Shown one piece after another: positions 1 to 64,000 of a stretch of DNA of 64,000 nucleotides. Position 1 is the first letter of the stretch. Every line of letters begins with the position of its first letter. Under the pieces are notes generated by a model. It ran no database searches. It saw only the letters and a program-made list of their open reading frames with translations, and was not told the DNA's origin. The position numbers and the translations under genes were made by a program. The stretch is from assembly GCA_963842085.1 (NCBI GenBank), contig CAWJET010000001.1:713565-777564 (forward strand), read 5' to 3'. The DNA is from an uncultured delta proteobacterium (GTDB taxonomy: Bacteria; Desulfobacterota; Binatia; Binatales; Binataceae).

Positions 1-715
1 TGCGCTTCTCGCGCGCAGCCCGCATGCCCTCGCCAGCGTCCTCGCTCTCGCGCACGGCACCGAGATCGCGAGTGGCACGTCCCAACAGCTCCGACGGGCC
101 CTTGGGCAGAATCGATTCGGTGACGAACCGCTTGATGGTGCTGAGCACAAGCGGCGCGCTTTCGGCGAGCTCGCGCGCCATCGCTACCGCCTCATCGACC
201 TGCCGCCCGTTGGCGACCACGCGATTTACCAGCCCGACCTCGTAGGCGCGCCGCGCGTCGAGCGTCGCGCCGAGCAGCATCACTTCCATCGCAACCTTGT
301 GCGGGATGCGCGCGGCGAGCCCGGCGATCATCCCGCCGGTGAAGCCGAGGCGAGCCTCGGGATATGAGAACCTGGCGCTCTCGCTTGCGACGCACAGGTC
401 GCACGTCATCACCGCGACCAGCGCGCCGCCGATGCACCAGCCGCTCACCGCGGCGATGATCGGTTTGTCGGTGGTGATGCCCACGGTCGGGATGCAGCGC
501 CAGAGCTCGGGCAGGTCGGTGAAATCGGCACCGGCGGAGAACGCCTCGTCGCCGGCGCCGGTCAGTACCGCGACGCGCTGCCCGGAGGCGTCGAAGGCCG
601 CGAAGGCGGACTGCAAATCTATCGCGACCTGCTTGTTGATCGCGTTGCGGCGATCGGGGCGGTCGATCGAAATGATCGAAACGGGGCCTTCCTGGCGGAC
701 TTCGACGTCGCTCAT
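1..715 (-). CDS. enoyl-CoA hydratase/isomerase (crotonase family), 3' end cut by window edge
   Basis: Minus-strand frame runs off the window, so it is absent from the ORF track. Translation from ATG at 715 gives MSDVEVRQEGPVSIISIDRPDRRNAIN...FSAGADF...GLVNRVV, typical crotonase motifs. ORFs 192..902(-) and 297..830(+) are shadow frames. Confidence 0.8.
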   Translation of the reverse strand, partial: MSDVEVRQEGPVSIISIDRPDRRNAINKQVAIDLQSAFAAFDASGQRVAVLTGAGDEAFSAGADFTDLPELWRCIPTVGITTDKPIIAAVSGWCIGGALVAVMTCDLCVASESARFSYPEARLGFTGGMIAGLAARIPHKVAMEVMLLGATLDARRAYEVGLVNRVVANGRQVDEAVAMARELAESAPLVLSTIKRFVTESILPKGPSELLGRATRDLGAVRESEDAGEGMRAAREKR

Positions 716-885
716 GCAACCGATGTACGAGAATCGCGGCGCGAGCGCAAACGCGTTTCAGTCCGCCGACATGATCTTTGCGCAGACCGCTTCCGCGATG
801 ACCTCGGCTCGCAGACCTCGAATGACTTGACATCGGCCCCAGAGCGCATTCGAGTGTCGGCTGAATGGCACCCTCATCCTCGCGC

Positions 886-1797
886 CTATTGTTCGCGGCC
901 ACGAAGAATCGCGGCCATCGTGGTCGCGTTCATAATTCCGAAATTCTGGTAGCAGTTGTTGAAGATCACGTACGCACGCTTGACGCCTCGTTCTTCCAGA
1001 TTTTGCAGACCTTTGGCGAGCGACTGAAGCTCGCGTTCGGAGTACAGGTATTTGAAGCGCTCGGCGGCCGTGATGTTCCGCTTGAACCAGCTGTCAAGAT
1101 TCCTCCCGTGAAAGCGCATGTACACCTGGTCGCCGGTCGCCTCTACAAATGAGGGTACGATCGAATTGTCCGCGGGCGCATCGATCGAGGTGTAGTACAG
1201 ACCACGCGATCGCAGGAACTTCATCGTCTCGGCACGCTGCCCTTTGCCGCGAACCCAGCTGGGATGGCGGAACTCGATTGCGATTGACGCCCCGGGCAGC
1301 CGTTCCGGAAGGCTCGCGAGGTAATCAAAATTCGAAGGCTTGGCGATGAAGTACGGCGGAAGCTGGAAAGCGACCATTCCGAGTTTGCCCGCTTCGCGCA
1401 GCGGCGCAATCGCACTCCAGAACATCTGGAACGCCAGATCGACGACCTCGCGGGAAGGCCTCGTCAGCCGGCGTTCCGCGCGTTGCTCAGCCGGCAACAT
1501 CTCGCGCATCTCCTTGGGAAGCCGAGAGATTTCCGCCGCATGCTGCGTCATCAGCGCGAACGTCTTGATGTTGAAGAGGAACCCCGCGGGAGTGCGCTCC
1601 GACCAGAGCTTCGCATTGCGTTCCGAAGGCAGCGCGTAATATGTCGAGTCAACCTCGACTGTGTTGAACCGTTCCGCATAGAAGCGCAGACGCTCTTCGG
1701 CGGTGCGGACAGAAGGCGGATAAAACAGGTCTGAATTGACCAGCGACGCGTCGGTCCAGGATGCCGTACCAATCCGAAATTCAACCGCAGCGCTCAT
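886..1797 (-). CDS. DUF72 (YecE/UPF0759) family protein
   Basis: ORF 886..1845. The internal start MSAAVEFRIGTASWTD matches the DUF72 N-terminus (IGTSGW). Ends in TAG. Confidence 0.8.
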   Translation of the reverse strand: MSAAVEFRIGTASWTDASLVNSDLFYPPSVRTAEERLRFYAERFNTVEVDSTYYALPSERNAKLWSERTPAGFLFNIKTFALMTQHAAEISRLPKEMREMLPAEQRAERRLTRPSREVVDLAFQMFWSAIAPLREAGKLGMVAFQLPPYFIAKPSNFDYLASLPERLPGASIAIEFRHPSWVRGKGQRAETMKFLRSRGLYYTSIDAPADNSIVPSFVEATGDQVYMRFHGRNLDSWFKRNITAAERFKYLYSERELQSLAKGLQNLEERGVKRAYVIFNNCYQNFGIMNATTMAAILRGREQ

Positions 1798-2017
1798 CCA
1801 CGATAGTTTAACAGACCATCGGGACTCTGCGGGCGTTCTGCACACCGATTTGTGCCGATCTAGGTAGAATCGATGGGCCTATGATCTCCTGCGAAATTAG
1901 TACGACCGGGATGCCGTGCCGGTCGGCGTTTTCCGATCGCTGTCATGCGCGAGCCGCTGGATACCTCGCCCGGCGCAGGTGAGGGCGCCGATACTTTGAG
2001 CGCTACGAAGCCGAGAC

Positions 2018-3184
2018 TCAGTATGAGCGCGGAAGTCCGAGAACGTGCTCGGCAACTGAATTGAGGACCATCTCTTGCGAGACGGGCGCGATTTTAGTCA
2101 GCCGACATTCGCGGAAATAGCGCTCAACATCGTAGTCGCGAATATATCCATAGCCGCCTAGCGTCTGCACTGCCCGATCGCACGCCTCGAAGCCTGCATC
2201 GGCGGCGCGCAACTTTGCGATGTTCGCTTCCGCGCCGCATGGTCTGCCGTGATCGAACAGCCACGCCGCCTTCAGCATCATCAGTTCCGCAACTTCCAGC
2301 TTTGAATACGCATCAGCCAGCGGATGCGCGATCGCCTGGTTCTGCCCGATCGGACGGCTGAACACGACGCGTTCTTTTGCGTACCGGACCGCCTTCGAGA
2401 GCGCCACGCGTCCCATACCGATCGCTTCCGCCGCAACCAGGATCCGTTCGGGATTCAGCCCATCAAGGAGGCAGTGAAAACCGCGCCCTTCCCTGCCGAC
2501 CAGGTCGCCGGCTGGAACCTTCAGGTTGTCGACGAAGAGCATGTTGGTATCCACCGCCGCGCGGCCAAGCTTGTGCAGCTCGCGCACCTCGACCGCGGAC
2601 GGATCGAGATCCGCAAAAAACAAACTCATTCCGTCGGTCTTCTTCTCGACTTTCTCGAACGGCGTCGTACGCGTCAGCAGCAGCATCTTGTGCGCCTCGC
2701 GCGCCTTGGTCGTGAAAACCTTCCTACCGTTGATTAGATAACAGTCACCCTCGCGGCGAGCCGAGGTCTTGATGTGGGTGATGTCATTGCCCGCGTCTGG
2801 TTCGGTAATCGAAAACGCGACCTGGATCTCACCGCTCACCACTTTCGGCAAATAGCGGCGCTTCTGTTCGTCGGTTCCGTGAAAGACGAGCGGACTGACA
2901 CCGAAAATTGAGAGGTGAATCGCGCTAGCACCGGCCATCGCGGCACCCGACGCGGCGACTTCGCGCAGAACCAGAGCCGCTTCCGTGATCCCGAGGCCAC
3001 TACGGCCGTACTCCTCCGGTATTGCGACTCCCAGGTATCCTGCCTTCGCGACTGCGGCGAAAAAGTCGTGGGGAAACTCCGCTCGCGCATCGCGCTCGCG
3101 CCAATATTCGTCGGGATACTCCGCACAGAGTGCACGCACCTGCCGGATTATTTCTTCCTGGGCAGGCGTGAGTTCAAAGTCCAA
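2018..3184 (-). CDS. acyl-CoA dehydrogenase
   Basis: 388 aa with typical ACAD N-terminal, middle and C-terminal regions (e.g. GGYGY..DYDVERYFRE). Confidence 0.9.
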   Translation of the reverse strand: MDFELTPAQEEIIRQVRALCAEYPDEYWRERDARAEFPHDFFAAVAKAGYLGVAIPEEYGRSGLGITEAALVLREVAASGAAMAGASAIHLSIFGVSPLVFHGTDEQKRRYLPKVVSGEIQVAFSITEPDAGNDITHIKTSARREGDCYLINGRKVFTTKAREAHKMLLLTRTTPFEKVEKKTDGMSLFFADLDPSAVEVRELHKLGRAAVDTNMLFVDNLKVPAGDLVGREGRGFHCLLDGLNPERILVAAEAIGMGRVALSKAVRYAKERVVFSRPIGQNQAIAHPLADAYSKLEVAELMMLKAAWLFDHGRPCGAEANIAKLRAADAGFEACDRAVQTLGGYGYIRDYDVERYFRECRLTKIAPVSQEMVLNSVAEHVLGLPRSY

Positions 3185-3221
3185 TTCTGTTCTCCGTGGA
3201 AGGCATTTGGGATTCGTTGTG

Positions 3222-4091
3222 TCAGAATTTTCGCGCTTCCACCGACGCGAGGACGCGGCGGGCTTGCTTTAGATGTGGCATGTCGAGCATCTTGCCATCC
3301 AGCGCCACCGTACCGACCCCCGCTGAAAACGCCTCGACGACCCGGCGTGCATGTGCAATATCTTCGGCGGAGTGGGTGAAGGCGAGGTTGATTGGCTCTA
3401 CCTGATCGGGATAGATCGCAACCTTACCGGTGAATCCTGCGCGTCGTGCGGCTTGCGACTCGCGCGACAACCCCTCGGAATCCCTGAAGTTCGTGTACAC
3501 AGTATCGATCGGTTCAATCCCGGCAGCGACTGCAGCTAGCAGGCATAGCGATCGCGCCAACTTGTATGTGAACTCGAGCTGCCCGTCCTCGTCACGGTTG
3601 GTACTTGCACCAAGCGCCGCCGAAAGATCTTCGGCTCCCCAAGTCAGGCCCCACAGTCGATCGCTGCATCCGGCAAACCCGCCGAGATTGAACAGCGCTG
3701 GCGCGGTTTCGGTCGCAACCGCCATTACCCGAATCGAATCGGCCACGACGCCCTCGCGCACCTCCAGCGCGGACAAATAGTGATCAAGCAGCACCGCGTC
3801 CAACGCCGACGTGGTCTTTGGCAGCAGAATTCCATCGGGCGCGCCGCCAACGGTTGCCGCGAGGTCAGGGAGCGCCTTCTCGGTCGACAACGGATTGATT
3901 CGAACCCACAGCTGAGTACGAGTGCGATCGCGATGGCTGTCCAGGTATTCGCGCACCATCTTGCGCGCAGCCTCGATACGATCTGCGGAGACCGCGTCCT
4001 CCAGATCGAGCACCAGTGCGTCGGCGGCCGAATTTTCGGCCTTGGCGAGTTTGCGCTCGCTGTCACCGGGCACAAAAAGAAACGAGCGCAT
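3222..4091 (-). CDS. HpcH/HpaI aldolase - citrate lyase beta (CitE)-like acyl-CoA lyase
   Basis: Internal start MRSFLFVPGDSERKLAKA...LVLDLEDAV is the CitE/malyl-CoA lyase family signature. Start sits 2 nt after the MaoC stop, so the two are operonic. Confidence 0.8.
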   Translation of the reverse strand: MRSFLFVPGDSERKLAKAENSAADALVLDLEDAVSADRIEAARKMVREYLDSHRDRTRTQLWVRINPLSTEKALPDLAATVGGAPDGILLPKTTSALDAVLLDHYLSALEVREGVVADSIRVMAVATETAPALFNLGGFAGCSDRLWGLTWGAEDLSAALGASTNRDEDGQLEFTYKLARSLCLLAAVAAGIEPIDTVYTNFRDSEGLSRESQAARRAGFTGKVAIYPDQVEPINLAFTHSAEDIAHARRVVEAFSAGVGTVALDGKMLDMPHLKQARRVLASVEARKF

Positions 4092-4093
4092 CG

Positions 4094-4549
4094 TCACTGC
4101 CTCTTGTTTTTTCGCATCAATGCCGAGCGTTTGCAGAATGCCACTTCCTGATCGCGCTGATTGAAGCACCGATGCTCGAACACGATGATGCCCGCATCCG
4201 GCCGCGACTTGCTTTCGCGCATCCCCGCAACGCGAGTCTGCGCCCTGAGGGTGTCGCCGATAAACACCGGGTTCGCGAATCTTACATCGGTCATGCCGAG
4301 ATTCGCGATCGTCGTGCCGAGCGTCGTGTCGCCCACCGACAATCCGATCATCAGACCCAGCGTGAAGATGCTGTTGACGATGCGTTGTCCGAATTCCGTG
4401 TTCTTGGTAAATTCCGCGTCAAGATGCAGCGGCTGCGGATTGTGCGTCAGCGCGGTAAATAGCAGATTGTCAGTCTCGGTCACGGTTCTGGTGATCGGAT
4501 GTAGAAACACGCGGCCAACTTCGAATTCGTCGTAAAATAGCCCGCTCAT
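4094..4549 (-). CDS. MaoC-like (R)-specific enoyl-CoA hydratase/dehydratase
   Basis: 151 aa hot-dog fold protein. N-terminal LFYDEFEVGRVF and the internal region are typical of the MaoC dehydratase family. Confidence 0.8.
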   Translation of the reverse strand: MSGLFYDEFEVGRVFLHPITRTVTETDNLLFTALTHNPQPLHLDAEFTKNTEFGQRIVNSIFTLGLMIGLSVGDTTLGTTIANLGMTDVRFANPVFIGDTLRAQTRVAGMRESKSRPDAGIIVFEHRCFNQRDQEVAFCKRSALMRKNKRQ

Positions 4550-4656
4550 CGGCTACTCCCGGCATTGCGCGATTCCGGCAGGCTGGTCCGCCGGAAATTT
4601 TTCCAGATGCTCGGACACAATTTTGTGCCGCTCGATTTGCGGAACGTGACTAATGT

Positions 4657-5121
4657 TCAAGCCCTGCGCAGCCGGACAGCATCTCCGACCTTAATCTTTC
4701 CGCCGGCGAGCACGCGGCAACTCACTCCGGCGCGCCAATCGGGCTCCAGAGCCTTGCGCAGCCCGGCTTGCTGGATATCCATCACACGGCACGGTGGATT
4801 CTCGCCCCCTATTTCCAAGAGCACGTCGGCGACTGAGATCACTGCCCCTTCTGTGTCGCGCAGATCTATCCCGCCCAATACGAGATTAGCTCGTCGTTTG
4901 GTCCAGGGGACTTCCATTCCAAGATCTTGGCACGCGTCGCGCCAGGAATCGGCGCTGATGACGGTCACCTGCCTATCCGGCACGTTTCCGTGACAGTCGC
5001 CCTCTACGCCTGCCTCGATCGTGACCAGCACTTCGTTCACTGTCTCCATTGCTTCGCGCGGCTTTGACCGCCTCGCGATGCCGAGCAGCTCTCCGTTCAT
5101 CGCGATGGTCGCCCTGTCCAT
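4657..5121 (-). CDS. MOSC domain-containing protein (YiiM-like)
   Basis: 154 aa containing the VEGDCHG motif and the beta-barrel MOSC pattern. Confidence 0.7.
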   Translation of the reverse strand: MDRATIAMNGELLGIARRSKPREAMETVNEVLVTIEAGVEGDCHGNVPDRQVTVISADSWRDACQDLGMEVPWTKRRANLVLGGIDLRDTEGAVISVADVLLEIGGENPPCRVMDIQQAGLRKALEPDWRAGVSCRVLAGGKIKVGDAVRLRRA

Positions 5122-5436
5122 GCGCTACAGTATTCAGCCACAGTTGGGGTGCGTCAATCCATCAAGGGTTCGATAACGCGATTGGAAGCCTAAAGCTGTC
5201 GACCAAGTCTCTCAGCCGCTGCTTTGCATCTCCGATCACAGATACCCCGTCGCCGACGAGAATTGTGTCGAAGTCGAGCGCAAGCAATTGCTGAAGGCTG
5301 CGCCGCCAATCTTAATCCCGCGCGAGCGTGCGATTCCAACGCTCGCCCTAGCAGTTGGCAGCGGGCTGACACGCGACTATTGATACAAGACGCCCGCGTC
5401 GAGCAGGCGAGCATCAGACCAACGGGGAGAGAAATC

Positions 5437-6297
5437 ATGGGCAAACTCGAAAAGAAGGTTGCAGTCATTACTGGTGCGGCGAGCGGAATCGGCCGCGCCA
5501 CCGCAATACGGTTCGCAGGCGAGGGCGCTGCAGTCGTCATCGCTGACCTCAATCGCGAGGGTGGCGAGGCTGCGGTGCGCGACTGCAAGGAGAACGGCGG
5601 CAGCGCAGTCTTCCAGCTCACCGACGTCTCTAGTGAAGAAAATATCAAGAGCGCTGTCGATCGCGCGGTCAAGGAATTTGGACGCCTCGACGTCATCTAT
5701 AACAATGCCGGTCTGGGCGGCGCGGTCGGGCCGCTCGAGAAGACCAGTGCGGAAAACTGGGACCGCAGCTTCTCGATCCTGCTGCGCGCAGTATTTCTTG
5801 GCATCAAGCACGCAGTGCCTCAGATGCGTAAGACAGGCGGCGGTTCGATCATCTCAACCGCCTCGATCGCCGGACTGCGCGGTGCTGCCGGGTTACACGC
5901 GTACTGTGCCGCCAAGGCTGGAGTGATCAGCCTGACCCGCTCGGCTTCGATCGAACTGGCCAAGGACAAGATTCGCGTCAATTGCATCTGCCCCGGACTT
6001 ATAGCGACACCGCTGACGTACAATCGCATCCCCGGCGGCGAACAAGCCGCGACACAACTCTTTGCAGCGTTCCAGCCATGGCCGCGTGCGGGACGCCCCG
6101 AAGATATCGCGGCGATGGCGTTGTTTCTGGCCAGCGACGACTCGGAGTTCGTCAGCGGACAGGCAATGGTGGTCGATGGCGCCGTGACGTCGGGAATGGG
6201 CGCGGGCAGCCTGGCGCGAGGCTCTCAAGCGGCGCCGCCGTCGCTCCTCGACGACGAATGGTCGGGGCCTTCATTCCAGATGAAGCGCCCGTCGTAG
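5437..6297 (+). CDS. SDR family oxidoreductase
   Basis: MGKLEKKVAVITGAASGIGRA Rossmann motif, NNAG, and catalytic YxxxK (YCAAK). RBS GGGGAGAG lies upstream of ATG at 5437. Ends in TAG with an unusually long C-terminal tail. Confidence 0.85.
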   Translation: MGKLEKKVAVITGAASGIGRATAIRFAGEGAAVVIADLNREGGEAAVRDCKENGGSAVFQLTDVSSEENIKSAVDRAVKEFGRLDVIYNNAGLGGAVGPLEKTSAENWDRSFSILLRAVFLGIKHAVPQMRKTGGGSIISTASIAGLRGAAGLHAYCAAKAGVISLTRSASIELAKDKIRVNCICPGLIATPLTYNRIPGGEQAATQLFAAFQPWPRAGRPEDIAAMALFLASDDSEFVSGQAMVVDGAVTSGMGAGSLARGSQAAPPSLLDDEWSGPSFQMKRPS

Positions 6298-6467
6298 GTG
6301 CATCATGACTCTTTTTCCACCGAGGGCATTTGATCACCGCGCACGTCTTGGTGCTGAGCCGCAAGGCAATCGTGATGATAGAGAATCGTTCCTTCGATCA
6401 CGCGCTGGGCTATCTCAGTCTTCAAGCTTCCGGATGTCGGTTTTGGTTGCTTAGCCCGATGGATACT

Positions 6468-7658
6468 TCAGGAACGAAGCATTTTCGGACCGAAGAAGGC
6501 CAGCCAAACCGCCGAGCCCACAATCCACACGGCGGCCGCCCATCCAAGATGAACGTAGTAGGTATTACTGGCGTCGGCTGCCAGCCTCGCGCTCAGAGCA
6601 ATCAGGAAGGCTGCGCCCAACATAATCACGGCTAGCGGACGACCGAGGGCGAGTTGCTCCATGTTCAGATGGCTCATCACGACGTGGCTGCCCACTCCAA
6701 AGGCCAGCAAGCTGAAGCCGCCAATATAAAGGATGTGCATGGCTGGCACGCGATAGTCGGGCCAGATTGCCGAGGCAATCAATCCCACTGGCATGAGCCA
6801 CACCGCCAGCCACACCAGCTTGCGATGCGCGCCCGGCTTGCCCGGGAGTCGCAGTGCGCCGCCACCGAATCCCAACCCGATCGCTACTACCATCGCGCGC
6901 AGCAGAGGGCCGCTTCGTTCAAAGCCATGCTGCTCGAGCAGCAAGCTCGCGAAGATCGCAATTCCGGCTGCTGCATATGCCAAGGCCTTCCAGGTTTCAC
7001 GAGGCCCGGAGCCAAGGTCTGGAGGTGGAGGCGCGCCGCCCATGAGCGGCAGGACGAGACTGCCGATGCCGATCGCGAGGCAGAGAAATACGCCCTGCTC
7101 GACCAGCAGCACACCGAGATAGCCAGTGGATGGAAGCACGGCGTTCGCGTCGGCCGCGGCAATCAGGGCGGCGCCAGCCAGTCCCTGCAAGGCAGCGATC
7201 GGCAATAGCACAAAGGCGGCCGGCGGGCGGCGGCCCGCCTCGCCCGCCCGAAATCGACGCAGCGCAAACTGCATGAGCAGCACGAACAGCGCTGCGTACG
7301 CGATTTCGGCTGAAATCCACGAGTCGAGGATCGCGGCGCCAGTAGTCACCATCAGCGCTATCGCAAACGCTGCCATCTCCATTCGCCCAACTAGGGGTGA
7401 TTGCGTTCGGCGCGGCAGCGCCGTGAGAAGAAACCCTATGGCAAACGCCATCATGAATGCCTGCATTTGCACCAGGCCGTGAAAGCGGCACGAGTAGGTC
7501 GCCGTGACTCCGGTGGCGTAAAGCAGCCAGTGGCCTACACCGATCCATGCAAACAAAACGCCGAGCGGAAAAAACAGCCGGAACGGTTCGCTCCGCCAGC
7601 GCGAGATGGCCGCAGCCGGCGCGGGCGAAACACCTTCGGCATTTTCCAGCAGCGTCAT
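6468..7658 (-). CDS. NnrS family heme-copper membrane protein
   Basis: 396 aa polytopic membrane protein. N-terminal PFRLFFPLGVLFAW matches the NnrS signature, and conserved His sit in TM helices. Confidence 0.7.
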   Translation of the reverse strand: MTLLENAEGVSPAPAAAISRWRSEPFRLFFPLGVLFAWIGVGHWLLYATGVTATYSCRFHGLVQMQAFMMAFAIGFLLTALPRRTQSPLVGRMEMAAFAIALMVTTGAAILDSWISAEIAYAALFVLLMQFALRRFRAGEAGRRPPAAFVLLPIAALQGLAGAALIAAADANAVLPSTGYLGVLLVEQGVFLCLAIGIGSLVLPLMGGAPPPPDLGSGPRETWKALAYAAAGIAIFASLLLEQHGFERSGPLLRAMVVAIGLGFGGGALRLPGKPGAHRKLVWLAVWLMPVGLIASAIWPDYRVPAMHILYIGGFSLLAFGVGSHVVMSHLNMEQLALGRPLAVIMLGAAFLIALSARLAADASNTYYVHLGWAAAVWIVGSAVWLAFFGPKMLRS

Positions 7659-7979
7659 TGAATCTGATTGTCAACGCATTCGATTCAGTTTGCCAGAACG
7701 ACGAAGTTTGAAGTGGATTCTGTTTCTGACTAGTTTCTTCTGCATCAGGCTGCCAGACGTTCGTAGCGATGATGCAAGCCACCGACCTGGGGAATGGAGA
7801 CGACTCTTCCGACCCTTTGTGGCGTGGTCGGGCGCGGCTGTGGGCAATCCTTCTCGAGCGAAAGATGGGTGCGGGTGCGTTTGTGGTTCCTCAAAACCTC
7901 ATCCGCGCGCAAGGAGACTCGGGAGACTGGCGGGAGTCTCGCGGAGCTTGAACCTCCCGGGGCCATGATGGAAGGCTGA

Positions 7980-9383
7980 GTGCTTATGGCACCGGAGCCG
8001 GAGCGTTACGAACCGACCCTCGATTCAGTCCGGAGCCATCCTCTGCCCGACTGGTATCAGGACGCGAAGCTCGGGATCTTCGTGCACTGGGGCCTGTACT
8101 CCGTACCGGGCTGGGCGGCCTCTCGAAGAGATCCCTATAGCATCATTGCCGAGCGCGGCTTCGACGCGTACTTCCGCGAGAACCCTTACGCCGAGTGGTA
8201 CCTGAACACCTTGAAGTTTGAAGACGGTCCCACTCGCGCCTACCATAATCGCACCTTCGGCGAGCACTTCTCGTACGAAGACTTCCAGCCCATCTTCGAG
8301 AGCGAGGCGCGCAAGTGGGCGCCTGACGACTGGGCGCAGTTGTTTCACAAGGCGGGTGCAGCCTACGTCGTGCTGACCGCCAAGCACACCGACGGCTGCC
8401 TGTTGTGGCCGAGCAAGGTCGGCAATCTGGGCCGCCCGGGATATCATTCGACGCGCGATCCCGTGGGCGAGTTCGCAGCCGCAATGCGAGCGCGAGGTCT
8501 CCGCGCCGGACTCTACTACACCGGGGGCATGGACTGGCTGCTGAACCCAGATCGCATCGACGCGCCCGAAAAGATCTACTCGACGATCCTCGACGGGCCG
8601 CAGTACGTCGAATACGCCAACGCCCACTGGCGCGAGCTAATCGATCGTTATCATCCGTCGGTGATGTGGGGCGACATCATGTACCCGCCCGGCGCGAACA
8701 CACTGGAACTGTTTTCCTATTACTACAATCGCGTGCCGGACGGCGTGATCAACGATCGCTTCGCCACACAGTTCACTCCGCCGCGCCGCCCGAGCCTGCA
8801 GCCGCCCGGCGTTCACTACGACTTCGTCACTCCCGAGTACACTTCCTTCGACGAGATACAGACTGAGAAGTGGGAAACCTGTCGGGGTATCGGCTGCTCC
8901 TTCGGTTACAACCGCATCGACGACGAAACCAGCTACCTCACCGCCGCCGCGGTTGTCCGCATGCTGATCGACATCGTGAGCAAGAACGGCAACCTCCTGC
9001 TCAACGTCGGCCCACGCGCCGATGGCAGCATCCACGAGCTACAGCGCAAATGCCTGCATGGACTAGGCGCCTGGCTGGACGTCAACGGCGAGGCCATCCG
9101 CGCCACCCGTCCATGGAGCCGAGCCGAGTCAACGACCTCGGACGGAGTCCAAGTCCGCTTCACCCGCAAGCAAGACGCGCTGTACGCGATACTGCTTGAC
9201 ACCCCGCGCGAAGCTGAGGTGCGCATTCGACACTTGCACGCGGCTGCCGGCGCCGACGTGCGCTTGCTCGGTATCGACCAGCGCCTGCAGTGGCGCAACA
9301 GCGGCGACGATCTGATCGTCCGCCTTCCCCCGCCGCTTGCCGATAGCCCCGCGCACGCCCTCCGAATGCCGTTGCCTACATGA
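7980..9383 (+). CDS. alpha-L-fucosidase (glycoside hydrolase family 29)
   Basis: GIFVHWGLYSVPGW and the downstream catalytic region are typical of GH29. 467 aa. Confidence 0.85.
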   Translation: MLMAPEPERYEPTLDSVRSHPLPDWYQDAKLGIFVHWGLYSVPGWAASRRDPYSIIAERGFDAYFRENPYAEWYLNTLKFEDGPTRAYHNRTFGEHFSYEDFQPIFESEARKWAPDDWAQLFHKAGAAYVVLTAKHTDGCLLWPSKVGNLGRPGYHSTRDPVGEFAAAMRARGLRAGLYYTGGMDWLLNPDRIDAPEKIYSTILDGPQYVEYANAHWRELIDRYHPSVMWGDIMYPPGANTLELFSYYYNRVPDGVINDRFATQFTPPRRPSLQPPGVHYDFVTPEYTSFDEIQTEKWETCRGIGCSFGYNRIDDETSYLTAAAVVRMLIDIVSKNGNLLLNVGPRADGSIHELQRKCLHGLGAWLDVNGEAIRATRPWSRAESTTSDGVQVRFTRKQDALYAILLDTPREAEVRIRHLHAAAGADVRLLGIDQRLQWRNSGDDLIVRLPPPLADSPAHALRMPLPT

Positions 9384-9561
9384 CGAGTGTTAGCGCGCGC
9401 CGTCGCTGCGCACGTCGTGATCGAGCCACACTCGTGCCTGTTCGAAACCTGAATCCGGACGTATTGATGATGGCGCCCGCCGCTTGTCGAAGATCGTCTG
9501 CATTGATTCAAGTCGGCCGAGGGCGCACTGTCTTTTCGCAAGCCCAAAAGGAGGTCCGTTT

Positions 9562-10116
9562 ATGAGCCGGATTTTCGGAGAAATGCGGCAGATCGCGTTC
9601 GTCGTGCGTGATCTCGAAAAAGCGCTCGACTATTGGACGCACACGCTCGGCGTCGGTCCCTTCTTCATGATGCGCGATATTGTGCCGGACAACTATCGCT
9701 ATCGGGGCAGACCTGTGCCGCCACCACGAGTATCTATTGCGTTAGGTTTTTCGGGCGAGTTCCAGGTGGAGATCATCCAACAGCACGACGACCAGCCAAG
9801 CGCCTATTGCGATTACCTCGCTGCCGGTCACGAAGGCTTCCAGCACGTCTCCTCATGGGTGACGCGCGCCGAATACGATCGCGCCGTGCCGGAACTCGTC
9901 CGCTCCGGCCTATCCGTGGCGCATGAGGGCGCGATCCCAGGCAGTGGTATCCGGTTCATCTACTTCGCAACTGATTCCATGCCGGGCGGCCCTCTCTACG
10001 AGATTTCGGAAGCTAAGGAACCCTCCATTTACCCGACAATGATGAAGATTCGCGACCTCGCGCGGGTTTGGGACGGCCACGAACCGATTCGCGATTTCGC
10101 AACTCTGATGCGCTGA
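9562..10116 (+). CDS. VOC (glyoxalase/bleomycin resistance/dioxygenase) family protein
   Basis: Internal start MSRIFGEMRQIAFVVRDLEKALDYW preceded by RBS AAAGGAGG. ORF track 9484..10116 carries a non-homologous leader. Confidence 0.75.
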   Translation: MSRIFGEMRQIAFVVRDLEKALDYWTHTLGVGPFFMMRDIVPDNYRYRGRPVPPPRVSIALGFSGEFQVEIIQQHDDQPSAYCDYLAAGHEGFQHVSSWVTRAEYDRAVPELVRSGLSVAHEGAIPGSGIRFIYFATDSMPGGPLYEISEAKEPSIYPTMMKIRDLARVWDGHEPIRDFATLMR

Positions 10117-10237
10117 AGGATGCAGTCCCGAGAGGGCGGTGCGATGCGTTGGCTCCGAGTTTACGGTGCAAGTGAGCGGCCGTGTTCGTGTACACGGCAA
10201 CGATCGGTTGAATCCCAATTTAGCGAGGACAGTAACA

Positions 10238-11110
10238 ATGAAGATCGGAGTTTCAGTGCCTCTGACCGCAGTCTCAGGCGATCCAGGCGCGATCGCGCAT
10301 GAGGCGGAGAACCTCGGCTTCGAATCCATCTGGAGCGTCGAACATTCCTGCGTGCCTTCGGGCTACACCACTCATTATCCCCGATCGACCGACGGTAAGG
10401 TCCCCGCGATGTACGCCCAGCTTTCCGAGACGTGGGTGGTGCTCGCAATCGCAGCCGCGGCAACGAAGCAAATCAAGCTTGGCACCGGCATCCTGCTACT
10501 GGCTCAGCACAACGTGATCGAGACGGCGCGTGCGGCCGCAACCCTCGATCTCTATTCAGGCGGGCGGCTGATCCTGGGCGTCGGAGCGGGTTGGTTCCGC
10601 GAGGAAGCCGAAGTTATGGGCGTACGGTTCGAACAGCGCTGGAAGCATTTGCGCGAGTCGGTCGAGGCGCTGCGCATCCTCTGGACGCAGGAAGAAGCGA
10701 GCTACGCAGGCGAAATAATCAAGTTTCCCGCACTGCGCGTCGGTCCCAAGCCGGTGCAGAAGCCATGTCCGCCGATCATGCTCGGCGCGCACGATCCGAA
10801 GTATGCGCTCAGGCGGGTTGCGCGCTATGCCGACGGCTGGATGCCGGGCGGACTCTCACCAGACAAAGCAATGGAATTCATTCCGCAGATCAAGCGGATG
10901 GCGCGCGAGTACGGTCGCGATCCCGAGCAACTGCAGTTCTCAGTGGCACTCGCGACGCGCGGGGACGAGCCAACTGCTGACACTCTCAAGCGTTACCAAT
11001 CGGCTGGGGTGAGCCGCATCATCATAATGGCCACCGCGGCGGCGGCGGGTGACGGAGTCAAGGCAATCCGTGCCATCGCACCATTGGTCGAGCGCGCAGC
11101 GAAGGTTTGA
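10238..11110 (+). CDS. LLM-class (luciferase-like) F420/FMN-dependent oxidoreductase
   Basis: ATG at 10238 gives MKIGVSVP... The region GVGAGWFREEAE and overall pattern are typical of luciferase-like monooxygenases. Confidence 0.8.
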   Translation: MKIGVSVPLTAVSGDPGAIAHEAENLGFESIWSVEHSCVPSGYTTHYPRSTDGKVPAMYAQLSETWVVLAIAAAATKQIKLGTGILLLAQHNVIETARAAATLDLYSGGRLILGVGAGWFREEAEVMGVRFEQRWKHLRESVEALRILWTQEEASYAGEIIKFPALRVGPKPVQKPCPPIMLGAHDPKYALRRVARYADGWMPGGLSPDKAMEFIPQIKRMAREYGRDPEQLQFSVALATRGDEPTADTLKRYQSAGVSRIIIMATAAAAGDGVKAIRAIAPLVERAAKV

Positions 11111-11163
11111 AATTGGCGTACGTCAGGAACCTCGAAGAGCAAAAGTGAGAGGAGAACTCTACG

Positions 11164-11299
11164 ATGGGCAGACCCGATGGCAACGCAGCGATCACCGGCG
11201 CGGCAAGCGGAATCGGCCGCAGCACTGCTTGTCCCAATTCTCAACCGTGGTCTCGTCGATCGGCCCGCCCGCGCCGCCAAGGCCGGCGTTGTTATCCAT
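11164..11299 (+). pseudogene. relic of an SDR oxidoreductase gene (N-terminal fragment fused to an inverted internal fragment)
   Basis: Plus strand encodes MGRPDGNAAITGAASGIGRSTA, the SDR N-terminus (cf. gene at 5437), which then runs into nonsense. The minus strand of 11225..11299 encodes MDNNAGLGGAGGPIDETTVENWDKQ, matching SDR residues ~90-112 (YNNAGLGGAVGPLEKTSAENWDRS). Confidence 0.6.
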
Positions 11300-11350
11300 G
11301 ATGGGGAAGTCGCGAGCCGATCGCGTATAGACGTCAGGAGGTGACCGCCG

Positions 11351-11701
11351 ATGGATTTTGGCAAATTTAGTTTTGGCTCAATTGAAATCGACGGCAAAGC
11401 ATACGAACATGACGTGGTAATCGACCGCGGAAGGATTCACAAGCGCAAGAAAAAAGTCTCGCGGAGATTCCGCGAGCAGTTCGGGCATACTCCGCTTTCG
11501 CTGGAAGAGGAAATCCCCTGGAAATGTCGGCGACTGATAGTCGGTTCCGGAAAGTACGGCGCGCTCCCGGTGATGGACGAAGTGAAACTCGAGGCGCAGC
11601 GGCGCGACGTGGATATTGTGATTCTCCCGACGGACGCGGCGATTAAGGAGCTCGGCAAGAATCCGGCGAAAACGAATGCGATCCTCCAAGTGACGTGCTG
11701 A
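11351..11701 (+). CDS. Mth938-like (DUF498) domain protein
   Basis: 116 aa. The pattern FGSIEIDGKAYEHDVVI...LIVGSGKYGALPV...VDIVILPTDAAIKEL matches the Mth938 domain family. Confidence 0.7.
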   Translation: MDFGKFSFGSIEIDGKAYEHDVVIDRGRIHKRKKKVSRRFREQFGHTPLSLEEEIPWKCRRLIVGSGKYGALPVMDEVKLEAQRRDVDIVILPTDAAIKELGKNPAKTNAILQVTC

Positions 11702-11731
11702 ATGGTCCACCCGCGAAAGAGGTTCCCCGCG

Positions 11732-12208
11732 ATGGCACTGAAGCTGACTTCTCCCGCCTTCAAGAATCAGGGCGAGATACCTCCCGTCTACACCTGCGAC
11801 GGAAACGATCTTTCTCCCGCCCTGACCTGGTCGAACATTCCTGAAGGAACGCAAAACCTCGCTTTAATCGCAGACGACCCGGACGCCCCCGATCCGGCTG
11901 CGCCAAAAATGACCTGGGTGCATTGGGTACTCTACAACCTTCCGCCCGTGCTCGATGGCCTGCCCGAGGCGGCCGGTTCCGCCAAATTGCCAACCGGTAC
12001 CCTGGCTGGCGTAAATGACTGGAAGCGCACCGGTTACGGCGGGCCGTGTCCCCCGATCGGACGTCACCGGTATTTTTTCAAGCTATATGCGTTGGACAGG
12101 GTGCTGCCTGACCTCAATCGGCCAACCAAAGCAAAACTTGAAGCGGCGATGAAAGGTCATATCCTGGCCCAAGCGACGCTGATCGGAACCTATCAGCGCG
12201 AGCGTTGA
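11732..12208 (+). CDS. YbhB/YbcL family Raf-kinase-inhibitor-like (PEBP) protein
   Basis: Internal start MALKLTSPAFKNQGEIP. Conserved DPDAP and GPCPPIGRHRYFF motifs of bacterial PEBP. Confidence 0.85.
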   Translation: MALKLTSPAFKNQGEIPPVYTCDGNDLSPALTWSNIPEGTQNLALIADDPDAPDPAAPKMTWVHWVLYNLPPVLDGLPEAAGSAKLPTGTLAGVNDWKRTGYGGPCPPIGRHRYFFKLYALDRVLPDLNRPTKAKLEAAMKGHILAQATLIGTYQRER

Positions 12209-12267
12209 GGTGTTGTCGGCGGGATTCCCTTTTGCGCAATCGAACTGCCACGGAAGGAGTGCTGAAG

Positions 12268-13878
12268 ATGCCGGCGGACACAATCTCGCGAACAGGCGTT
12301 TACTACGCGCTCAAGCTGGATAAGGACGTGCAAATTCCGATGCGCGATGGCGCCTACGTCGTGGCCGATGTGTTCCGCCCTGGGAACGACGGCCTGTTTC
12401 CCATCATCATGACGATGGGCCCCTACTCCAAAGACATCCACTTCCGCGACTGGAACCCGAGCGTGGACTACGAGCATCTGCCCGAGCGCGGTCCTTACAT
12501 GCACTGGGAGACGGTCAACCCCGACTGGTGGGTGCCGCAGGGCTACGTCGTGATTCGCGTTGACGGCCGTGGCACCGGCAAGTCGCCCGGGAGCGTGCGC
12601 CGGCTCTCGGACGAGGAGGCGCGAGACTTCTACGACGCCGTCGAATGGTCGGCGGCTCAGCGGTGGAGCAACGGCAAGGTGGCGGTGATGGGCATCTCGT
12701 ACTTCGCGATGAATGCGTGGCGCGTAGCCGCTCAGCAACCGCCGCATCTGGCGGCGATCGTGCCCTGGGAAGGCGCAGTGGACACGTATCGCGACGCGGG
12801 CCGTCACGGCGGCATCTACTCCAACGGCTTCAACCAACGCTGGGCCCGCCATGTGCGGAGTCACGAGGCAGGCGCGGCGCGACCTCCAGCAGATGCCGTC
12901 GAGCGCGCCGTACCTCCGGAACTCTTTACGGAGAGCGCGTACAACGTTCCCGACCTCAGTCGGATCCGGGTGCCGCTTCTCTCGGCCGGCAATTGGGGCG
13001 GCGCCGCCCTGCACTTGCGCGGCAACGTCGAAGGCTTCCTCGGCGCCGGCTCCGAACACAAGTTCCTGGAGATTCACAGCGGCAATCACATCGTCCCGTT
13101 CTATTCGCTGGAGGGCCGTCTGCTCCAGAAGCGGTTCCTGGATCAGTGGCTGCACGACGTCGACACCGGCATCCTGCGCGAGCCTCGCGTGCGCCTGGCA
13201 ATCCGCCGCGGCGGCGATCGCTACGTCTGGCGGTACGAGAACGAATGGCCGATCGGCCGCACGCAGTGGACGCCGCTCTACCTGGACGCCGCGAAAGGCA
13301 CAATGAGCCGTGATCGATTGGCAAATGCTGGCGAGACGCGCTTCACGGCCGAAGCCGGAAAGCCCCGCGATGAGGCGCACGCTGTATTCGTCGGCCCTAC
13401 GTTCGAGCAAGAGACCGAGTTCACCGGTCCTGTCATGCTGAAGCTGTGGATCTCATCGACCAGTGACGACGCCGACCTGTTCGCCATTGTCCGAAAGATC
13501 GGACGCGACGGGCGCGAGGTGATGTTCCCGGGACAGAACCAGCCTGCTATCCCGACTGCTCTGGGATGGCTGCGCGCCTCGCATCGCAAGCTTGATCCGG
13601 CAAGGTCAACACCCTACCGCCCCTACCACTCTCACGATGAGATCCAGAAGCTGGAGCCCGGCGCGATCGTGCCGGTTGAGATTGAGATCTGGCCGACGAG
13701 CGTCGTCTTCGAACGTGGCGACCGCTTGGTGCTCGAGGTCGCGTCAGAGGACGATCCGCGTATGGAGCCCTTCCTGCACAACGACCCGATCGATCGCAGG
13801 CGGGGCGGCATCACTAAGATTCACGCCGGTGGAGGATACGACTCCTATCTGCTCATGCCCCTGATCCCGCCGCGCTGA
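12268..13878 (+). CDS. CocE/NonD family alpha/beta hydrolase (X-Pro dipeptidyl-peptidase S15-like)
   Basis: ATG at 12268 with RBS GGAAGGAG. Carries the VRVDGRGTGKS and GISYFA serine-nucleophile motifs plus the C-terminal beta-sandwich domain. ORF 12193..13410(-) is a shadow frame. Confidence 0.85.
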   Translation: MPADTISRTGVYYALKLDKDVQIPMRDGAYVVADVFRPGNDGLFPIIMTMGPYSKDIHFRDWNPSVDYEHLPERGPYMHWETVNPDWWVPQGYVVIRVDGRGTGKSPGSVRRLSDEEARDFYDAVEWSAAQRWSNGKVAVMGISYFAMNAWRVAAQQPPHLAAIVPWEGAVDTYRDAGRHGGIYSNGFNQRWARHVRSHEAGAARPPADAVERAVPPELFTESAYNVPDLSRIRVPLLSAGNWGGAALHLRGNVEGFLGAGSEHKFLEIHSGNHIVPFYSLEGRLLQKRFLDQWLHDVDTGILREPRVRLAIRRGGDRYVWRYENEWPIGRTQWTPLYLDAAKGTMSRDRLANAGETRFTAEAGKPRDEAHAVFVGPTFEQETEFTGPVMLKLWISSTSDDADLFAIVRKIGRDGREVMFPGQNQPAIPTALGWLRASHRKLDPARSTPYRPYHSHDEIQKLEPGAIVPVEIEIWPTSVVFERGDRLVLEVASEDDPRMEPFLHNDPIDRRRGGITKIHAGGGYDSYLLMPLIPPR

Positions 13879-13895
13879 GCTGCACCGGCGGTTAG

Positions 13896-15510
13896 TCAAA
13901 CCGCCCAAGCGGTCAGGCGGTTGCTCTCATCGCCGTTGCGCAGGCCACGCCTTGTTGCTTCAATTCCTTTGTCTGTTGATAATCGCCACCCACCTAGCGC
14001 TTGAACCGTCAGTGCAAAAAATGTCGAGAGATCATGGTCGGGGCGCATTGCGGCGGCGGCAATGCCACGCAGCATGCCCCCAAAGACCCATTGATGCAGG
14101 AGGAAGGACAGATACCAGTAGAGAAGTCCGAACAGCCCCACGGGGTCAAAAATCGCAGTCTGCCTGATGGTCGCGCCGGTCTTGGTCGACTCAACTTCAA
14201 AGTCGAGCCAGGCGCGGCCCGGCACCTTCATCTCTGCCGCGAGAGTCAGTTTGCGGTCCGGCTCGAAAGCGGAGACGCGCCAAAAATCAACGTGGTCGCC
14301 GACCGCTATCGTCGTGTCATTGGAGCGCCCGCGCCGCATGCCAGGGCCGCCTAGCAGGCGGTCGACAAGCGCGCGCACTTCCCACAGCCGGTGGCCGTAA
14401 TACCAACCCACGGTGCCGCCAATGCTTTGTATCGGCGCGAATGCCCGCGCCGGGGGAACGTTCACCTCTACTGCCTGCTAAACGATCAGGCGGTTGCCGA
14501 TGCGGACGCCGCCCCAAGGGGAGTTGGAGGGCGCCGCGGACAGCGCGTGGGACCAACGAGTTGCCGAAAATTCGAAGTCCTCGTCGCGTAGCGCATCGGC
14601 AACGGCTTTTTGGATTCCGGCAGGCCGTATTGAAAACATTCGCAGCGCCAGGTCGTTGGAGACGACCGTCGCGTGCCGCACGCTTTCGACCAGCTCCCGT
14701 CCCACGCGCGCCTGCAGAGGGGTTACCAGCTTCAACCACCAGCTGGAGAGCCGTGGCGTCAGCACCGGGACCCGGATCATCGCGCGCTTCAATCCGCGCT
14801 GTTGGGCGTATTCGCGGATGATGCCCGCATACGACACCCGCTCGGCACCGCCGATTTCGAATACGCAACTGGCTGTGGTGCTTAGATCAAGCGCAGCCAC
14901 GAGATAGCGAATGGCATCGTTGATCGATATCGGCTGCGCCTGCATAGTCACCCAGCGGGGCATAATCATCAAGAGAAGGCGCTCGGCGAGCGCACGAACC
15001 ATTTCGAATGAAAGGCTGCCGCCGCCGATAATTGCCGAAGCGCGGAACTCGATCACCTGCGTACTGGAAGCACGCAACAATTCTCCCACTTCGTGTCGGC
15101 TGCGCAGATGCGGCGAGAGCGAACGGCTGGAGCTTCCCAGGCCACCTAGATAGATAATCCGCCGGACTCCCGCTGCGCGTGCCGCCTCGGCAAAATTACG
15201 CGCACCTTCGCGATCCGCGCTTTCAAAAGATCGCTCCGAGTTCATTGAATGGACGAGATAGTAGGCGGTATCGACGCCGCGCATCGCGGCATCGATGCTC
15301 TCGCGATCGAGTACATCGGCGCGCACAACTGTGGTCTTTTGTGCGCGGCTGGCGATTGCTTCCGGACGGCGGCCCGCACAGCGCACGCGATGCCCCTCCG
15401 CCTCGAGCGCTCTCAGCAATCGGCTGCCGACATAGCCGCTCGCACCGGTCAGAAGAATCAGGCGCTCCGAACCATCCGACGAGGTCTTTGGTCGAATTGA
15501 CATTTTCATT
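13896..15510 (-). pseudogene. NAD(P)H-binding SDR (NmrA-like) fused to DUF2867, interrupted by one in-frame TAG at 14478..14480
   Basis: ORFs 14478..15563 (LLTGASGYVGSRL Rossmann fold) and 13896..14465 (DUF2867-like) are in the same frame, separated only by TAG (NRLIV*QAVEVNVPP). Start at MKMSIRP (15510). Confidence 0.6.
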
Positions 15511-15543
15511 CTCGCGGTGCGAGCGGCTCCAGTCCCGGGCCCA

Positions 15544-15765
15544 CTATTCGCGGGAGACGACAACGGGCAGCACGACCAACTGGTAAAAACCAGACAGTCC
15601 GACCAGCCCGTAGACCAACGAACTGAGCGCCGAGGTCTGGCCGAAGCTCATGCCGAGCAGTGCGGCCACCAGGTCGAGGTGAGCGAGTGCAACCAGGCCC
15701 CAGTTGAGAGCCCCGACAATTACGAGCACCGCCGCGATGATTTTAAGCGTTTTCATTTTCTCCAC
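15544..15765 (-). CDS. DUF378 domain small membrane protein
   Basis: 73 aa with AAVLVIVGALNWGLVAL..LVYGLVGLSGFY, the characteristic DUF378 two-helix pattern. Ends in TAG. Confidence 0.7.
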   Translation of the reverse strand: MEKMKTLKIIAAVLVIVGALNWGLVALAHLDLVAALLGMSFGQTSALSSLVYGLVGLSGFYQLVVLPVVVSRE

Positions 15766-15845
15766 GACTCCTTTCCTGTTTTCGCGCTTTAGCCTGCCCT
15801 CTTGCTTTAAGGTTCTGCGATCGCGTACTTGTGATGATAGAGAAA

Positions 15846-15911
15846 ATATTTTTAACTGTGAAGACAGAACAAGCTCTTGGATAAAAGTTATTTAACTGAA
15901 GAGACAAAAGA
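15846..15911 (+). promoter_or_regulatory. AT-rich direct repeats (TTTAACTG..AAGA..A.AAG x2) upstream of the XRE-cupin regulator gene
   Basis: TATTTTTAACTGTGAAGACAGAACAAG and GTTATTTAACTGAAGAGACAAAAGAG lie ~39 bp apart in the divergent intergenic region 15766..15925. Confidence 0.4.
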
Positions 15912-15925
15912 GCGGCCTTCGTTGC

Positions 15926-16534
15926 TTGGGACTCAAACGGATTGAAGAGATGCTCTCGGACACGCTGAAAGAAGGGCTCCAGAAATACGCGATCGGCGAG
16001 AAGCTCCGGCGGCTTAGGCTCCGGAAGAAGGTGGGGCTCGTCGAACTCGGCCGCCACACCGGCCTTTCGCCCGCGATGCTTTCAAAGGTGGAGCGTGGCA
16101 GGCTATTTCCGACGCTGCCGACTCTGCTCAGGATCGCGATGGTTTTCAACGTCGAGCTCGAACACTTCTTCACCGATAGCCGGCACGTAGTGGCCGTTGC
16201 CCGTAAGAAGGACCGGCTGGCTTTCGATGAAAAGTTAGGCGGCGATGAGGTCGTCTACCGCTTCGAATGCCTCGACTTCGAGGCCGGGGACCGAAAACTC
16301 AACGCTTTCTATGCCGAATTCCCGAAGGCTGCAGCGGGGCGCCTGCGCACTCACGAGCACGATGGCGTGGAATTCATCTACGTGCTTTCCGGCACTCTCA
16401 GCGTGAAGATCGGCGAGGAGGAGAACAAGCTGCGCAAGGAGGATGCGATCTATTTTGATTCCAGCGTAACTCACAGTTATCGGACGGTCGGGAACGCTCC
16501 CTGCTCGGCTGTGGTTGTAACGCTGGCGCCATAA
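15926..16534 (+). CDS. XRE-family HTH transcriptional regulator with C-terminal cupin domain
   Basis: N-terminal HTH_3 (IGEKLRRLRLRKKVGLVELGRHTGLSPAMLSKVERG) followed by a cupin fold. TTG start at 15926, alternative ATG at 15950. Confidence 0.8.
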   Translation: MGLKRIEEMLSDTLKEGLQKYAIGEKLRRLRLRKKVGLVELGRHTGLSPAMLSKVERGRLFPTLPTLLRIAMVFNVELEHFFTDSRHVVAVARKKDRLAFDEKLGGDEVVYRFECLDFEAGDRKLNAFYAEFPKAAAGRLRTHEHDGVEFIYVLSGTLSVKIGEEENKLRKEDAIYFDSSVTHSYRTVGNAPCSAVVVTLAP

Positions 16535-16583
16535 GCAGACTATTTCGCTCCGGAATTTGTCTCGCCTGTTTGAAACCGAAAAG

Positions 16584-17888
16584 ATGACTTCACTGGACAA
16601 GCTCGCCGACGATCCCCGCATAGGAGTGCGCAATGGAGGGGGCATCGATCCGCGCGGCAGATGTGTCGTCTGCCGGATGCGGCGATCGCAACGTGCGCTC
16701 GACAATCCCGCGCTTGAAACCGCAATCACCGCAGCGAACGTGCTTGAGCAGCCGGTAGTGGTCTTTTTTGGCCTGCTTGCGCGCCATCCGTTGGCGAATC
16801 TCCGCCACTACGCCTTCATGCTGGAGGGCTTGGCGGAAACGGCCCAGCAGATGGTGAAGAGGAAAATCGGCTTTGTGGCCCGGATCTGCTCCGGCGCAAG
16901 CTCGAATCGGGAGTTCGCGCGATTCTGCGCAGAGGTCCGTCCTTCGCTGGTGATTTGCGATGAAGATCCAGCCCGTCGCCCTCCGAAATGGAAACGGGAG
17001 ACGTTGCTTTATCCATCCGCGCCGCTGTGGAGTGTCGATGCGGATGTGGTCGTCCCCTCGAGATTGCTGGAAAAAGAGCAGTTCGCAGCGCGCACAATAC
17101 GTCCCCGGATCCGCGTGCGGCTCGCGCAGTTCCTCAAGCCGGTTGGAAATCGTGCGGTGCGCGTGCCCTGGAAGGGCGACCGCGGAATGCGTTCGCTGCC
17201 GTTAGCGCCCGAACTCGCCGATCGACTTCATCTCGATCGTTTCGTCGGTCCCGCCGGCGGCTTTCATGCCGGCCCCCAGGCTGCGCTGATGGCGCTGCGT
17301 CGGTTTACCCGTGATCGTCTGCGGGCCTACGCCACCAACCGCAACCATCCGGAAATCGACGCAACTAGCCAGCTCTCGCCCTATCTTCATTTTGGTCAGA
17401 TCGGGCCACATACTGTGGCTCTCGCGGTCCGTGACTCAGCGGCGCCAGTCCGCGACCGCGAAGCATTTCTGGAAGAGATGATCGTGCGGCGCGAACTGGC
17501 GGTTAATTTTGTGCGTTACAATCCGCACTTCAAGAGCCTCGCGAGCATCGAGCCATGGGCCCAGCGCACCCTCGAGGAACATGCCGGTGATAAACGTGTG
17601 TATCTCTATAGCGAAAGGCAACTCGCTAACGCCGAGACGCACGACCCGCTGTGGAATGCCGCACAACGACAAATGGTCACTTCCGGGTGGATGCACGGGT
17701 ACCTGCGCATGTACTGGGCTAAAAAGATTCTGGAGTGGAGTCCGGCGGCGGACGAGGCATACGACATTTGTGTGAGGCTCAACGATCGCTATGAGCTCGA
17801 CGGGCGCGATCCTAACGGCTATGCCGGCATTGCATGGGCGATTGGCGGCAAGCACGACCGCGCCTGGGGTCCCGAACGGCCTGTTTAG
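16584..17888 (+). CDS. class II CPD photolyase (deoxyribodipyrimidine photo-lyase), truncated by in-frame TAG at 17886..17888
   Basis: Conserved class II motifs THDPLWNAAQ, GWMHGYLRMYWAKKILEW, DGRDPNGYAGIAWAIGGKHDRAWGPERPV. After the TAG the frame continues GKIRYMSFASTARKFSSRAYIEKWNG* to 17969, which matches the family C-terminus. Confidence 0.8.
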   Translation: MTSLDKLADDPRIGVRNGGGIDPRGRCVVCRMRRSQRALDNPALETAITAANVLEQPVVVFFGLLARHPLANLRHYAFMLEGLAETAQQMVKRKIGFVARICSGASSNREFARFCAEVRPSLVICDEDPARRPPKWKRETLLYPSAPLWSVDADVVVPSRLLEKEQFAARTIRPRIRVRLAQFLKPVGNRAVRVPWKGDRGMRSLPLAPELADRLHLDRFVGPAGGFHAGPQAALMALRRFTRDRLRAYATNRNHPEIDATSQLSPYLHFGQIGPHTVALAVRDSAAPVRDREAFLEEMIVRRELAVNFVRYNPHFKSLASIEPWAQRTLEEHAGDKRVYLYSERQLANAETHDPLWNAAQRQMVTSGWMHGYLRMYWAKKILEWSPAADEAYDICVRLNDRYELDGRDPNGYAGIAWAIGGKHDRAWGPERPV

Positions 17889-17956
17889 GGCAAAATTCGC
17901 TACATGTCGTTCGCCAGCACCGCGCGCAAGTTCAGTAGCCGTGCGTATATCGAGAA

Positions 17957-18949
17957 GTGGAACGGGTAGCACACAGCAGGGCCCTCTACGCCAGTGAGGA
18001 ACCGATCAGGATCGGAGTCTCATCGTGCCTGCTCGGCGCCAAGGTCCGCTTCGACGGCGGCCACAAGCGCAGCGATTTCCTGGTCGATACGCTAGGCAGT
18101 TTCGTTGAGTTTGTTCCCGTCTGCCCGGAATTGGAGATTGGGCTGGGCGTTCCGCGTGAAACTCTGCGACTCGTCCGCGACGGCACAGCTCAGGCGACAA
18201 GACTGGTAGCGAATCAAACCGCCATCGACCATACCAAGGCGATGAACTCATACGCGGAACGCCGGGTTGTGGCGCTCGGACGGGAGGGACTTTCCGGCTA
18301 CATCCTGAAGAAGGACTCGCCGAGTTGCGGCATGGAGCGGGTGCGCGTCTACGGGTCCTCCGGGATGCCCACACGCGACGGATCAGGTTTGTTCGCGGCG
18401 GCGTTGATGCGTCGGTACCCCAGTTTGCCGGTGGAGGAAGAAGGGCGGCTGAACGATCCGTACCTGCGCGAGAACTTCGTCGAGCGGGTGTTCGCCTACC
18501 GGCGCCTGCGCTCTTTCTTCGCCTCGCGATGGACGCTCGGCGGACTGGTTCGGTTCCACACCATGCATAAGCTCAGCTTGATGGCGCACTCGCCCAAGGC
18601 TTACGGTGAACTGGGCCGATTCGTCGCCTACGCGAAACGAATGGCCAGGGACGACGTACCCGAGCTCTACGAGTCCGCATTCATGGAAGCGCTGAAAAAG
18701 CTGGCGACCACGGCGCGTCACCGCAATGTGCTGCAGCACATGCTCGGCTATCTCCGGCCGCATCTGGATCAGGATTCACGCGACGAGCTCGTCACACTGA
18801 TTGAAGATTACGGGCGCGGACTGGTGCCGCTGATCGTGCCAATCGCGCTCTTCCGGCACTACGTGCGAAAGTTTGACGTCGCTTATTTGCGCGGACAGGT
18901 TTATCTCGAACCGCATCCGAAAGAGCTGATGCTCCGCAATCACGTCTGA
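17957..18949 (+). CDS. DUF523 + DUF1722 (YbgA-like) protein, photolyase-associated
   Basis: IRIGVSSCLLGAKVRFDGGHKR (DUF523) plus a C-terminal DUF1722-like region. YbgA homologs are classically linked to phr. GTG start at 17957 is uncertain. Confidence 0.7.
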   Translation: MERVAHSRALYASEEPIRIGVSSCLLGAKVRFDGGHKRSDFLVDTLGSFVEFVPVCPELEIGLGVPRETLRLVRDGTAQATRLVANQTAIDHTKAMNSYAERRVVALGREGLSGYILKKDSPSCGMERVRVYGSSGMPTRDGSGLFAAALMRRYPSLPVEEEGRLNDPYLRENFVERVFAYRRLRSFFASRWTLGGLVRFHTMHKLSLMAHSPKAYGELGRFVAYAKRMARDDVPELYESAFMEALKKLATTARHRNVLQHMLGYLRPHLDQDSRDELVTLIEDYGRGLVPLIVPIALFRHYVRKFDVAYLRGQVYLEPHPKELMLRNHV

Positions 18950-19179
18950 CGGTGGGCGATTTTTGGTTCGAGCTGACCCCGACGTTAGCAACGACCTCTG
19001 CTACACCGTCGGCGAGGTTAGAGACGAGGCACGACTAAAGCGAATTTATGCTTGCGAAGTTTTATTACTACCTTGTCACGGCTGTGGAAGCTCTATTTTC
19101 GACGGATCGGCGGGTTTTTCCGGCTTTTGGACTGACCTTCATGATTGGTTTCCCTTCGGATGCGAACCACTCCAATCAG

Positions 19180-21675
19180 CTATGTGAGGGGACAAGGCTC
19201 AACGTTCCAGATGTCCCTCGCGTACTCCGCGATGGTACGGTCGCTGGAGAACTTACCGGACCCGGCCACGTTCAGGATCGCCTTGCGTGACCATTCTTCT
19301 GGATCTGCATACAACTCGACGAGCCTGCGGTCCGCGTCCAGATACGATCTGAGGTCCGCCAGATGCATGTAGTAATCGCCATGCGTAAGGAGGGTGTCCC
19401 GCAACGGCTCGAACACGCCACGCTCATTGGGGCTGAAGTGATCGGAAAAGATCAGGTCCAACGCGGCACGCGTCTCGGGCTCATTGTCATAGTGCCAATG
19501 TGGGTTGTACCGGCTTCGGCTATCGGCCACCTGCTGGGCTGTGAGGCCAAACAAGAAGAAGTTTTCTTCACCCGCTTGCTGCGCCATTTCGATAGTAGCT
19601 CCGTCGCGGGTGCCGATAGTCAGAGCTCCGTTCATCATGAACTTCATATTGCTGGTGCCGCTGGCTTCGTAACCTGCGGTTGAAATCTGATTGGAAACGT
19701 CGCTGGCGGGAATCAGCCGTTCCGCCAGCGAAACGTCGTACTCAGGGACAAACACGACTTTGATTTGACCTCGCATCGTGGGGTCGTTGTCGATCTTATC
19801 GGCCATATTGTTAATGAACTTTATGATGAGCTTGGCGAGCTGGTAGCCTGGCGCAGCCTTCCCGGCGAAGAAGAAGGTTCGCGGCTGTATCTGCGCATTG
19901 GGGTTTTCCAGCAGTCGGTTGTACAGCACCACTATGCGGAGGGCGTTCAGTAGCTGTCGCTTGTATTCGTGGATGCGTTTAACCTGGCTATCGAAAATTG
20001 AATCTGGATCTACCGTTACCCCGAACTTCGATTTGAGCCAGTCAACAAACCGGACTTTCGTTTGACGAGTGGCTTGACGGAAGTTGTCGCGAAAGGCTCC
20101 GTTCCCGGCAAGCGGTTTTAGTTTGCTCAACTGACTCAGGTCGGTAATCCAGCCGTCGCCGATTGCATCCGTAATGGTGCGGGCCAGCGCCGGATTTGCC
20201 AGCAGCAACCAGCGCCGCGGCGTGACGCCGTTGGTCTTGTTGTTGAAGCGTTCGGGAAACAACTCGGCCAGATCTTTAACCGTCGTGGTGCGCAGTAATT
20301 GAGAGTGAATCTCGGCTACACCGTTGGTGCTGTGCGACCCGACGATCGCCAGGTTGGCCATCCGTACGTGCTTGTTCGCGCCTTCCTCGATCAGCCTGAT
20401 CCTGGCGGCACGGCCGTCGTCATCCGGAAAGCGGCTACGAACGTCATCGAGCAACCGCCGATTGATTTCGAATATGATCTCCAGATTGCGCGGTATAAGT
20501 ATCTGAAACCACTCAACCGGCCATTTTTCGAGAGCTTCGGGCAGGAGCGTATGGTTGGTGTACGCGAGCGTTCTGCGCGTCAGGTCCCAGGCCTCGTCCC
20601 AGCCGAGCTTCGCTTGGTCGAGCAGAATCCGCATCAACTCCGGCACCGCCATCGCTGGATGTGTGTCGTTGAGCTGTATCGCTACTTTCTCAGGAAGGGC
20701 GCTCCAATCGGGATTGTCGTGCCGGAACCGTCGCACAATATCGGCAAGCGCGCAGGCGACCAGAAAGTACTCCTGTACGAAGCGCAGGCCCTGTCCCAAA
20801 CTGGTAGAGTCGTCTGGATAGAGGACTCGGGTGAGGGATTCAGCCCCCAACCTCTCTGCGACGGCGGCGACGAAATCGCCGTGGCTGAACTCTTGAAAGT
20901 TGAACTCGTCTGGAGCGGCGGCGGCCCACAGTCTTAGCGTGTTTATGGTCTTGCCGCCGTAGCCAACCACCGGACGATCAAAGGGAATCCCTATCAGCGT
21001 CGAAGGCCGATCGCTGACCGGATGTAGCGCTCCCCCGCGGAGCTCAATGGAGCAGTTGAGCTGCAGTTCGACTCTTTCATGCGGACGAGCCACTTCCCAA
21101 GGGTCCGGGCGACGCAGCCAATTGTCCGGGCGTTCCCACTGCCAGCCATCTCGAATTGATTGCTTGAACATCCCATATTCGTAGCGCAGCCCATAGCCCA
21201 TGGCTGGCAACTGCATCGTCGCCATCGAATCCAGGAAGCAGGCCGCAAGACGGCCGAGGCCTCCATTGCCGAGACCGGCGTCCGGCTCCTGGTCCAGCAC
21301 GCCCATCCAATCAAGATTTTTTTCTTTGATGAGTTGCTTGGCGATGGGATCGAGCAGCAGATTTTGAACATTGTGGGCGAGCGAGCGACCGAGAAGAAAC
21401 TCTATCGACAAATAATAGACACGTTTTGGATTCCTGCCCTCGTAGGTTTGCTCGGTCTGGATCCAACGTTGAGAGAGTACGTCGCGTACGGATCGCGCGA
21501 TGGCTTCAAACCGATTGCGCGCGTCGGCGACCTTTATGTCCGTAACACTGTCGAAAAGAAGATGTCGCTCATAGAGCGCCTCATCCGCTCCGACGAATTT
21601 CACCGGACCACATCCATACTGCGCCAGGAGCTTGGCTATGGTCTCGGGGCTCACCGCTCTCACAATAGTTGCCAC
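19180..21675 (-). CDS. glgP: glycogen/alpha-glucan phosphorylase
   Basis: 831 aa with the full GT35 pattern, including the pyridoxal-phosphate Lys region (EASGTSNMKFMMNGALTIGTRDGA). Confidence 0.9.
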   Translation of the reverse strand: MATIVRAVSPETIAKLLAQYGCGPVKFVGADEALYERHLLFDSVTDIKVADARNRFEAIARSVRDVLSQRWIQTEQTYEGRNPKRVYYLSIEFLLGRSLAHNVQNLLLDPIAKQLIKEKNLDWMGVLDQEPDAGLGNGGLGRLAACFLDSMATMQLPAMGYGLRYEYGMFKQSIRDGWQWERPDNWLRRPDPWEVARPHERVELQLNCSIELRGGALHPVSDRPSTLIGIPFDRPVVGYGGKTINTLRLWAAAAPDEFNFQEFSHGDFVAAVAERLGAESLTRVLYPDDSTSLGQGLRFVQEYFLVACALADIVRRFRHDNPDWSALPEKVAIQLNDTHPAMAVPELMRILLDQAKLGWDEAWDLTRRTLAYTNHTLLPEALEKWPVEWFQILIPRNLEIIFEINRRLLDDVRSRFPDDDGRAARIRLIEEGANKHVRMANLAIVGSHSTNGVAEIHSQLLRTTTVKDLAELFPERFNNKTNGVTPRRWLLLANPALARTITDAIGDGWITDLSQLSKLKPLAGNGAFRDNFRQATRQTKVRFVDWLKSKFGVTVDPDSIFDSQVKRIHEYKRQLLNALRIVVLYNRLLENPNAQIQPRTFFFAGKAAPGYQLAKLIIKFINNMADKIDNDPTMRGQIKVVFVPEYDVSLAERLIPASDVSNQISTAGYEASGTSNMKFMMNGALTIGTRDGATIEMAQQAGEENFFLFGLTAQQVADSRSRYNPHWHYDNEPETRAALDLIFSDHFSPNERGVFEPLRDTLLTHGDYYMHLADLRSYLDADRRLVELYADPEEWSRKAILNVAGSGKFSSDRTIAEYARDIWNVEPCPLT

Positions 21676-21731
21676 TTCTCTTCCCTTGTAATTGATCGTC
21701 GCGTTCGTAACGGCAGTTCGGCAGCTCGTTC

Positions 21732-22331
21732 TTAGTGATCCATGAGATGGTGCAAATCATTCCAAAACTTGATTACCGGCCGCGTCAGATCATTTTCATA
21801 GCTAAGCGCGCTCAGGCTCGCAGTGCTCAGTAGAAAATGTTCCCCAGCCTGCGGTTCGAAGCCCAGCCAGCGTGCCGCTAGTACGCGGAGAAAGTGCCCA
21901 CTCGAAAAAATCAGAACGTCCTCCTGGAGCGCCCGCACACGGCCAACCACACGATCAGCTCTTGCTCCAACCTCGGCGACCGACTCGCCCCCGGGGCAGC
22001 CGTCGCGAAATAGCTTCCATCCAGGGCGCTTGGCACGGATCTCCTGAGTGCGAAGTCCCTCGTATTCACCGTAATTCCATTCGACCAAGTCGCGATCGAC
22101 CTCGGCTTGAGCGCCGAACCCAGCCAGCTCACATGTGCGGCGCGCTCGTTGTAGTGGACTGGTAAATACCTTGGCGAAGAACCGTCTTTGGAGCTGGTTA
22201 CCGAGGTGGCGGGCGTTACTTTGTCCGCGCTCGGTCAGAGGAAGATCAGTAAGCCCCGTATGCTGACCCGAGAGACTCCACGCCGTCTCGCCGTGCCTCG
22301 CGATGTAAAGCGTCGGGAGCATTTCATTCAT
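21732..22331 (-). CDS. histidine phosphatase (phosphoglycerate mutase) family protein
   Basis: RHGETAWS catalytic motif, 199 aa. Confidence 0.8.
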   Translation of the reverse strand: MNEMLPTLYIARHGETAWSLSGQHTGLTDLPLTERGQSNARHLGNQLQRRFFAKVFTSPLQRARRTCELAGFGAQAEVDRDLVEWNYGEYEGLRTQEIRAKRPGWKLFRDGCPGGESVAEVGARADRVVGRVRALQEDVLIFSSGHFLRVLAARWLGFEPQAGEHFLLSTASLSALSYENDLTRPVIKFWNDLHHLMDH

Positions 22332-22352
22332 CGGTCGGTTCCTTCGGAAACT

Positions 22353-23517
22353 TCAGAACGGCCACTGCCAGTCCGTGATGTCCATCGGATCGATACCGAA
22401 CTGGTGCGCGTGGTTTTTGCTTTTTATCTGCTGGTTGAGCAGAAGCTCCCGAACATCGGCTCCTTTAACCTGGAATCGCGGGATCCGGTCGATCGCATCG
22501 ATCGCCAGGCTAAAGCGATCGGTCTGGTTTTGGATGGCCAGCTCCAGAGGCGTGTTGATGTTCCCCTTTTCCTTATAACCGCGGACGTGGATGTTCTGCT
22601 GGCCAGGGCGGCGGTAGGTGAGTCGGTGAATGAGCCAGGGATAGGAATGGAAATTGAAGACCACCGGCTTGTCCGGCGTGAAAAGAGCTTCGAACTCGCG
22701 ATCGGTCAGTCCATGCGCGTGCTCGGTGCTGGGCACGAGCTTGAACAGATCGACCACGTTCACAAACCTGATTTTGATGTCCGGCAAGTGCTGTCGGAGC
22801 AGAGCTGTGGCAGCCAACGCCTCCATTGTTGGGACATCGCCGCAACTTGCCATTACCACGTCGGGTTCGGCGCCCTGATCGTTGCTGGCCCAGTTCCAGA
22901 TGCCAACTCCCTTCGTGCAGTGCTCGATTGCCGCCTCCATGTCCAGGTACTGGAGGTGCACCTGTTTGTCCGCGACGATGACGTTCACGTAGTTGACGCT
23001 TCGCAGGCAATGGTCCGCGACTGAGAGCAGGCAGTTTGCGTCAGGTGGAAGGTAGATGCGGACAACACTTGGGCTCTTGTTGGCGACCACGTCGAGGAAG
23101 CCGGGATCCTGGTGGGTAAACCCGTTATGGTCTTGCCGCCAAACCAGCGCCGTGATCAGCAAATTTAGTGATGACACGTCCGCGCGCCACGCCAGTTCGT
23201 TACACTTCTCCAGCCACTTGGCGTGCTGGTTGAACATCGAATCGACGACATGGATGAAGGGCTCGTAGCTATTGAGCAAGCCGTGTCGGCCGCTGAGGAC
23301 ATAACCCTCCAGCCATCCTTCGACGGTATGCTCGCTCAGCATCTCCATCACGCGTCCATTGGGAGCGAGCTCGCCGCCGTCGGCGTCCTCCGGGAAGTAC
23401 TCTCCCAGCCAAACTTTTTTGCCGACCTCGTAGATTGCCTCTAGACGGTTGGACTGCGTCTCGTCGGGTCCAAAGACCCGGAAGCGGTCCATATTCAGCC
23501 GCATGACTTCGCGGAGT
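22353..23517 (-). pseudogene. xfp: phosphoketolase (Xfp), C-terminal ~390 codons only, 5' end truncated at the IS3 boundary
   Basis: LREVMRLNMDRFRVFGPDETQSNRL...GYKEKGNINTPLEL matches the middle and C-terminal parts of xylulose-5-P/fructose-6-P phosphoketolase. The frame runs open into the IS left end at 23518, and the N-terminal half is absent from the window. Confidence 0.8.
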
Positions 23518-23604
23518 GTTCCCCGTCAGCACAAGTTGGACAATTCGAGGCGATTGAGGAAGAGAGGGTTTTTGGCTCATCTTTAACCGCGGAAGGAGCG
23601 GTAG

Positions 23605-23979
23605 ATGAGATCGAAAATCGATGCGCAGTCGGATGGGGCGGAAAAGGCGGTACGCGACATAAGGCGGGCGACCCGCCGGCACTTCTCGGCTGAGGACAAG
23701 GTCCGGATCGTGATCGCCGGCCTGCGCGGCGAGGATAGCGTGGCCGAGTTGTGCCGCAAGGAAGGGATCAACCAGAACCTCTACTATCGCTGGTCCAAGG
23801 ACTTCCTGGAGGCGGGCAAGAGGCGGCTGGCCGGCGATACCGCGCGTGAAGCGACCAGCGATGAAGTCAAGGAGCTGCGGGCGGAGAGCCATCAGCTCAA
23901 GGAACTGCTGGCCGAACTGATGATGGAGAACCGCCTGCTCAAAAAAAGCGTGCTGGCGGATGGGGAGTCCGATATATGA
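23605..23979 (+). CDS. IS3 family transposase OrfA (HTH/leucine-zipper)
   Basis: 124 aa with typical IS3 OrfA (LYYRWSKDF..EVKELRAESHQLKELLAEL). Confidence 0.85.
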   Translation: MRSKIDAQSDGAEKAVRDIRRATRRHFSAEDKVRIVIAGLRGEDSVAELCRKEGINQNLYYRWSKDFLEAGKRRLAGDTAREATSDEVKELRAESHQLKELLAELMMENRLLKKSVLADGESDI

Positions 23980-24989
23980 GGTACGCGGCCGCCGAGAAGC
24001 TGGAGATCATCCGGCTGGTCGAGCAGTCGTCGCTGCCGGTGCGGCGCACCCTGGAGCAGATCGGCATCCCACGGTCCACCTTCTATTGCTGGTACGATCG
24101 CTATCGAACTCGCGATGATGAAGGGCTGGAGGATCGCACGCCGGCGCCGCGGCGGGTGTGGAACAAGCTCCCAGCTGCAGTTACTCAGGCCGTGCTCGAG
24201 CTTGCGCTCAAAGAACCGCAGCTATCGCCGCGGGAGTTGGCGGTCTCGTTCGTCGACCAGCAGCAGTACTTCGTCTCGGAAGCCTCAGTTTATCGGCTGC
24301 TGAAGGCGCACGACCTGATCACCAGCCCGGCCTTCATCTTGATGAAGGCAGCCGACAGCTTCGCCCATCCAACCACCGCACCCAATCAACTCTGGCAGAC
24401 CGACTTTACCTACCTGCGGGTGATCGGCTGGGGCTGGTTCTATCTGTCGACTGTCCTTGATGACTTCTCGCGCTATATCCTGGCCTGGAAGCTGTGTACC
24501 ACCATGACTGCCACCGATGTCTCCGACACCCTCGCGATGGCGCTGCGCAACTCCGGGTTGGAGCGCGTCCGCGTCCGGCACCGGCCGCGCCTGCTGAGCG
24601 ACAACGGACCGTCGTACGTGTCGGCCCAGCTTGGCTCCTGGCTCGCGGAGCATGGCATGATGCATACCCGCGGCAAGCCCTATCACCCGATGACCCAGGG
24701 TAAGATCGAACGTTACCATCGTTCGATGAAGAACCAGATCCTGCTCGAGAACTACTACCTGCCCGGTCAGCTCGAAGCGCGCCTGGCCGAGTTCGTCGAC
24801 TACTACAACTCGCGCCGCTACCACGAAAGTCTCAACAACCTGACCCCGGCCGACGTCTACTTCGGCCGAGGTCCCGCGATTCTGTCACGGAGGAAAAATG
24901 CCAAACTGAAAACCATCGAAGCCAGACGCCGGCTGCATCATTCGTTCGCAGCCAAAGGTTCAACTCAGATGGACCAGATCCTCTCTTAA
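23976..24989 (+). CDS. IS3 family transposase OrfB (DDE integrase core)
   Basis: 337 aa rve integrase domain (WQTDFTY...DNGPSYVS...HPMTQGKIERYHRS). In the -1 frame relative to orfA. Confidence 0.85.
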   Translation: MRYAAAEKLEIIRLVEQSSLPVRRTLEQIGIPRSTFYCWYDRYRTRDDEGLEDRTPAPRRVWNKLPAAVTQAVLELALKEPQLSPRELAVSFVDQQQYFVSEASVYRLLKAHDLITSPAFILMKAADSFAHPTTAPNQLWQTDFTYLRVIGWGWFYLSTVLDDFSRYILAWKLCTTMTATDVSDTLAMALRNSGLERVRVRHRPRLLSDNGPSYVSAQLGSWLAEHGMMHTRGKPYHPMTQGKIERYHRSMKNQILLENYYLPGQLEARLAEFVDYYNSRRYHESLNNLTPADVYFGRGPAILSRRKNAKLKTIEARRRLHHSFAAKGSTQMDQILS

Positions 24990-25029
24990 TTCCTGTGCCA
25001 ACTTGTCCAATAGGTTCTGACGACGTACA

Positions 25030-25401
25030 GCCGACGACAAGATAAAGGCGCTGTTGGGCGACAAGGCTTGGACCGAAATCATTAAGCTCCGTGACGCATA
25101 CACCAAGAGATACACACGACCCGGATTTGTAGCTACGACCGACGTCTTGGATTTCACGTATCTTGGACAACTCGGGCAACTTATCCTGGCCAATGATGCT
25201 TGGGATATGTTCAAGCCGCTGTTTGTCGATAAACGCCAATTGCAAGAGATTCTAAGAGACATTACCCCTGTGCGTAGCGACTCGGCTGCTCATTTCCGCA
25301 CCGTTCCGGAGCGAGAACTGACTCTCTGTAAGATCAGATGTTCGGATCTGTGCGGAATTTTAGAAAAGTTGCCTTTGGACCCGGAGGAAGAGCCCTCATA
25401 A
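25030..25401 (+). pseudogene. C-terminal fragment of a HEPN/abortive-infection-like protein, 5' end replaced by the IS
   Basis: Open frame starts at the IS right boundary (..ADDKIKALLGDKAWTEIIKLRDAYTKRY..VRSDSAAHF..) and has no start context. The Rx5H-like motif and LDFTYLGQLGQLI pattern suggest a HEPN-type domain. Family assignment is tentative. Confidence 0.3.
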
Positions 25402-25550
25402 AGGAGGACATCGCGGATTCTCGGCAATCGGCGTGCGTAGCTTTCGAGCAATGCGAAAGCCCGTCATCTCCGCAACATCTCGAGAGAATTTATCAGTCAT
25501 CTTTTGAGAAGTCTGCTCTACGCCGCGCGACGCCTGGCTTGAGCCCTCCT

Positions 25551-26552
25551 TCACGTTAGACCGTTTCGACCATCGCGCGGCGCGCGGTGTCCGTTCCCAT
25601 TGGTTCGGCCGTTGGATTTGTGCCGAGCGTCGTAGCGCTCGAGCTTCCCGTACAGAGTACGCCGAGGGACTCCCAGCATTTCCGATGCGCGGGCCTTGTT
25701 TCCGTTAGCGAATTCGATGGTGCGGCGAATGTATTTCTGCTCGATCTCGTGGAGTGGCGATCCTAGAGAAACCGTGAAAGAAGTTTCCCGGTTCGTGGAG
25801 ACTCTGATTTCCTCGGGAAGGTCGTCCACCGAGAGTCGCATCGAGTGCGCCATCAGCACGGCACTCTCGAATACGTTACGTAACTCGCGAACGTTTCCCG
25901 GCCATCGATAGGTTTTGAGGGCGCACAGACATTCTGGATCGATTCCGTCGACTTGCCTCTTAAAATCGTGGTTCGCTTGCTTGATGAAGTGATCAATGAG
26001 CGCAGGCAAATCGTCCAGCCGATCCCGAAGGGGCGGAAGGTGAATGGTGGTCGCAGATAAGCGATAGTAGAGGTCTTCGCGCAGCCATTCCTCGCCGATC
26101 GCCTGTTTCGGCGTCCGATTCGACGCTGCGAGAAATCGAACATCAATCGGGATTTCACGCGTTCCGCCTACGGGCAGCACTCTGCGCTCCTCGATGACGC
26201 GGAGGAGCTTGGCCTGCGCCTCGCTACGCATCTCGCTGATTTCATCGAGGAAAAGGGTTCCGCCGTTCGCTCGCTCGACGAGTCCTGGGTGTCGCCGATC
26301 GGCTCCGGTGAAAGAGCCCTTCTGATGTCCGAACAGCTCGCTCTCGATCAGGGTCTCGATGATGGCGGCGCAATTGACAGGCACGAAAGGACCCGTTCGA
26401 CCGGATCGCTCGTGGATGGCCTTGGCTGCTTCTTCTTTGCCGGTGCCGGTTTCACCAGTGATGAAAACGGAAACTCTTGCAGGAGCGACGCGCTCGATCG
26501 CTTCCATGATTCGGCGCATCGGAACTGACTGGCCAATCATGACGAACCCCAA
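25551..26552 (-). CDS. sigma-54-dependent transcriptional activator (AAA+ EBP with Fis-type HTH), no N-terminal sensor or receiver domain
   Basis: Begins directly with the AAA+ module (GETGTGKE Walker A, GAFTGA-like GSFTGA, ELFGH, RWPGNVREL) and ends with an HTH (GNKARASEMLGVPRRTLYGKL). PspF-like architecture. Confidence 0.85.
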   Translation of the reverse strand: MGFVMIGQSVPMRRIMEAIERVAPARVSVFITGETGTGKEEAAKAIHERSGRTGPFVPVNCAAIIETLIESELFGHQKGSFTGADRRHPGLVERANGGTLFLDEISEMRSEAQAKLLRVIEERRVLPVGGTREIPIDVRFLAASNRTPKQAIGEEWLREDLYYRLSATTIHLPPLRDRLDDLPALIDHFIKQANHDFKRQVDGIDPECLCALKTYRWPGNVRELRNVFESAVLMAHSMRLSVDDLPEEIRVSTNRETSFTVSLGSPLHEIEQKYIRRTIEFANGNKARASEMLGVPRRTLYGKLERYDARHKSNGRTNGNGHRAPRDGRNGLT

Positions 26553-26594
26553 CAGACCTGTGGATTCTTGACACCTCCTCCACCCCCGCAGCCG

Positions 26595-26623
26595 TTGACA
26601 AATAATTGATCTGGTCGTAATGA
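26595..26623 (+). promoter_or_regulatory. sigma-70-like promoter for the CGNR gene (TTGACA-17-TAATGA)
   Basis: TTGACA at 26595..26600, a 17-nt spacer, TAATGA at 26618..26623, ~27 nt upstream of the start at 26650. Confidence 0.4.
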
Positions 26624-26649
26624 GTCAAGAGTTTTTTGATCATTAAGAA

Positions 26650-27288
26650 ATGGTTCGCACGATTTTCGCATCAGCCTTTGCGAATCCGAGCAAACCTTTC
26701 AGGTTTGTTGGCCGCTATTCCTTTCTCGATTTCATAAACACCGAAGCCAACGAAACGGGTCGTCGCGTCAATTTGTTGACTGACGATCGGGATGTTGTGA
26801 ATTGGCTCGCTTTAGCAAAGATGTTCGAGCGCAACAAACTGAAGTCGGCATTAGAACAATGGCAAGCGAGAAAAACAGGCGTGTGCATCTGGAAGGATGC
26901 GCTTGTGCTCCGTACGCTACTGCGTCGAATGGCCGAGGCGATTGTCGCGGACAAGCCGATTCCACGCGCCAGCATCGATGCGATCAACCTCTTGATCGCC
27001 AAGCCTTCGGGCGTCACGAAGGTAGTCAAGACTCCCTGGAAGTTCGAACGGCGATTCGAATTTGAACTGAATCAACCGAAACAACTTCTTGTGCCGCTCG
27101 CCCAGTCCGCCGCTGACTTGCTCTGCCGCGGAGATTTTTCGCGTCTAAAGCGTTGCGACAATTCGAACTGCGCCGCTTTCTTCTACGACACGAGCAAGAA
27201 CCGGATGCGGCGATGGTGCAGCGGGGCTGAATGCGGAAACCGGATGAGGGTTGCGAAATTTTACGCCAGGAGTCGAAGCGACGATTGA
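26650..27288 (+). CDS. CGNR zinc-finger (ABATE domain) putative stress-responsive regulator
   Basis: C-terminal CSGAECGNRMRVAKFYARSR is the canonical zf-CGNR motif. The N-terminal domain is ABATE-like. Confidence 0.8.
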   Translation: MVRTIFASAFANPSKPFRFVGRYSFLDFINTEANETGRRVNLLTDDRDVVNWLALAKMFERNKLKSALEQWQARKTGVCIWKDALVLRTLLRRMAEAIVADKPIPRASIDAINLLIAKPSGVTKVVKTPWKFERRFEFELNQPKQLLVPLAQSAADLLCRGDFSRLKRCDNSNCAAFFYDTSKNRMRRWCSGAECGNRMRVAKFYARSRSDD

Positions 27289-27433
27289 AGGCGGACTACC
27301 GCTTCAGGTACGCGTCGCCATCCTGACAGTTTCGGATTAAACTAACAGTTCGTCGCTCGCAGGTTGAGGTTCGCATAGCGCGTGCCTCGAGGGGACACGC
27401 TGACAGTGCATCGTTGAAGCAGGTAAATTCACC

Positions 27434-28237
27434 GTGAATGAGGAAAGAAGGATTTTGCGGGCTCAAACCTTCGACGACGTCGCGGATCTTTACGACCGAG
27501 CGCGTCGCGGCTATCCCGAGCAGCTCTTCGACGATCTTTTTGCGCTCGCCGAGATGTCGCCCCACGGGTCGCGAATTTTGGAGATCGGCTGCGGGACCGG
27601 TCAGGCGACGCGCCCCTTGGCGCGGCGCGGATGCCGCGTCATGTGCGTCGAGCCGGGGCCGAATCTCGCCCGAATCGCGCGCCGAAACATGGCGGAGTTT
27701 CCGCGCGTCACGGTCATCAACCAGCGCTTCGAGGATTTCGATCCGGCCGGCGCGACGTTCGACATGGTCTTCGCCGCGACGGCGTGGCACTGGATCGACC
27801 CGCAGGTGCGATATTCAAAGGCGGCGAGCGTGCTGAAGCCCGGCGGAGTCCTTGCCTTCACGTGGGGTACTCACGCCTTTCCACCCAGCTTCGATCCGTT
27901 CTTCACCGAGATCCAGAAAGCTTACGACGCGATCGGCCAAAGCTGGCAGGGTGCATGGCCACCACCACCGCCTGAGCAGGTCCCGGACTTGAGCGAAGAG
28001 ATCGAGCGCAGCGGCTACTTCGAAGACGTTCGAGTCGCACGCCACCTGTGGACCACCGATTTCACTGCCGAGGAGCATGTGGCGCTGATGAGTACCGCCT
28101 CCGATCATCGGCTCATGGAGCCGACGAAGCGCGAATGGTTGTTCTCGGAGATGCGCCGCTTGCACAACGCCCGTCCTGACGGCATAGTGCGCAAGCACGA
28201 GCTGACGATCCTGCACGTCGCCCGCCGAAAGCCCTGA
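27434..28237 (+). CDS. class I SAM-dependent methyltransferase
   Basis: Motif I ILEIGCGTGQAT, motif II-like DMVFAATAWHW. GTG start. Confidence 0.8.
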   Translation: MNEERRILRAQTFDDVADLYDRARRGYPEQLFDDLFALAEMSPHGSRILEIGCGTGQATRPLARRGCRVMCVEPGPNLARIARRNMAEFPRVTVINQRFEDFDPAGATFDMVFAATAWHWIDPQVRYSKAASVLKPGGVLAFTWGTHAFPPSFDPFFTEIQKAYDAIGQSWQGAWPPPPPEQVPDLSEEIERSGYFEDVRVARHLWTTDFTAEEHVALMSTASDHRLMEPTKREWLFSEMRRLHNARPDGIVRKHELTILHVARRKP

Positions 28238-28278
28238 TTTGAAAAGATTTGTGGCTCGTCGAACCGGCCGTTACTGAG

Positions 28279-28318
28279 ATGTGTGCAAAATCTGCACATG
28301 TGCAAAATCTGCACATGT
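28279..28318. repeat. tandem REP-like palindrome (ACATGTGCA-AAATC-TGCACATGT x2, 19-bp register)
   Basis: gatgtgtgcaaaatctgcacatgtgcaaaatctgcacatgt sits in the convergent intergenic region between the methyltransferase and VOC genes. Confidence 0.6.
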
Positions 28319-28435
28319 ACGCCTTCAAAGGGGGCGGTGAACATCCACCTTCGAGATTCATGGGACACTCCTTGCAGACATTTGAAAGGGACTGCCCTGA
28401 TCGAATCGGCCTATCAAGGCAGTCCCGTAGCCTCG

Positions 28436-28798
28436 CTATTCTTCCTGATGGCAAACGGCTTCTATGTTGTTGCCGTCGGGATCCTTCACGAAGCCGCCGT
28501 AGTAGTTGGCGGAATATTGGGGACGGAGACCGGGCTTGCCGTTGTCCTTGCCGCCGGCGGGCAGAGCGGCATCGTAGAACGCCTTCACGGCAGCGCGGTT
28601 CTTGGCCACGAATGCAACATGGACAGGTCCGGTCGGTTCGCCCTTGGCCAAACACAAGGCGGGCGCGTCCTTGGGGCCAAAGACCACTATTCCGTCCGCG
28701 TCGTACTGCACGCTGAAGCCAAGCGGCGCCAGCGCGGCGCTGTAGAAGCGCTTGCTCGAGTTGAGGTCCTTCACCTTAAGCATGATGTGATCAAACAT
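28436..28798 (-). CDS. VOC/glyoxalase family protein
   Basis: Internal start MFDHIMLKVKDLNSSKRFY with RBS GAGAAGGAGAG. 120 aa. ORF track 28436..28915 carries a non-homologous leader. Confidence 0.8.
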   Translation of the reverse strand: MFDHIMLKVKDLNSSKRFYSAALAPLGFSVQYDADGIVVFGPKDAPALCLAKGEPTGPVHVAFVAKNRAAVKAFYDAALPAGGKDNGKPGLRPQYSANYYGGFVKDPDGNNIEAVCHQEE

Positions 28799-28878
28799 GA
28801 CTCTCTCCTTCTCTGACTTTCGTTTCCCCTGACGGCCAATCCCGTCGATTCTCGGACTAATAGGCAGCCTGGCGCTCA

Positions 28879-29733
28879 TCAACCTTTTTTCCCAGTCACG
28901 ATGAACATCACCCATGCAGCGAAGAAGCGACCCGCGTCGTTTCTTTCCTGAAGTTCAAGGAGCCAGGACCTCTTCTCGTCGGGGCTCACGATGCCTTCGT
29001 CTGCCGCATGCCCCGCGCCCAACGTAAGATCGAGCAGCCTGTCAGCAACTTGAAAGTCCTGCACCGTGATCGGAAGCGCTTCGACACGCACTTCTTGCAG
29101 GCCACGCTCCCGAAAAAGTACGGGGACCCGACGGCCAATCCATCCATTGCGAATTTTCCCGCAGACAAGATCAAGGATCTTGCGCGTAACCGCCTGGTCA
29201 TTGGACTCGACGGCGACCAACCCCCAATCGCGGTCGACAATCTGCACTGTTCCGCCCGGCTTAGTCACACGAACCATTTCCTCAAGTGCCACGCGCGGAT
29301 CCGCAAGGTGTTGCAGGACTCGATCGGCTCGCGAAGCATCGAATGTGTCGCTGGAAAAACCAATGTGATGAGCTTCACAAACCACAAACTTCGGAAACGA
29401 AGAAACGTCTTTTGCCCGTCGCCGCGCCTCCGCGATCATCTCCTCGCTGTAGTCGATACCCACTACTCGACCCCGAACTCCGACCAACCGCTTCAATTCG
29501 CATGCGTCCTGGCCAATGCCACAGCCCACTTCTAGAACGACTGCTCCACGTTTCAGCCTCAGAGCGCGGTAGGAGCGCGCTTTCACGTCCTGGAAGTGAG
29601 CGCTCGCCATCTCCAGATACGATACCGCCGTATCCGCGTGCTCGCGCATCCAGGTTGCCCAAAAAACATCCGGACAAATTGGTGCCGGTGTGTCAGTTTC
29701 CTTTCTTTCCACAAGTCCGCCTGCTGACCCCAT
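28879..29733 (-). CDS. class I SAM-dependent methyltransferase
   Basis: VLEVGCGIGQDA motif I, DRVLQHL, and the KPGG post-II motif. Confidence 0.8.
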   Translation of the reverse strand: MGSAGGLVERKETDTPAPICPDVFWATWMREHADTAVSYLEMASAHFQDVKARSYRALRLKRGAVVLEVGCGIGQDACELKRLVGVRGRVVGIDYSEEMIAEARRRAKDVSSFPKFVVCEAHHIGFSSDTFDASRADRVLQHLADPRVALEEMVRVTKPGGTVQIVDRDWGLVAVESNDQAVTRKILDLVCGKIRNGWIGRRVPVLFRERGLQEVRVEALPITVQDFQVADRLLDLTLGAGHAADEGIVSPDEKRSWLLELQERNDAGRFFAAWVMFIVTGKKG

Positions 29734-29880
29734 CGAGTCCTACGAACTTAGTCGGCGAGCGAGCCGTGTAGCCGTTTCGACGACGCGACTGCCCGCACCT
29801 GGTCTTATGGGAGTGAGCCAACCCGATTCCCATCCGTAAATGACCGACGCTGCATTCCTCGTCAATCTGATCGAAGTCAT

Positions 29881-30438
29881 TTACTTCTGCGATGGATTCT
29901 CCAATTGCGGCCTGTTCCTCTGAGCCGCCCAGGCCAATGCGAACGTTAATGCAAGTTTCGTCGTCCTTGTGAATACATCGACAGCCTCAAGGTAAGCTTC
30001 TTCGGGCACAAATTCGTCGGTGTCGCTTATCTTCATAAGAATCTCGCGCGTCTCTACATTGGTAAGTGTCAGCGAGTTGAAGATGTGCTTCTCGGAAAGA
30101 TGGATGAAGCCCGAGGTCTCCTTGTACACGGGATCAATCCACGGTTCATGCGCGGAGAGGAGTTGTTTAAGATATGAGTCCGTGAGGCGCTTCCCGGAAC
30201 GATCTTTCATCTGATCGATTCTCGTACCACCCAACACCTGAATGGCGAAATCGTGCGGCTGGTCCACAAGCGTGGAAGCGAAGAAGCGGAGACAGTTGTC
30301 GAGTTGAAGCCGCACCAGCGGCGCGGCTGCGATCAGGTTCTTCTCGCGAACAAGGGTTAAAAACCCGGACGTCAAACGAAGCGACCGATTCAGGACGGCG
30401 AAGGCCAGAAAGTCGAGCGGGTAGATGACCTTTTGCAT
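29881..30438 (-). CDS. hypothetical protein (lower-GC gene, no recognisable family)
   Basis: 185-aa ORF whose GC content is visibly lower than its flanks. It is co-directional with, and between, the monooxygenase and methyltransferase genes. Confidence 0.5.
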   Translation of the reverse strand: MQKVIYPLDFLAFAVLNRSLRLTSGFLTLVREKNLIAAAPLVRLQLDNCLRFFASTLVDQPHDFAIQVLGGTRIDQMKDRSGKRLTDSYLKQLLSAHEPWIDPVYKETSGFIHLSEKHIFNSLTLTNVETREILMKISDTDEFVPEEAYLEAVDVFTRTTKLALTFALAWAAQRNRPQLENPSQK

Positions 30439-30540
30439 AATCTCTTTTCCGGTCTGGGCGTGATCGTCTTTGAGAACTTCCAGATTGTGAATGGCCTCAG
30501 CGAGTGTATCCTTTTAGCATCCCAGCGTTTCGCGAAGTCC

Positions 30541-31656
30541 TCAACGGCTTTGTGAGCGACCCCCGAGTCCCTGACCATAGCTCATCAAACTGCGGCCCCG
30601 ATCCAACTCGGATGTCTGCCAGTTCTCCAAAGAGTCTGACAGCGTGTGCCTCTCCACAAGTTCTCTACTCAACGCAAAGGCATTCGCGATCCCTTTCGAG
30701 GTGCTCGAGGCCGTGTGGGGACGGATGACGAAGGAGGCATCCCCAGCCAGGATCGTCCGGTCAAACGCCAGCCGTGGACACGCGAGGTCCATAATCGCCT
30801 GCACAAAGGGCTCCTTTGTTGCCCTCAGCAGCGCTTTGAAAGCGGGCGGCAGAACCGATTCTGCGATGCTGCGCTGCTTGTGTTCCTGCTCGGGATGGAG
30901 TGCTCCGGGTGGAATGGCGTATGCCCGGCGGATCCCTTGGGCGTCAGTCAGCAAAGGTACTAACTCTTTTTCCGACGTGTTCCAGTACCAAACCCAATTG
31001 AGCCGCCGCCGCCCAGCTTCGGTGTTCCCCGATTCACTCGGAATCAGATAGCAGAGGATGTGGCTGTCCGGCATTTGGAAGAATGTGAAATGATTGGCGA
31101 ACACCTTCAAAATGTCTTCCGGAAGGTCAGCTTCAGGAACAACTCCGCGCCACGCAACATAGCCGGCATACTTGGGCTGAATCTCCGGCAAGAGTAACGC
31201 ACGAACACCGGATCTGAAGCCGTCCGCACCAATTAAGAGATCGGCTGAGTCGTGAGTTCCGCCTTTGAAATACGAGGTGACTGACGATTCACCTTGCTCA
31301 AGATTCTGAAACTCATGGCCGAGATGATAGTTCTGCTCCGGGAAACTCTTCTTAAACCACGAGTAAAGGAGTCCCCAGGAGGTCATGAGTTGAGGCATCC
31401 GCTGAGATGAGACCACGGAGCCGTCTGCCGCCAGATAGTGTCTGGTCGCCAGTCTGACGCCAACATCGCCGTCAGACTTCGCCCCGCAGAGACCAAGCAT
31501 TTCAAGGGTCTCCGGTTGCATCACGATACCGGCGCCGCGATCGGAGAGTGTCTGCGAACTCCGTTCGAAGATGTTCACCTCCCAACCGATTCGACGGAGC
31601 AATATCCCTGCAGCCAGACCCGTGAGCGAGCCGCCAATGACTGTCGCGCGCTTCAT
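30541..31656 (-). CDS. FAD-dependent aromatic-ring monooxygenase (PHBH/salicylate hydroxylase class)
   Basis: N-terminal ATVIGGSLTGLAAGILL dinucleotide fold, DG motif LLIGADGFRSGVR, and C-terminal GDASFVIRPHTASSTSKG. Confidence 0.85.
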   Translation of the reverse strand: MKRATVIGGSLTGLAAGILLRRIGWEVNIFERSSQTLSDRGAGIVMQPETLEMLGLCGAKSDGDVGVRLATRHYLAADGSVVSSQRMPQLMTSWGLLYSWFKKSFPEQNYHLGHEFQNLEQGESSVTSYFKGGTHDSADLLIGADGFRSGVRALLLPEIQPKYAGYVAWRGVVPEADLPEDILKVFANHFTFFQMPDSHILCYLIPSESGNTEAGRRRLNWVWYWNTSEKELVPLLTDAQGIRRAYAIPPGALHPEQEHKQRSIAESVLPPAFKALLRATKEPFVQAIMDLACPRLAFDRTILAGDASFVIRPHTASSTSKGIANAFALSRELVERHTLSDSLENWQTSELDRGRSLMSYGQGLGGRSQSR

Positions 31657-31669
31657 TCAATTCTGTCCG

Positions 31670-32377
31670 TCAAACTGCGCAGACGCCGTTTTCACAGTGA
31701 CCGGTGGCACCCAGACCCCGCAGTATTGAGTCCGCGAGCAGCTTTTCTTTCTGAGCACCGTTGGCAACGACTTCCCCTTGAAACGAGATTTGAGGAACCC
31801 CCCGAATGCCGGCAGATGCGGCCATACGCTCCCCTGTTTTCACTTCGCTGACGAGCGCTGGGCTATCCAGATCTTCCACGCGCGAGATCGCAGTGACGCC
31901 GAACTCACGGGCTATGCCGAGCAGAGTGGCCGGATCACCTACGTCTTCGCCGTTTAGGAAGTAGGCTTGGAAGAGCCGTTCTGCGTCTAGATTTTGTTTA
32001 TGCACGCCGTCTTTCAAGGCCGCGGCGAGCAACACATGCCCCCTGAAGGTGTTCGGTGTACGCTTCATCAGGTCATGGCGAAATCTGATTCCGACCTCCG
32101 CTCCCGCGGCGGACACCTGTGCATCGAGGCGTTGCGACTGTTCCCAACTCCCGAACTTTGCTGAGCGGTACAATCGCCGGTCGAGGCCCTCGACAGGCAT
32201 CTCGGGGTTGAGTTGGAACGGATGCCAACGGACCTCGAGCGTTTTGCCCAAGATAGACGACGCTCTCTCCAGACGACGCTTCGCCACGAAGCACCATGGA
32301 CAAATCAAATCCGAAGTCACGTCGACGACCAGGCCGTCCGCGGGCGGCGCAATTCTATCTGTAAGATTCTCAGTCAT
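31670..32377 (-). CDS. DsbA-family thiol-disulfide oxidoreductase (FrnE-like)
   Basis: CPWC active site within DLICPWCFVAKRRLE. 235 aa FrnE/2-hydroxychromene-2-carboxylate isomerase-like fold. Confidence 0.8.
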   Translation of the reverse strand: MTENLTDRIAPPADGLVVDVTSDLICPWCFVAKRRLERASSILGKTLEVRWHPFQLNPEMPVEGLDRRLYRSAKFGSWEQSQRLDAQVSAAGAEVGIRFRHDLMKRTPNTFRGHVLLAAALKDGVHKQNLDAERLFQAYFLNGEDVGDPATLLGIAREFGVTAISRVEDLDSPALVSEVKTGERMAASAGIRGVPQISFQGEVVANGAQKEKLLADSILRGLGATGHCENGVCAV

Positions 32378-32410
32378 ATCTGAAGCTCCTACCTTCCCGG
32401 GTCAATCTAG

Positions 32411-32456
32411 CGACTAGGTAACCATTTGACTAGTAGGTACCGTTTGGTTACCATAG
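32411..32456 (+). promoter_or_regulatory. putative HxlR operator: repeated TAGGTA(A/C)C half-sites in inverted arrangement
   Basis: ctAGGTAACCAtttgactagTAGGTACCgttTGGTTACCAtag lies in the divergent intergenic region between hxlR-like and dsbA-like. Confidence 0.45.
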
Positions 32457-32460
32457 AGCA

Positions 32461-32829
32461 GTGAAAAAGGCGCCCGAATCAATCGATTCCGAACCCCTTT
32501 ACGACCCGCAGTACCCAGCGCGACAGGTATTACGAGTCATTGCCGACACCTGGACGCCAATAGTTTTGTTCTGTCTCAAGCGGGGAACCCGACGTTTCAA
32601 CGAACTCCAACGTTCCATCCCCGACATTTCCAGGAAGATGCTGACCCAAACCCTGCGAAAACTGGAACGCCGCGGACTTCTTGATCGCCTTGTTCACCCG
32701 GTAGTGCCTCCACACGTCGACTACACGCTGACACCAGTGGGCACGAAGTTCGCGGAGGCCGTAGCACTCATCTGCGAATGGGCGCAGAGAAATAAAGGCA
32801 TTTTGAAACGAGTTAATTTCAATGATTGA
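32461..32829 (+). CDS. HxlR-family winged-helix transcriptional regulator
   Basis: VLRVIADTWTPIVLFCLKRGTRRFNELQRSIPDISRKMLTQTLRKLERRGL is the HxlR/YodB pattern. GTG start. Confidence 0.8.
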   Translation: MKKAPESIDSEPLYDPQYPARQVLRVIADTWTPIVLFCLKRGTRRFNELQRSIPDISRKMLTQTLRKLERRGLLDRLVHPVVPPHVDYTLTPVGTKFAEAVALICEWAQRNKGILKRVNFND

Positions 32830-32863
32830 GATAGAGGTTTAGAAACTTCAATTCGCAGGCTGA

Positions 32864-32934
32864 GCGCCAGGGCTCAGTGCGGAAACCGTATGAGGGTGGC
32901 GGCGTTTTACGCTCGGAGTCGAAGCGATGATTGA
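32864..32934 (+). pseudogene. 3'-terminal relic of a second CGNR zinc-finger gene
   Basis: Encodes ..AQCGNRMRVAAFYARSRSDD*, ~85% nucleotide identity to 27216..27288 (C-terminus of the intact CGNR gene). The upstream portion is missing. Confidence 0.6.
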
Positions 32935-32966
32935 AGATCGCAGTCCGTTGAAACACTCCGTTCACA

Positions 32967-33001
32967 AAGTGTGTGTGCCAAATCGGCACATAGCACACTT
33001 T
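32967..33001. repeat. nested palindrome AAAGTGTG-TGTGCCAAATCGGCACA-tag-CACACTTT, related to the REP-like element at 28279
   Basis: Inner TGTGCC-AAATC-GGCACA shares the TGTGC-N-AAATC-N-GCACA core with the tandem palindromes at 28279..28318. Outer arms AAAGTGTG/CACACTTT add a second dyad. Confidence 0.55.
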
Positions 33002-33136
33002 CGGAAGGCGCAAAGATGACGCGAATCCTACAGTTCGTCGGATTTTTGTCTGGCATCCAACTTGCGGTAGTGTTTTCCGCCAATTTCAGAACCTCTTCGA
33101 CGGTAAAAACATAACCGAGCAACCCAGCAGGCGATC

Positions 33137-33439
33137 ATGAGCAGGCAAGCAGCAGAAGTTGGACTGCCAGAGAGCGAATATCTGACTGTCCCTGAGATCG
33201 CGAAAATTCTTCGACGCAATCGAAAGACCGTGTATGGCTGGATCGAATCTGGTGGGATTGGGGAAGTGGACGGTCTTTTCGTCGTGCAAGGACGTTACTT
33301 GATCCACTGGCCGACATTCCGATCCAGGCAGTTCAAACCCCGCGTGAAACTGCGCGGTCAACTGCCGGAATACTCGGAGGAATCGCAAAATGGCATGGCT
33401 GGAAACGGACAGACACGGCCGCCTGAGAATCGGCTTTAA
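33137..33439 (+). CDS. excisionase/helix-turn-helix DNA-binding protein
   Basis: LTVPEIAKILRRNRKTVYGWIESG is the HTH_17/excisionase motif. Lies immediately upstream of, and overlapping, the integrase. Confidence 0.65.
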   Translation: MSRQAAEVGLPESEYLTVPEIAKILRRNRKTVYGWIESGGIGEVDGLFVVQGRYLIHWPTFRSRQFKPRVKLRGQLPEYSEESQNGMAGNGQTRPPENRL

Positions 33440-34658
33440 GTATTACGACGGCCTCAAATGTCGCGAGCCGCTCGGGGTGTCGGCAAACAAGCAGACCATC
33501 GCCGAGGCCAGGCGGCTTTGCGCGACGATACAGCTTGAGCTCAAGGCGAGAACTTTCGATTATGCCAAGCGATTTCCGGACAGCGACCGGATAAAGCAGC
33601 GCGGGATCGAGACGCCAGAGAAAATCCAACCGATCAGCGTCACTGAGCTCGCCGACAGTTGGCTGCTCAGCAAGCAAGGCGAGGTGAAGAAATCGACCCA
33701 CGGCTACTACAAAGAAGTCGCGGGGATCTTCATTCAGCGCGACGCAATCGGGACGAAAACGGTCTCGGAATTACGTCAGGAAGACATCGATCGCTGGCGC
33801 GTACGGGTCGACGAGAAACAAACCAAGGGCAACGAACCGCTGAGCACGCGGCGGAAGAACATGGCGTGGGATGTCCTGAATCAAATCCTGGAGTTCGCTC
33901 GCGTCCGGAAACTGCTCAACGAAGACCTCCTGCTCGGGATGAAGCCATTTAAGGATTCCGGCCAAGCAAACGACGACGATTCCGAACTCTCGGACGAGCC
34001 GGAAGATGCCGAAGTGATGCCGTATAACGCGGATCAGATTGAAGCGATCATCGCGGCGGCGGAGGGCTGGGAACGCGCTCTTGTAACGCTCTATTTCTTT
34101 ACCGGAATCCGACGCGGCGAAGCGCTCGCTCTGACTTGGGACAGGGTCTACCTCGATCGTGACCGGGCACTGATCAACCGCAGCCTCAGCGTCCGATATG
34201 GCATCACGACGCCGAAGACGAAGAGCAGCCGGCGCATGATCCAGTACGGTCCAAGGGTTCGCGCAGAGCTGTCGAAGCAAAGGGAAAGAGTCCAGCTACG
34301 CAGCAAGTACGTCTTCCCCAATGAGAGCGGCGCTGCGCCCAATGTACGCTGGGCGACTGACGTGGTCTGGCGCCGAATTCTCACGCGAGCTGAAGTTCCG
34401 CACAGACCAATCGGGCAGTGCCGTCACAGCTTCGCGGTCCTCGCGCTGAAGCAGCACAAACCGCTCAACTGGATTCAACGGCAGATGGGTCACCGCACGC
34501 TGCAAATGTTGTTGAAACATTACTGGCGCTGGATACCGACCGACGATCTTTCTGCGGAAGAAATGTCTTCGTTGGAGAGCGCAGCGGCGCCGTTGGCCTC
34601 AAATCATGCCCACCCTGTGCCCACCCGGCCCGAAACCGGGACCGAAGCGGGCTCGTAA
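33390..34658 (+). CDS. tyrosine-type site-specific integrase
   Basis: 422 aa. N-terminal arm-binding-like domain (LRIGFKYYDG), core-binding domain, and catalytic C-terminus (..HSFAVLALKQH..MGHRTLQMLLKHYWRW with the conserved R..HxxR..Y pattern). Its 3' end is 36 nt from the tRNA-Ser 3' end. Confidence 0.85.
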   Translation: MAWLETDRHGRLRIGFKYYDGLKCREPLGVSANKQTIAEARRLCATIQLELKARTFDYAKRFPDSDRIKQRGIETPEKIQPISVTELADSWLLSKQGEVKKSTHGYYKEVAGIFIQRDAIGTKTVSELRQEDIDRWRVRVDEKQTKGNEPLSTRRKNMAWDVLNQILEFARVRKLLNEDLLLGMKPFKDSGQANDDDSELSDEPEDAEVMPYNADQIEAIIAAAEGWERALVTLYFFTGIRRGEALALTWDRVYLDRDRALINRSLSVRYGITTPKTKSSRRMIQYGPRVRAELSKQRERVQLRSKYVFPNESGAAPNVRWATDVVWRRILTRAEVPHRPIGQCRHSFAVLALKQHKPLNWIQRQMGHRTLQMLLKHYWRWIPTDDLSAEEMSSLESAAAPLASNHAHPVPTRPETGTEAGS

Positions 34659-34693
34659 AACAATGATTCAGATCGGGAAAAACCCAATAAAAC

Positions 34694-34785
<92 letters not shown>

Positions 34786-35093
34786 GCTCAATAAAATCAA
34801 GTATCTATGCGGTATTCGCCTTAGGAGCAACCTCCCAAAGTGTCCCGGATTTTTCGAGCCGGTCGTCAGACTCATCGCCAACCTGTCCACCGAATCAGTC
34901 TCCACGTTCTTGAACTGGTACCATCTCGCTGGCCTGAACTGTTCGACGAATTCGGTTACGCGCTGGGCTAACGGAGTTTCGTCGCGGACCTTGCTTGACG
35001 TCGCGAATCGCATGGTGCTTTGCTCCTATCGAGGAAGAGGAGATCTGCATCGCCGCTCATCTGCAGTAGTCTGCTGAGCGAGAGAAAGGCGTC

Positions 35094-35894
35094 ATGGAAC
35101 CAATCGCATACGTCGCGCGCCTGAACGAGTTCTATCGAAGTCAGGGATTTCCTGTGTACCAGTGGACGATCAATGAAAGCGCGCCGCTCACTCCGCTGAA
35201 AAAGTCGTTGGCTGGTTGCCGGGTGGCGATGCTCACGTCGGGCGGAGTCTCGCGCAAGGATACGCCACCGTTCAATCCCCAGGCGCGCAACGATTTGAGA
35301 CTCGACGCCGTCGACAAGGAAACCTCGCCCCAGTTCTTCGCCATCAACGACGACTACTACAATCACCGCGACGCGGACCGGGACATCAACTGCATTTTCC
35401 CGATCGAGCGACTCCGCGAGTTGCAATCCGAGGGCTTGATCGGTGAAGTCGGGCCGCATCATTACAGCGGCTTTATGGGGCGCATCTACACCCGCAGTGC
35501 GGTGGTGAACGAGGCCGCGCCGGCGCTGGCGCGGCGGCTGCGGGATGAGAGAATCGACGCGTTCGTCCTGGTGCCCGCTTGACCGCTCGATCACCAGACC
35601 GTTGGTCTGGTAGCGAGGGTGGTAGAGGAAGCAGGCATCCCGACCGTTGTAGTCTCGACCGGCCGCGATCTGAGCGCCCAGGTTAGACCGCCGCGCACGG
35701 TTTTCGTCAATTTCCCGATGGGAAATCCGTTCGGCAAACCATTCGATAAAGGTCAGCAGCGCAAGATTCTGCTCGACGCGCTGCACGCACTTGAATCGGT
35801 GAAGACCGGCGGCGGAATTATTGATCTCCCATATGAGTGGGGCAAGGAATTCGCAATGAACCTGGGTTCCGGCTATCGCGCGAAGAGCGCGTAG
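35094..35894 (+). CDS. PrdB/GrdB-family selenoprotein (D-proline/glycine reductase selenoprotein B-like); in-frame TGA (Sec) at 35580..35582
   Basis: ORFs 35094..35582 and 35619..35894 share one frame with only the TGA between them. ..DINCIFPIERLRELQSEGLIGEVGPHHYSGFMG..RIDAFVLVPA-U-PLDHQTVGLVARVVEEAGIPTVVV..IDLPYEW parallels PrdB around its Sec (..AVLLTAGUGTC..EEAGIPT..). A hairpin ACCAGACC-gtt-GGTCTGGT starts 10 nt after the TGA. Confidence 0.75.
35593..35611 (+). promoter_or_regulatory. SECIS-like stem-loop downstream of the PrdB-like UGA
   Basis: Perfect 8-bp stem ACCAGACC/GGTCTGGT with a GTT loop, 10 nt 3' of TGA 35580..35582. Confidence 0.55.
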
Positions 35895-35902
35895 GAGTTT
35901 TT

Positions 35903-36307
35903 GTGACGGTGAAGCTCAAGAAGACGCTCAGGCAAATGCTGGCGGAAGCAAATGCGGAGATAGAGACGGTTAGTGCCGCGGACGCGATCAAGCTCAAAGG
36001 TGATTCGGACCTGGTATTCGTGGACATCCGGGATATCCGCGAGCTTGAACGCGACGGCCGGATTCCAGGCGCGTTTCACGCACCGCGCGGGATGCTCGAA
36101 TTCTGGGTCGATCCCGAGAGTCCGTACCACAAGGAGATCTTCGCCTCGGGCAAAAAATTCATCTTCTTCTGAGCGGGCGGAGGCAGATCTGCGCTGGCAG
36201 CGCAGACCCTTCAGCGCATGGGACTCGCACCGGTCTGTCACATGGGCGGCGGCTTTACGGCATGGAAAGCGGCTGGCGGACCGGTGGAGGGTGGAAAAGT
36301 CTCGTGA
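35903..36307 (+). CDS. single-domain rhodanese sulfurtransferase with selenocysteine (TGA 36170..36172) in place of the catalytic Cys
   Basis: GTG start with RBS AGGAG. ..KKFIFF-U-AGGGRSALAAQTLQRMGLAPVCHMGGGFTAWKAAG places the TGA exactly at the CxxGxR active-site Cys of rhodanese. The frame continues 44 codons to TGA at 36305..36307. Palindrome CTGCGCTGGCAGCGCAG follows 16 nt downstream. Confidence 0.8.
36189..36205 (+). promoter_or_regulatory. SECIS-like stem-loop downstream of the rhodanese UGA
   Basis: CTGCGCT-GGC-AGCGCAG (7-bp stem, G-rich loop) 16 nt 3' of TGA 36170..36172. Confidence 0.5.
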
Positions 36308-36383
36308 TGGATAAGGGCTTCGCTTACTGTCTCTCGGGCTCGAATTCGAGAAAATACTGGTAGGTTGATTTGCGCGCCCGCTA

Positions 36384-37028
36384 TCATGCGCGGCGCGCGA
36401 CGAGCGCGTAATGATATTTGAACAAGCGCTCGCCTTCGATCCGCAAACCCATACGCTCCATCCGATCACGCGCTTCGGCAGCGGTGTAAACATGATCCCT
36501 TGGAGGACCCACCGGCCGTTCGACGCCGGCGTTCCAGTCAACTACGAGCACGGTTCCGGCCGGCTTGAGCAGGGCAACCATCGCACGCAGCGCGTCATCG
36601 CCGAGCTCATGCAGGACGTTGAGCGCGAGCACGCGATCGGCCGTTCCATTCAGCTTCTTAATTTCATCGGTATGAAGCGCTTTAAGATTTGAGAGCTTTT
36701 GTGCCGCAGGCTTCGCCCGCAACAGCTCGAGCATCTGCTGCTGTTCGTCGAGTGCAGTCACCTCCAGGTCGGGCCGCGATCGCGCGAGCTCGATCGCGTA
36801 GGTTCCGATGCCCGTGCCGAAATCCACGACACGGCTGCCGGTCGGCGCCGCCAGCATCTCGAAGATCTCATCGGGCGGCAGGTACCCGAAGCGAAATGGG
36901 TCGTCGAGCAGCGCCGCCCGGGCCGGGTCGAAGCGCTCGGGCTGACGGGCGCCATGCCGATCGTCATCGCCATGTGCGCCGTGGCGATGGCTGCCGTGAT
37001 GGTGCGAGTCGTGCTGATTTTTTTCCAT
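36384..37028 (-). CDS. class I SAM-dependent methyltransferase with His-rich N-terminal extension
   Basis: Motif I VVDFGTGIGTYA, motif post-I LDEQQQM, motif II-like DRVLALNVLHEL, KPAG. N-terminal HDSHHHGSHRHGAHGDDDRHG metal-binding-like tract. Start at MEKNQ (37028) has a GGAGGG RBS. Confidence 0.75.
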   Translation of the reverse strand: MEKNQHDSHHHGSHRHGAHGDDDRHGARQPERFDPARAALLDDPFRFGYLPPDEIFEMLAAPTGSRVVDFGTGIGTYAIELARSRPDLEVTALDEQQQMLELLRAKPAAQKLSNLKALHTDEIKKLNGTADRVLALNVLHELGDDALRAMVALLKPAGTVLVVDWNAGVERPVGPPRDHVYTAAEARDRMERMGLRIEGERLFKYHYALVARRA

Positions 37029-37164
37029 GAGGAATCCCTCCATGCGGGCTGAGCGCAACTTGACGCGCGGCTTGATTTCATCGCGACTTCTCCCAACATC
37101 GGAGGCAGCACGCGTGGATGATGATTGCTGCCATCAGAATGCACCGATCGCCGCCACGCGTCGA

Positions 37165-37716
37165 TCAGATTGAGCCTCCATCTATTCGCTCAATGCGACC
37201 GCGGCGAACATGCCGCACCAGTGGCGGCGACGTTCTGCCCAGCCGTTGCAAAATTCTTGGCTCGCTAATTTTTTCGGCGCAGAAGCCGCGAACGTATTGA
37301 ACCAGCGCCACGATCTGGTCGTAGCCCAACGTTCCGCCAAAGGCCGGCATTCCGGCCGGAAACCCCGCCGCCGCGGCGCCATCCTTGATAACCAGGAATA
37401 TGGTCGCGTCGGACATCATCGACATCCAGCCACAATCCGTAAAACTACGGAGATGAACTTGCAATTGCGGAGCCTCGGGGCCGTCGCCCTGACCCGAACG
37501 GCCGTGGCAGTGTGCACATTGGCTCTGGTAGAGGGTCTGCGCCGTGAGAGGATGCGCCGCATCAGGATTGAGATCGGCGGCTCTGGCGCCGGCGGTTAGG
37601 CTCAACAACGGAAGCGCCGCGACCAAGGTGCGGATGTACCCTGGTCTATGAGCTTTGGGCGGCGCTTTAGCTCGACCTGGTGCGAAGCTCAGTGTATTTG
37701 CAGCGTTCTCAGCCAC
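37165..37716 (-). CDS. c-type cytochrome (mono-haem, CxxCH)
   Basis: Signal peptide then QSQCAHCHG haem-binding motif, and a Met-rich segment (GWMSMMS) as candidate distal ligand. Confidence 0.7.
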   Translation of the reverse strand: MAENAANTLSFAPGRAKAPPKAHRPGYIRTLVAALPLLSLTAGARAADLNPDAAHPLTAQTLYQSQCAHCHGRSGQGDGPEAPQLQVHLRSFTDCGWMSMMSDATIFLVIKDGAAAAGFPAGMPAFGGTLGYDQIVALVQYVRGFCAEKISEPRILQRLGRTSPPLVRHVRRGRIERIDGGSI

Positions 37717-38273
37717 GCCACAAGATCTTCGAGTTGCTTACGATCGAGGACCCCGGAGAACGCAGGCATTGTGCGGCGACCGCGCATCACAATCTCTTGA
37801 AAGTCATTGAACCTATAGAGGATCGGCTGCTGAACGAGGTTCGGTCCTTGTTTACCGCGCGCGTCAGCTCCGTGGCATTCAGCGCAGGCGTTAGTGAAGA
37901 CGCCCGCGCCGGCGCGTGCGTCTCCATGGAATCTGACGGGGTCCGCCAGCGGCTCGACGGAATCCAACAGGGCAACGCTGGGCGATTCAGGCGCAGCCAT
38001 CGGCACGGCTCCGAGCGGAAACTGGCTGGACAGATAATCAGCCAGCGACTTTTCCTGATCGGCAGGGAGCGGTGCTCCCCAGTTCCGCATTTTTTTGACC
38101 TCTGCTTGCCACTGCTCGGGTGTCAGTCTCTGCTGGATCATCATTCCCCGGTCATGGCAGATCTCGCAGTGATCTCGCATTTCAGCCGCTTCGGCCCGCT
38201 GCGCTGCGCTCCCGGCCGTTCCGGCCAGCACACGGGTCGAGAGCAGAAGCAACGCTGGGACTACGAGCCACAT
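37689..38273 (-). CDS. dihaem c-type cytochrome
   Basis: Two CxxCH motifs (CEICH, CAECH). Internal start MWLVVPALLLLSTRVLAG serves as signal peptide. The ORF-track N-terminus overlaps the SorA-like gene and is rejected. Confidence 0.7.
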   Translation of the reverse strand: MWLVVPALLLLSTRVLAGTAGSAAQRAEAAEMRDHCEICHDRGMMIQQRLTPEQWQAEVKKMRNWGAPLPADQEKSLADYLSSQFPLGAVPMAAPESPSVALLDSVEPLADPVRFHGDARAGAGVFTNACAECHGADARGKQGPNLVQQPILYRFNDFQEIVMRGRRTMPAFSGVLDRKQLEDLVAWLRTLQIH

Positions 38274-38356
38274 TCGCCGCGGAAGGCTCGCCCACTGGAA
38301 TGAACGATGGTTCCCAGCTGCACGTTCTCGCATCGCGATTCGAATGAGCGCTGCCA

Positions 38357-39532
38357 TCAGGCGATCCTGCAATGAACTCGATCGATGCCGTTCCACAAAT
38401 AGCCGCCATGATTCCAAGGCGTCGTTTCCGGCTGCACTCTGCCTGAGGAATCGGTGGCGCGCGCGGCGATTGTATACGCTCCTTGCGTCGCCGCTTTCCA
38501 CCGATAACGCCACAGTTGCCATGCGCCCTCAGATTCCTTGCCCTCAAGTTCGGCGCGAGCCCACGAGCGGCCGCCATCCAGCGACACTTCGACGTTGACC
38601 ACGTGTCCCATGCCGGTAAAAGCTACTCCCGAGACCAGGTTGTCGCCGGGCGGCATGACCGAACCTTCCAACGGCCTTGCAATCAACGATTTGACCGGGT
38701 TGATGGCGACCGGAACTTCAGGCGCGGGTGCGATGCCTTTTTGCGGAACTGGTTGCTGCGGCATCCTGTACGCAGTCTGCATGTAGAAGCCCTCGGCCTC
38801 ATGCTCCTGAAAGTCGATTCGGCGCAACCATTTGTACCAGTGATCGCCGGCCCAGCCCGGTACCACCATGCGGAGCGGGCCACCATGCAACATCGGCAGC
38901 GGCTCGCCGTTCATTTCGAAGGCAAGCAGCGTGCCCGGATCGAGTGCGCGCTCGATGGGAATGCTGCGGGTAAACGAAGGAGTTGTGGGCATGGGAGCGG
39001 AGTCATAGCCGCGCATCTGCATGTGACCGGCGCCGGGTTTGATGCCTATGCTCTTCACTACGTCGCGCAGGCGGACCCCTGTCCACAGAGCGTTGCCAAC
39101 CGCGCCGCGCTGCCACTGGACGCCCGGCACTGACGGATGAAAAAAGGCGCGCCCGTTGCCTGCGCATTGAAGCGTTGCCGGCAAGCGCACGATTTCGAAC
39201 TTGCGCAGGTCCTCGAGGGTCAGGCTGCGAGAGCTATCGACGAGGCCGCCAATCTCGAGTCTCCATTGTTCTTGAATGATAGCGGGTGGGCCAAAATGAC
39301 TTCGCACGAAAAACACCGCATTGGGAGTAATCGAGGAAGCCAGATACTCGACCGGCGTCTCCAAGTCCTGCGGCCGGGAAAGCCGAACAATCAGTGAGTC
39401 GTGCTCATGCACCATTTCAGCAGCGCGACCGATTGCCGGCATGCCGCTCACCAACGCCAGAGCACCCACACTCCGCGAAAGATGCCTGAGAAATCGGCGT
39501 CGCGACCACAACTCAGTGGATAATCGGCTCAC
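38357..39532 (-). CDS. sulfite-oxidase-family molybdopterin oxidoreductase (SorA-like sulfite dehydrogenase catalytic subunit), TAT-exported
   Basis: Twin-arginine motif SRRRFLRHL. Moco-binding region ..FFVRSHFGPP..LQCAGNGRAFF.. and C-terminal dimerisation/Ig-like domain. Confidence 0.8.
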   Translation of the reverse strand: MSRLSTELWSRRRFLRHLSRSVGALALVSGMPAIGRAAEMVHEHDSLIVRLSRPQDLETPVEYLASSITPNAVFFVRSHFGPPAIIQEQWRLEIGGLVDSSRSLTLEDLRKFEIVRLPATLQCAGNGRAFFHPSVPGVQWQRGAVGNALWTGVRLRDVVKSIGIKPGAGHMQMRGYDSAPMPTTPSFTRSIPIERALDPGTLLAFEMNGEPLPMLHGGPLRMVVPGWAGDHWYKWLRRIDFQEHEAEGFYMQTAYRMPQQPVPQKGIAPAPEVPVAINPVKSLIARPLEGSVMPPGDNLVSGVAFTGMGHVVNVEVSLDGGRSWARAELEGKESEGAWQLWRYRWKAATQGAYTIAARATDSSGRVQPETTPWNHGGYLWNGIDRVHCRIA

Positions 39533-39644
39533 TTCACACCTCCGCCAATATAAAGGATATGTGGCAGGTTTTCATCGCGAATGATCAGGAGCCATGAGTG
39601 CCAATGGTCACAACCAACGACCTCGCGCACTGCTTCCGCTTCGG

Positions 39645-40691
39645 CTAACCAATCCATCCGAGCAGTATGGCGCCAAGCGTGGCGGTTCCCATCAGCAGCC
39701 AAAGAACGAAGCCCTGGATTAGGGGGCGCCGCCCAACCATCTGAAGGGCGCTGCGGCTCAGCCCGGAGCCGATCAGAAACAAGGTGACCACCAACGAACG
39801 TTGCGCGCCGAGGAATATCGTGTGGCCAGCGGGTTTCAGCGCAGGTACCCATGTCACCAATGCTGCGGCGGCGATAAATCCCAGGATGAACCACGGCCGC
39901 CTGGCCTTGCCCGCAGGCGCGTCTGGGTTTCCGCGGTTCCAAACCATTCCGACGGCGAGGGTCACGGGCACTATCCAAAGCGCTCGGGTAAGTTTGATGG
40001 TGGTAGCGATCTCAAGCGCGCGTGCGCCGTATTGCATCGCCGCTCCGACTACTGAGCTCGTATCGTGAATGGCAAGCGCGCTCCACACTCCAAACTGTGC
40101 CTGACTCAAACCGAAATAGTGCCCGATCCACGGAAAGATGAACAAGGCGACCGCGTTGAGGAAGAACACTGTCGCCAGCGCCACGGAAACCTCATGACTT
40201 TTGGCTCGGATCGCGGGAGCGACCGCCGCGATGGCGCTGCCGCCGCATATTGCCGTACCTACGGTTACCAGCAGCGAGGTGTCCCGTTCGGTCCGAATCA
40301 ATCGGCCCAAAACCAGACCAAGGGTCATCGTGAGTGTGATGCCGATGACCGTGTAAAAGAAGCCATGGACACCGGCGTGCCCTACTTCAACGAGATTCAT
40401 GCCGGCCCCCAGACCGATGACCGAGATTTGCAGCAAGGGAGTGATCAGCCGCGCGGTGGTAAAGGGATAACCATTGCCCAAAGTGAGGGCCACGCAGATG
40501 CCCAGCATCAGCGCGATGCCGGGCGAGACGAACGGCAACAGCGTCGCGCATGCCGCGATTGGAAACGCGATGCGGGCAGCGACCGTCGCGGGATTGGCGC
40601 GGCTGAACTCATGGCGCCAGCCAGCCGGCGCCGCTGGGACGAAATCCTCCTTCGGTTTCGTGGCCTCCGACGTGCGCATCGCGCCGGTCAT
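39645..40691 (-). CDS. YeiH-family (UPF0324) putative sulfate/sulfite exporter
   Basis: Polytopic membrane protein with the YeiH pattern (..LLQISVIGLGAGMNL..TAICGGSAIAAVAP..). Start at MTGAMRTS overlaps the ArsR stop by ATGA. Confidence 0.7.
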   Translation of the reverse strand: MTGAMRTSEATKPKEDFVPAAPAGWRHEFSRANPATVAARIAFPIAACATLLPFVSPGIALMLGICVALTLGNGYPFTTARLITPLLQISVIGLGAGMNLVEVGHAGVHGFFYTVIGITLTMTLGLVLGRLIRTERDTSLLVTVGTAICGGSAIAAVAPAIRAKSHEVSVALATVFFLNAVALFIFPWIGHYFGLSQAQFGVWSALAIHDTSSVVGAAMQYGARALEIATTIKLTRALWIVPVTLAVGMVWNRGNPDAPAGKARRPWFILGFIAAAALVTWVPALKPAGHTIFLGAQRSLVVTLFLIGSGLSRSALQMVGRRPLIQGFVLWLLMGTATLGAILLGWIG

Positions 40692-41056
40692 GCTCGCACG
40701 CGAGCGGGGAGCGCTCCGACCTGCGCTTCGAGCCGGTCGCGCAGTCTCGCGCAGACCATTTCGCACAACTCGAAGACCATTTCGTCGGCGATCGAATAGA
40801 AGGCGCTGTTGCCTTCGGGTCTTCGTCTCACCAGTCCGGAATCCTGCAGAATCCGCAGGTGCTTGCTGACGTTGGGCTGCGTCGAGCCGACGCTTTGGGC
40901 GAGCGCGGAAACCGAGCGCTCGCCCTGCTCGAGTTCGTGCAGGATGCGCAGGCGCAGCGGTTCGCCCATCGCCCTGAAGCGTGCTGCCACCATCTCCAGC
41001 GCTTGCGGGGTCAAGGCGCGCCGCGACTTTGGCCTGAAGCCGTTTCTTGCCTTCAT
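40688..41056 (-). CDS. ArsR/SmtB-family transcriptional regulator (BigR/SqrR-like candidate persulfide sensor)
   Basis: HTH ..LRLRILHELEQGERSVSALAQSVGSTQPNVSKHLRILQDSGLV.. with C-terminal CEMVC. Lies divergent from the PDO-rhodanese gene and co-transcribed with yeiH-like. An alternative start at MVAARF is possible. Confidence 0.75.
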   Translation of the reverse strand: MKARNGFRPKSRRALTPQALEMVAARFRAMGEPLRLRILHELEQGERSVSALAQSVGSTQPNVSKHLRILQDSGLVRRRPEGNSAFYSIADEMVFELCEMVCARLRDRLEAQVGALPARVRA

Positions 41057-41135
41057 GAGTAAATAGTTATATATCGACCTGGTCTCGAGTCAAACGCGGC
41101 GCCGCCGGTTTCATTCCGGCGCAAGGAAAAGCCCC

Positions 41136-42173
41136 ATGTTCTTTCGAGAATTGAACCGTGGAAAGTGCAAAACCTACATGCTCGGATGCGAGCGCACGCG
41201 GCGCGCCGCGGTGGTGGACCCGCTCAAAGAAAACACCGCACGCTACATCGCGATCGCCGCGTATCGTGGCTTCCGGCTGGATTATGCGATCGACACGCAC
41301 ACCCACGCCGACCATCGCAGCGGCACCTGGGACCTCGCCGGATTAACCGACGCGAAGGTCGTAATGGATCGCCACGCCCCCGCGCCTAACGTCGACGTCC
41401 ACGTTTCAAACAGCGATGTTCTCGAGGTCGGCGACCTGCGCGTGAAGTTCATGTTCACGCCCGGGCACACGCCCGACGGAATCAGCCTCTACGTCGACGG
41501 GCACGTGCTGACCGGCGACACCTTGTTGATTGGCGGCACCGGGCGAGCGGACTTTCCCGGTGGCGACGCCGGAAAACAATACGACGCGATCACCGGCCTG
41601 CTGTTCAAACTGCCGGACGACACGCTCGTGTTTCCCGCGCACGACTATCGCGGTAATCGGTGCTCGACGATCGGAAAGGAGAAAGCCACTAATCCGCGGG
41701 TTGCCGGGCATACACGCGACGAATACATCAGCATCATGAATAATCTCGGCCTGCCGCTGCCCGACAAGATTCAGGAGGCACTGCAGGCCAATCAAACCGC
41801 GATCGAAGACGACTCCCTCAAATTCCCCGATGTCGCGCAGCTGAGCAGCGTTCATCAGGCAAGCGTTCCCGAATTGCGGGACCGCCTCGCCGGCGGGAAC
41901 CCGCCGATCGTGCTCGACGTACGCGAACCAGACGAATACCACGATGAACTTGGGCACATTCCGGGCAGTAGATCGATCCCGCTGAGAGCTTTGCCGAGTG
42001 AAGCGGGCAAACTCGAGAACCTGAAACACAGCGACATCGTAGTCGTGTGCCGCGCCGGCGTACGCAGCAGCACCGCCGCCGCGATCCTCACCGCACTCGG
42101 TTTCGAACACGTGACCAACCTCAAGGGCGGGATGCTCGAATGGAACGAGGCCGGCCTGCCGGTGGAGCGCTAA
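41136..42173 (+). CDS. persulfide dioxygenase (MBL-fold, ETHE1/Blh-like) fused to a C-terminal rhodanese domain
   Basis: THTHADH metal-binding motif and glyoxalase-II-like fold, then a rhodanese domain with VVVCRAGVRS active-site loop. Confidence 0.85.
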   Translation: MFFRELNRGKCKTYMLGCERTRRAAVVDPLKENTARYIAIAAYRGFRLDYAIDTHTHADHRSGTWDLAGLTDAKVVMDRHAPAPNVDVHVSNSDVLEVGDLRVKFMFTPGHTPDGISLYVDGHVLTGDTLLIGGTGRADFPGGDAGKQYDAITGLLFKLPDDTLVFPAHDYRGNRCSTIGKEKATNPRVAGHTRDEYISIMNNLGLPLPDKIQEALQANQTAIEDDSLKFPDVAQLSSVHQASVPELRDRLAGGNPPIVLDVREPDEYHDELGHIPGSRSIPLRALPSEAGKLENLKHSDIVVVCRAGVRSSTAAAILTALGFEHVTNLKGGMLEWNEAGLPVER

Positions 42174-42518
42174 TCGCGCCATGCACGATTTCACGCCGGT
42201 CGCATCGCTCATCGGCGGTATTCTGATCTGCTTAACCGGGGGGACGCTGCGGTCCGCGTCGGACGCGCTGGTCACGTGATTAAAGACTGAGAAGCATCGT
42301 GGTGGCTGATACTTCGGGTTCGAACCTCGAATGCGCTTCGTCATTCAGCCGCGAATTCGCGCGTTCGTAACAATCGAATCATCATGTCGTAACCGACGCT
42401 GGCTAGTTTTCCGCCGGCATGAAGCCTGTACTGGGCTTTTGTACGCAGGTCCAGAGCGAACACGGGTTTCGTAAGTGCTCTTGGAGCAGCAGTCGATTCC
42501 GGGGAGTACCCAGGGAGG

Positions 42519-44249
42519 GTGATGATGAGACGAACGATCGGAATAATTGCGCTGTCGATGCTTGGTGCGGCGTTGATGCTCTGCGCCGTCGCGATCACAC
42601 CGATGCCGGCGTGGAGCCAGGACGGGCGCGCGCTCATGCTGTACACCGATCCCGCCAGCGGCCAGGTGTTCACCAAGCGATGCAAACATTGCGTCAGGCT
42701 CGGCGAATACGTCCCTGCCGGATCGACCGAAGAGATCGAGCGCAAGGTCGAGGCGAAGACTCAGCAGCAACTCGAGCAGGAACGCGCTGCGATGCAGTCC
42801 GACATGGCGCAAAGGGCGGCCCAGCAGCAGCAGTGGAACGCCGAGATGGCCAAGCAGGTCTCCGAGATCCAGCCGTTCGCACAGGAGTTCGGCGATCGCT
42901 GGTACAAGAAGATCTCGCTCGGCACGCTGATCTACGGCGATTATGGCTACTTCAGCCACACCGGATTCGGCCCGCAGTTCCTGACTCAGCAGAACTGGCC
43001 CGGTCCCGGCAACAACAGCTTCAACTCGTTCAATATCACGCGCGCATACATTGATTTCAAATTCACGCCTGTGGACGACATCTCAGCACGCGTGACGCCC
43101 AACATTTACGCGGCGGTTAACACCGGGACCACCTGCACGACGTCCTCGACGTCAACGTCAACCGGCGGAATAAAAACTACTACGAAGACTACATGCACCG
43201 CGAGCAGCGGCGACAAGGTCGGTGCCAACAGCGCATACGGCCAGAGCCAGGATCAAGACCTCTCCTACCGCTTGAAGTACGCGTATATCGACTACAATAC
43301 CTTCTTCAAAAAGGTTTTGAAGTTCGAACCGATGAGCGACGACAAGTTCACCTTCGGCCAGCAGCAGAATCCGCTGGTGGACTGGGAGGAGAACCTGTGG
43401 GGCTTCCGCTACACCGCCTTGACGCCGTGGAACTATCTGAGCTTGAGTTCGTCGCAGGTCGGCGTTTCGATGAAGGGGCCGATCAAAGTTAACGAGACGC
43501 AGTACGCCGATTACGATTTCGGCGTGTTCGACGATGCCAGCTTCCACGCTATCGAGCAGAGCGCTTGGAAGCAGGTTATGGGTCGCGTAACGATTAATCC
43601 TTTAGGCGCCCACTCACGCTACGATAGCCTTGGTCTGACCGGCTTCTACGACTACGGCTACTCGAACAAATGCACGCCCGACGTGAGTTCTATTCCAGGA
43701 AGCAACACCACATGCGGGCATATGGCGCGCGCATCGGCGCTCGTGCACTACACCGCCGAGAGCTGGGGCGTTATCGGCGAGTGGGATTACGGCCACAATG
43801 CGTTCAGCAGCGGCAACCTCTTTTCGGGCAGCGGGCCTTCCGACGCGGTCGGTATCACCAGTTCCGGCCCCAGCAGTTTTACGGCCTGGAACAAGATGGT
43901 CGGCAATATTCTCAACAACGGTCAGGCGATACAGATGGGCGCGGATTTGCTCGGCCACTGGGACATCCCGCACACCCCGTTCACCCTCTTCGGCCTGGTC
44001 GAGTGGTTCCAGCCCAACACGCGTATCGATAAAGACCCGCTCGACTTCACCCGCTACGATTTGGGAGTGCAGTGGCTGATTAACAAATATTTCCGGGTGG
44101 CGTTCGATTCACAGGCCGAGCAGTACTATCACAGTCAGTTCACGTACCCGGCAACGGCGGTGCCGGGCCAGGCGAAGACGCCCGCGGTGCCGTACGCGGT
44201 GCCGCGCGATACGCACGCATTCTTCCTGAACCTGGAATTCAGGTACTAG
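42519..44249 (+). CDS. outer-membrane beta-barrel porin with N-terminal coiled-coil and Thr/Ser-rich insert
   Basis: Signal peptide, QQQLEQERAAMQ coiled-coil segment, alternating amphipathic strands, and C-terminal aromatic FLNLEFRY. Family (OprO/P-like?) is uncertain. Confidence 0.55.
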   Translation: MMMRRTIGIIALSMLGAALMLCAVAITPMPAWSQDGRALMLYTDPASGQVFTKRCKHCVRLGEYVPAGSTEEIERKVEAKTQQQLEQERAAMQSDMAQRAAQQQQWNAEMAKQVSEIQPFAQEFGDRWYKKISLGTLIYGDYGYFSHTGFGPQFLTQQNWPGPGNNSFNSFNITRAYIDFKFTPVDDISARVTPNIYAAVNTGTTCTTSSTSTSTGGIKTTTKTTCTASSGDKVGANSAYGQSQDQDLSYRLKYAYIDYNTFFKKVLKFEPMSDDKFTFGQQQNPLVDWEENLWGFRYTALTPWNYLSLSSSQVGVSMKGPIKVNETQYADYDFGVFDDASFHAIEQSAWKQVMGRVTINPLGAHSRYDSLGLTGFYDYGYSNKCTPDVSSIPGSNTTCGHMARASALVHYTAESWGVIGEWDYGHNAFSSGNLFSGSGPSDAVGITSSGPSSFTAWNKMVGNILNNGQAIQMGADLLGHWDIPHTPFTLFGLVEWFQPNTRIDKDPLDFTRYDLGVQWLINKYFRVAFDSQAEQYYHSQFTYPATAVPGQAKTPAVPYAVPRDTHAFFLNLEFRY

Positions 44250-44265
44250 TTACGAATCGGGAAAG

Positions 44266-44307
44266 CCGGCGCGAGCAGAGAAAATGCTCGCGCCGGCTCG
44301 TGTTTTG
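44266..44307 (+). terminator. rho-independent terminator after the porin gene
   Basis: GCCGGCGCGAGC-agagaaaat-GCTCGCGCCGGC followed by TCGTGTTTT. Confidence 0.75.
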
Positions 44308-44858
44308 GGCCTCGCCTCATACATTCTTGTGACTTAGAGGACCGGCAGCTATCCTTTACAATCGAAGTGCTGGGAAATTTTCTGAAATCCAGTCGGGGCG
44401 CGATCGCCGCATCTCTCCGCGTGGCCGCGTGCATCGTAAGCGTGGCGATGCTGCTTTCGTTTCCGATCACGAGGGCTCATAGCTTTGGCCAGCACTTCGG
44501 CACCACCGAGATACGCCACAATATCGTACGCCACACCTTCGTCGCCGGGCCCGAGGCCGGAGGCGTGGAGAAGATTGCGCACGTCGATGCGCAGCCTGCG
44601 ATTCCGGTGCCGTTGACCATCGAGAATGTCGCGAAGTGCTTGTTCCTCCGGACGATAGTTTCGGACGTTCCTACCTTCCGTATTCTGCAACATCTCAAGC
44701 TCGGGCCTTCGCGCTCGGGCGCGTCCGACCCACTGCTCTAAGCTCTAGATTCGGCGATCGAGCTCCTGTCGCAGGGTACGTTTGCGTACACGCGGCGGGA
44801 TAGATCCGGAAACGTTGCTGGAGTTCGCTTCAGCCCTGGTCGCACGAGGTCAATTACA

Positions 44859-47800
44859 GTGCCTGGTTTCTCATTGCGCAACCCGCATTCCGTAATCGTG
44901 GGCGCGCTGCTGACGATCATTCTGGGCGTCGCGGCATTTCTGAGCATGCCCGTCGACGTCTTCCCCAAGCTCGACATCCCGGTCGCGGTGGTCGCCACGT
45001 TCTATCCGGGGATGCCGCCGCTCGACATCGAGGCGGACATCACGACCCGCTTCGAGCGGTTCTTCACGCTCGGCAGCGACATCGAACACATGGAATCGCG
45101 CTCACTGCCGGGAGTCAGCATCATCAAGGTCTTCTTCCAGCCAGGCGTAGATTTGAGCGCCGCGACAGCTTCGCTGGGCAACCTCGCGATGGCCGATTTG
45201 CGCCATTTGCCGCCGGGCACGCTGCCGCCGCTCATCCTGAAATCCGGCGCATCATCGTTGCCCGTCACGCTGGTGACCGTCTCAGGCGCGGGATTCAGCG
45301 AGGCGCAACTCCGCGACCAGGCGCAGTACAACATCCGCAACTGGATTGCGACCGTGCGCGGCACCTCGGTTCCTCCGCCGTTCGGCGGCAAGTACCGGCA
45401 GATCATGGCGTACGTCAATCGCGACGCCCTGCAGGCGCGCGGGCTCACCCTGATGGACGTCGTCCATTCACTAAACGACGCCAACCTCATCATTCCGGCG
45501 GGTGACGCGAAGATCGGCTCGACTGACTACTTCGTTTACAGTAACAGCATGATCGAGAACTCAGCCGACATTAACCAGGTGCCGGTGAAGGTCGGGGCCG
45601 GTGAAGCTCCCGTATTCGTGGGCGACGTTGGACACGCCGAGGACGCGGCACAGATTCAGCAGAACATCGTGCGCATCAACGGACAGCGCTCGGTGTACAT
45701 CCCGGTCATGAAGCAGGGCCACGCCAACACGATCGCGGTGGTCGATGGCGTCGACCGGGTGATCACACGAATCGCCGGTCTGCCGGCCGGGATGAAAGTC
45801 AAAGCGATCTTCGGGCAGGACGCATACGTGCGCGCGGCGATCGAGAGCCTCGAGCACGAAGCGGCCTCGGGCGCGGTCCTTGCCTCGCTGATGATCCTGA
45901 TTTTCCTCGGCAGCTTCCGCTCGACGGTTGCGATTTTCCTGTCGATCCCGCTTTCGATTCTGGCCGGCGCGTTCGGCCTGCGCATGAGCGGCGCGAGCAT
46001 CAACGTGATGACGCTGGGCGGCTTCGCGCTCGCAATCGGCCGCTTGGTGGACGACTCGACGGTCGTGCTCGAAAACATCAACCGCCATCTGGCCGAGGGC
46101 AAGACTCCGGTCGACGCCGCCCGCGACGGCGCCAACGAAGTAGCGCTGGCGGTGCTCGCCTCGACGATCACGACCATCATCGTGTTCTCGCCGGTGATGT
46201 TTCTGTTCGGCGTAGCCAAGTCGCTGTTCAGCGCGCTGTCGCTGGCGGTGGTTCTATCGATGCTGGCGTCGTACGTGGTCGCGATGACGGTGATCCCGGT
46301 TTATTGCGCGCATTTCCTGACCGCGGAGGCGGGTCGAGAGGCGGAGGAAGGCGCAGGTCGCGGTTTTATGGCCGCGTTCATCCGCAGTTACGACCGCTTC
46401 GCCGAGCGTTACGAGCGCCTGCTCGATCGGGTGCTCAATCACAAAGGTGCGGTGGTGGGGGCTGCGTCGATTCTGTTCCTCGCGAGCCTCGCCGCGTTTC
46501 CTCTGCTCGGGACAGAACTGTTTCCCAGGACCGACGCCGGCCAATTTGTCATCCAGTTCCGCGCGCCGCTGGGAACGCGGATCGAGCTCACCGAGCAACT
46601 GGCCGAACGCCTGGAAAACACGATTCGCGCAGTGATACCGCCGGCTGAACTCTCGACGGTGGTTTCCAATCTCGGATTGGCGACGGGATTTTCGTCGATC
46701 TACTCGTCCAACGCGGCGAGCGATTCGGGGTTCGTGATGGTGGCGCTCAAGCCCGACCATCGCGTCTCGACCTGGGACTACGTGGCCAGGCTCAAACAGA
46801 TATTGCCCGCGCGCATCCCGGAAATTCGCACATTCTTTTCGTCCGGAAGCATCATCGACTCGGTGCTTAATTTCGGGCTCGCGGCGCCGATCGACATACA
46901 GGTTAGCGGGCAACACTACGCCCAGCTCTTCGACCTGTCGCGCAAAGTCGATGCGCGCGTGAAGGGCTTGCCGCAGGTCGCCGGGACATTCATCCCCGAG
47001 GAATCCAACTATCCCACCCTCAGGATCAACGTTGACCGGGTGAAGGCCGCGCGCCTCGGCCTCAGCCAGCGCGACGTCGTCACCAACGTCATCACCGCGC
47101 TCACCTCCAATCAAATGATCGCACCGTCGATCTGGATCGATCCGAAGACGGGCAACGACTACTTCCTGACCGCGCAGTACGCCGAAGATAATATCAATTC
47201 CATCGACACGCTGCGCGACATCCCGGTGCGAAGCAGCGACGGCGACCACTCCCGCGCCGACGCGCTGATGCTGCGCAACGTCGCCACCATAACCCGCGAG
47301 CGGCATCCCGCCGAAGCGGACCATTACAACATTCAACGCGTCGTCGACGTGCTGGTTGCGCCAAGGACCGATGACATGGGTGGCACGCTGACGGCGGTCC
47401 AGAGGGCGCTGTCCCATCTCGACCTGCCGCCGGGAACCGCCATTGCCTACCGCGGCTCGGTTGAGGCGATGCAGCAATCATTCGCGAGCTTCGGTTACGG
47501 ACTCGCAATGGCGGTGGTGCTGCTCTACCTCGTGATGGTGGCGCAGTTCCGCTCGTTCCTCGACCCGTTCATCATAATGTTCGCCGTTCCGATGGGGCTG
47601 ATCGGCGTCGTGTGGACGCTTTACCTCACCGGCACGACGCTCAACATCGAATCGTTCATGGGGATCATCGCGATGGTTGGGATCGTGGTATCCAACGCGA
47701 TCCTGCTGGTGGACTTCGCCAACCGGCGCTTCCGCGGCGGGCAGGAACTGCGCCTGGCAATCGTCGAGTCGGCGAAAATCCGGATGCGCCCGATTCTGAT

Positions 47801-47987
47801 GACGACGCTGGCCACGGTGGTGGGCCTGATGCCGATGGCGCTCAAGCTGGGTGCCGGCTCGGAAGCCTCCGCCCCGCTCGCGCGCGCGGCCGCGGGCGGA
47901 CTGGCAGTCTCCACGCTGCTGACGCTGTTCCTGGTTCCCGCGCTCTACGAAATATTCTACGGTCGGCAGCAGCAGGTATCCCGATGA
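44859..47987 (+). CDS. RND (HAE1/AcrB-type) efflux transporter permease
   Basis: 1042 aa with 12-TM plus two large periplasmic loops in typical AcrB architecture. ORF 46254..47477(-) is a shadow frame. Confidence 0.9.
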   Translation: MPGFSLRNPHSVIVGALLTIILGVAAFLSMPVDVFPKLDIPVAVVATFYPGMPPLDIEADITTRFERFFTLGSDIEHMESRSLPGVSIIKVFFQPGVDLSAATASLGNLAMADLRHLPPGTLPPLILKSGASSLPVTLVTVSGAGFSEAQLRDQAQYNIRNWIATVRGTSVPPPFGGKYRQIMAYVNRDALQARGLTLMDVVHSLNDANLIIPAGDAKIGSTDYFVYSNSMIENSADINQVPVKVGAGEAPVFVGDVGHAEDAAQIQQNIVRINGQRSVYIPVMKQGHANTIAVVDGVDRVITRIAGLPAGMKVKAIFGQDAYVRAAIESLEHEAASGAVLASLMILIFLGSFRSTVAIFLSIPLSILAGAFGLRMSGASINVMTLGGFALAIGRLVDDSTVVLENINRHLAEGKTPVDAARDGANEVALAVLASTITTIIVFSPVMFLFGVAKSLFSALSLAVVLSMLASYVVAMTVIPVYCAHFLTAEAGREAEEGAGRGFMAAFIRSYDRFAERYERLLDRVLNHKGAVVGAASILFLASLAAFPLLGTELFPRTDAGQFVIQFRAPLGTRIELTEQLAERLENTIRAVIPPAELSTVVSNLGLATGFSSIYSSNAASDSGFVMVALKPDHRVSTWDYVARLKQILPARIPEIRTFFSSGSIIDSVLNFGLAAPIDIQVSGQHYAQLFDLSRKVDARVKGLPQVAGTFIPEESNYPTLRINVDRVKAARLGLSQRDVVTNVITALTSNQMIAPSIWIDPKTGNDYFLTAQYAEDNINSIDTLRDIPVRSSDGDHSRADALMLRNVATITRERHPAEADHYNIQRVVDVLVAPRTDDMGGTLTAVQRALSHLDLPPGTAIAYRGSVEAMQQSFASFGYGLAMAVVLLYLVMVAQFRSFLDPFIIMFAVPMGLIGVVWTLYLTGTTLNIESFMGIIAMVGIVVSNAILLVDFANRRFRGGQELRLAIVESAKIRMRPILMTTLATVVGLMPMALKLGAGSEASAPLARAAAGGLAVSTLLTLFLVPALYEIFYGRQQQVSR

Positions 47988-49126
47988 AGATGATTCCGGG
48001 CCGCATACTGGCGGCGGTTCTGATAGCAGGGGCGGTAACTGGATGCTCGCGTGCGCATAACGATGCGACGCCCGATTTGCGACGCACGGTAGTAGTAGTT
48101 CAGCCGCAGCGCGGCGATATTACCCGCTCGATCACGTTGCCCGGAGATTTGGTCGGTTTTTATCAATCGACCCTCTACGCAAAGGTCACTGGCTATTTGA
48201 AGAGTATCTCGGTCGATAAGGGCGACTGGGTAAAGAAGGGGCAGGCGCTCGCCCAAATCGAGGTTCCCGAACTCCAGCAGAAACTCGCGCGCGCCAAGGC
48301 CGATATGGAAGTCCAGCACCTCACCTATCAGCGGCTCGCGCAGGTCTGGAAGAGCGATCCGCGGCTGGTCGCGCGCCAGGACGTCGATATTGCGCAGGGC
48401 AAGTACCTCGAAGCGAAAGCGGATGTGGACGAGCTCGAGGCGATGGTCTCGTACACTGAAATCATCGCGCCGTTCGACGGTGTCATCACCGGCCGTTTCG
48501 TCGATCCGGGCGCGCTGATCAAGGCCGGCGGAGAGCAGACCACCTCCACTCCTGAGCAGGGCTCCGCGCATCCCAGCAACGGCTCGTCGCCGGTTGTGAG
48601 TCTCGCGCTGATCGACACGATGCGCACCTATGTGTACGTGCCGCAGGACGGGGTCGCAGCGATCAGGCGCGGCATGCCCGCCAGGCTGACGCTGCAGGAT
48701 CTGCCGGGACGCACGTTCGAGGGCACTGTCGCGCGCTACGCCAACTCGCTCGACCTGGGAACGCGCACCATGCTCACTGAGATCGATCTGAAGAACCCCC
48801 GGCATGAGCTCTACCCCGGGATGTACGCGAACGTCACGCTCGAACTCGAGCGGCATCGCGACGCGCTCAAGCTGCCCGAGTCGGCCATCGGCGATTCGTC
48901 CGACGGAAAATACGTAATGATCGCGCAAGACGGGAAGCTGCGGAAACAGGACATAACCGTCGGCATCAACACCGGCAAAAAGGTCGAGATAATCAGCGGT
49001 CTCAGCGGCGGAGAAGCGGTAGTGGCTACTCTCGATCCTTCGATAGTTCCGGACGAAGTAGTCAATGTCGTACAGCAGAAACCCCAGACCGATGAACGAT
49101 CGAACATCGTTGCAGAAACCCACTGA
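47984..49126 (+). CDS. RND efflux periplasmic adaptor (membrane fusion protein)
   Basis: Start MKMIPGRIL overlaps the permease stop (ATGA). Lipoprotein-like GC, coiled-coil hairpin (QQKLARAKADMEV..), beta-barrel and MP domains. Confidence 0.8.
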   Translation: MKMIPGRILAAVLIAGAVTGCSRAHNDATPDLRRTVVVVQPQRGDITRSITLPGDLVGFYQSTLYAKVTGYLKSISVDKGDWVKKGQALAQIEVPELQQKLARAKADMEVQHLTYQRLAQVWKSDPRLVARQDVDIAQGKYLEAKADVDELEAMVSYTEIIAPFDGVITGRFVDPGALIKAGGEQTTSTPEQGSAHPSNGSSPVVSLALIDTMRTYVYVPQDGVAAIRRGMPARLTLQDLPGRTFEGTVARYANSLDLGTRTMLTEIDLKNPRHELYPGMYANVTLELERHRDALKLPESAIGDSSDGKYVMIAQDGKLRKQDITVGINTGKKVEIISGLSGGEAVVATLDPSIVPDEVVNVVQQKPQTDERSNIVAETH

Positions 49127-49142
49127 GTATCGGAGCAATAGT

Positions 49143-50540
49143 ATGTGGAAATCGATTATCCGGTCTGCAGTTGTGTTCGCAGGCTGCCTACTGACTATAG
49201 CCACTCCGCGTTTCGCCGAAGCGCTCGAAACCTTGCAACCCGGCGAGAAACTCACACTCGAGCGCGCAATCGAGCTGACGCTGCACAACCATCCGCGCGG
49301 ACTCGAGATGAAATCCGAGGCTGCTGCCGCGGGCGAGCGCGTGGGAGAGGCGCGCGCAGCGCTGCTTCCGCAGCTGTACGGCGGCGCCGAATACCTGCGC
49401 TCCACGGACAATCCGATTGGAAACACCACCTATCTCAATCCGGGGTTCATTCCGCGCATCACCGGCACGCTGCACGGTGCACCGACGAATGCGGCGCAAA
49501 GCTTTTCGACCTCGACCACCGACAACTATCTTGGAGGAGTAGCGGTGCAGCAGTACCTATTCGACTTCGGACGCGTTCGCGGCCGAATCGAGCAGCGCGA
49601 CGAAGAGGCACACGCGGCCCGGTTTCAGTCGCAGGCAACGGAAATCGATCTCATATTCGAGGCGGCTCAACGCTACTTCGCGTTGTTGGCGGCCGGGCAA
49701 AAGGTAAAGGTCTATCAGAAGGCGATCGAGCAGCGCTCCGAGCAGCTCCATGCCGCGCAGGTCAAAGCCAGCGCCAACCTCACTCCCCAGATCGATGTAC
49801 TCACGGCGCAGGCCGCACTGACGCGTGCGCAAACAGATCTGCTGGAGGCCTCCGACCAGCAGGACATCGCCAGGGTGGCGCTCAACAACACGATGGCGAT
49901 AAGCCGCAACGCACCGAACTACGAGCTGGCCGACGTGCTCACGTACAAGCCGGTTTCAGGAAACCTCGAATCATACTTCACTTCCGCAATCGCTCTGCGT
50001 CCGGACCTGCGCGCGCTCGAAGCCGAAGCGCGGGCGGCTGGTGCGCAAATCGAGCAGGCGCGCAGCGATTACTTTCCCTCGGTCGGAGCAACGGCCGGAT
50101 ACAGCGCGATGGGCACGGGCCTGCCGGCCGCGAATAACTTCAACGCGGGAATAGTTGTGATCTGGCCGATCTTCAATGGCTTCGCGACGCAACATCAGGT
50201 CGAGGAAGCAAAGGCCACCCAGAACGCCATCCGCTACTCGATCGAAGACCTGGAGCTGCGCGTCTGGCTCGACGTAAAGAGCTCGTACCTCGAGCTGCAG
50301 ACCGCGGTGCAGCGAATCCATCAGGCAGAAGCAACGCTGGCCGCGTCTTCGGGGCAGCTCGAACTGGCCGACAAGCGCTACAATGCGGGTCTCGGCAATA
50401 TCATCGAGCTCACCGACGCCGAGCGCTTTTATATCCAGGACGATGCGGCCTACGTCGACGCGCTGTACGCATACTCGGTGGCAAAAGCGACCCTCGATCG
50501 TGTTACCGGCGCGTCGCTCCAGGAGGTTCCCGACAAATGA
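49143..50540 (+). CDS. TolC-family outer membrane efflux protein (OMF)
   Basis: Internal start MWKSIIRSAVVFAGCLL (signal). Duplicated OEP repeat with characteristic LTLERAIELTL / LSLEDLE... helices. Confidence 0.8.
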   Translation: MWKSIIRSAVVFAGCLLTIATPRFAEALETLQPGEKLTLERAIELTLHNHPRGLEMKSEAAAAGERVGEARAALLPQLYGGAEYLRSTDNPIGNTTYLNPGFIPRITGTLHGAPTNAAQSFSTSTTDNYLGGVAVQQYLFDFGRVRGRIEQRDEEAHAARFQSQATEIDLIFEAAQRYFALLAAGQKVKVYQKAIEQRSEQLHAAQVKASANLTPQIDVLTAQAALTRAQTDLLEASDQQDIARVALNNTMAISRNAPNYELADVLTYKPVSGNLESYFTSAIALRPDLRALEAEARAAGAQIEQARSDYFPSVGATAGYSAMGTGLPAANNFNAGIVVIWPIFNGFATQHQVEEAKATQNAIRYSIEDLELRVWLDVKSSYLELQTAVQRIHQAEATLAASSGQLELADKRYNAGLGNIIELTDAERFYIQDDAAYVDALYAYSVAKATLDRVTGASLQEVPDK

Positions 50541-50746
50541 TTACTGAGCTGATTTTGAGATGACGTTCCGTAGCAAAGAAGATCTATTGCGGCCTTTTAT
50601 GATCTGGTGTTGCGCGACACTCGGCCACCTTTGCGCGCGAGTGTGAAAGACGCGGCGGTTCAACATCGATCGCTGGCGTGGAAGTCAATTGAAGAGTTGC
50701 ACGTGAGCATGGCGCCGAAGTAAAGCAACAGACGGAGCCGCGCCAG

Positions 50747-51454
50747 ATGACAGAAAATTTCCTGGTCGAGAAGGACGGTCCGATCACGACGATCACCTTC
50801 AATCGGCCCGAGCGCCGCAATTGCCTCGACGAAAACGTTATCCTTGACTTCGAGCGCCATCTGCATGCCGTCCGCGATGATCGCGAATGCGGCGTGCTCA
50901 TCGTCACCGGCACAGGCACCGCCTTCTGCGCCGGCGCGGACAATGCGATGTTCAGGTCTCCGCCCGGCGCCGCCGTCGATCCCGCCGAGCGTCGCCGCCG
51001 CATGGGCGAGTTCGGCAAACGATGGCCGCGACTGATAGGCCGTGCGTTCGACGTGCTCGCCCATCTCGATCAGATCACGGTTGGCGCAATCAACGGCTAC
51101 GCGGTCGGCGGCGGATGGTCATTCGCGCTCGCATTTGATTTTGCGATCGCCGTCGAGGGTGCGGAGTTCTGGGTACCGGAAGTGGATCTCGACGTCCCGT
51201 ATCGCGGCGCTCCCGCCAGCGTGCTCGCCGCCCGGCTCGGACCGTGGCGTGCGAAGGAAGCGATCCTGATGTGCCGCCATTACAAGGCCGAGGAATTGCT
51301 CGCTATGGGCGCGCTCAACCGCGTCGTCACACGCGACGCACTGATGCCGGCCGCGCGGGAGCTCGCGAAAACGATGGCGGCGAAATCGCGCGACGCGCTC
51401 GCCGCCTCGAAGCGCGACATCAACGCCGTGTTCTTCGGCCCGCGCGCGTTCTAG
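50747..51454 (+). CDS. enoyl-CoA hydratase/isomerase family protein
   Basis: ITFNRPERRNCLD, TGTGTAFCAGAD, INGYAVGGG crotonase motifs. Confidence 0.85.
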   Translation: MTENFLVEKDGPITTITFNRPERRNCLDENVILDFERHLHAVRDDRECGVLIVTGTGTAFCAGADNAMFRSPPGAAVDPAERRRRMGEFGKRWPRLIGRAFDVLAHLDQITVGAINGYAVGGGWSFALAFDFAIAVEGAEFWVPEVDLDVPYRGAPASVLAARLGPWRAKEAILMCRHYKAEELLAMGALNRVVTRDALMPAARELAKTMAAKSRDALAASKRDINAVFFGPRAF

Positions 51455-51457
51455 AGA

Positions 51458-52102
51458 TCAGTAATCGCGCAGCATCCGCATGAAGCCGGGTGCCTCGAGC
51501 GCCGCCTCAAAGTCGCGATAGCGCTTCTCTTCGGTGACGCTGAATCCCGCTTTTTCGTACGCGCGTTGCGCCGCGACGTTGCCGATTAGAAGGGTAAGTT
51601 GCGCGATGCGATGGCCGCGCGCGCGGCCGATATCCAGAATCTCGGCCATCAGCGAATCGGCCAAGCCTCGGCGGCGGAACTCAGGCATCGTCGCGACCGA
51701 CTCGACTACCCATGCGCCCTCGAGCGCGTCGAACGTGCATTGCCATACCGGAGCGGTTCGTTCGGCCGACGCTTTCTCGTCCGCCCGAGTCCAGCCTTTC
51801 TGCCGTTGGACGCTTTTCATCGCCTCCGCCAGCAGTTGCCATCCACCCGCGCGCGGGTCGAAGCCGCACAGCGCCGCGGCTGGACAGCCATCATGCTCGG
51901 CAACGATGAAACTCGAGTAGTGGCATAGCGACACGGGCTCCGTGAGCGCGAGCCGCCGCAAGTAGTCAAGGCAGTCGTTCTCGGAACCGCCGGCAATCAG
52001 GTCCCACACTCCCCGGCGCAGATGTCCCCGCGACGCGAGCATCATCACTCGCGCGAGGAACTCTGCGTCATCCGCCCTGCCGCGACGAACTTTTGCACTC
52101 AT
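51458..52102 (-). CDS. GNAT-family N-acetyltransferase
   Basis: Motif A ..VATMPEFRRRGLADSLMAEIL.. and motif B. Start at MSAKVRR (52102). The ORF-track N-terminal 35 aa are low-complexity and rejected. Confidence 0.7.
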   Translation of the reverse strand: MSAKVRRGRADDAEFLARVMMLASRGHLRRGVWDLIAGGSENDCLDYLRRLALTEPVSLCHYSSFIVAEHDGCPAAALCGFDPRAGGWQLLAEAMKSVQRQKGWTRADEKASAERTAPVWQCTFDALEGAWVVESVATMPEFRRRGLADSLMAEILDIGRARGHRIAQLTLLIGNVAAQRAYEKAGFSVTEEKRYRDFEAALEAPGFMRMLRDY

Positions 52103-52262
52103 TGCTCCGATGGCATCGCGCGCCACTCGCGATTCTAGGATTTCATCCAGTCGCGCGCCAACGTCGCACCCCTGCATACCGTTCCGCGCGTTCCTTGTTT
52201 GAGGCACGCTTATCGGCTAAGTCCAAATCACCCAGACGTATTCTCGCAGTGAGGAAATTCAG

Positions 52263-53288
52263 ATGGCAGAGTTGAAGAATCGGCAATGGCTGCTGGCGGC
52301 GCGTCCGACTGGAATGATCAAGGAGAGTGATTTCCGATGGAACGAAACGATCGTCCCCGCGCTGAACGATGGCCAGGTCCTGGTGCGCAACCTCGCCTTC
52401 TCATTCGATCCCACGCAGCGCGGCTGGATGTCGAGGGACACCTACATGCCGGCGATTCCGCTCGGCCAGACGATGAAGGCAGGCACAGTGGGTCAGGTGG
52501 TCGATTCCCTGCGTCCCGGATTTGCCAAGGGCGATCTGGTGCAGGGGCTCTTCGGATGGGAGGACTACACGGTCAACGGCGGCGAGGGCTTGTTGGGACT
52601 GCAGAAGCTGCCGCGCGGCACCGACCCTATCCTGGCGCTGTCGCTGCTCGGAACGACCGGCCTCACGGCCTACTTCGGCACGCTCGCGGTCGGCCAGGCA
52701 AAGGCCGGCGACACGTTCGTAGTCTCGGGCGCAGCGGGCGCAACCGGTTCCGTGTCCGGGATGATAGCCAAGATCAAGGGATGCCGCGTAGTTGGTATCG
52801 CCGGAGGACTCCAGAAGTGCGAATGGCTATTGAAAGAGGCAGGCTTCGACGCCGCGATTGACTATAAGAATGAGAATGTAGGTCAGGCGCTGACTAGGCA
52901 CTGCCCCAAGGGCATTGACGTGTATTTCGACAACGTCGGCGGCGAGATCCTCGATCACGCGCTCGCGCGACTGGCCAACGGCGCGCGCGTCGTGCTGTGC
53001 GGCGCAATTTCGCAGTACAACGACCTCGGCACGAAACTGCCGACCGGCCCGCGCAACTATTTCAACCTGATAATGCGCGGCGCGCGAATGGAAGGCTTCC
53101 TGGTGTTCCAATTCGCCAAGCGCTACCCCGAAGCGATAGCCGAGATGTCGAAGTGGTACGCGGAAGGCAAGCTCAAGAACCAGGTCGATCTGCAGCACGG
53201 ACTCGAGAACGCGCCAAAGACGATCATCCGCCTCTTCACCGGCGCAAACTTCGGCAAGCAGTTGCTGAAGCTTGCCGACCCGCAGTAG
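52263..53288 (+). CDS. NADP-dependent oxidoreductase, medium-chain (zinc-independent) dehydrogenase/reductase family (YncB/prostaglandin-reductase-like)
   Basis: ..GDTFVVSGAAGATGSVSGMIAKIKGCRVVGIAGG.. cofactor motif and N-terminal GroES-like fold. Confidence 0.85.
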   Translation: MAELKNRQWLLAARPTGMIKESDFRWNETIVPALNDGQVLVRNLAFSFDPTQRGWMSRDTYMPAIPLGQTMKAGTVGQVVDSLRPGFAKGDLVQGLFGWEDYTVNGGEGLLGLQKLPRGTDPILALSLLGTTGLTAYFGTLAVGQAKAGDTFVVSGAAGATGSVSGMIAKIKGCRVVGIAGGLQKCEWLLKEAGFDAAIDYKNENVGQALTRHCPKGIDVYFDNVGGEILDHALARLANGARVVLCGAISQYNDLGTKLPTGPRNYFNLIMRGARMEGFLVFQFAKRYPEAIAEMSKWYAEGKLKNQVDLQHGLENAPKTIIRLFTGANFGKQLLKLADPQ

Positions 53289-53345
53289 TGAGCGAGTGTC
53301 GAATGTTGTTCCGGAACGCGCATGCTTCCATAGCCACCCTTCGTA

Positions 53346-54617
53346 CTATCTCAGAAACGCGTGGAATTCGTTAGGCACTTTTATTTCCGACGTTTTCCGT
53401 CTGCCGTTGACTGCGTTATAGGAAACCAGCCGTTTGTCTTCGACGAGCAGAATCTCTTGGTCGTTGACCCAGCCCACCAGCCCGGCGTGCGGAATGGTGG
53501 CTGTTCGCTTGGGAGAATCGTCCAGTCTTAAGACTTCGACAGTGGGCAGTTGTGCGAGCGACCGCTTGATTCGAGAAAGCTGCTCGGCGTTGACCTCGCC
53601 TGAGTCCGAAAGACGAAGCTCGGCGCCGGGTTCGCTCGTAGCGGTCACTGTCAAGGCAGCCAGAGTAGAGTCAGGAGACAGTTTGGCATTGGCAGTGAAG
53701 AAGCTGACGTCGTAATCGCGATTGTGGTACTGCTGGAACTCGTCAAACAGGAGCAGCGTCTTCCCGTTCTTCGTCAGCAACGTTTGGTCGTCGCTCTCGT
53801 TAACCCAGCCGCAGCAGCCGCTGTCGGGAATAGCCTCGATCAACGCGATTCCGCGGCCGTCCGATGAGGAATCCAGAACTCGCTGCACTGCGCGAGGAAG
53901 TGCGGTTTCGGACCAACCGCCGGCGGAGGTGCGATATAGGAAGCTTGCCTGATATCGAGGTTGAATCTGTCCCGGTATCCAGTTGGTGACGATGAAGTGA
54001 TCGTCGAAACCACTATCTGGAAGCCAGTAGCTGGCTTCGGGGCAAGTCTCCGAGCAAACGGCGGTTTCGCACTTGCAGGGCGGAAAAGTGTTAGTTGCGA
54101 TGTCTTCCCTGTGTTGCTCCGACAAGTCTGTTTGCCACGCGCGGAAGATTGTCTGGGTCGAGATATCCTGCGCCAGGTCCGGTGTCTGCAAAGTCCTGCG
54201 GAGGTTTTCAAACCAGAAAAGATGGGCGCCATCCGCCGCGAGAAAACATCGGGGTATCGCCGACGAGACGAGCACATTTACTCCGTTCCGGGCATGGCTA
54301 TTGACAATTGGGCGGTTCAGAAACTTCGCCGATGACCCGTCCCAGAACCACACCTTGGGCGCGGACAACTCGTGAACGAAGCCGTCGGGTTCTCGAACAG
54401 TGGTCTGCAGAAACAGCATCTGCCCTTTACCGTTTATCTGCAGATCCTGGGGAGACTGAAAACTGTCAGCCGGGACTTGGTGTGAACTCTTGCGCACAAA
54501 TGTGCTCGGGTCGTACTCCACAATCGCATCGGGCTCCTGCAATACCCAAAGCCTTTTGGCGGGTTGCGGATTGGCCAACAAGCTCACGCACAGAAGGGAA
54601 AGCACCAGCTTTGTCAT
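53346..54617 (-). CDS. hypothetical secreted Cys-rich protein
   Basis: Start MTKLVLSLLCVSLLANP (signal peptide). 423 aa with several CxC/CC pairs (PPCKCETAVCSETCPEAS, DSGCCGW) and no family recognised. The upstream 196 codons of ORF 53346..55205 overlap the PhyH gene in another frame and are rejected. Confidence 0.55.
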   Translation of the reverse strand: MTKLVLSLLCVSLLANPQPAKRLWVLQEPDAIVEYDPSTFVRKSSHQVPADSFQSPQDLQINGKGQMLFLQTTVREPDGFVHELSAPKVWFWDGSSAKFLNRPIVNSHARNGVNVLVSSAIPRCFLAADGAHLFWFENLRRTLQTPDLAQDISTQTIFRAWQTDLSEQHREDIATNTFPPCKCETAVCSETCPEASYWLPDSGFDDHFIVTNWIPGQIQPRYQASFLYRTSAGGWSETALPRAVQRVLDSSSDGRGIALIEAIPDSGCCGWVNESDDQTLLTKNGKTLLLFDEFQQYHNRDYDVSFFTANAKLSPDSTLAALTVTATSEPGAELRLSDSGEVNAEQLSRIKRSLAQLPTVEVLRLDDSPKRTATIPHAGLVGWVNDQEILLVEDKRLVSYNAVNGRRKTSEIKVPNEFHAFLR

Positions 54618-54679
54618 TGTCTGGAAAGAGTGCTGTCGTGCTGTCTTCTGGACCCCGAATGCCCCTTTTGGACTCTCGC

Positions 54680-55567
54680 TTACTTTTGGCTCGATCCTTG
54701 CGCCTGAGTAGTCAGGAAGCTGGTTGATTCCTGGGTCTCCAGCACTGGGCGGAAGCCGGTGCGGGCCAGATCGGGCCGCACTACCTCGATCGGATCTCGC
54801 GTATCGTCCACATAGCCGAGTGCGTATGCGCCCAGCCTGTAGCCCATCAGTCTCAGCAGGTCGACCGGGAGTGTGCGCGCGATCTCGAGCGGTACTGACA
54901 GATACTGGTTCTCTTCCTGGCGCAGCCACGACACATTGTAAGTGATGTTGATTCCGGTGCGGATTTCTTTGGAGCGGTTCGCGCCGCCGCCGTGGTAGAT
55001 GCTGCCGGTGTAAAACAGCACCGACCCTTTGGTCATCTCGGCCGGCTCGGTGTCGGCTTCGGTGAATCGGAGGCGATCGTCGAAACGATTGCTGCCGGGA
55101 ATGACGCGGGTCGCGCCGTTTTCCGCGGTGAAGTCGGTCATCGCCCAGATTGTATTGCACTGGACTTCGTAGCCGCGCGGGAACGGGAAGAAATCGAACG
55201 CCCACTGGTCGCGATGTATCGTCTGGGCCGGTTCGCCGGGACCGATCGCGATTATCTGCGTGAGATGCAACTGAAAGCTAGTCGCATGACTCAGCAGTTT
55301 GCCGACCGCGCCGAGCACCGTAGGATTCATCACGAGCTCGCGGCACTTTGGCGAACGCGCGATCAGTCCGCCGGTTCTGCGCGTGCGGCGGCCGCTGAAA
55401 TCGTCGGGGCCAAACGGCGTGGCGTCAGTGAAGGGACGCAGCTCTTGCGCAACTTCGTCCATGACTTCGGGGCGCACGACTCGATCGACGACGACGCATC
55501 CGTCCTCGCCCAGGGCGGCGCAGATCTCATCAGCCGAAGCCGAGGCCGGCAGATGTTTGATGCTCAT
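54680..55567 (-). CDS. phytanoyl-CoA dioxygenase (PhyH) family Fe(II)/2-oxoglutarate-dependent oxygenase
   Basis: Start MSIKHLPASASADEICAAL. HxD...H pattern (IHRDQW..., ..IYHGGGANRS) typical of PhyH. Confidence 0.65.
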   Translation of the reverse strand: MSIKHLPASASADEICAALGEDGCVVVDRVVRPEVMDEVAQELRPFTDATPFGPDDFSGRRTRRTGGLIARSPKCRELVMNPTVLGAVGKLLSHATSFQLHLTQIIAIGPGEPAQTIHRDQWAFDFFPFPRGYEVQCNTIWAMTDFTAENGATRVIPGSNRFDDRLRFTEADTEPAEMTKGSVLFYTGSIYHGGGANRSKEIRTGINITYNVSWLRQEENQYLSVPLEIARTLPVDLLRLMGYRLGAYALGYVDDTRDPIEVVRPDLARTGFRPVLETQESTSFLTTQAQGSSQK

Positions 55568-55616
55568 GAATTTTGCTCCACTGGAAATTCTACCAACCAA
55601 CACCCATTGAATGCGA

Positions 55617-56471
55617 TCAGTCGTCGCGGCGCGGGCCGGCCTGCATGAAGGCGATCGCGACTCCGTCGAGCGGCTCGACGATTCGCGCGATCTGCCCGCC
55701 CTGAATCGCGAGCTTGGGCTCGGTCGCCTGCAGGCCATTCGCGCGCGCCGTCGCGACTGCGCGGGCGACGTCCGAGCACATCAGCGCAAGGCCCCAACAT
55801 CCGGGACGTCCGCGCGCCGGTCCCACGACTTCGAGCACGGTCTGCTCGAGCTTGAAGAACGCCTGTCGCGCCCCGTTGCCAACTTCACGGATTCGCTTGC
55901 AGGGGACGCCGAGCGCCTCGTTGGCGGCGATCGCGTCGTCCAGCACCGGAGTCATCACGACGATGTGCTCGAGATACTCGACGCTGTTCGCGTTGGCGCC
56001 GCAAAGCTGTGCGAGCGACTGGCGGCGCGACTCGATGTCGAGATTGACCGGAGCGGATGCAGTAACGACGCCCGGCAGTCCCGAAGAAAGCATCGCAGCT
56101 TTGATGGAGGGTTCCGACAACCCCGGCAGCAGAATCGATTCGCGCTCATCCGCGGCGGACGCACCCTTCGCACCCCAGACCCATCCGATGATGCCGCCGG
56201 CACCGCCATTCTCCATGGCTTCGCGCAAAGACGCAGCCAAGGGCGACCTGGATTCGGCAGAATGGATCGCGCAGAGATCTATTTCCACCGCGCCTGCTGC
56301 CAGCCGAGCGAAACGGACACCGTCGCCGTCGAAATCCTCGGGCGCGATGGCGAACCCGGCGCGTCGCCAGTTTTGGAGCGACGCAGGCAACTCGCGCACG
56401 GCGATGATGACTCTTTCGACGCAAAGTATGCCCACTTTCTGTAACCTTTCGCCGAGGGTATCGTCACACAC
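55617..56471 (-). CDS. two-domain VOC (glyoxalase-like) family protein
   Basis: 284 aa with duplicated betaalphabetabetabeta modules. Weak family-level call. Confidence 0.5.
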   Translation of the reverse strand: MCDDTLGERLQKVGILCVERVIIAVRELPASLQNWRRAGFAIAPEDFDGDGVRFARLAAGAVEIDLCAIHSAESRSPLAASLREAMENGGAGGIIGWVWGAKGASAADERESILLPGLSEPSIKAAMLSSGLPGVVTASAPVNLDIESRRQSLAQLCGANANSVEYLEHIVVMTPVLDDAIAANEALGVPCKRIREVGNGARQAFFKLEQTVLEVVGPARGRPGCWGLALMCSDVARAVATARANGLQATEPKLAIQGGQIARIVEPLDGVAIAFMQAGPRRDD

Positions 56472-56630
56472 TCCCGGATGCCAGAAGCCGAATTACGCTT
56501 GGCTATACGTGCAAGGCGCTTTATTTGTGTCATCCTAGCCGCGATAATCGACGTTCAAACGTCTATACTCATGTCGTAACAGGCTGTAGTATTCTATGAC
56601 CATTATGAAGCGGCTGAAAAGGGGAACTCG

Positions 56631-57911
56631 ATGACGATCTCGTGGGAGGCGTTTCAGCAGGAGGCGCTTGACTGCTTGCGCGCGCTGGTCAGATTCGACA
56701 CCACCAACCCGCCCGGCAACGAACGAATCGCCGCCGATTACATGGCCGACGCGCTGGGCGCTCACGGCATCGAATCCGTAATCCGAGAAGGCGCTCCGAC
56801 GCGGGCCAACCTGGTCGCGCGCTATGTGGGCACGGATTCATCGGCGGGCGCGCTGCTGCTCTCGTCGCATACCGACGTAGTTCCGGTCGAGCGGTCGGGA
56901 TGGACGCGCGAGCCGTTCAGCGGCGAGATCGCCGAAGGCTGCTTATGGGGTCGCGGCTCGATCGACATGAAATCGAAATGCGCGATGGACCTCGTGATGA
57001 TGACCGCGATGAAGCGGGCGGGGGCGAAGCCGAATCGCGACGTGATACTGGCGGCAGTCGCGGACGAAGAGGCCGGCTCGGATTTTGGCGCGAAATTTCT
57101 GGTCGAGCGGCATCCCGAGCTGGTCCGCGCGGGCTACGTGTTGAACGAAGTCGGCGGCTTCACCGTTCATCTCAAGAACAAGCGCTTCTACCCGATCCAG
57201 GTGGCGGAGAAGGGTTTCGTCACGATCAAGATGAAGGTCACCGCGATGCCGGGGCATGGATCGATGCCGCGCACCGACACTGCGATCTCCAGAATTTCTG
57301 AGTTGATCACCAGGATCGTGCGGACGCCGATGCGCAAGAACGTCTCACCCTTCATGCGCAAGACGCTGGAGGAGATGGGCGTGCCGGTCGAATCGCCCGG
57401 ACCGCTATTTGCGCCGATGCTCTCCAACACCGTCTCGCCGACGATTCTGCGCGCCGGCTACAAGGACAACGTGATTCCCGGTGAGGCGACGATCGTGCTG
57501 GACGGGCGCACGCTGCCCGGCGAGGATCCCGAGAGCATCATGGCCGAACTGCGCCAGATCGTCGGTCCCGAGCCGACCTTCGAGTTGCTCAAGACCGCGC
57601 CGCCGGCCGAGACCAGTCCCGACACGCCGTTGTTCGAGTTGATCAAGCAGACCGTCGAGGCGGCCGACCCCGGCGCGCGCGCGATTCCCTGGATGATCCC
57701 CGGCGCGACCGACAGCAAGTTCTATTCAAAGCTCGGCGCCGCGTGTTACGGATTCTCGCCGGTCAAGCTCGAACCGCACATGCCGTTCGGCTCGCTCTAT
57801 CACGGCAACGACGAGCGCTTGCCGGTCGAGGGATTTTACTGGGGATTGAAGGTTTACGCCGAAGTGGTGCTGAAATTCCTCGGCATCAGGTTCGACGAAG
57901 TATTCGGATGA
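56631..57911 (+). CDS. M20-family metallopeptidase (ArgE/DapE/CPG2-like)
   Basis: ..LLSSHTDVVPV.. , ..GRGSIDMKS.. , ADEEAGSDFG metal-ligand motifs. Confidence 0.85.
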   Translation: MTISWEAFQQEALDCLRALVRFDTTNPPGNERIAADYMADALGAHGIESVIREGAPTRANLVARYVGTDSSAGALLLSSHTDVVPVERSGWTREPFSGEIAEGCLWGRGSIDMKSKCAMDLVMMTAMKRAGAKPNRDVILAAVADEEAGSDFGAKFLVERHPELVRAGYVLNEVGGFTVHLKNKRFYPIQVAEKGFVTIKMKVTAMPGHGSMPRTDTAISRISELITRIVRTPMRKNVSPFMRKTLEEMGVPVESPGPLFAPMLSNTVSPTILRAGYKDNVIPGEATIVLDGRTLPGEDPESIMAELRQIVGPEPTFELLKTAPPAETSPDTPLFELIKQTVEAADPGARAIPWMIPGATDSKFYSKLGAACYGFSPVKLEPHMPFGSLYHGNDERLPVEGFYWGLKVYAEVVLKFLGIRFDEVFG

Positions 57912-59516
57912 TCAGTTGGCGGCGCTGGTTTTGAGCGTTCCGGTCTGCGGCGTAAAGGTCATCAGCAGGCGCGGCGGCCCCTCGAGCGGCACCACGGCAA
58001 AATGCGCGACCGGTTGCATGCTCAAAGTGACGGTCGTTCCCGCCGAGCTGCTTGAAACGTTGCAATCCTTGAAGATCGACTTGTCGAACACGAGATGAGT
58101 CTGCAGACCGGGGTCGGGGGTCACGTCCTTGAGCACGACCGTCGCGGTCGAGCCGTCGGAATTGCTCTCAAGGTTTTTGTCGAAGCGGACGGGGCCGCTG
58201 AGCTCGAGAATCACCGACAGCGGCGGATCGTTCGATGACAGCCTGATCGTCTTGAGCGTCGCCGGGCCAGCCGTGGGCGGCTCGCTCAGGGACAACGGCG
58301 CAGCCGCATCCGCGCCCGCATTCATCTGATGCAGCGTCGGTTCCGGCGCAGACACCTGCGCTTCGGTGCCGGAATTCATCTGATGCAGCGCCGGCTCCGG
58401 TGCAGACGCCGGCGCTTCCGCAGGCGCCGCGGCGGCCAGATCGGTCATCGCACGCGCCTGCGCGTCAGCGGCGCCCGCGATGCTGCCGGTGGGCTTGGGC
58501 AATATCGGAGCGGGCGCACGCATCATATCAGGCCCGCCGGGCTTTCGGCTGGGCAGATCGGGCTGCGACGGATCGGGCGCGTGCGACGCCGCCGATGCGT
58601 CGAGGATCGGCAGTCCGTCGGGTCCATACGCCGACGAGCCGGCGGCGGACGCCACCTCGGTACCGCGCAGGTCGGAGCGCTGGCGCACTACTACTTTGTC
58701 CGCGTTCGAATCATTCGGATTTCCGCCGTAGCCGGTTTCCGCGAGCACCAGTGGAAGCGGATCTTCCTCGGTGTCGATCGGCTGGTGGAGCCTGGCCAGC
58801 TCGGTTTTGGCTCTTTTCGCGTAGATGGTGGTCGGAAAATGCTTTTCGACGGCGGCGAACGCCTGAGCTGCCGAGTAGCGCTTGCCTTCCTTCTCCAGCG
58901 AGACTCCGAGCTCGAACAAGGCGTCAGGGGCGACGGGAGTCTCGGGATATTTCTGCAGCAATTCGGCGAAGCGCGACTCCGCCGCGCGAAAGTTCGCGCG
59001 CTTGTAATAATAGTTGCCGACGATCATCTGGTTGCGTGCGAGCATCTCGCGGCATACCAGGATCTTGTCGTGCGCCAGCTCGGCGAAGTCGCCTTCCGGA
59101 AAGCGCTGTTCCAATTCCTGAAAGCGCTTGAGCGCCGCCTCGGTCTTGCCCTGGTCCTGGTCCTCGCGCCCCATCTGATCGTAGTAGCTCAGCCCGATGT
59201 AGTAGCTAACGAGCTCGAGGTTTTCGCTGGTCGGATGCATCCGCTCAAAGTCGTCGAGCGCGCCGATCGCTTCGGCGTAGTCCTTTTGCTGGTAGTAGGC
59301 GAGGCCGATCTTCATCTCGGCGTCTTCGGCGTAGGGGCTGAACGGGTACTTGTCGATCACCAGCTGATAATTTTCGATGGCGGCCTTGTACTCTTTGGTC
59401 GCAAAATCAAGTTGACCTTGCGCGTAGTAGTCTTCGCCGGTGGGCTTCTGGCGCAGACTGCAGGCAGCCGCAGGCAGCAACGCAAAAGCCACCGCTATCA
59501 ACAGCAAGCGTTTCAT
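57912..59516 (-). CDS. bamD: BamD-like TPR lipoprotein with long low-complexity C-terminal extension
   Basis: Lipoprotein signal MKRLLLIAVAFALLPAAAC. TPR helices with YfiO/BamD pattern (YYAQGQLDF..AIENYQLVIDKYPFSPYAEDAEMKIGLAYY). ~280-aa Pro/Ala-rich tail containing a tandem duplicated 18-aa unit. Confidence 0.7.
   Translation of the reverse strand: MKRLLLIAVAFALLPAAACSLRQKPTGEDYYAQGQLDFATKEYKAAIENYQLVIDKYPFSPYAEDAEMKIGLAYYQQKDYAEAIGALDDFERMHPTSENLELVSYYIGLSYYDQMGREDQDQGKTEAALKRFQELEQRFPEGDFAELAHDKILVCREMLARNQMIVGNYYYKRANFRAAESRFAELLQKYPETPVAPDALFELGVSLEKEGKRYSAAQAFAAVEKHFPTTIYAKRAKTELARLHQPIDTEEDPLPLVLAETGYGGNPNDSNADKVVVRQRSDLRGTEVASAAGSSAYGPDGLPILDASAASHAPDPSQPDLPSRKPGGPDMMRAPAPILPKPTGSIAGAADAQARAMTDLAAAAPAEAPASAPEPALHQMNSGTEAQVSAPEPTLHQMNAGADAAAPLSLSEPPTAGPATLKTIRLSSNDPPLSVILELSGPVRFDKNLESNSDGSTATVVLKDVTPDPGLQTHLVFDKSIFKDCNVSSSSAGTTVTLSMQPVAHFAVVPLEGPPRLLMTFTPQTGTLKTSAAN
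58320..58427. repeat. ~54-bp imperfect tandem duplication inside the bamD-like gene
   Basis: attcatctgatgcagcg(t/c)cgg(t/c)tccgg(c/t)gcagac(ac/g)c... x2, encoding PEP(A/T)LHQMN(S/A)G repeats. Confidence 0.6.
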
Positions 59517-59609
59517 CGAAGAGTCGCGAAAAGGTTAAACAACGCTGTCGGGCATTGCAATCCGCGCGCGATCCCCGGATTCGGGGCATAGCGGCAATAA
59601 GCGGCGGAT

Positions 59610-60263
59610 TCAGGGATTTTTGGACTCGCGCGGCCTGCGGAATGAGGCCGAAAAAACCGCCTTGCCCGCCGCGACGTACTTGCGTGCGAACCCGGTCCGC
59701 TCCGCACCGGGCGCGGCCTCGACTGCGCGGACGAACCCCGCGGTCTCCAGCATCGGGAAAATCTCGGCCGCATAATTGCGCACGTCGGTCGCGACGTAGG
59801 CGGTCGCCCCGGGCTCGACGGTGCGAAACAGGCTCGCGGCGAGCGTCGGCGTGAACAGCCGATGTTTGATGTGCCGCTCCTTGGGCCACGGGTCCGGATA
59901 GTAGATGTGGTACGCGCTGACACTCGCGTCCGGCAGCATCAGGTTGACCAGGGTGCGCGCGTCCATCCGCACGACGCGGAGATTGTCGAGTCCCGCGCGG
60001 CCGCATCGCACGGCCAGCACGCGCGTAATCGTCGCGGAGAGTTCGACCGCGATAAAGTCGCGCGCGGGAAACTCGGCTGCGCGCTCGATAATGAATTCGC
60101 CCTTGCCCGCGCCGATCTCGATTTCGATGGGCGCGCGGCGGCCGAACATCGCCTGCGGATCGATCGTGAAAACGCCGTCGTCGGGCGTGAACAGCACGCG
60201 CTCGCCAATTTCGCGCGCCTTGGGATTTCCCCAGATTCGCGCCGCTTTTCGAAGTCTCGCCAT
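59610..60263 (-). CDS. trmB: tRNA (guanine46-N7)-methyltransferase
   Basis: EIEIGAGKGEF, ..NLRVV.. , YIYYPDPWPKERHIKHRL motifs of TrmB. Confidence 0.85.
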   Translation of the reverse strand: MARLRKAARIWGNPKAREIGERVLFTPDDGVFTIDPQAMFGRRAPIEIEIGAGKGEFIIERAAEFPARDFIAVELSATITRVLAVRCGRAGLDNLRVVRMDARTLVNLMLPDASVSAYHIYYPDPWPKERHIKHRLFTPTLAASLFRTVEPGATAYVATDVRNYAAEIFPMLETAGFVRAVEAAPGAERTGFARKYVAAGKAVFSASFRRPRESKNP

Positions 60264-60379
60264 GAATCCATGACGATACCGCTCGCCACCGTATCCTCGC
60301 TACAGTCGGAGCCGCGCACACCTAACCCCTAACCTCTTCTCCAAATGGAAACGGGACCGGAGAGGAAAAAAGACCTTAC

Positions 60380-61825
60380 TCAATCGGGGCGCTTGAGAAA
60401 CGCGCGCACGCGATCGATTAGCGGCTTCAGGTCGGTGTTGTCGACCAGCGCACTCGCCATCCTGACCGGATCGCCGAAAAAGAATCGCTCATAAAGAACT
60501 TGCCGGCCGCCGAAGGCGCTGCACGCAACGTCCCACGCGAGCCGATAAAGCGCGACCCGGTCTTTTGCGGGCGCGTCCGCCGCACCGAAGTAGCGCTCGA
60601 TATCCGGCAGCTCGGCGGGATTTGCAAAGTCGCTTGACGATGGTGTCGCCATCAGCGAGCTCGAGCTGTTGAGCTGGATAATCTCGACCAGGCCCGGATA
60701 CAGCCGCGGAAAGAGATTCCGCGCGGTGTCGAGCGGCGCTCGCGCCGGCGTAAACACGCCCCACTTGTCGGGCGCGGCGTCAGCTTCGGCAGCGCGCAGG
60801 CACGCGCGCATCGTCTCGGTGGTCATGATCATCTCGGCCAGCCGCTCGCGTACGTGCTGCAACGGCATCGCGTCGCTGGCCTCGGCGATTCGCGCCGCCA
60901 GCCCGAGCAGGAACTCGCTCTTCGCGACATTTTTCACGACCACCTGGTGCATCATGTGCACGACCGCGCCGGTGCCCGCATACAGCGCGTTGCATCGCGC
61001 GACGTCGCCGCACAAAAACACGCGCTCCCACGGGACCAGCACGTTGTCGAACACGACCACCGCATCCATTTCGTCAAAGCGCGACGCGAGCGGGTGGTCG
61101 AAGCGCGAACGGCCCACGTCGTAAGTGTCGCGGCACAGGAACTTGAGGCCCTTGGCGTTGCAGTGGATGGCGAACGACAGCGCGAATGGTTCCGCCGCCG
61201 GCTCGGCCTTCAGCACCGTCGAGGGAAACACGAGCAGCTCCTCCGAGAGCGGCGCCAGCGTCGCCAGCATTCGGCAGCCGCTCACGACAATGCCGTCCTT
61301 GGTCTTCTCGACGAGCTTGAGCGCGAGGTCCGCGTCGGTATGTCCGGCCCAGCCCGCGGCGCGGCTCGCGCGCGGATTGACGAGGGTATGCGTCGCGCAC
61401 CAATCGTGATGGCGCGCCTGGATATAGTAGTTCCAGATGTTGTCGCCGTGGCGCGGATCGCTCTCGGCGAAAAAGTCGCGCGCTGCCGCCATCGCCGCGA
61501 GACTCACGTTGAGGTAATCCGGCGTGCGCCCGAGCATCCCGCAGCTGAAGTCGGCCCACGTCTTCATCATGCGCGTGCGCTTGCGCAGGTCGTCGGCGCT
61601 TTTGGGGATGATGAACGACATCCCCGCGCGACCGCCGTCGTCAGTGCGAAACGTCATCGTCTCCGGATGCTCCATCTGCATGTCGTAGAGCGACGCGACC
61701 GAGCGCGCGCAATTCGCAAACGCGGGATGAGCGGTGACGTCGCCGGCGCGCGCGCCGCCGATCCAGATCTCGGCGCCGAGCTTTTTCAACGACGACAGGT
61801 AATTGTTGCCCGAGCGCGCGCCCAT
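60380..61825 (-). CDS. HpaB-family FADH2-dependent aromatic hydroxylase (4-hydroxyphenylacetate 3-monooxygenase oxygenase-component-like)
   Basis: Start MGARSGNNYLSSLKKLGAEIWIGG, N-terminus ..VTAHPAFANCARSVASLYD.. like HpaB. 482 aa. ORF 60854..61834(+) is a shadow frame. Confidence 0.75.
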   Translation of the reverse strand: MGARSGNNYLSSLKKLGAEIWIGGARAGDVTAHPAFANCARSVASLYDMQMEHPETMTFRTDDGGRAGMSFIIPKSADDLRKRTRMMKTWADFSCGMLGRTPDYLNVSLAAMAAARDFFAESDPRHGDNIWNYYIQARHHDWCATHTLVNPRASRAAGWAGHTDADLALKLVEKTKDGIVVSGCRMLATLAPLSEELLVFPSTVLKAEPAAEPFALSFAIHCNAKGLKFLCRDTYDVGRSRFDHPLASRFDEMDAVVVFDNVLVPWERVFLCGDVARCNALYAGTGAVVHMMHQVVVKNVAKSEFLLGLAARIAEASDAMPLQHVRERLAEMIMTTETMRACLRAAEADAAPDKWGVFTPARAPLDTARNLFPRLYPGLVEIIQLNSSSSLMATPSSSDFANPAELPDIERYFGAADAPAKDRVALYRLAWDVACSAFGGRQVLYERFFFGDPVRMASALVDNTDLKPLIDRVRAFLKRPD

Positions 61826-61826
61826 T

Positions 61827-62720
61827 TCAGATGACCTCGTTGAGCAGCGGCAGGCGCTTGCGGATTCGTTCAGCGGCGTCGGCCGGCGCCATGTACGGCG
61901 GCCGCGCCGGGCCCATCTCGATTCCGGTCGCGACCGAGGCGGTGACCTTGGTGGTGCCGAGATGGCCAAGCGTTTCCTCGCCGCCGCGCGGGAAGCATCG
62001 ATTCAGCCGGCGCTGAATTTCCTCGGCGCGCCGGTAATCGCCCGCCTGGTACGCCTTGAGCAGGGCGACCGCGGCGGGCACCGCGAAAATATTGATGAAG
62101 CCGCCGGCCGCGCCGAGCATCAGCCCCGCCAGCATCGCGCGAAACGTATTATAGATGTCCGCGCGGCCGCCGACTTCGTCGTACAGCGCCTCGAGATGCT
62201 GCAAATCGGTCAGCACTTCCTTGAACGCCACGACGCCGGGAATCGTCGCCAGCTTGCCGGCAAACTTCGGCGTGATGTTGAACTTGCTGAGCGCGGGGTT
62301 GTGGTAGATGACGACGGGCAGGTCGCCCGCGTCGGTAATCATGCGGTAGTGTCGCTCGACTTCGGCTTCGCCGCATCGCCAGTAGTACGGCGGGATCACC
62401 TGTTGTGCGTCGTAACCCATGCGCGCCGCGATTTTCGCGTAGCGCAGAGTTTCGAGGGTAGTCGCGCCCGAGGTCATCGCAACCGCGGCGAGGCCGGCCC
62501 GTTTGCGGGTCTCTTCGATCACGATTTCGAACACGCGCGTGCGCTCGGCTTCATCCATATGCAGAAATTCGCCGATGCTCGGCGCGGCGACGACGCCATG
62601 CGCGCCCGCGGCAATCGCCCACTGAACTTCGCGCCGCAGCGCATCTTCGTTGAGCTGGCAGTCGTTTTCGTTGTGAAACGGCGTCACCAGCATCGCCAAA
62701 ACTCCATGTGCAAGTTTCAA
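61827..62720 (-). CDS. dihydrodipicolinate synthase (DapA/NAL) family lyase
   Basis: ..LAMLVTPFHNENDCQLNEDALRREVQW..GAHGVVAAPSIGEF.. Candidate Schiff-base Lys in the (alpha/beta)8 core; alignment needed to pinpoint it. TTG start at 62720 with GGAGGTG RBS, ATG alternative at 62693. Stop abuts the HpaB-like start. Confidence 0.7.
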   Translation of the reverse strand: MKLAHGVLAMLVTPFHNENDCQLNEDALRREVQWAIAAGAHGVVAAPSIGEFLHMDEAERTRVFEIVIEETRKRAGLAAVAMTSGATTLETLRYAKIAARMGYDAQQVIPPYYWRCGEAEVERHYRMITDAGDLPVVIYHNPALSKFNITPKFAGKLATIPGVVAFKEVLTDLQHLEALYDEVGGRADIYNTFRAMLAGLMLGAAGGFINIFAVPAAVALLKAYQAGDYRRAEEIQRRLNRCFPRGGEETLGHLGTTKVTASVATGIEMGPARPPYMAPADAAERIRKRLPLLNEVI

Positions 62721-62745
62721 ACGCGCACCTCCGGCTTGAGTCGCG

Positions 62746-63642
62746 CTAGGCTGCCTCGCGCTCGGCTCCATTGAAAGACGATTGAAAGAAAAAGATCGCC
62801 TGGCCGGTTCCGATCGCGGCTTCGTATTTTCCAAACTGCTCGCCGCGCCAGGTCCATGCGTCGCCACCCATCGCACCCGCCATCGTGATGTAATGCGAGA
62901 AGCGGCCCTCGGGCGAGCAGTGTGCGCGGTAGTCGTCGGCAGCGGCGAGGACGGCGTCATGCCGCCCGGCCTTGAACCATTCCATGATTCGTTCGTCGTA
63001 CAGGCGATTGGCGGTTGACGCGATGTCGTCGGGCGACGCCGATGCGCGGTCGAGTATTCGGTCGTAATCCCAGAACTTGTGCGACACCCCGCCCGACGCC
63101 ACGATCACGACCCGCCGATTCGATTTCCAGATAGCTTGTCCGATGGCTGCGCCGTACGCCAAATCGTTTTTGACCGACGCGGTTTGACACACGCTCACCG
63201 GGAGCACACGGCGGCGCGCCTCGTGATTGAAGTAGTGCATGACGTTGAGCGTTGGATAGTGTATCGGCAAGTTGGTATGCGCCGATGCAATCGCGCGAAT
63301 CCCGCGCTCCCGTGCCTCTTTCTCGACTCCGCGCGCAAGCTCGGGGTCGCCCCGATAATCATAGTCCAGGTCATGCAGCATCGCCGGCAGCTCTTCCGAT
63401 GTATACACACCCGACAGGCGCTCGTGAGCATTGAGCAAGTACTCCAAAGTAGAAAACCAGTGAGTATCGATTAGCAAGAAGGTATCGAAGTCGAGATGGC
63501 GCAGTCGCTCGCGCTCGAGCTTCGGCATCGCGTCGTAAAAAGTCGTGACGCTGCGCCCCATGTATGCGCGGCGCGCCATCGGATCGGCAATCATCAGCCG
63601 CGGAACGTGCGTGGTGAACACGGTCGCGACTACCTTACCCAT
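62746..63642 (-). CDS. class III extradiol ring-cleavage dioxygenase (LigB family; HpaD/AmnB-like)
   Basis: Start MGKVVATVFTTHVP, ..DTHWFS.. , ..VIVASGGVSHKF.. metal-ligand His pattern of LigB-type dioxygenases. Start overlaps the ALDH stop (ATGGGTAA). Confidence 0.8.
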   Translation of the reverse strand: MGKVVATVFTTHVPRLMIADPMARRAYMGRSVTTFYDAMPKLERERLRHLDFDTFLLIDTHWFSTLEYLLNAHERLSGVYTSEELPAMLHDLDYDYRGDPELARGVEKEARERGIRAIASAHTNLPIHYPTLNVMHYFNHEARRRVLPVSVCQTASVKNDLAYGAAIGQAIWKSNRRVVIVASGGVSHKFWDYDRILDRASASPDDIASTANRLYDERIMEWFKAGRHDAVLAAADDYRAHCSPEGRFSHYITMAGAMGGDAWTWRGEQFGKYEAAIGTGQAIFFFQSSFNGAEREAA

Positions 63643-64000
63643 CGTGCTCCTCCTCGCCATAGGCGACGCACACGAGTTTCGGCTCGGTCCAGAACTCCAT
63701 GCTGAAGCGGCCGCCCTGCCGACCGAGCCCGCTCATCTTGGCGCCTCCAAACGGGACGCGCAGATCGCGCAGGAAAAAACTGTTGACCCATACCATCCCG
63801 GTCCTGATCTCTTCCGCGACCCGCAGCGCGCGATCTACGTTCGACGTCCACACATAAGCGGCCAGGCCGAAGCGCGTCGCGTTCGCGCTCGCGATAGCCT
63901 GCGCCTCGTCGTCAAATCGTTCGACCGTCAGCACCGGCCCGAAAATTTCCTCGGACACGGCGCGCGACTGTGCATCGACGCCGTCGAGGATCGTGGGCAA
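63635..64000 (-). CDS. aldehyde dehydrogenase, C-terminal part (5' end beyond window)
   Basis: ..EEIFGPVL.. , ..ANATRFGLAAYVWT.. , ..GMVWVNS.. ALDH C-terminal motifs. TAA stop. Confidence 0.8.
   Translation of the reverse strand: MPTILDGVDAQSRAVSEEIFGPVLTVERFDDEAQAIASANATRFGLAAYVWTSNVDRALRVAEEIRTGMVWVNSFFLRDLRVPFGGAKMSGLGRQGGRFSMEFWTEPKLVCVAYGEEEHDG

Follow-up and report, generated by a model that had tools for sequence, protein, structure and literature searches.

A PrdB-like gene and a rhodanese gene, both very probably encoding selenoproteins, form an operon in soil Binatia

PrdB is the selenoprotein subunit of clostridial D-proline reductase (Kabisch et al. 1999, as cited in PMC1088965). 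Selenoproteins named 'PrdB' as well as selenoproteins of the rhodanese type have appeared in catalogues from the time of the Sargasso Sea and GOS surveys onwards (PMC1088965, PMC2398784, PMC13188914). The rhodanese-like proteins were first reported in PMC1088965 and are tabulated as 'rhodanese-related sulfurtransferase' with a UxxG motif (PMC13188914). Operons of selenoprotein genes have also been described, comprising grdA-grdB, prdB-prdC, Prx/SelW-like, SAO and Tso (PMC13188914, 'Selenoprotein operon'), and the general features of the bacterial SECIS are given in PMC1088965. In our study a PrdB-like gene and a rhodanese gene were found to form a two-gene operon in a soil genome of the Binatia (Binatota). 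Since both families are long-known selenoproteins that have already been catalogued (PMC1088965, PMC2398784, PMC13188914), the novelty of this pair is modest and had been set too high in an earlier note on this DNA. The only new parts are the formation of an operon and the observation that one of its members is not a true proline reductase. A full-text literature search found no selenoprotein study of Binatia, and a search for the function of 'PrdB-like' or 'GrdB-like' proteins returned unrelated Synergistota papers only.

Both genes lie on the plus strand of the 64-kb stretch of DNA that we analyzed, hereafter the window. The PrdB-like gene, which belongs to the GRDB superfamily, occupies 35094..35894, a frame of 267 codons encoding 266 aa whose sole interruption is a TGA at 35580-35582 (codon 163). 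The single-domain rhodanese gene (35903..36307, 134 aa) runs from a GTG start at 35903 to a genuine TGA stop at 36305-36307, with a TGA at 36170-36172 (codon 90) as the sole internal stop. Public annotation truncates both genes, as the first is called in two pieces of 162 aa and 91 aa and the second is reduced to a piece of 89 aa. The nearest relatives of the PrdB-like protein (80-91% identical) are annotated as 162-aa products, too, and end exactly at the TGA position. A PrdB-like protein with 90% identity is encoded on the complete chromosome OY970324.1 (L007). The earlier note had described each gene as split by one in-frame TGA with family sequence continuing behind it and had suggested aligning the joined translations to the Pfam models; the searches agree with this description for both genes. 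The joined gene 1 matched Pfam GRDB (PF07355) with an E-value of 1.8e-8 and 34.5 bits, above the gathering threshold of 22 bits, over residues 30-160 only, and the NCBIfam model of PrdB, TIGR04483, with an E-value of 3e-43 over residues 29-250. The joined translation of gene 2 matched Pfam Rhodanese (PF00581) over residues 24-124 (E-value 3.8e-18, 66.2 bits, threshold 22.2 bits). An assignment of the rhodanese to NF041203, the LYCAU/CxU form, was rejected, as the score of 35.4 bits stays below the cut-off of 115 and the motif is FF-U-AGG; TsoB was likewise rejected by profile search.

In every full-length homologue of the PrdB-like protein (55-79% identical) the TGA position is occupied by Cys. 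Three annotated prdB genes have their own TGA in the alignment column of the window TGA, which bears out the proposal that this codon sits at the Sec site of PrdB. In the rhodanese, Cys was found at this position in 16 of 16 aligned homologues. The six-residue C-x4-R active-site loop reads U-A-G-G-G-R, its U aligned to the Cys, and the TGA thus replaces the catalytic Cys, as had been suspected. In both genes, the homologues show either Cys or TGA at the same codon. We collected 70 distinct TGA forms and 12 Cys forms of the PrdB-like gene, the former spanning Binatia, delta-, gamma- and alphaproteobacteria, Acidimicrobiia, a SAR11 relative, Spirochaetales and Phycisphaerae, as well as 21 distinct TGA forms of the rhodanese. 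Both genes are therefore very probably genuine selenoprotein genes in which UGA is recoded to Sec, a confidence that covers selenoprotein identity and recoding and leaves the biochemical pathway aside.

A reading of the TGAs as real stops would make the genes pseudogenes, assembly errors or naturally split genes giving separate polypeptides. Such a reading would be in line with the public gene calls and with the searches of the window for Sec machinery: ARAGORN and Rfam detected tRNA-Ser only and thus no tRNA-Sec, and the Pfam annotation of the genes in about 0-59 kb turned up no selA, selB or selD. In the related loci (1.36 Mb), ARAGORN detected no tRNA-Sec, and one tblastn with an approximate E. 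coli query gave no SelD. However, the TGA is located at the identical codon in the 70 and 21 distinct sequences, which come from independent assemblies, the frames are intact and conserved on either side of each TGA, and each gene possesses a conserved hairpin specific to the TGA forms. Moreover, neither half of the rhodanese would contain the catalytic residue, and we consider real stops highly improbable. A genome-wide reassignment of UGA to a standard amino acid, e.g. Trp or Gly, has a practically negligible probability. Nothing beyond the in-frame TGAs themselves speaks for it, whereas the rhodanese gene and the neighbouring methyltransferase gene both end in TGA and the in-frame TGAs align to Cys only. 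Both alternatives were rejected because of the conserved TGAs and hairpins and because this operon uses TGA as a stop, too. A GC3-based scan of the window for further TGA-interrupted genes yielded shadow-frame noise only and missed the two known genes, too.

Behind each in-frame TGA lies a hairpin whose stem has 8 bp and whose 3-nt loop includes a G. Judged from the aligned sequences, both hairpins are built like a bacterial SECIS element, and their conservation is restricted to the forms with UGA at this codon. The hairpin of gene 1 (35593..35611, plus strand) consists of the stem ACCAGACC/GGUCUGGU and a GUU loop at 35601-35603. It starts 10 nt past the TGA, exactly as the earlier note had stated for an 8-bp stem-loop, and below it 35582-35588 and 35617-35623 form a second, weaker stem; both stems together fold with -23.8 kcal/mol (z = -2.87). 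The hairpin of gene 2 (36188..36206, plus strand; UCUGCGCU/GGC/AGCGCAGA) begins 15 nt past the rhodanese TGA and not 16 nt as previously given, while its former description as a 7-bp hairpin with a G loop is equivalent, since 8 bp with a GGC loop can also be written as 7 bp with a UGGCA loop. Its folding energy alone is insignificant (z = -0.42). As folding energy backs the first hairpin but not the second, we relied on a comparative codon analysis, from which the significance of hairpin 2 derives entirely.

In this analysis all eight pairs of hairpin 1 were formed in 62 of the 70 TGA forms and in one of the 12 Cys forms (Mann-Whitney p = 1e-10). A Gly codon of this hairpin is GGT in 70/70 TGA forms versus 1/12 Cys forms, and the loop codon is GUN (Val) in every TGA form (70/70) and GCN (Ala) in 11/12 Cys forms. 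Similarly, hairpin 2 showed 8/8 pairs in 20 of 21 TGA rhodaneses and in only one of 35 Cys forms (p = 3e-10). Its Ser codon is TCT in 20/21 versus 1/35 and a further codon is GCA in 21/21 versus 3/35, while synonymous sites near the hairpin vary freely. A compensatory double change from G-C to A-U in hairpin 1 was observed in L070 and L084. True covariation is sparse and the stems are nearly invariant; hence the support comes mainly from the conservation of synonymous sites and the contrast with the Cys forms. Rfam, which contains no bacterial SECIS model, gave no match in the region at gathering and E <= 1 thresholds.

Like the SECIS element of E. coli fdhF, the two hairpins are located in the coding region about 10-15 nt after the UGA and carry a small apical loop with G. 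The G22-U23 of the gene 1 loop, counted from the U of UGA, lie close to the position of G23-U24 in fdhF. In contrast to fdhF, the loops comprise only 3 nt and show no evident bulged U, and they are regarded here as putative SelB sites. By analogy with established bacterial Sec decoding, the SelB-GTP-Sec-tRNA(Sec) complex would bind the hairpin loop and insert Sec at the UGA. The UGA at which the rhodanese gene really ends lacks such a hairpin and would terminate translation.

Protein 1 is a full-length homologue of PrdB with Sec at the PrdB Sec position, yet it is no PrdB. It shares about 35-38% identity with PrdB (TIGR04483) over nearly the full length as well as the size class of about 240-266 aa, Sec lies in the same column where a beta-strand gives way to a helix, and the motifs DIN(C)xFP, GFMG, EEAGIPT, PR and PxG are common to both. 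On the other hand, the U-G-T-C of PrdB is replaced by U-P-L-D, so that no resolving Cys is present at +3, and SGFMGRxY stands in place of GFMGGGG. In contrast to the PrdB-like family, where Cys100 is invariant, two of three PrdBs have A or S at this position. As the +3 partner Cys is D in this family, it constitutes a distinct subfamily. The earlier note had already pointed out the absence of the partner Cys 'two residues downstream', words that fit the two residues intervening in U-x-x-C. Furthermore, PrdB-like genes occur in aerobic soil and marine lineages and have no prdA or prdC-F neighbours. No PrdA, PrdC, PrdD or GrdA-type gene was found in the annotated neighbourhoods (L001-L006 and L169), whereas two of the three annotated prdB genes have prdA directly upstream (L174 and L175).

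Gene 1 might still encode a true subunit of the D-proline/glycine reductase type whose pyruvoyl partner is encoded elsewhere, as the homology to TIGR04483 with Sec in the PrdB column and the naming of such sequences as 'proline reductase PrdB' in metagenome surveys (PMC1088965, PMC2398784) would suggest. We consider this very unlikely, as the score of 148 bits does not reach the curated cut-off of 300 bits, the resolving Cys of U-x-x-C is Asp, and the partner genes are missing from the annotated neighbourhoods. Besides, the host carries a cytochrome c oxidase gene, which is atypical of Stickland fermenters. The model TIGR01918 (glycine/betaine/sarcosine/D-proline reductase selenoprotein B) scored 50.1 bits against a cut-off of 65.45. 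Protein 1 is therefore not a PrdB, given U-P-L-D in place of U-x-x-C, no PrdA and a score under the cut-off of the model. A comparison of a PrdB-like model with solved structures revealed no likeness beyond a generic Rossmann-like fold.

Between the end of the first gene and the GTG of the second lie 8 nt, and the ribosome-binding site of the rhodanese gene (AGGAG, 35893-35897, 5 nt upstream of GTG 35903) overlaps the gene 1 stop. The two genes are adjacent in 21 distinct Binatia loci, of which 18 are Sec/Sec, two Cys/Cys and one Sec/Cys; the states of the paired genes are thus correlated, although the loci are related and the counts do not represent independent events. The pair was found in at least two different genomic contexts, and the sulfur-oxidation neighbourhood of the window is absent at L006 and L169. 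Convergent with the pair lies a gene on the minus strand (36384..37028) that had been noted as a His-rich SAM methyltransferase and could be identified as class I; its N-terminus is rich in His, and it contains a PVGPP motif. The gene recurs next to the pair, as a homologue was located within 1.5 kb downstream of the rhodanese in 14 loci (near-duplicates included). In the Cys/Cys locus L169 the methyltransferase is co-directional with the pair, with gaps of 14 and 3 nt. Clustering of the neighbours of 80 PrdB-like loci revealed no universal partner, the best being an O-methyltransferase in 14 loci, and a scan for promoters and terminators gave nothing beyond shuffled expectation.

Pairing is not obligatory, as many Binatia PrdB-like genes have no rhodanese. 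Both proteins could thus be real selenoproteins that are functionally independent, generic redox or antioxidant proteins which are neighbours by chance in part of the Binatia. Consistent with this, the PrdB-like gene lacks a rhodanese at most of the 80 genome loci and the rhodanese subfamily is very common alone, next to different genes, e.g. those for GST, TetR and enoyl-CoA hydratase. Moreover, at least four Sec-rhodaneses with sufficient upstream sequence have no PrdB-like gene (L089, L091, L098 and L109). Nevertheless, we regard independence as rather unlikely in view of the tight operon-like spacing (8 nt in the window, 14 nt in L169), the retention of the pair in 21 distinct loci with differing contexts, and the correlated Sec/Cys states of these related loci.

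A shared role of the pair and the methyltransferase can be put forward tentatively, namely as a module for the reduction and methylation of sulfane sulfur or selenium. The selenolate of the rhodanese would take up sulfane sulfur or selenium as an Se-S(e)- adduct, which the PrdB-like protein would resolve or reduce with Sec163 as the nucleophile. The family-invariant Cys100 would stand in for the lost +3 Cys, and the associated SAM methyltransferase would methylate the released chalcogenide. A more specific version, which we consider doubtful, is that the PrdB-like protein, the Sec-rhodanese and the PVGPP methyltransferase represent an undescribed Se-dependent pathway, in which direct Se-Se/Se-S exchange would hand sulfane sulfur or selenium over from the Sec of the rhodanese to that of the PrdB-like protein, followed by reductive release and methylation. 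If this holds, the abundant environmental 'PrdB' of soil Binatia, SAR11 relatives and marine gammaproteobacteria would be chalcogen-handling enzymes instead of proline reductases. The function assumed for 20 years for the widespread environmental 'PrdB' is put in doubt, since UxxC and PrdA are missing and the score lies under the cut-off. The recurrent partners, Sec- or Cys-rhodaneses and SAM methyltransferases, provide a concrete and testable lead to its role. In addition, the matched Sec/Sec and Cys/Cys operons represent a natural experiment on why Sec is kept, and the pair offers a clean, comparatively validated case of two co-transcribed genes for probable selenoproteins in the Binatia, an uncultured soil phylum.

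Similar to our PrdB-like gene, the 'PrdB' of the Sargasso Sea and GOS surveys is an abundant PF07355-type selenoprotein of aerobic environmental bacteria with many Sec forms (PMC1088965, PMC2398784). In our genome scan the U-P-L-D type also occurred in a SAR11 relative, in Pseudomonadales and in similar groups. Therefore, to judge from the published descriptions, both probably belong to the same family. However, the papers list UxxC and assume a proline reductase, whereas we found UPLD and no PrdA. The rhodanese resembles forms 2 and 4 of the rhodanese-like selenoproteins (UxxG) in its one PF00581 domain and in Sec at the catalytic Cys within U-A-G-G, a likeness to the forms of PMC13188914 that refers to motif and domain. 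In contrast to these, it is encoded in an operon with a second selenoprotein gene. As in the known selenoprotein operons, two Sec genes share one transcript and, by implication, a pathway, but the combination of a PrdB-like gene with a rhodanese gene (and a methyltransferase gene) is absent from the operon list of PMC13188914.

Two consecutive plus-strand genes at 35094-36307 are each interrupted by a single in-frame TGA, as the earlier note had proposed. The first, encoding a PrdB-like protein of the GRDB superfamily, runs over 267 codons from an ATG at 35094 to a TAG at 35892-35894 with the in-frame TGA at codon 163 (35580-35582). The second, a rhodanese gene, starts with a GTG at 35903, 8 nt past this stop, carries its in-frame TGA at codon 90 (36170-36172) and ends with a TGA at 36305-36307. 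An AGGAG at 35893-35897 overlaps the stop of the first gene and precedes the start of the second. The joined PrdB-like protein matched Pfam GRDB above threshold (34.5 bits) and NCBIfam PrdB TIGR04483 over nearly the whole length (148 bits, E 3e-43, cut-off 300), and the joined rhodanese matched the Pfam Rhodanese domain end to end (66 bits). The claimed continuation of family sequence past both TGAs is thus borne out. A genome-wide reassignment of UGA was excluded as an explanation, since TGA is also the genuine stop of the rhodanese gene. Public gene calls in the related loci L001-L006 cut the PrdB-like gene into pieces of 162 and 91-93 aa and reduce the rhodanese to an 89-aa fragment. In assembly GCA_049581305.1, where the window protein is present unchanged, the rhodanese frame is uncalled and the region is annotated with a 123-aa ORF read in a different frame. 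Current records therefore show neither selenoprotein.

A protein search with the joined PrdB-like sequence returned matches of two sorts. In the full-length homologues (266-269 aa, 55-79% identical), Cys always occupies the place of the TGA, within the motif P-[AG]-C-P-L-D-H-Q-T. The nearest relatives, at 80-91% identity, have annotated products of 162 aa terminating exactly at ...VLVPA and therefore have the same TGA. The joined rhodanese retrieved thousands of full-length Cys homologues, and alignment of 16 of them placed its TGA on the catalytic Cys of F-F-C-A-G-G-x-R-S, as predicted from the sequence. Several matches bear the name Candidatus Binataceae, and the nearest genome locus lies on a 'delta proteobacterium' MAG chromosome. 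Scanning a single genome for each species yielded 80 loci, and a metagenome scan 80 more. Across all fetched loci the Sec codon of the PrdB-like gene was TGA in 70 distinct sequences and TGC or TGT in 12, with a spread over Binatia, several proteobacterial classes, Acidimicrobiia, a Fonsibacter (SAR11) MAG, Spirochaetales, Phycisphaerae and others. A distant family member on Roseomonas haemaphysalidis plasmid p546-2 (L173, 3968-6353) has C-P-V-C (CxxC) at the Sec position and adjoins a convergent selO gene (protein adenylyltransferase SelO).

Downstream of the TGA, all 70 TGA forms of the PrdB-like gene read CAC-CAG-ACC-GUN-GGU-CUG-GU. This gives the 8-bp stem-loop ACCAGACC/GUN/GGUCUGGU, which starts 10 nt past the UGA, where the earlier note had seen it. 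The stem is perfect in 62/70 TGA forms versus 1/12 Cys forms (p = 1e-10), and its Gly codon is GGT in 70/70 versus 1/12. Codon 170 (35601-35603), in the loop, is Val (GUN) in 70/70 TGA forms and Ala (GCN) in 11/12 Cys forms. By this codon comparison the G and U of the SECIS loop seem to fix the amino acid, a constraint that would relax after Sec loss; the RNA element would then dictate even an amino acid. In a 68-sequence alignment the upper helix was 96.6% paired, with a compensatory G-C to A-U change in one pair (L070, L084) and a G-U in one pair, and sliding the partner columns lowered pairing from 87% to 25-42%. Pairing in the lower helix is only 75%, which makes that helix weak evidence.

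All 21 distinct TGA forms of the rhodanese gene read UCU-GCG-CUG-GCA-GCG-CAG-A, that is UCUGCGCU/GGC/AGCGCAGA. This hairpin is paired 8/8 in 20/21 of them, and the full stem occurs in 1/35 Cys forms. Its folding energy (z = -0.42, compared with -2.87 for the first hairpin) is not unusual by itself, which is why the codon comparison matters: TCT is used in 20/21 TGA forms versus 1/35 Cys forms and GCA in 21/21 versus 3/35, while the Gly and Arg codons immediately upstream vary freely. The one Cys form with a full stem (L032:6827) has TGT, yet retains the perfect hairpin, TCT and GCA, and its upstream PrdB-like gene still has TGA; its sequence probably records a recent Sec-to-Cys replacement. 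No Rfam model matched the region.

Both UGAs thus combine a TGA-specific conserved hairpin, a conserved full-length frame and Cys in homologues, and the pair is well supported as real selenoprotein genes. From the established bacterial Sec pathway, we infer SelB-dependent Sec insertion at both. The roughly 59 kb of the window that could be annotated contained no sel genes or tRNA-Sec.

In 21 distinct loci the two genes lie side by side in the same orientation; 18 of these loci are Sec/Sec, two Cys/Cys (L030, L169) and one Sec/Cys (L032), counts that are not independent events because the loci are related. At least two unrelated neighbourhoods contain the pair, one beside sulfur-oxidation genes as in the window, the other (L006, L169) near genes for G6PD, FBPase and glucokinase to one side and, in L006, with IMP dehydrogenase downstream. 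Pairing is not obligatory: most PrdB-like genes have no rhodanese beside them, and some Sec-rhodaneses stand without a PrdB-like gene, one of them near YeeE/YedE-like genes (L091). The SAM methyltransferase gene noted just downstream on the minus strand (36384-37028, convergent with the rhodanese gene) is of class I; its best named matches were weak, sub-threshold arsenite methyltransferase families. Homologues lie within 1.5 kb downstream of the pair, on either strand, in 14 loci (near-duplicates included). They form two subtypes, mutually 28% identical, which share the motif D-x-x-x-x-x-P-V-G-P-P. At the Cys/Cys locus L169 all three genes point the same way, separated by 14 and 3 nt. A second, independent link to methyltransferases comes from 14 loci that are distant in phylogeny, one of them from a SAR11 relative, where the PrdB-like gene instead has an O-methyltransferase (PF00891, with dimerisation domain) within a few kb (L024, L026, L040, L043, L046, L055, L058, L063, L067, L070, L071, L073, L077, L081). 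The 76-nt spacer between the convergent genes of the window holds a perfect 12-nt palindrome, CTCGAATTCGAG (36339-36350), which could be a terminator stem common to both genes; it failed the criteria of the terminator scan.

To the right of the methyltransferase lies a sulfur-oxidation/detoxification cluster (37165-42173) whose equivalog matches are all below cut-off. It comprises a SorA-like Mo sulfite dehydrogenase (305 bits, cut-off 600), two cytochromes c, a YeiH-family membrane protein, an ArsR/BigR-like regulator and a Blh-like persulfide-dioxygenase/rhodanese fusion, followed by a 576-aa protein without family match and an RND efflux system. This neighbourhood fits a sulfane-sulfur theme, but neither L006 nor L169 shares it. 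Directly to the left of the pair, at 33390-34785, a 422-aa tyrosine integrase (Arm-DNA-bind_2 and Phage_integrase) adjoins tRNA-Ser(GCT). Both are absent from L004, whose 162-aa N-terminal PrdB-like product is identical to that of the window, which hints that a variable element is integrated at the tRNA 3' end. An IS-type transposase (rve and HTH_Tnp_1) lies at about 23976-25400, according to the Pfam-annotated genes of the identical ENA contig (L168, 6687-8071).

Annotated prdB genes of Terrisporobacter, Enterococcus, Ligilactobacillus and Peptoclostridium acidaminophilum, found by tblastn against plasmid records, are 35-38% identical to the PrdB-like gene. Their translations contain a single TGA (...LTAG-U-GTCHR...) that shares an alignment column with the window TGA (...LVPA-U-PLDHQ...); the Sec positions are therefore homologous, in agreement with the earlier note, which had also remarked correctly that the partner Cys is missing. 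The +3 Cys of PrdB (U-G-T-C) is Asp in the window family (U-P-L-D), the Gly-rich GFMGGGG is replaced by SGFMGRxY, and the score on the PrdB model is half the cut-off. While prdA lies just upstream of prdB in both fully annotated true prdB loci, with prdC, prdD and a proline racemase family gene also present in Enterococcus, the annotated neighbourhoods of the PrdB-like family contained no PrdA, PrdC or GrdA-type genes. The UPLD subfamily lacks the defining features of PrdB and, having UPLD rather than UxxC and no PrdA, does not support a proline-reductase label. Cys100 (D-I-N-C), invariant in 54 family members and Ala or Ser in two of three PrdBs, is a candidate substitute for the lost resolving Cys. 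In a confident AF2 model (pLDDT 94) Sec sits where a beta-strand ends and a helix begins, and among solved structures nothing was closer than a generic Rossmann-like fold.

Rhodaneses are known to form persulfides and perselenides. Tentatively, the rhodanese selenolate would take on sulfane S or Se to form a Se-S(e)- adduct, the Sec163/Cys100 pair of the PrdB-like protein would resolve or reduce it, and the methyltransferase would then methylate the product. Direct exchange between both active sites would be in keeping with a pairing that is almost always Sec/Sec or Cys/Cys.

The recoding itself is ordinary, as 'Proline reductase PrdB' has since 2005 been among the most abundant selenoprotein families of marine metagenomes and UxxG Sec-rhodaneses have entries in current catalogues (PMC1088965, PMC2398784, PMC9312934, PMC13188914). 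An operon of PrdB-like, Sec-rhodanese and methyltransferase genes is absent from the selenoprotein operons listed in PMC13188914. What appears to be undescribed is the UPLD (not UxxC) subfamily without PrdA, and its operon with a second selenoprotein gene, the rhodanese, and a methyltransferase in Binatia.
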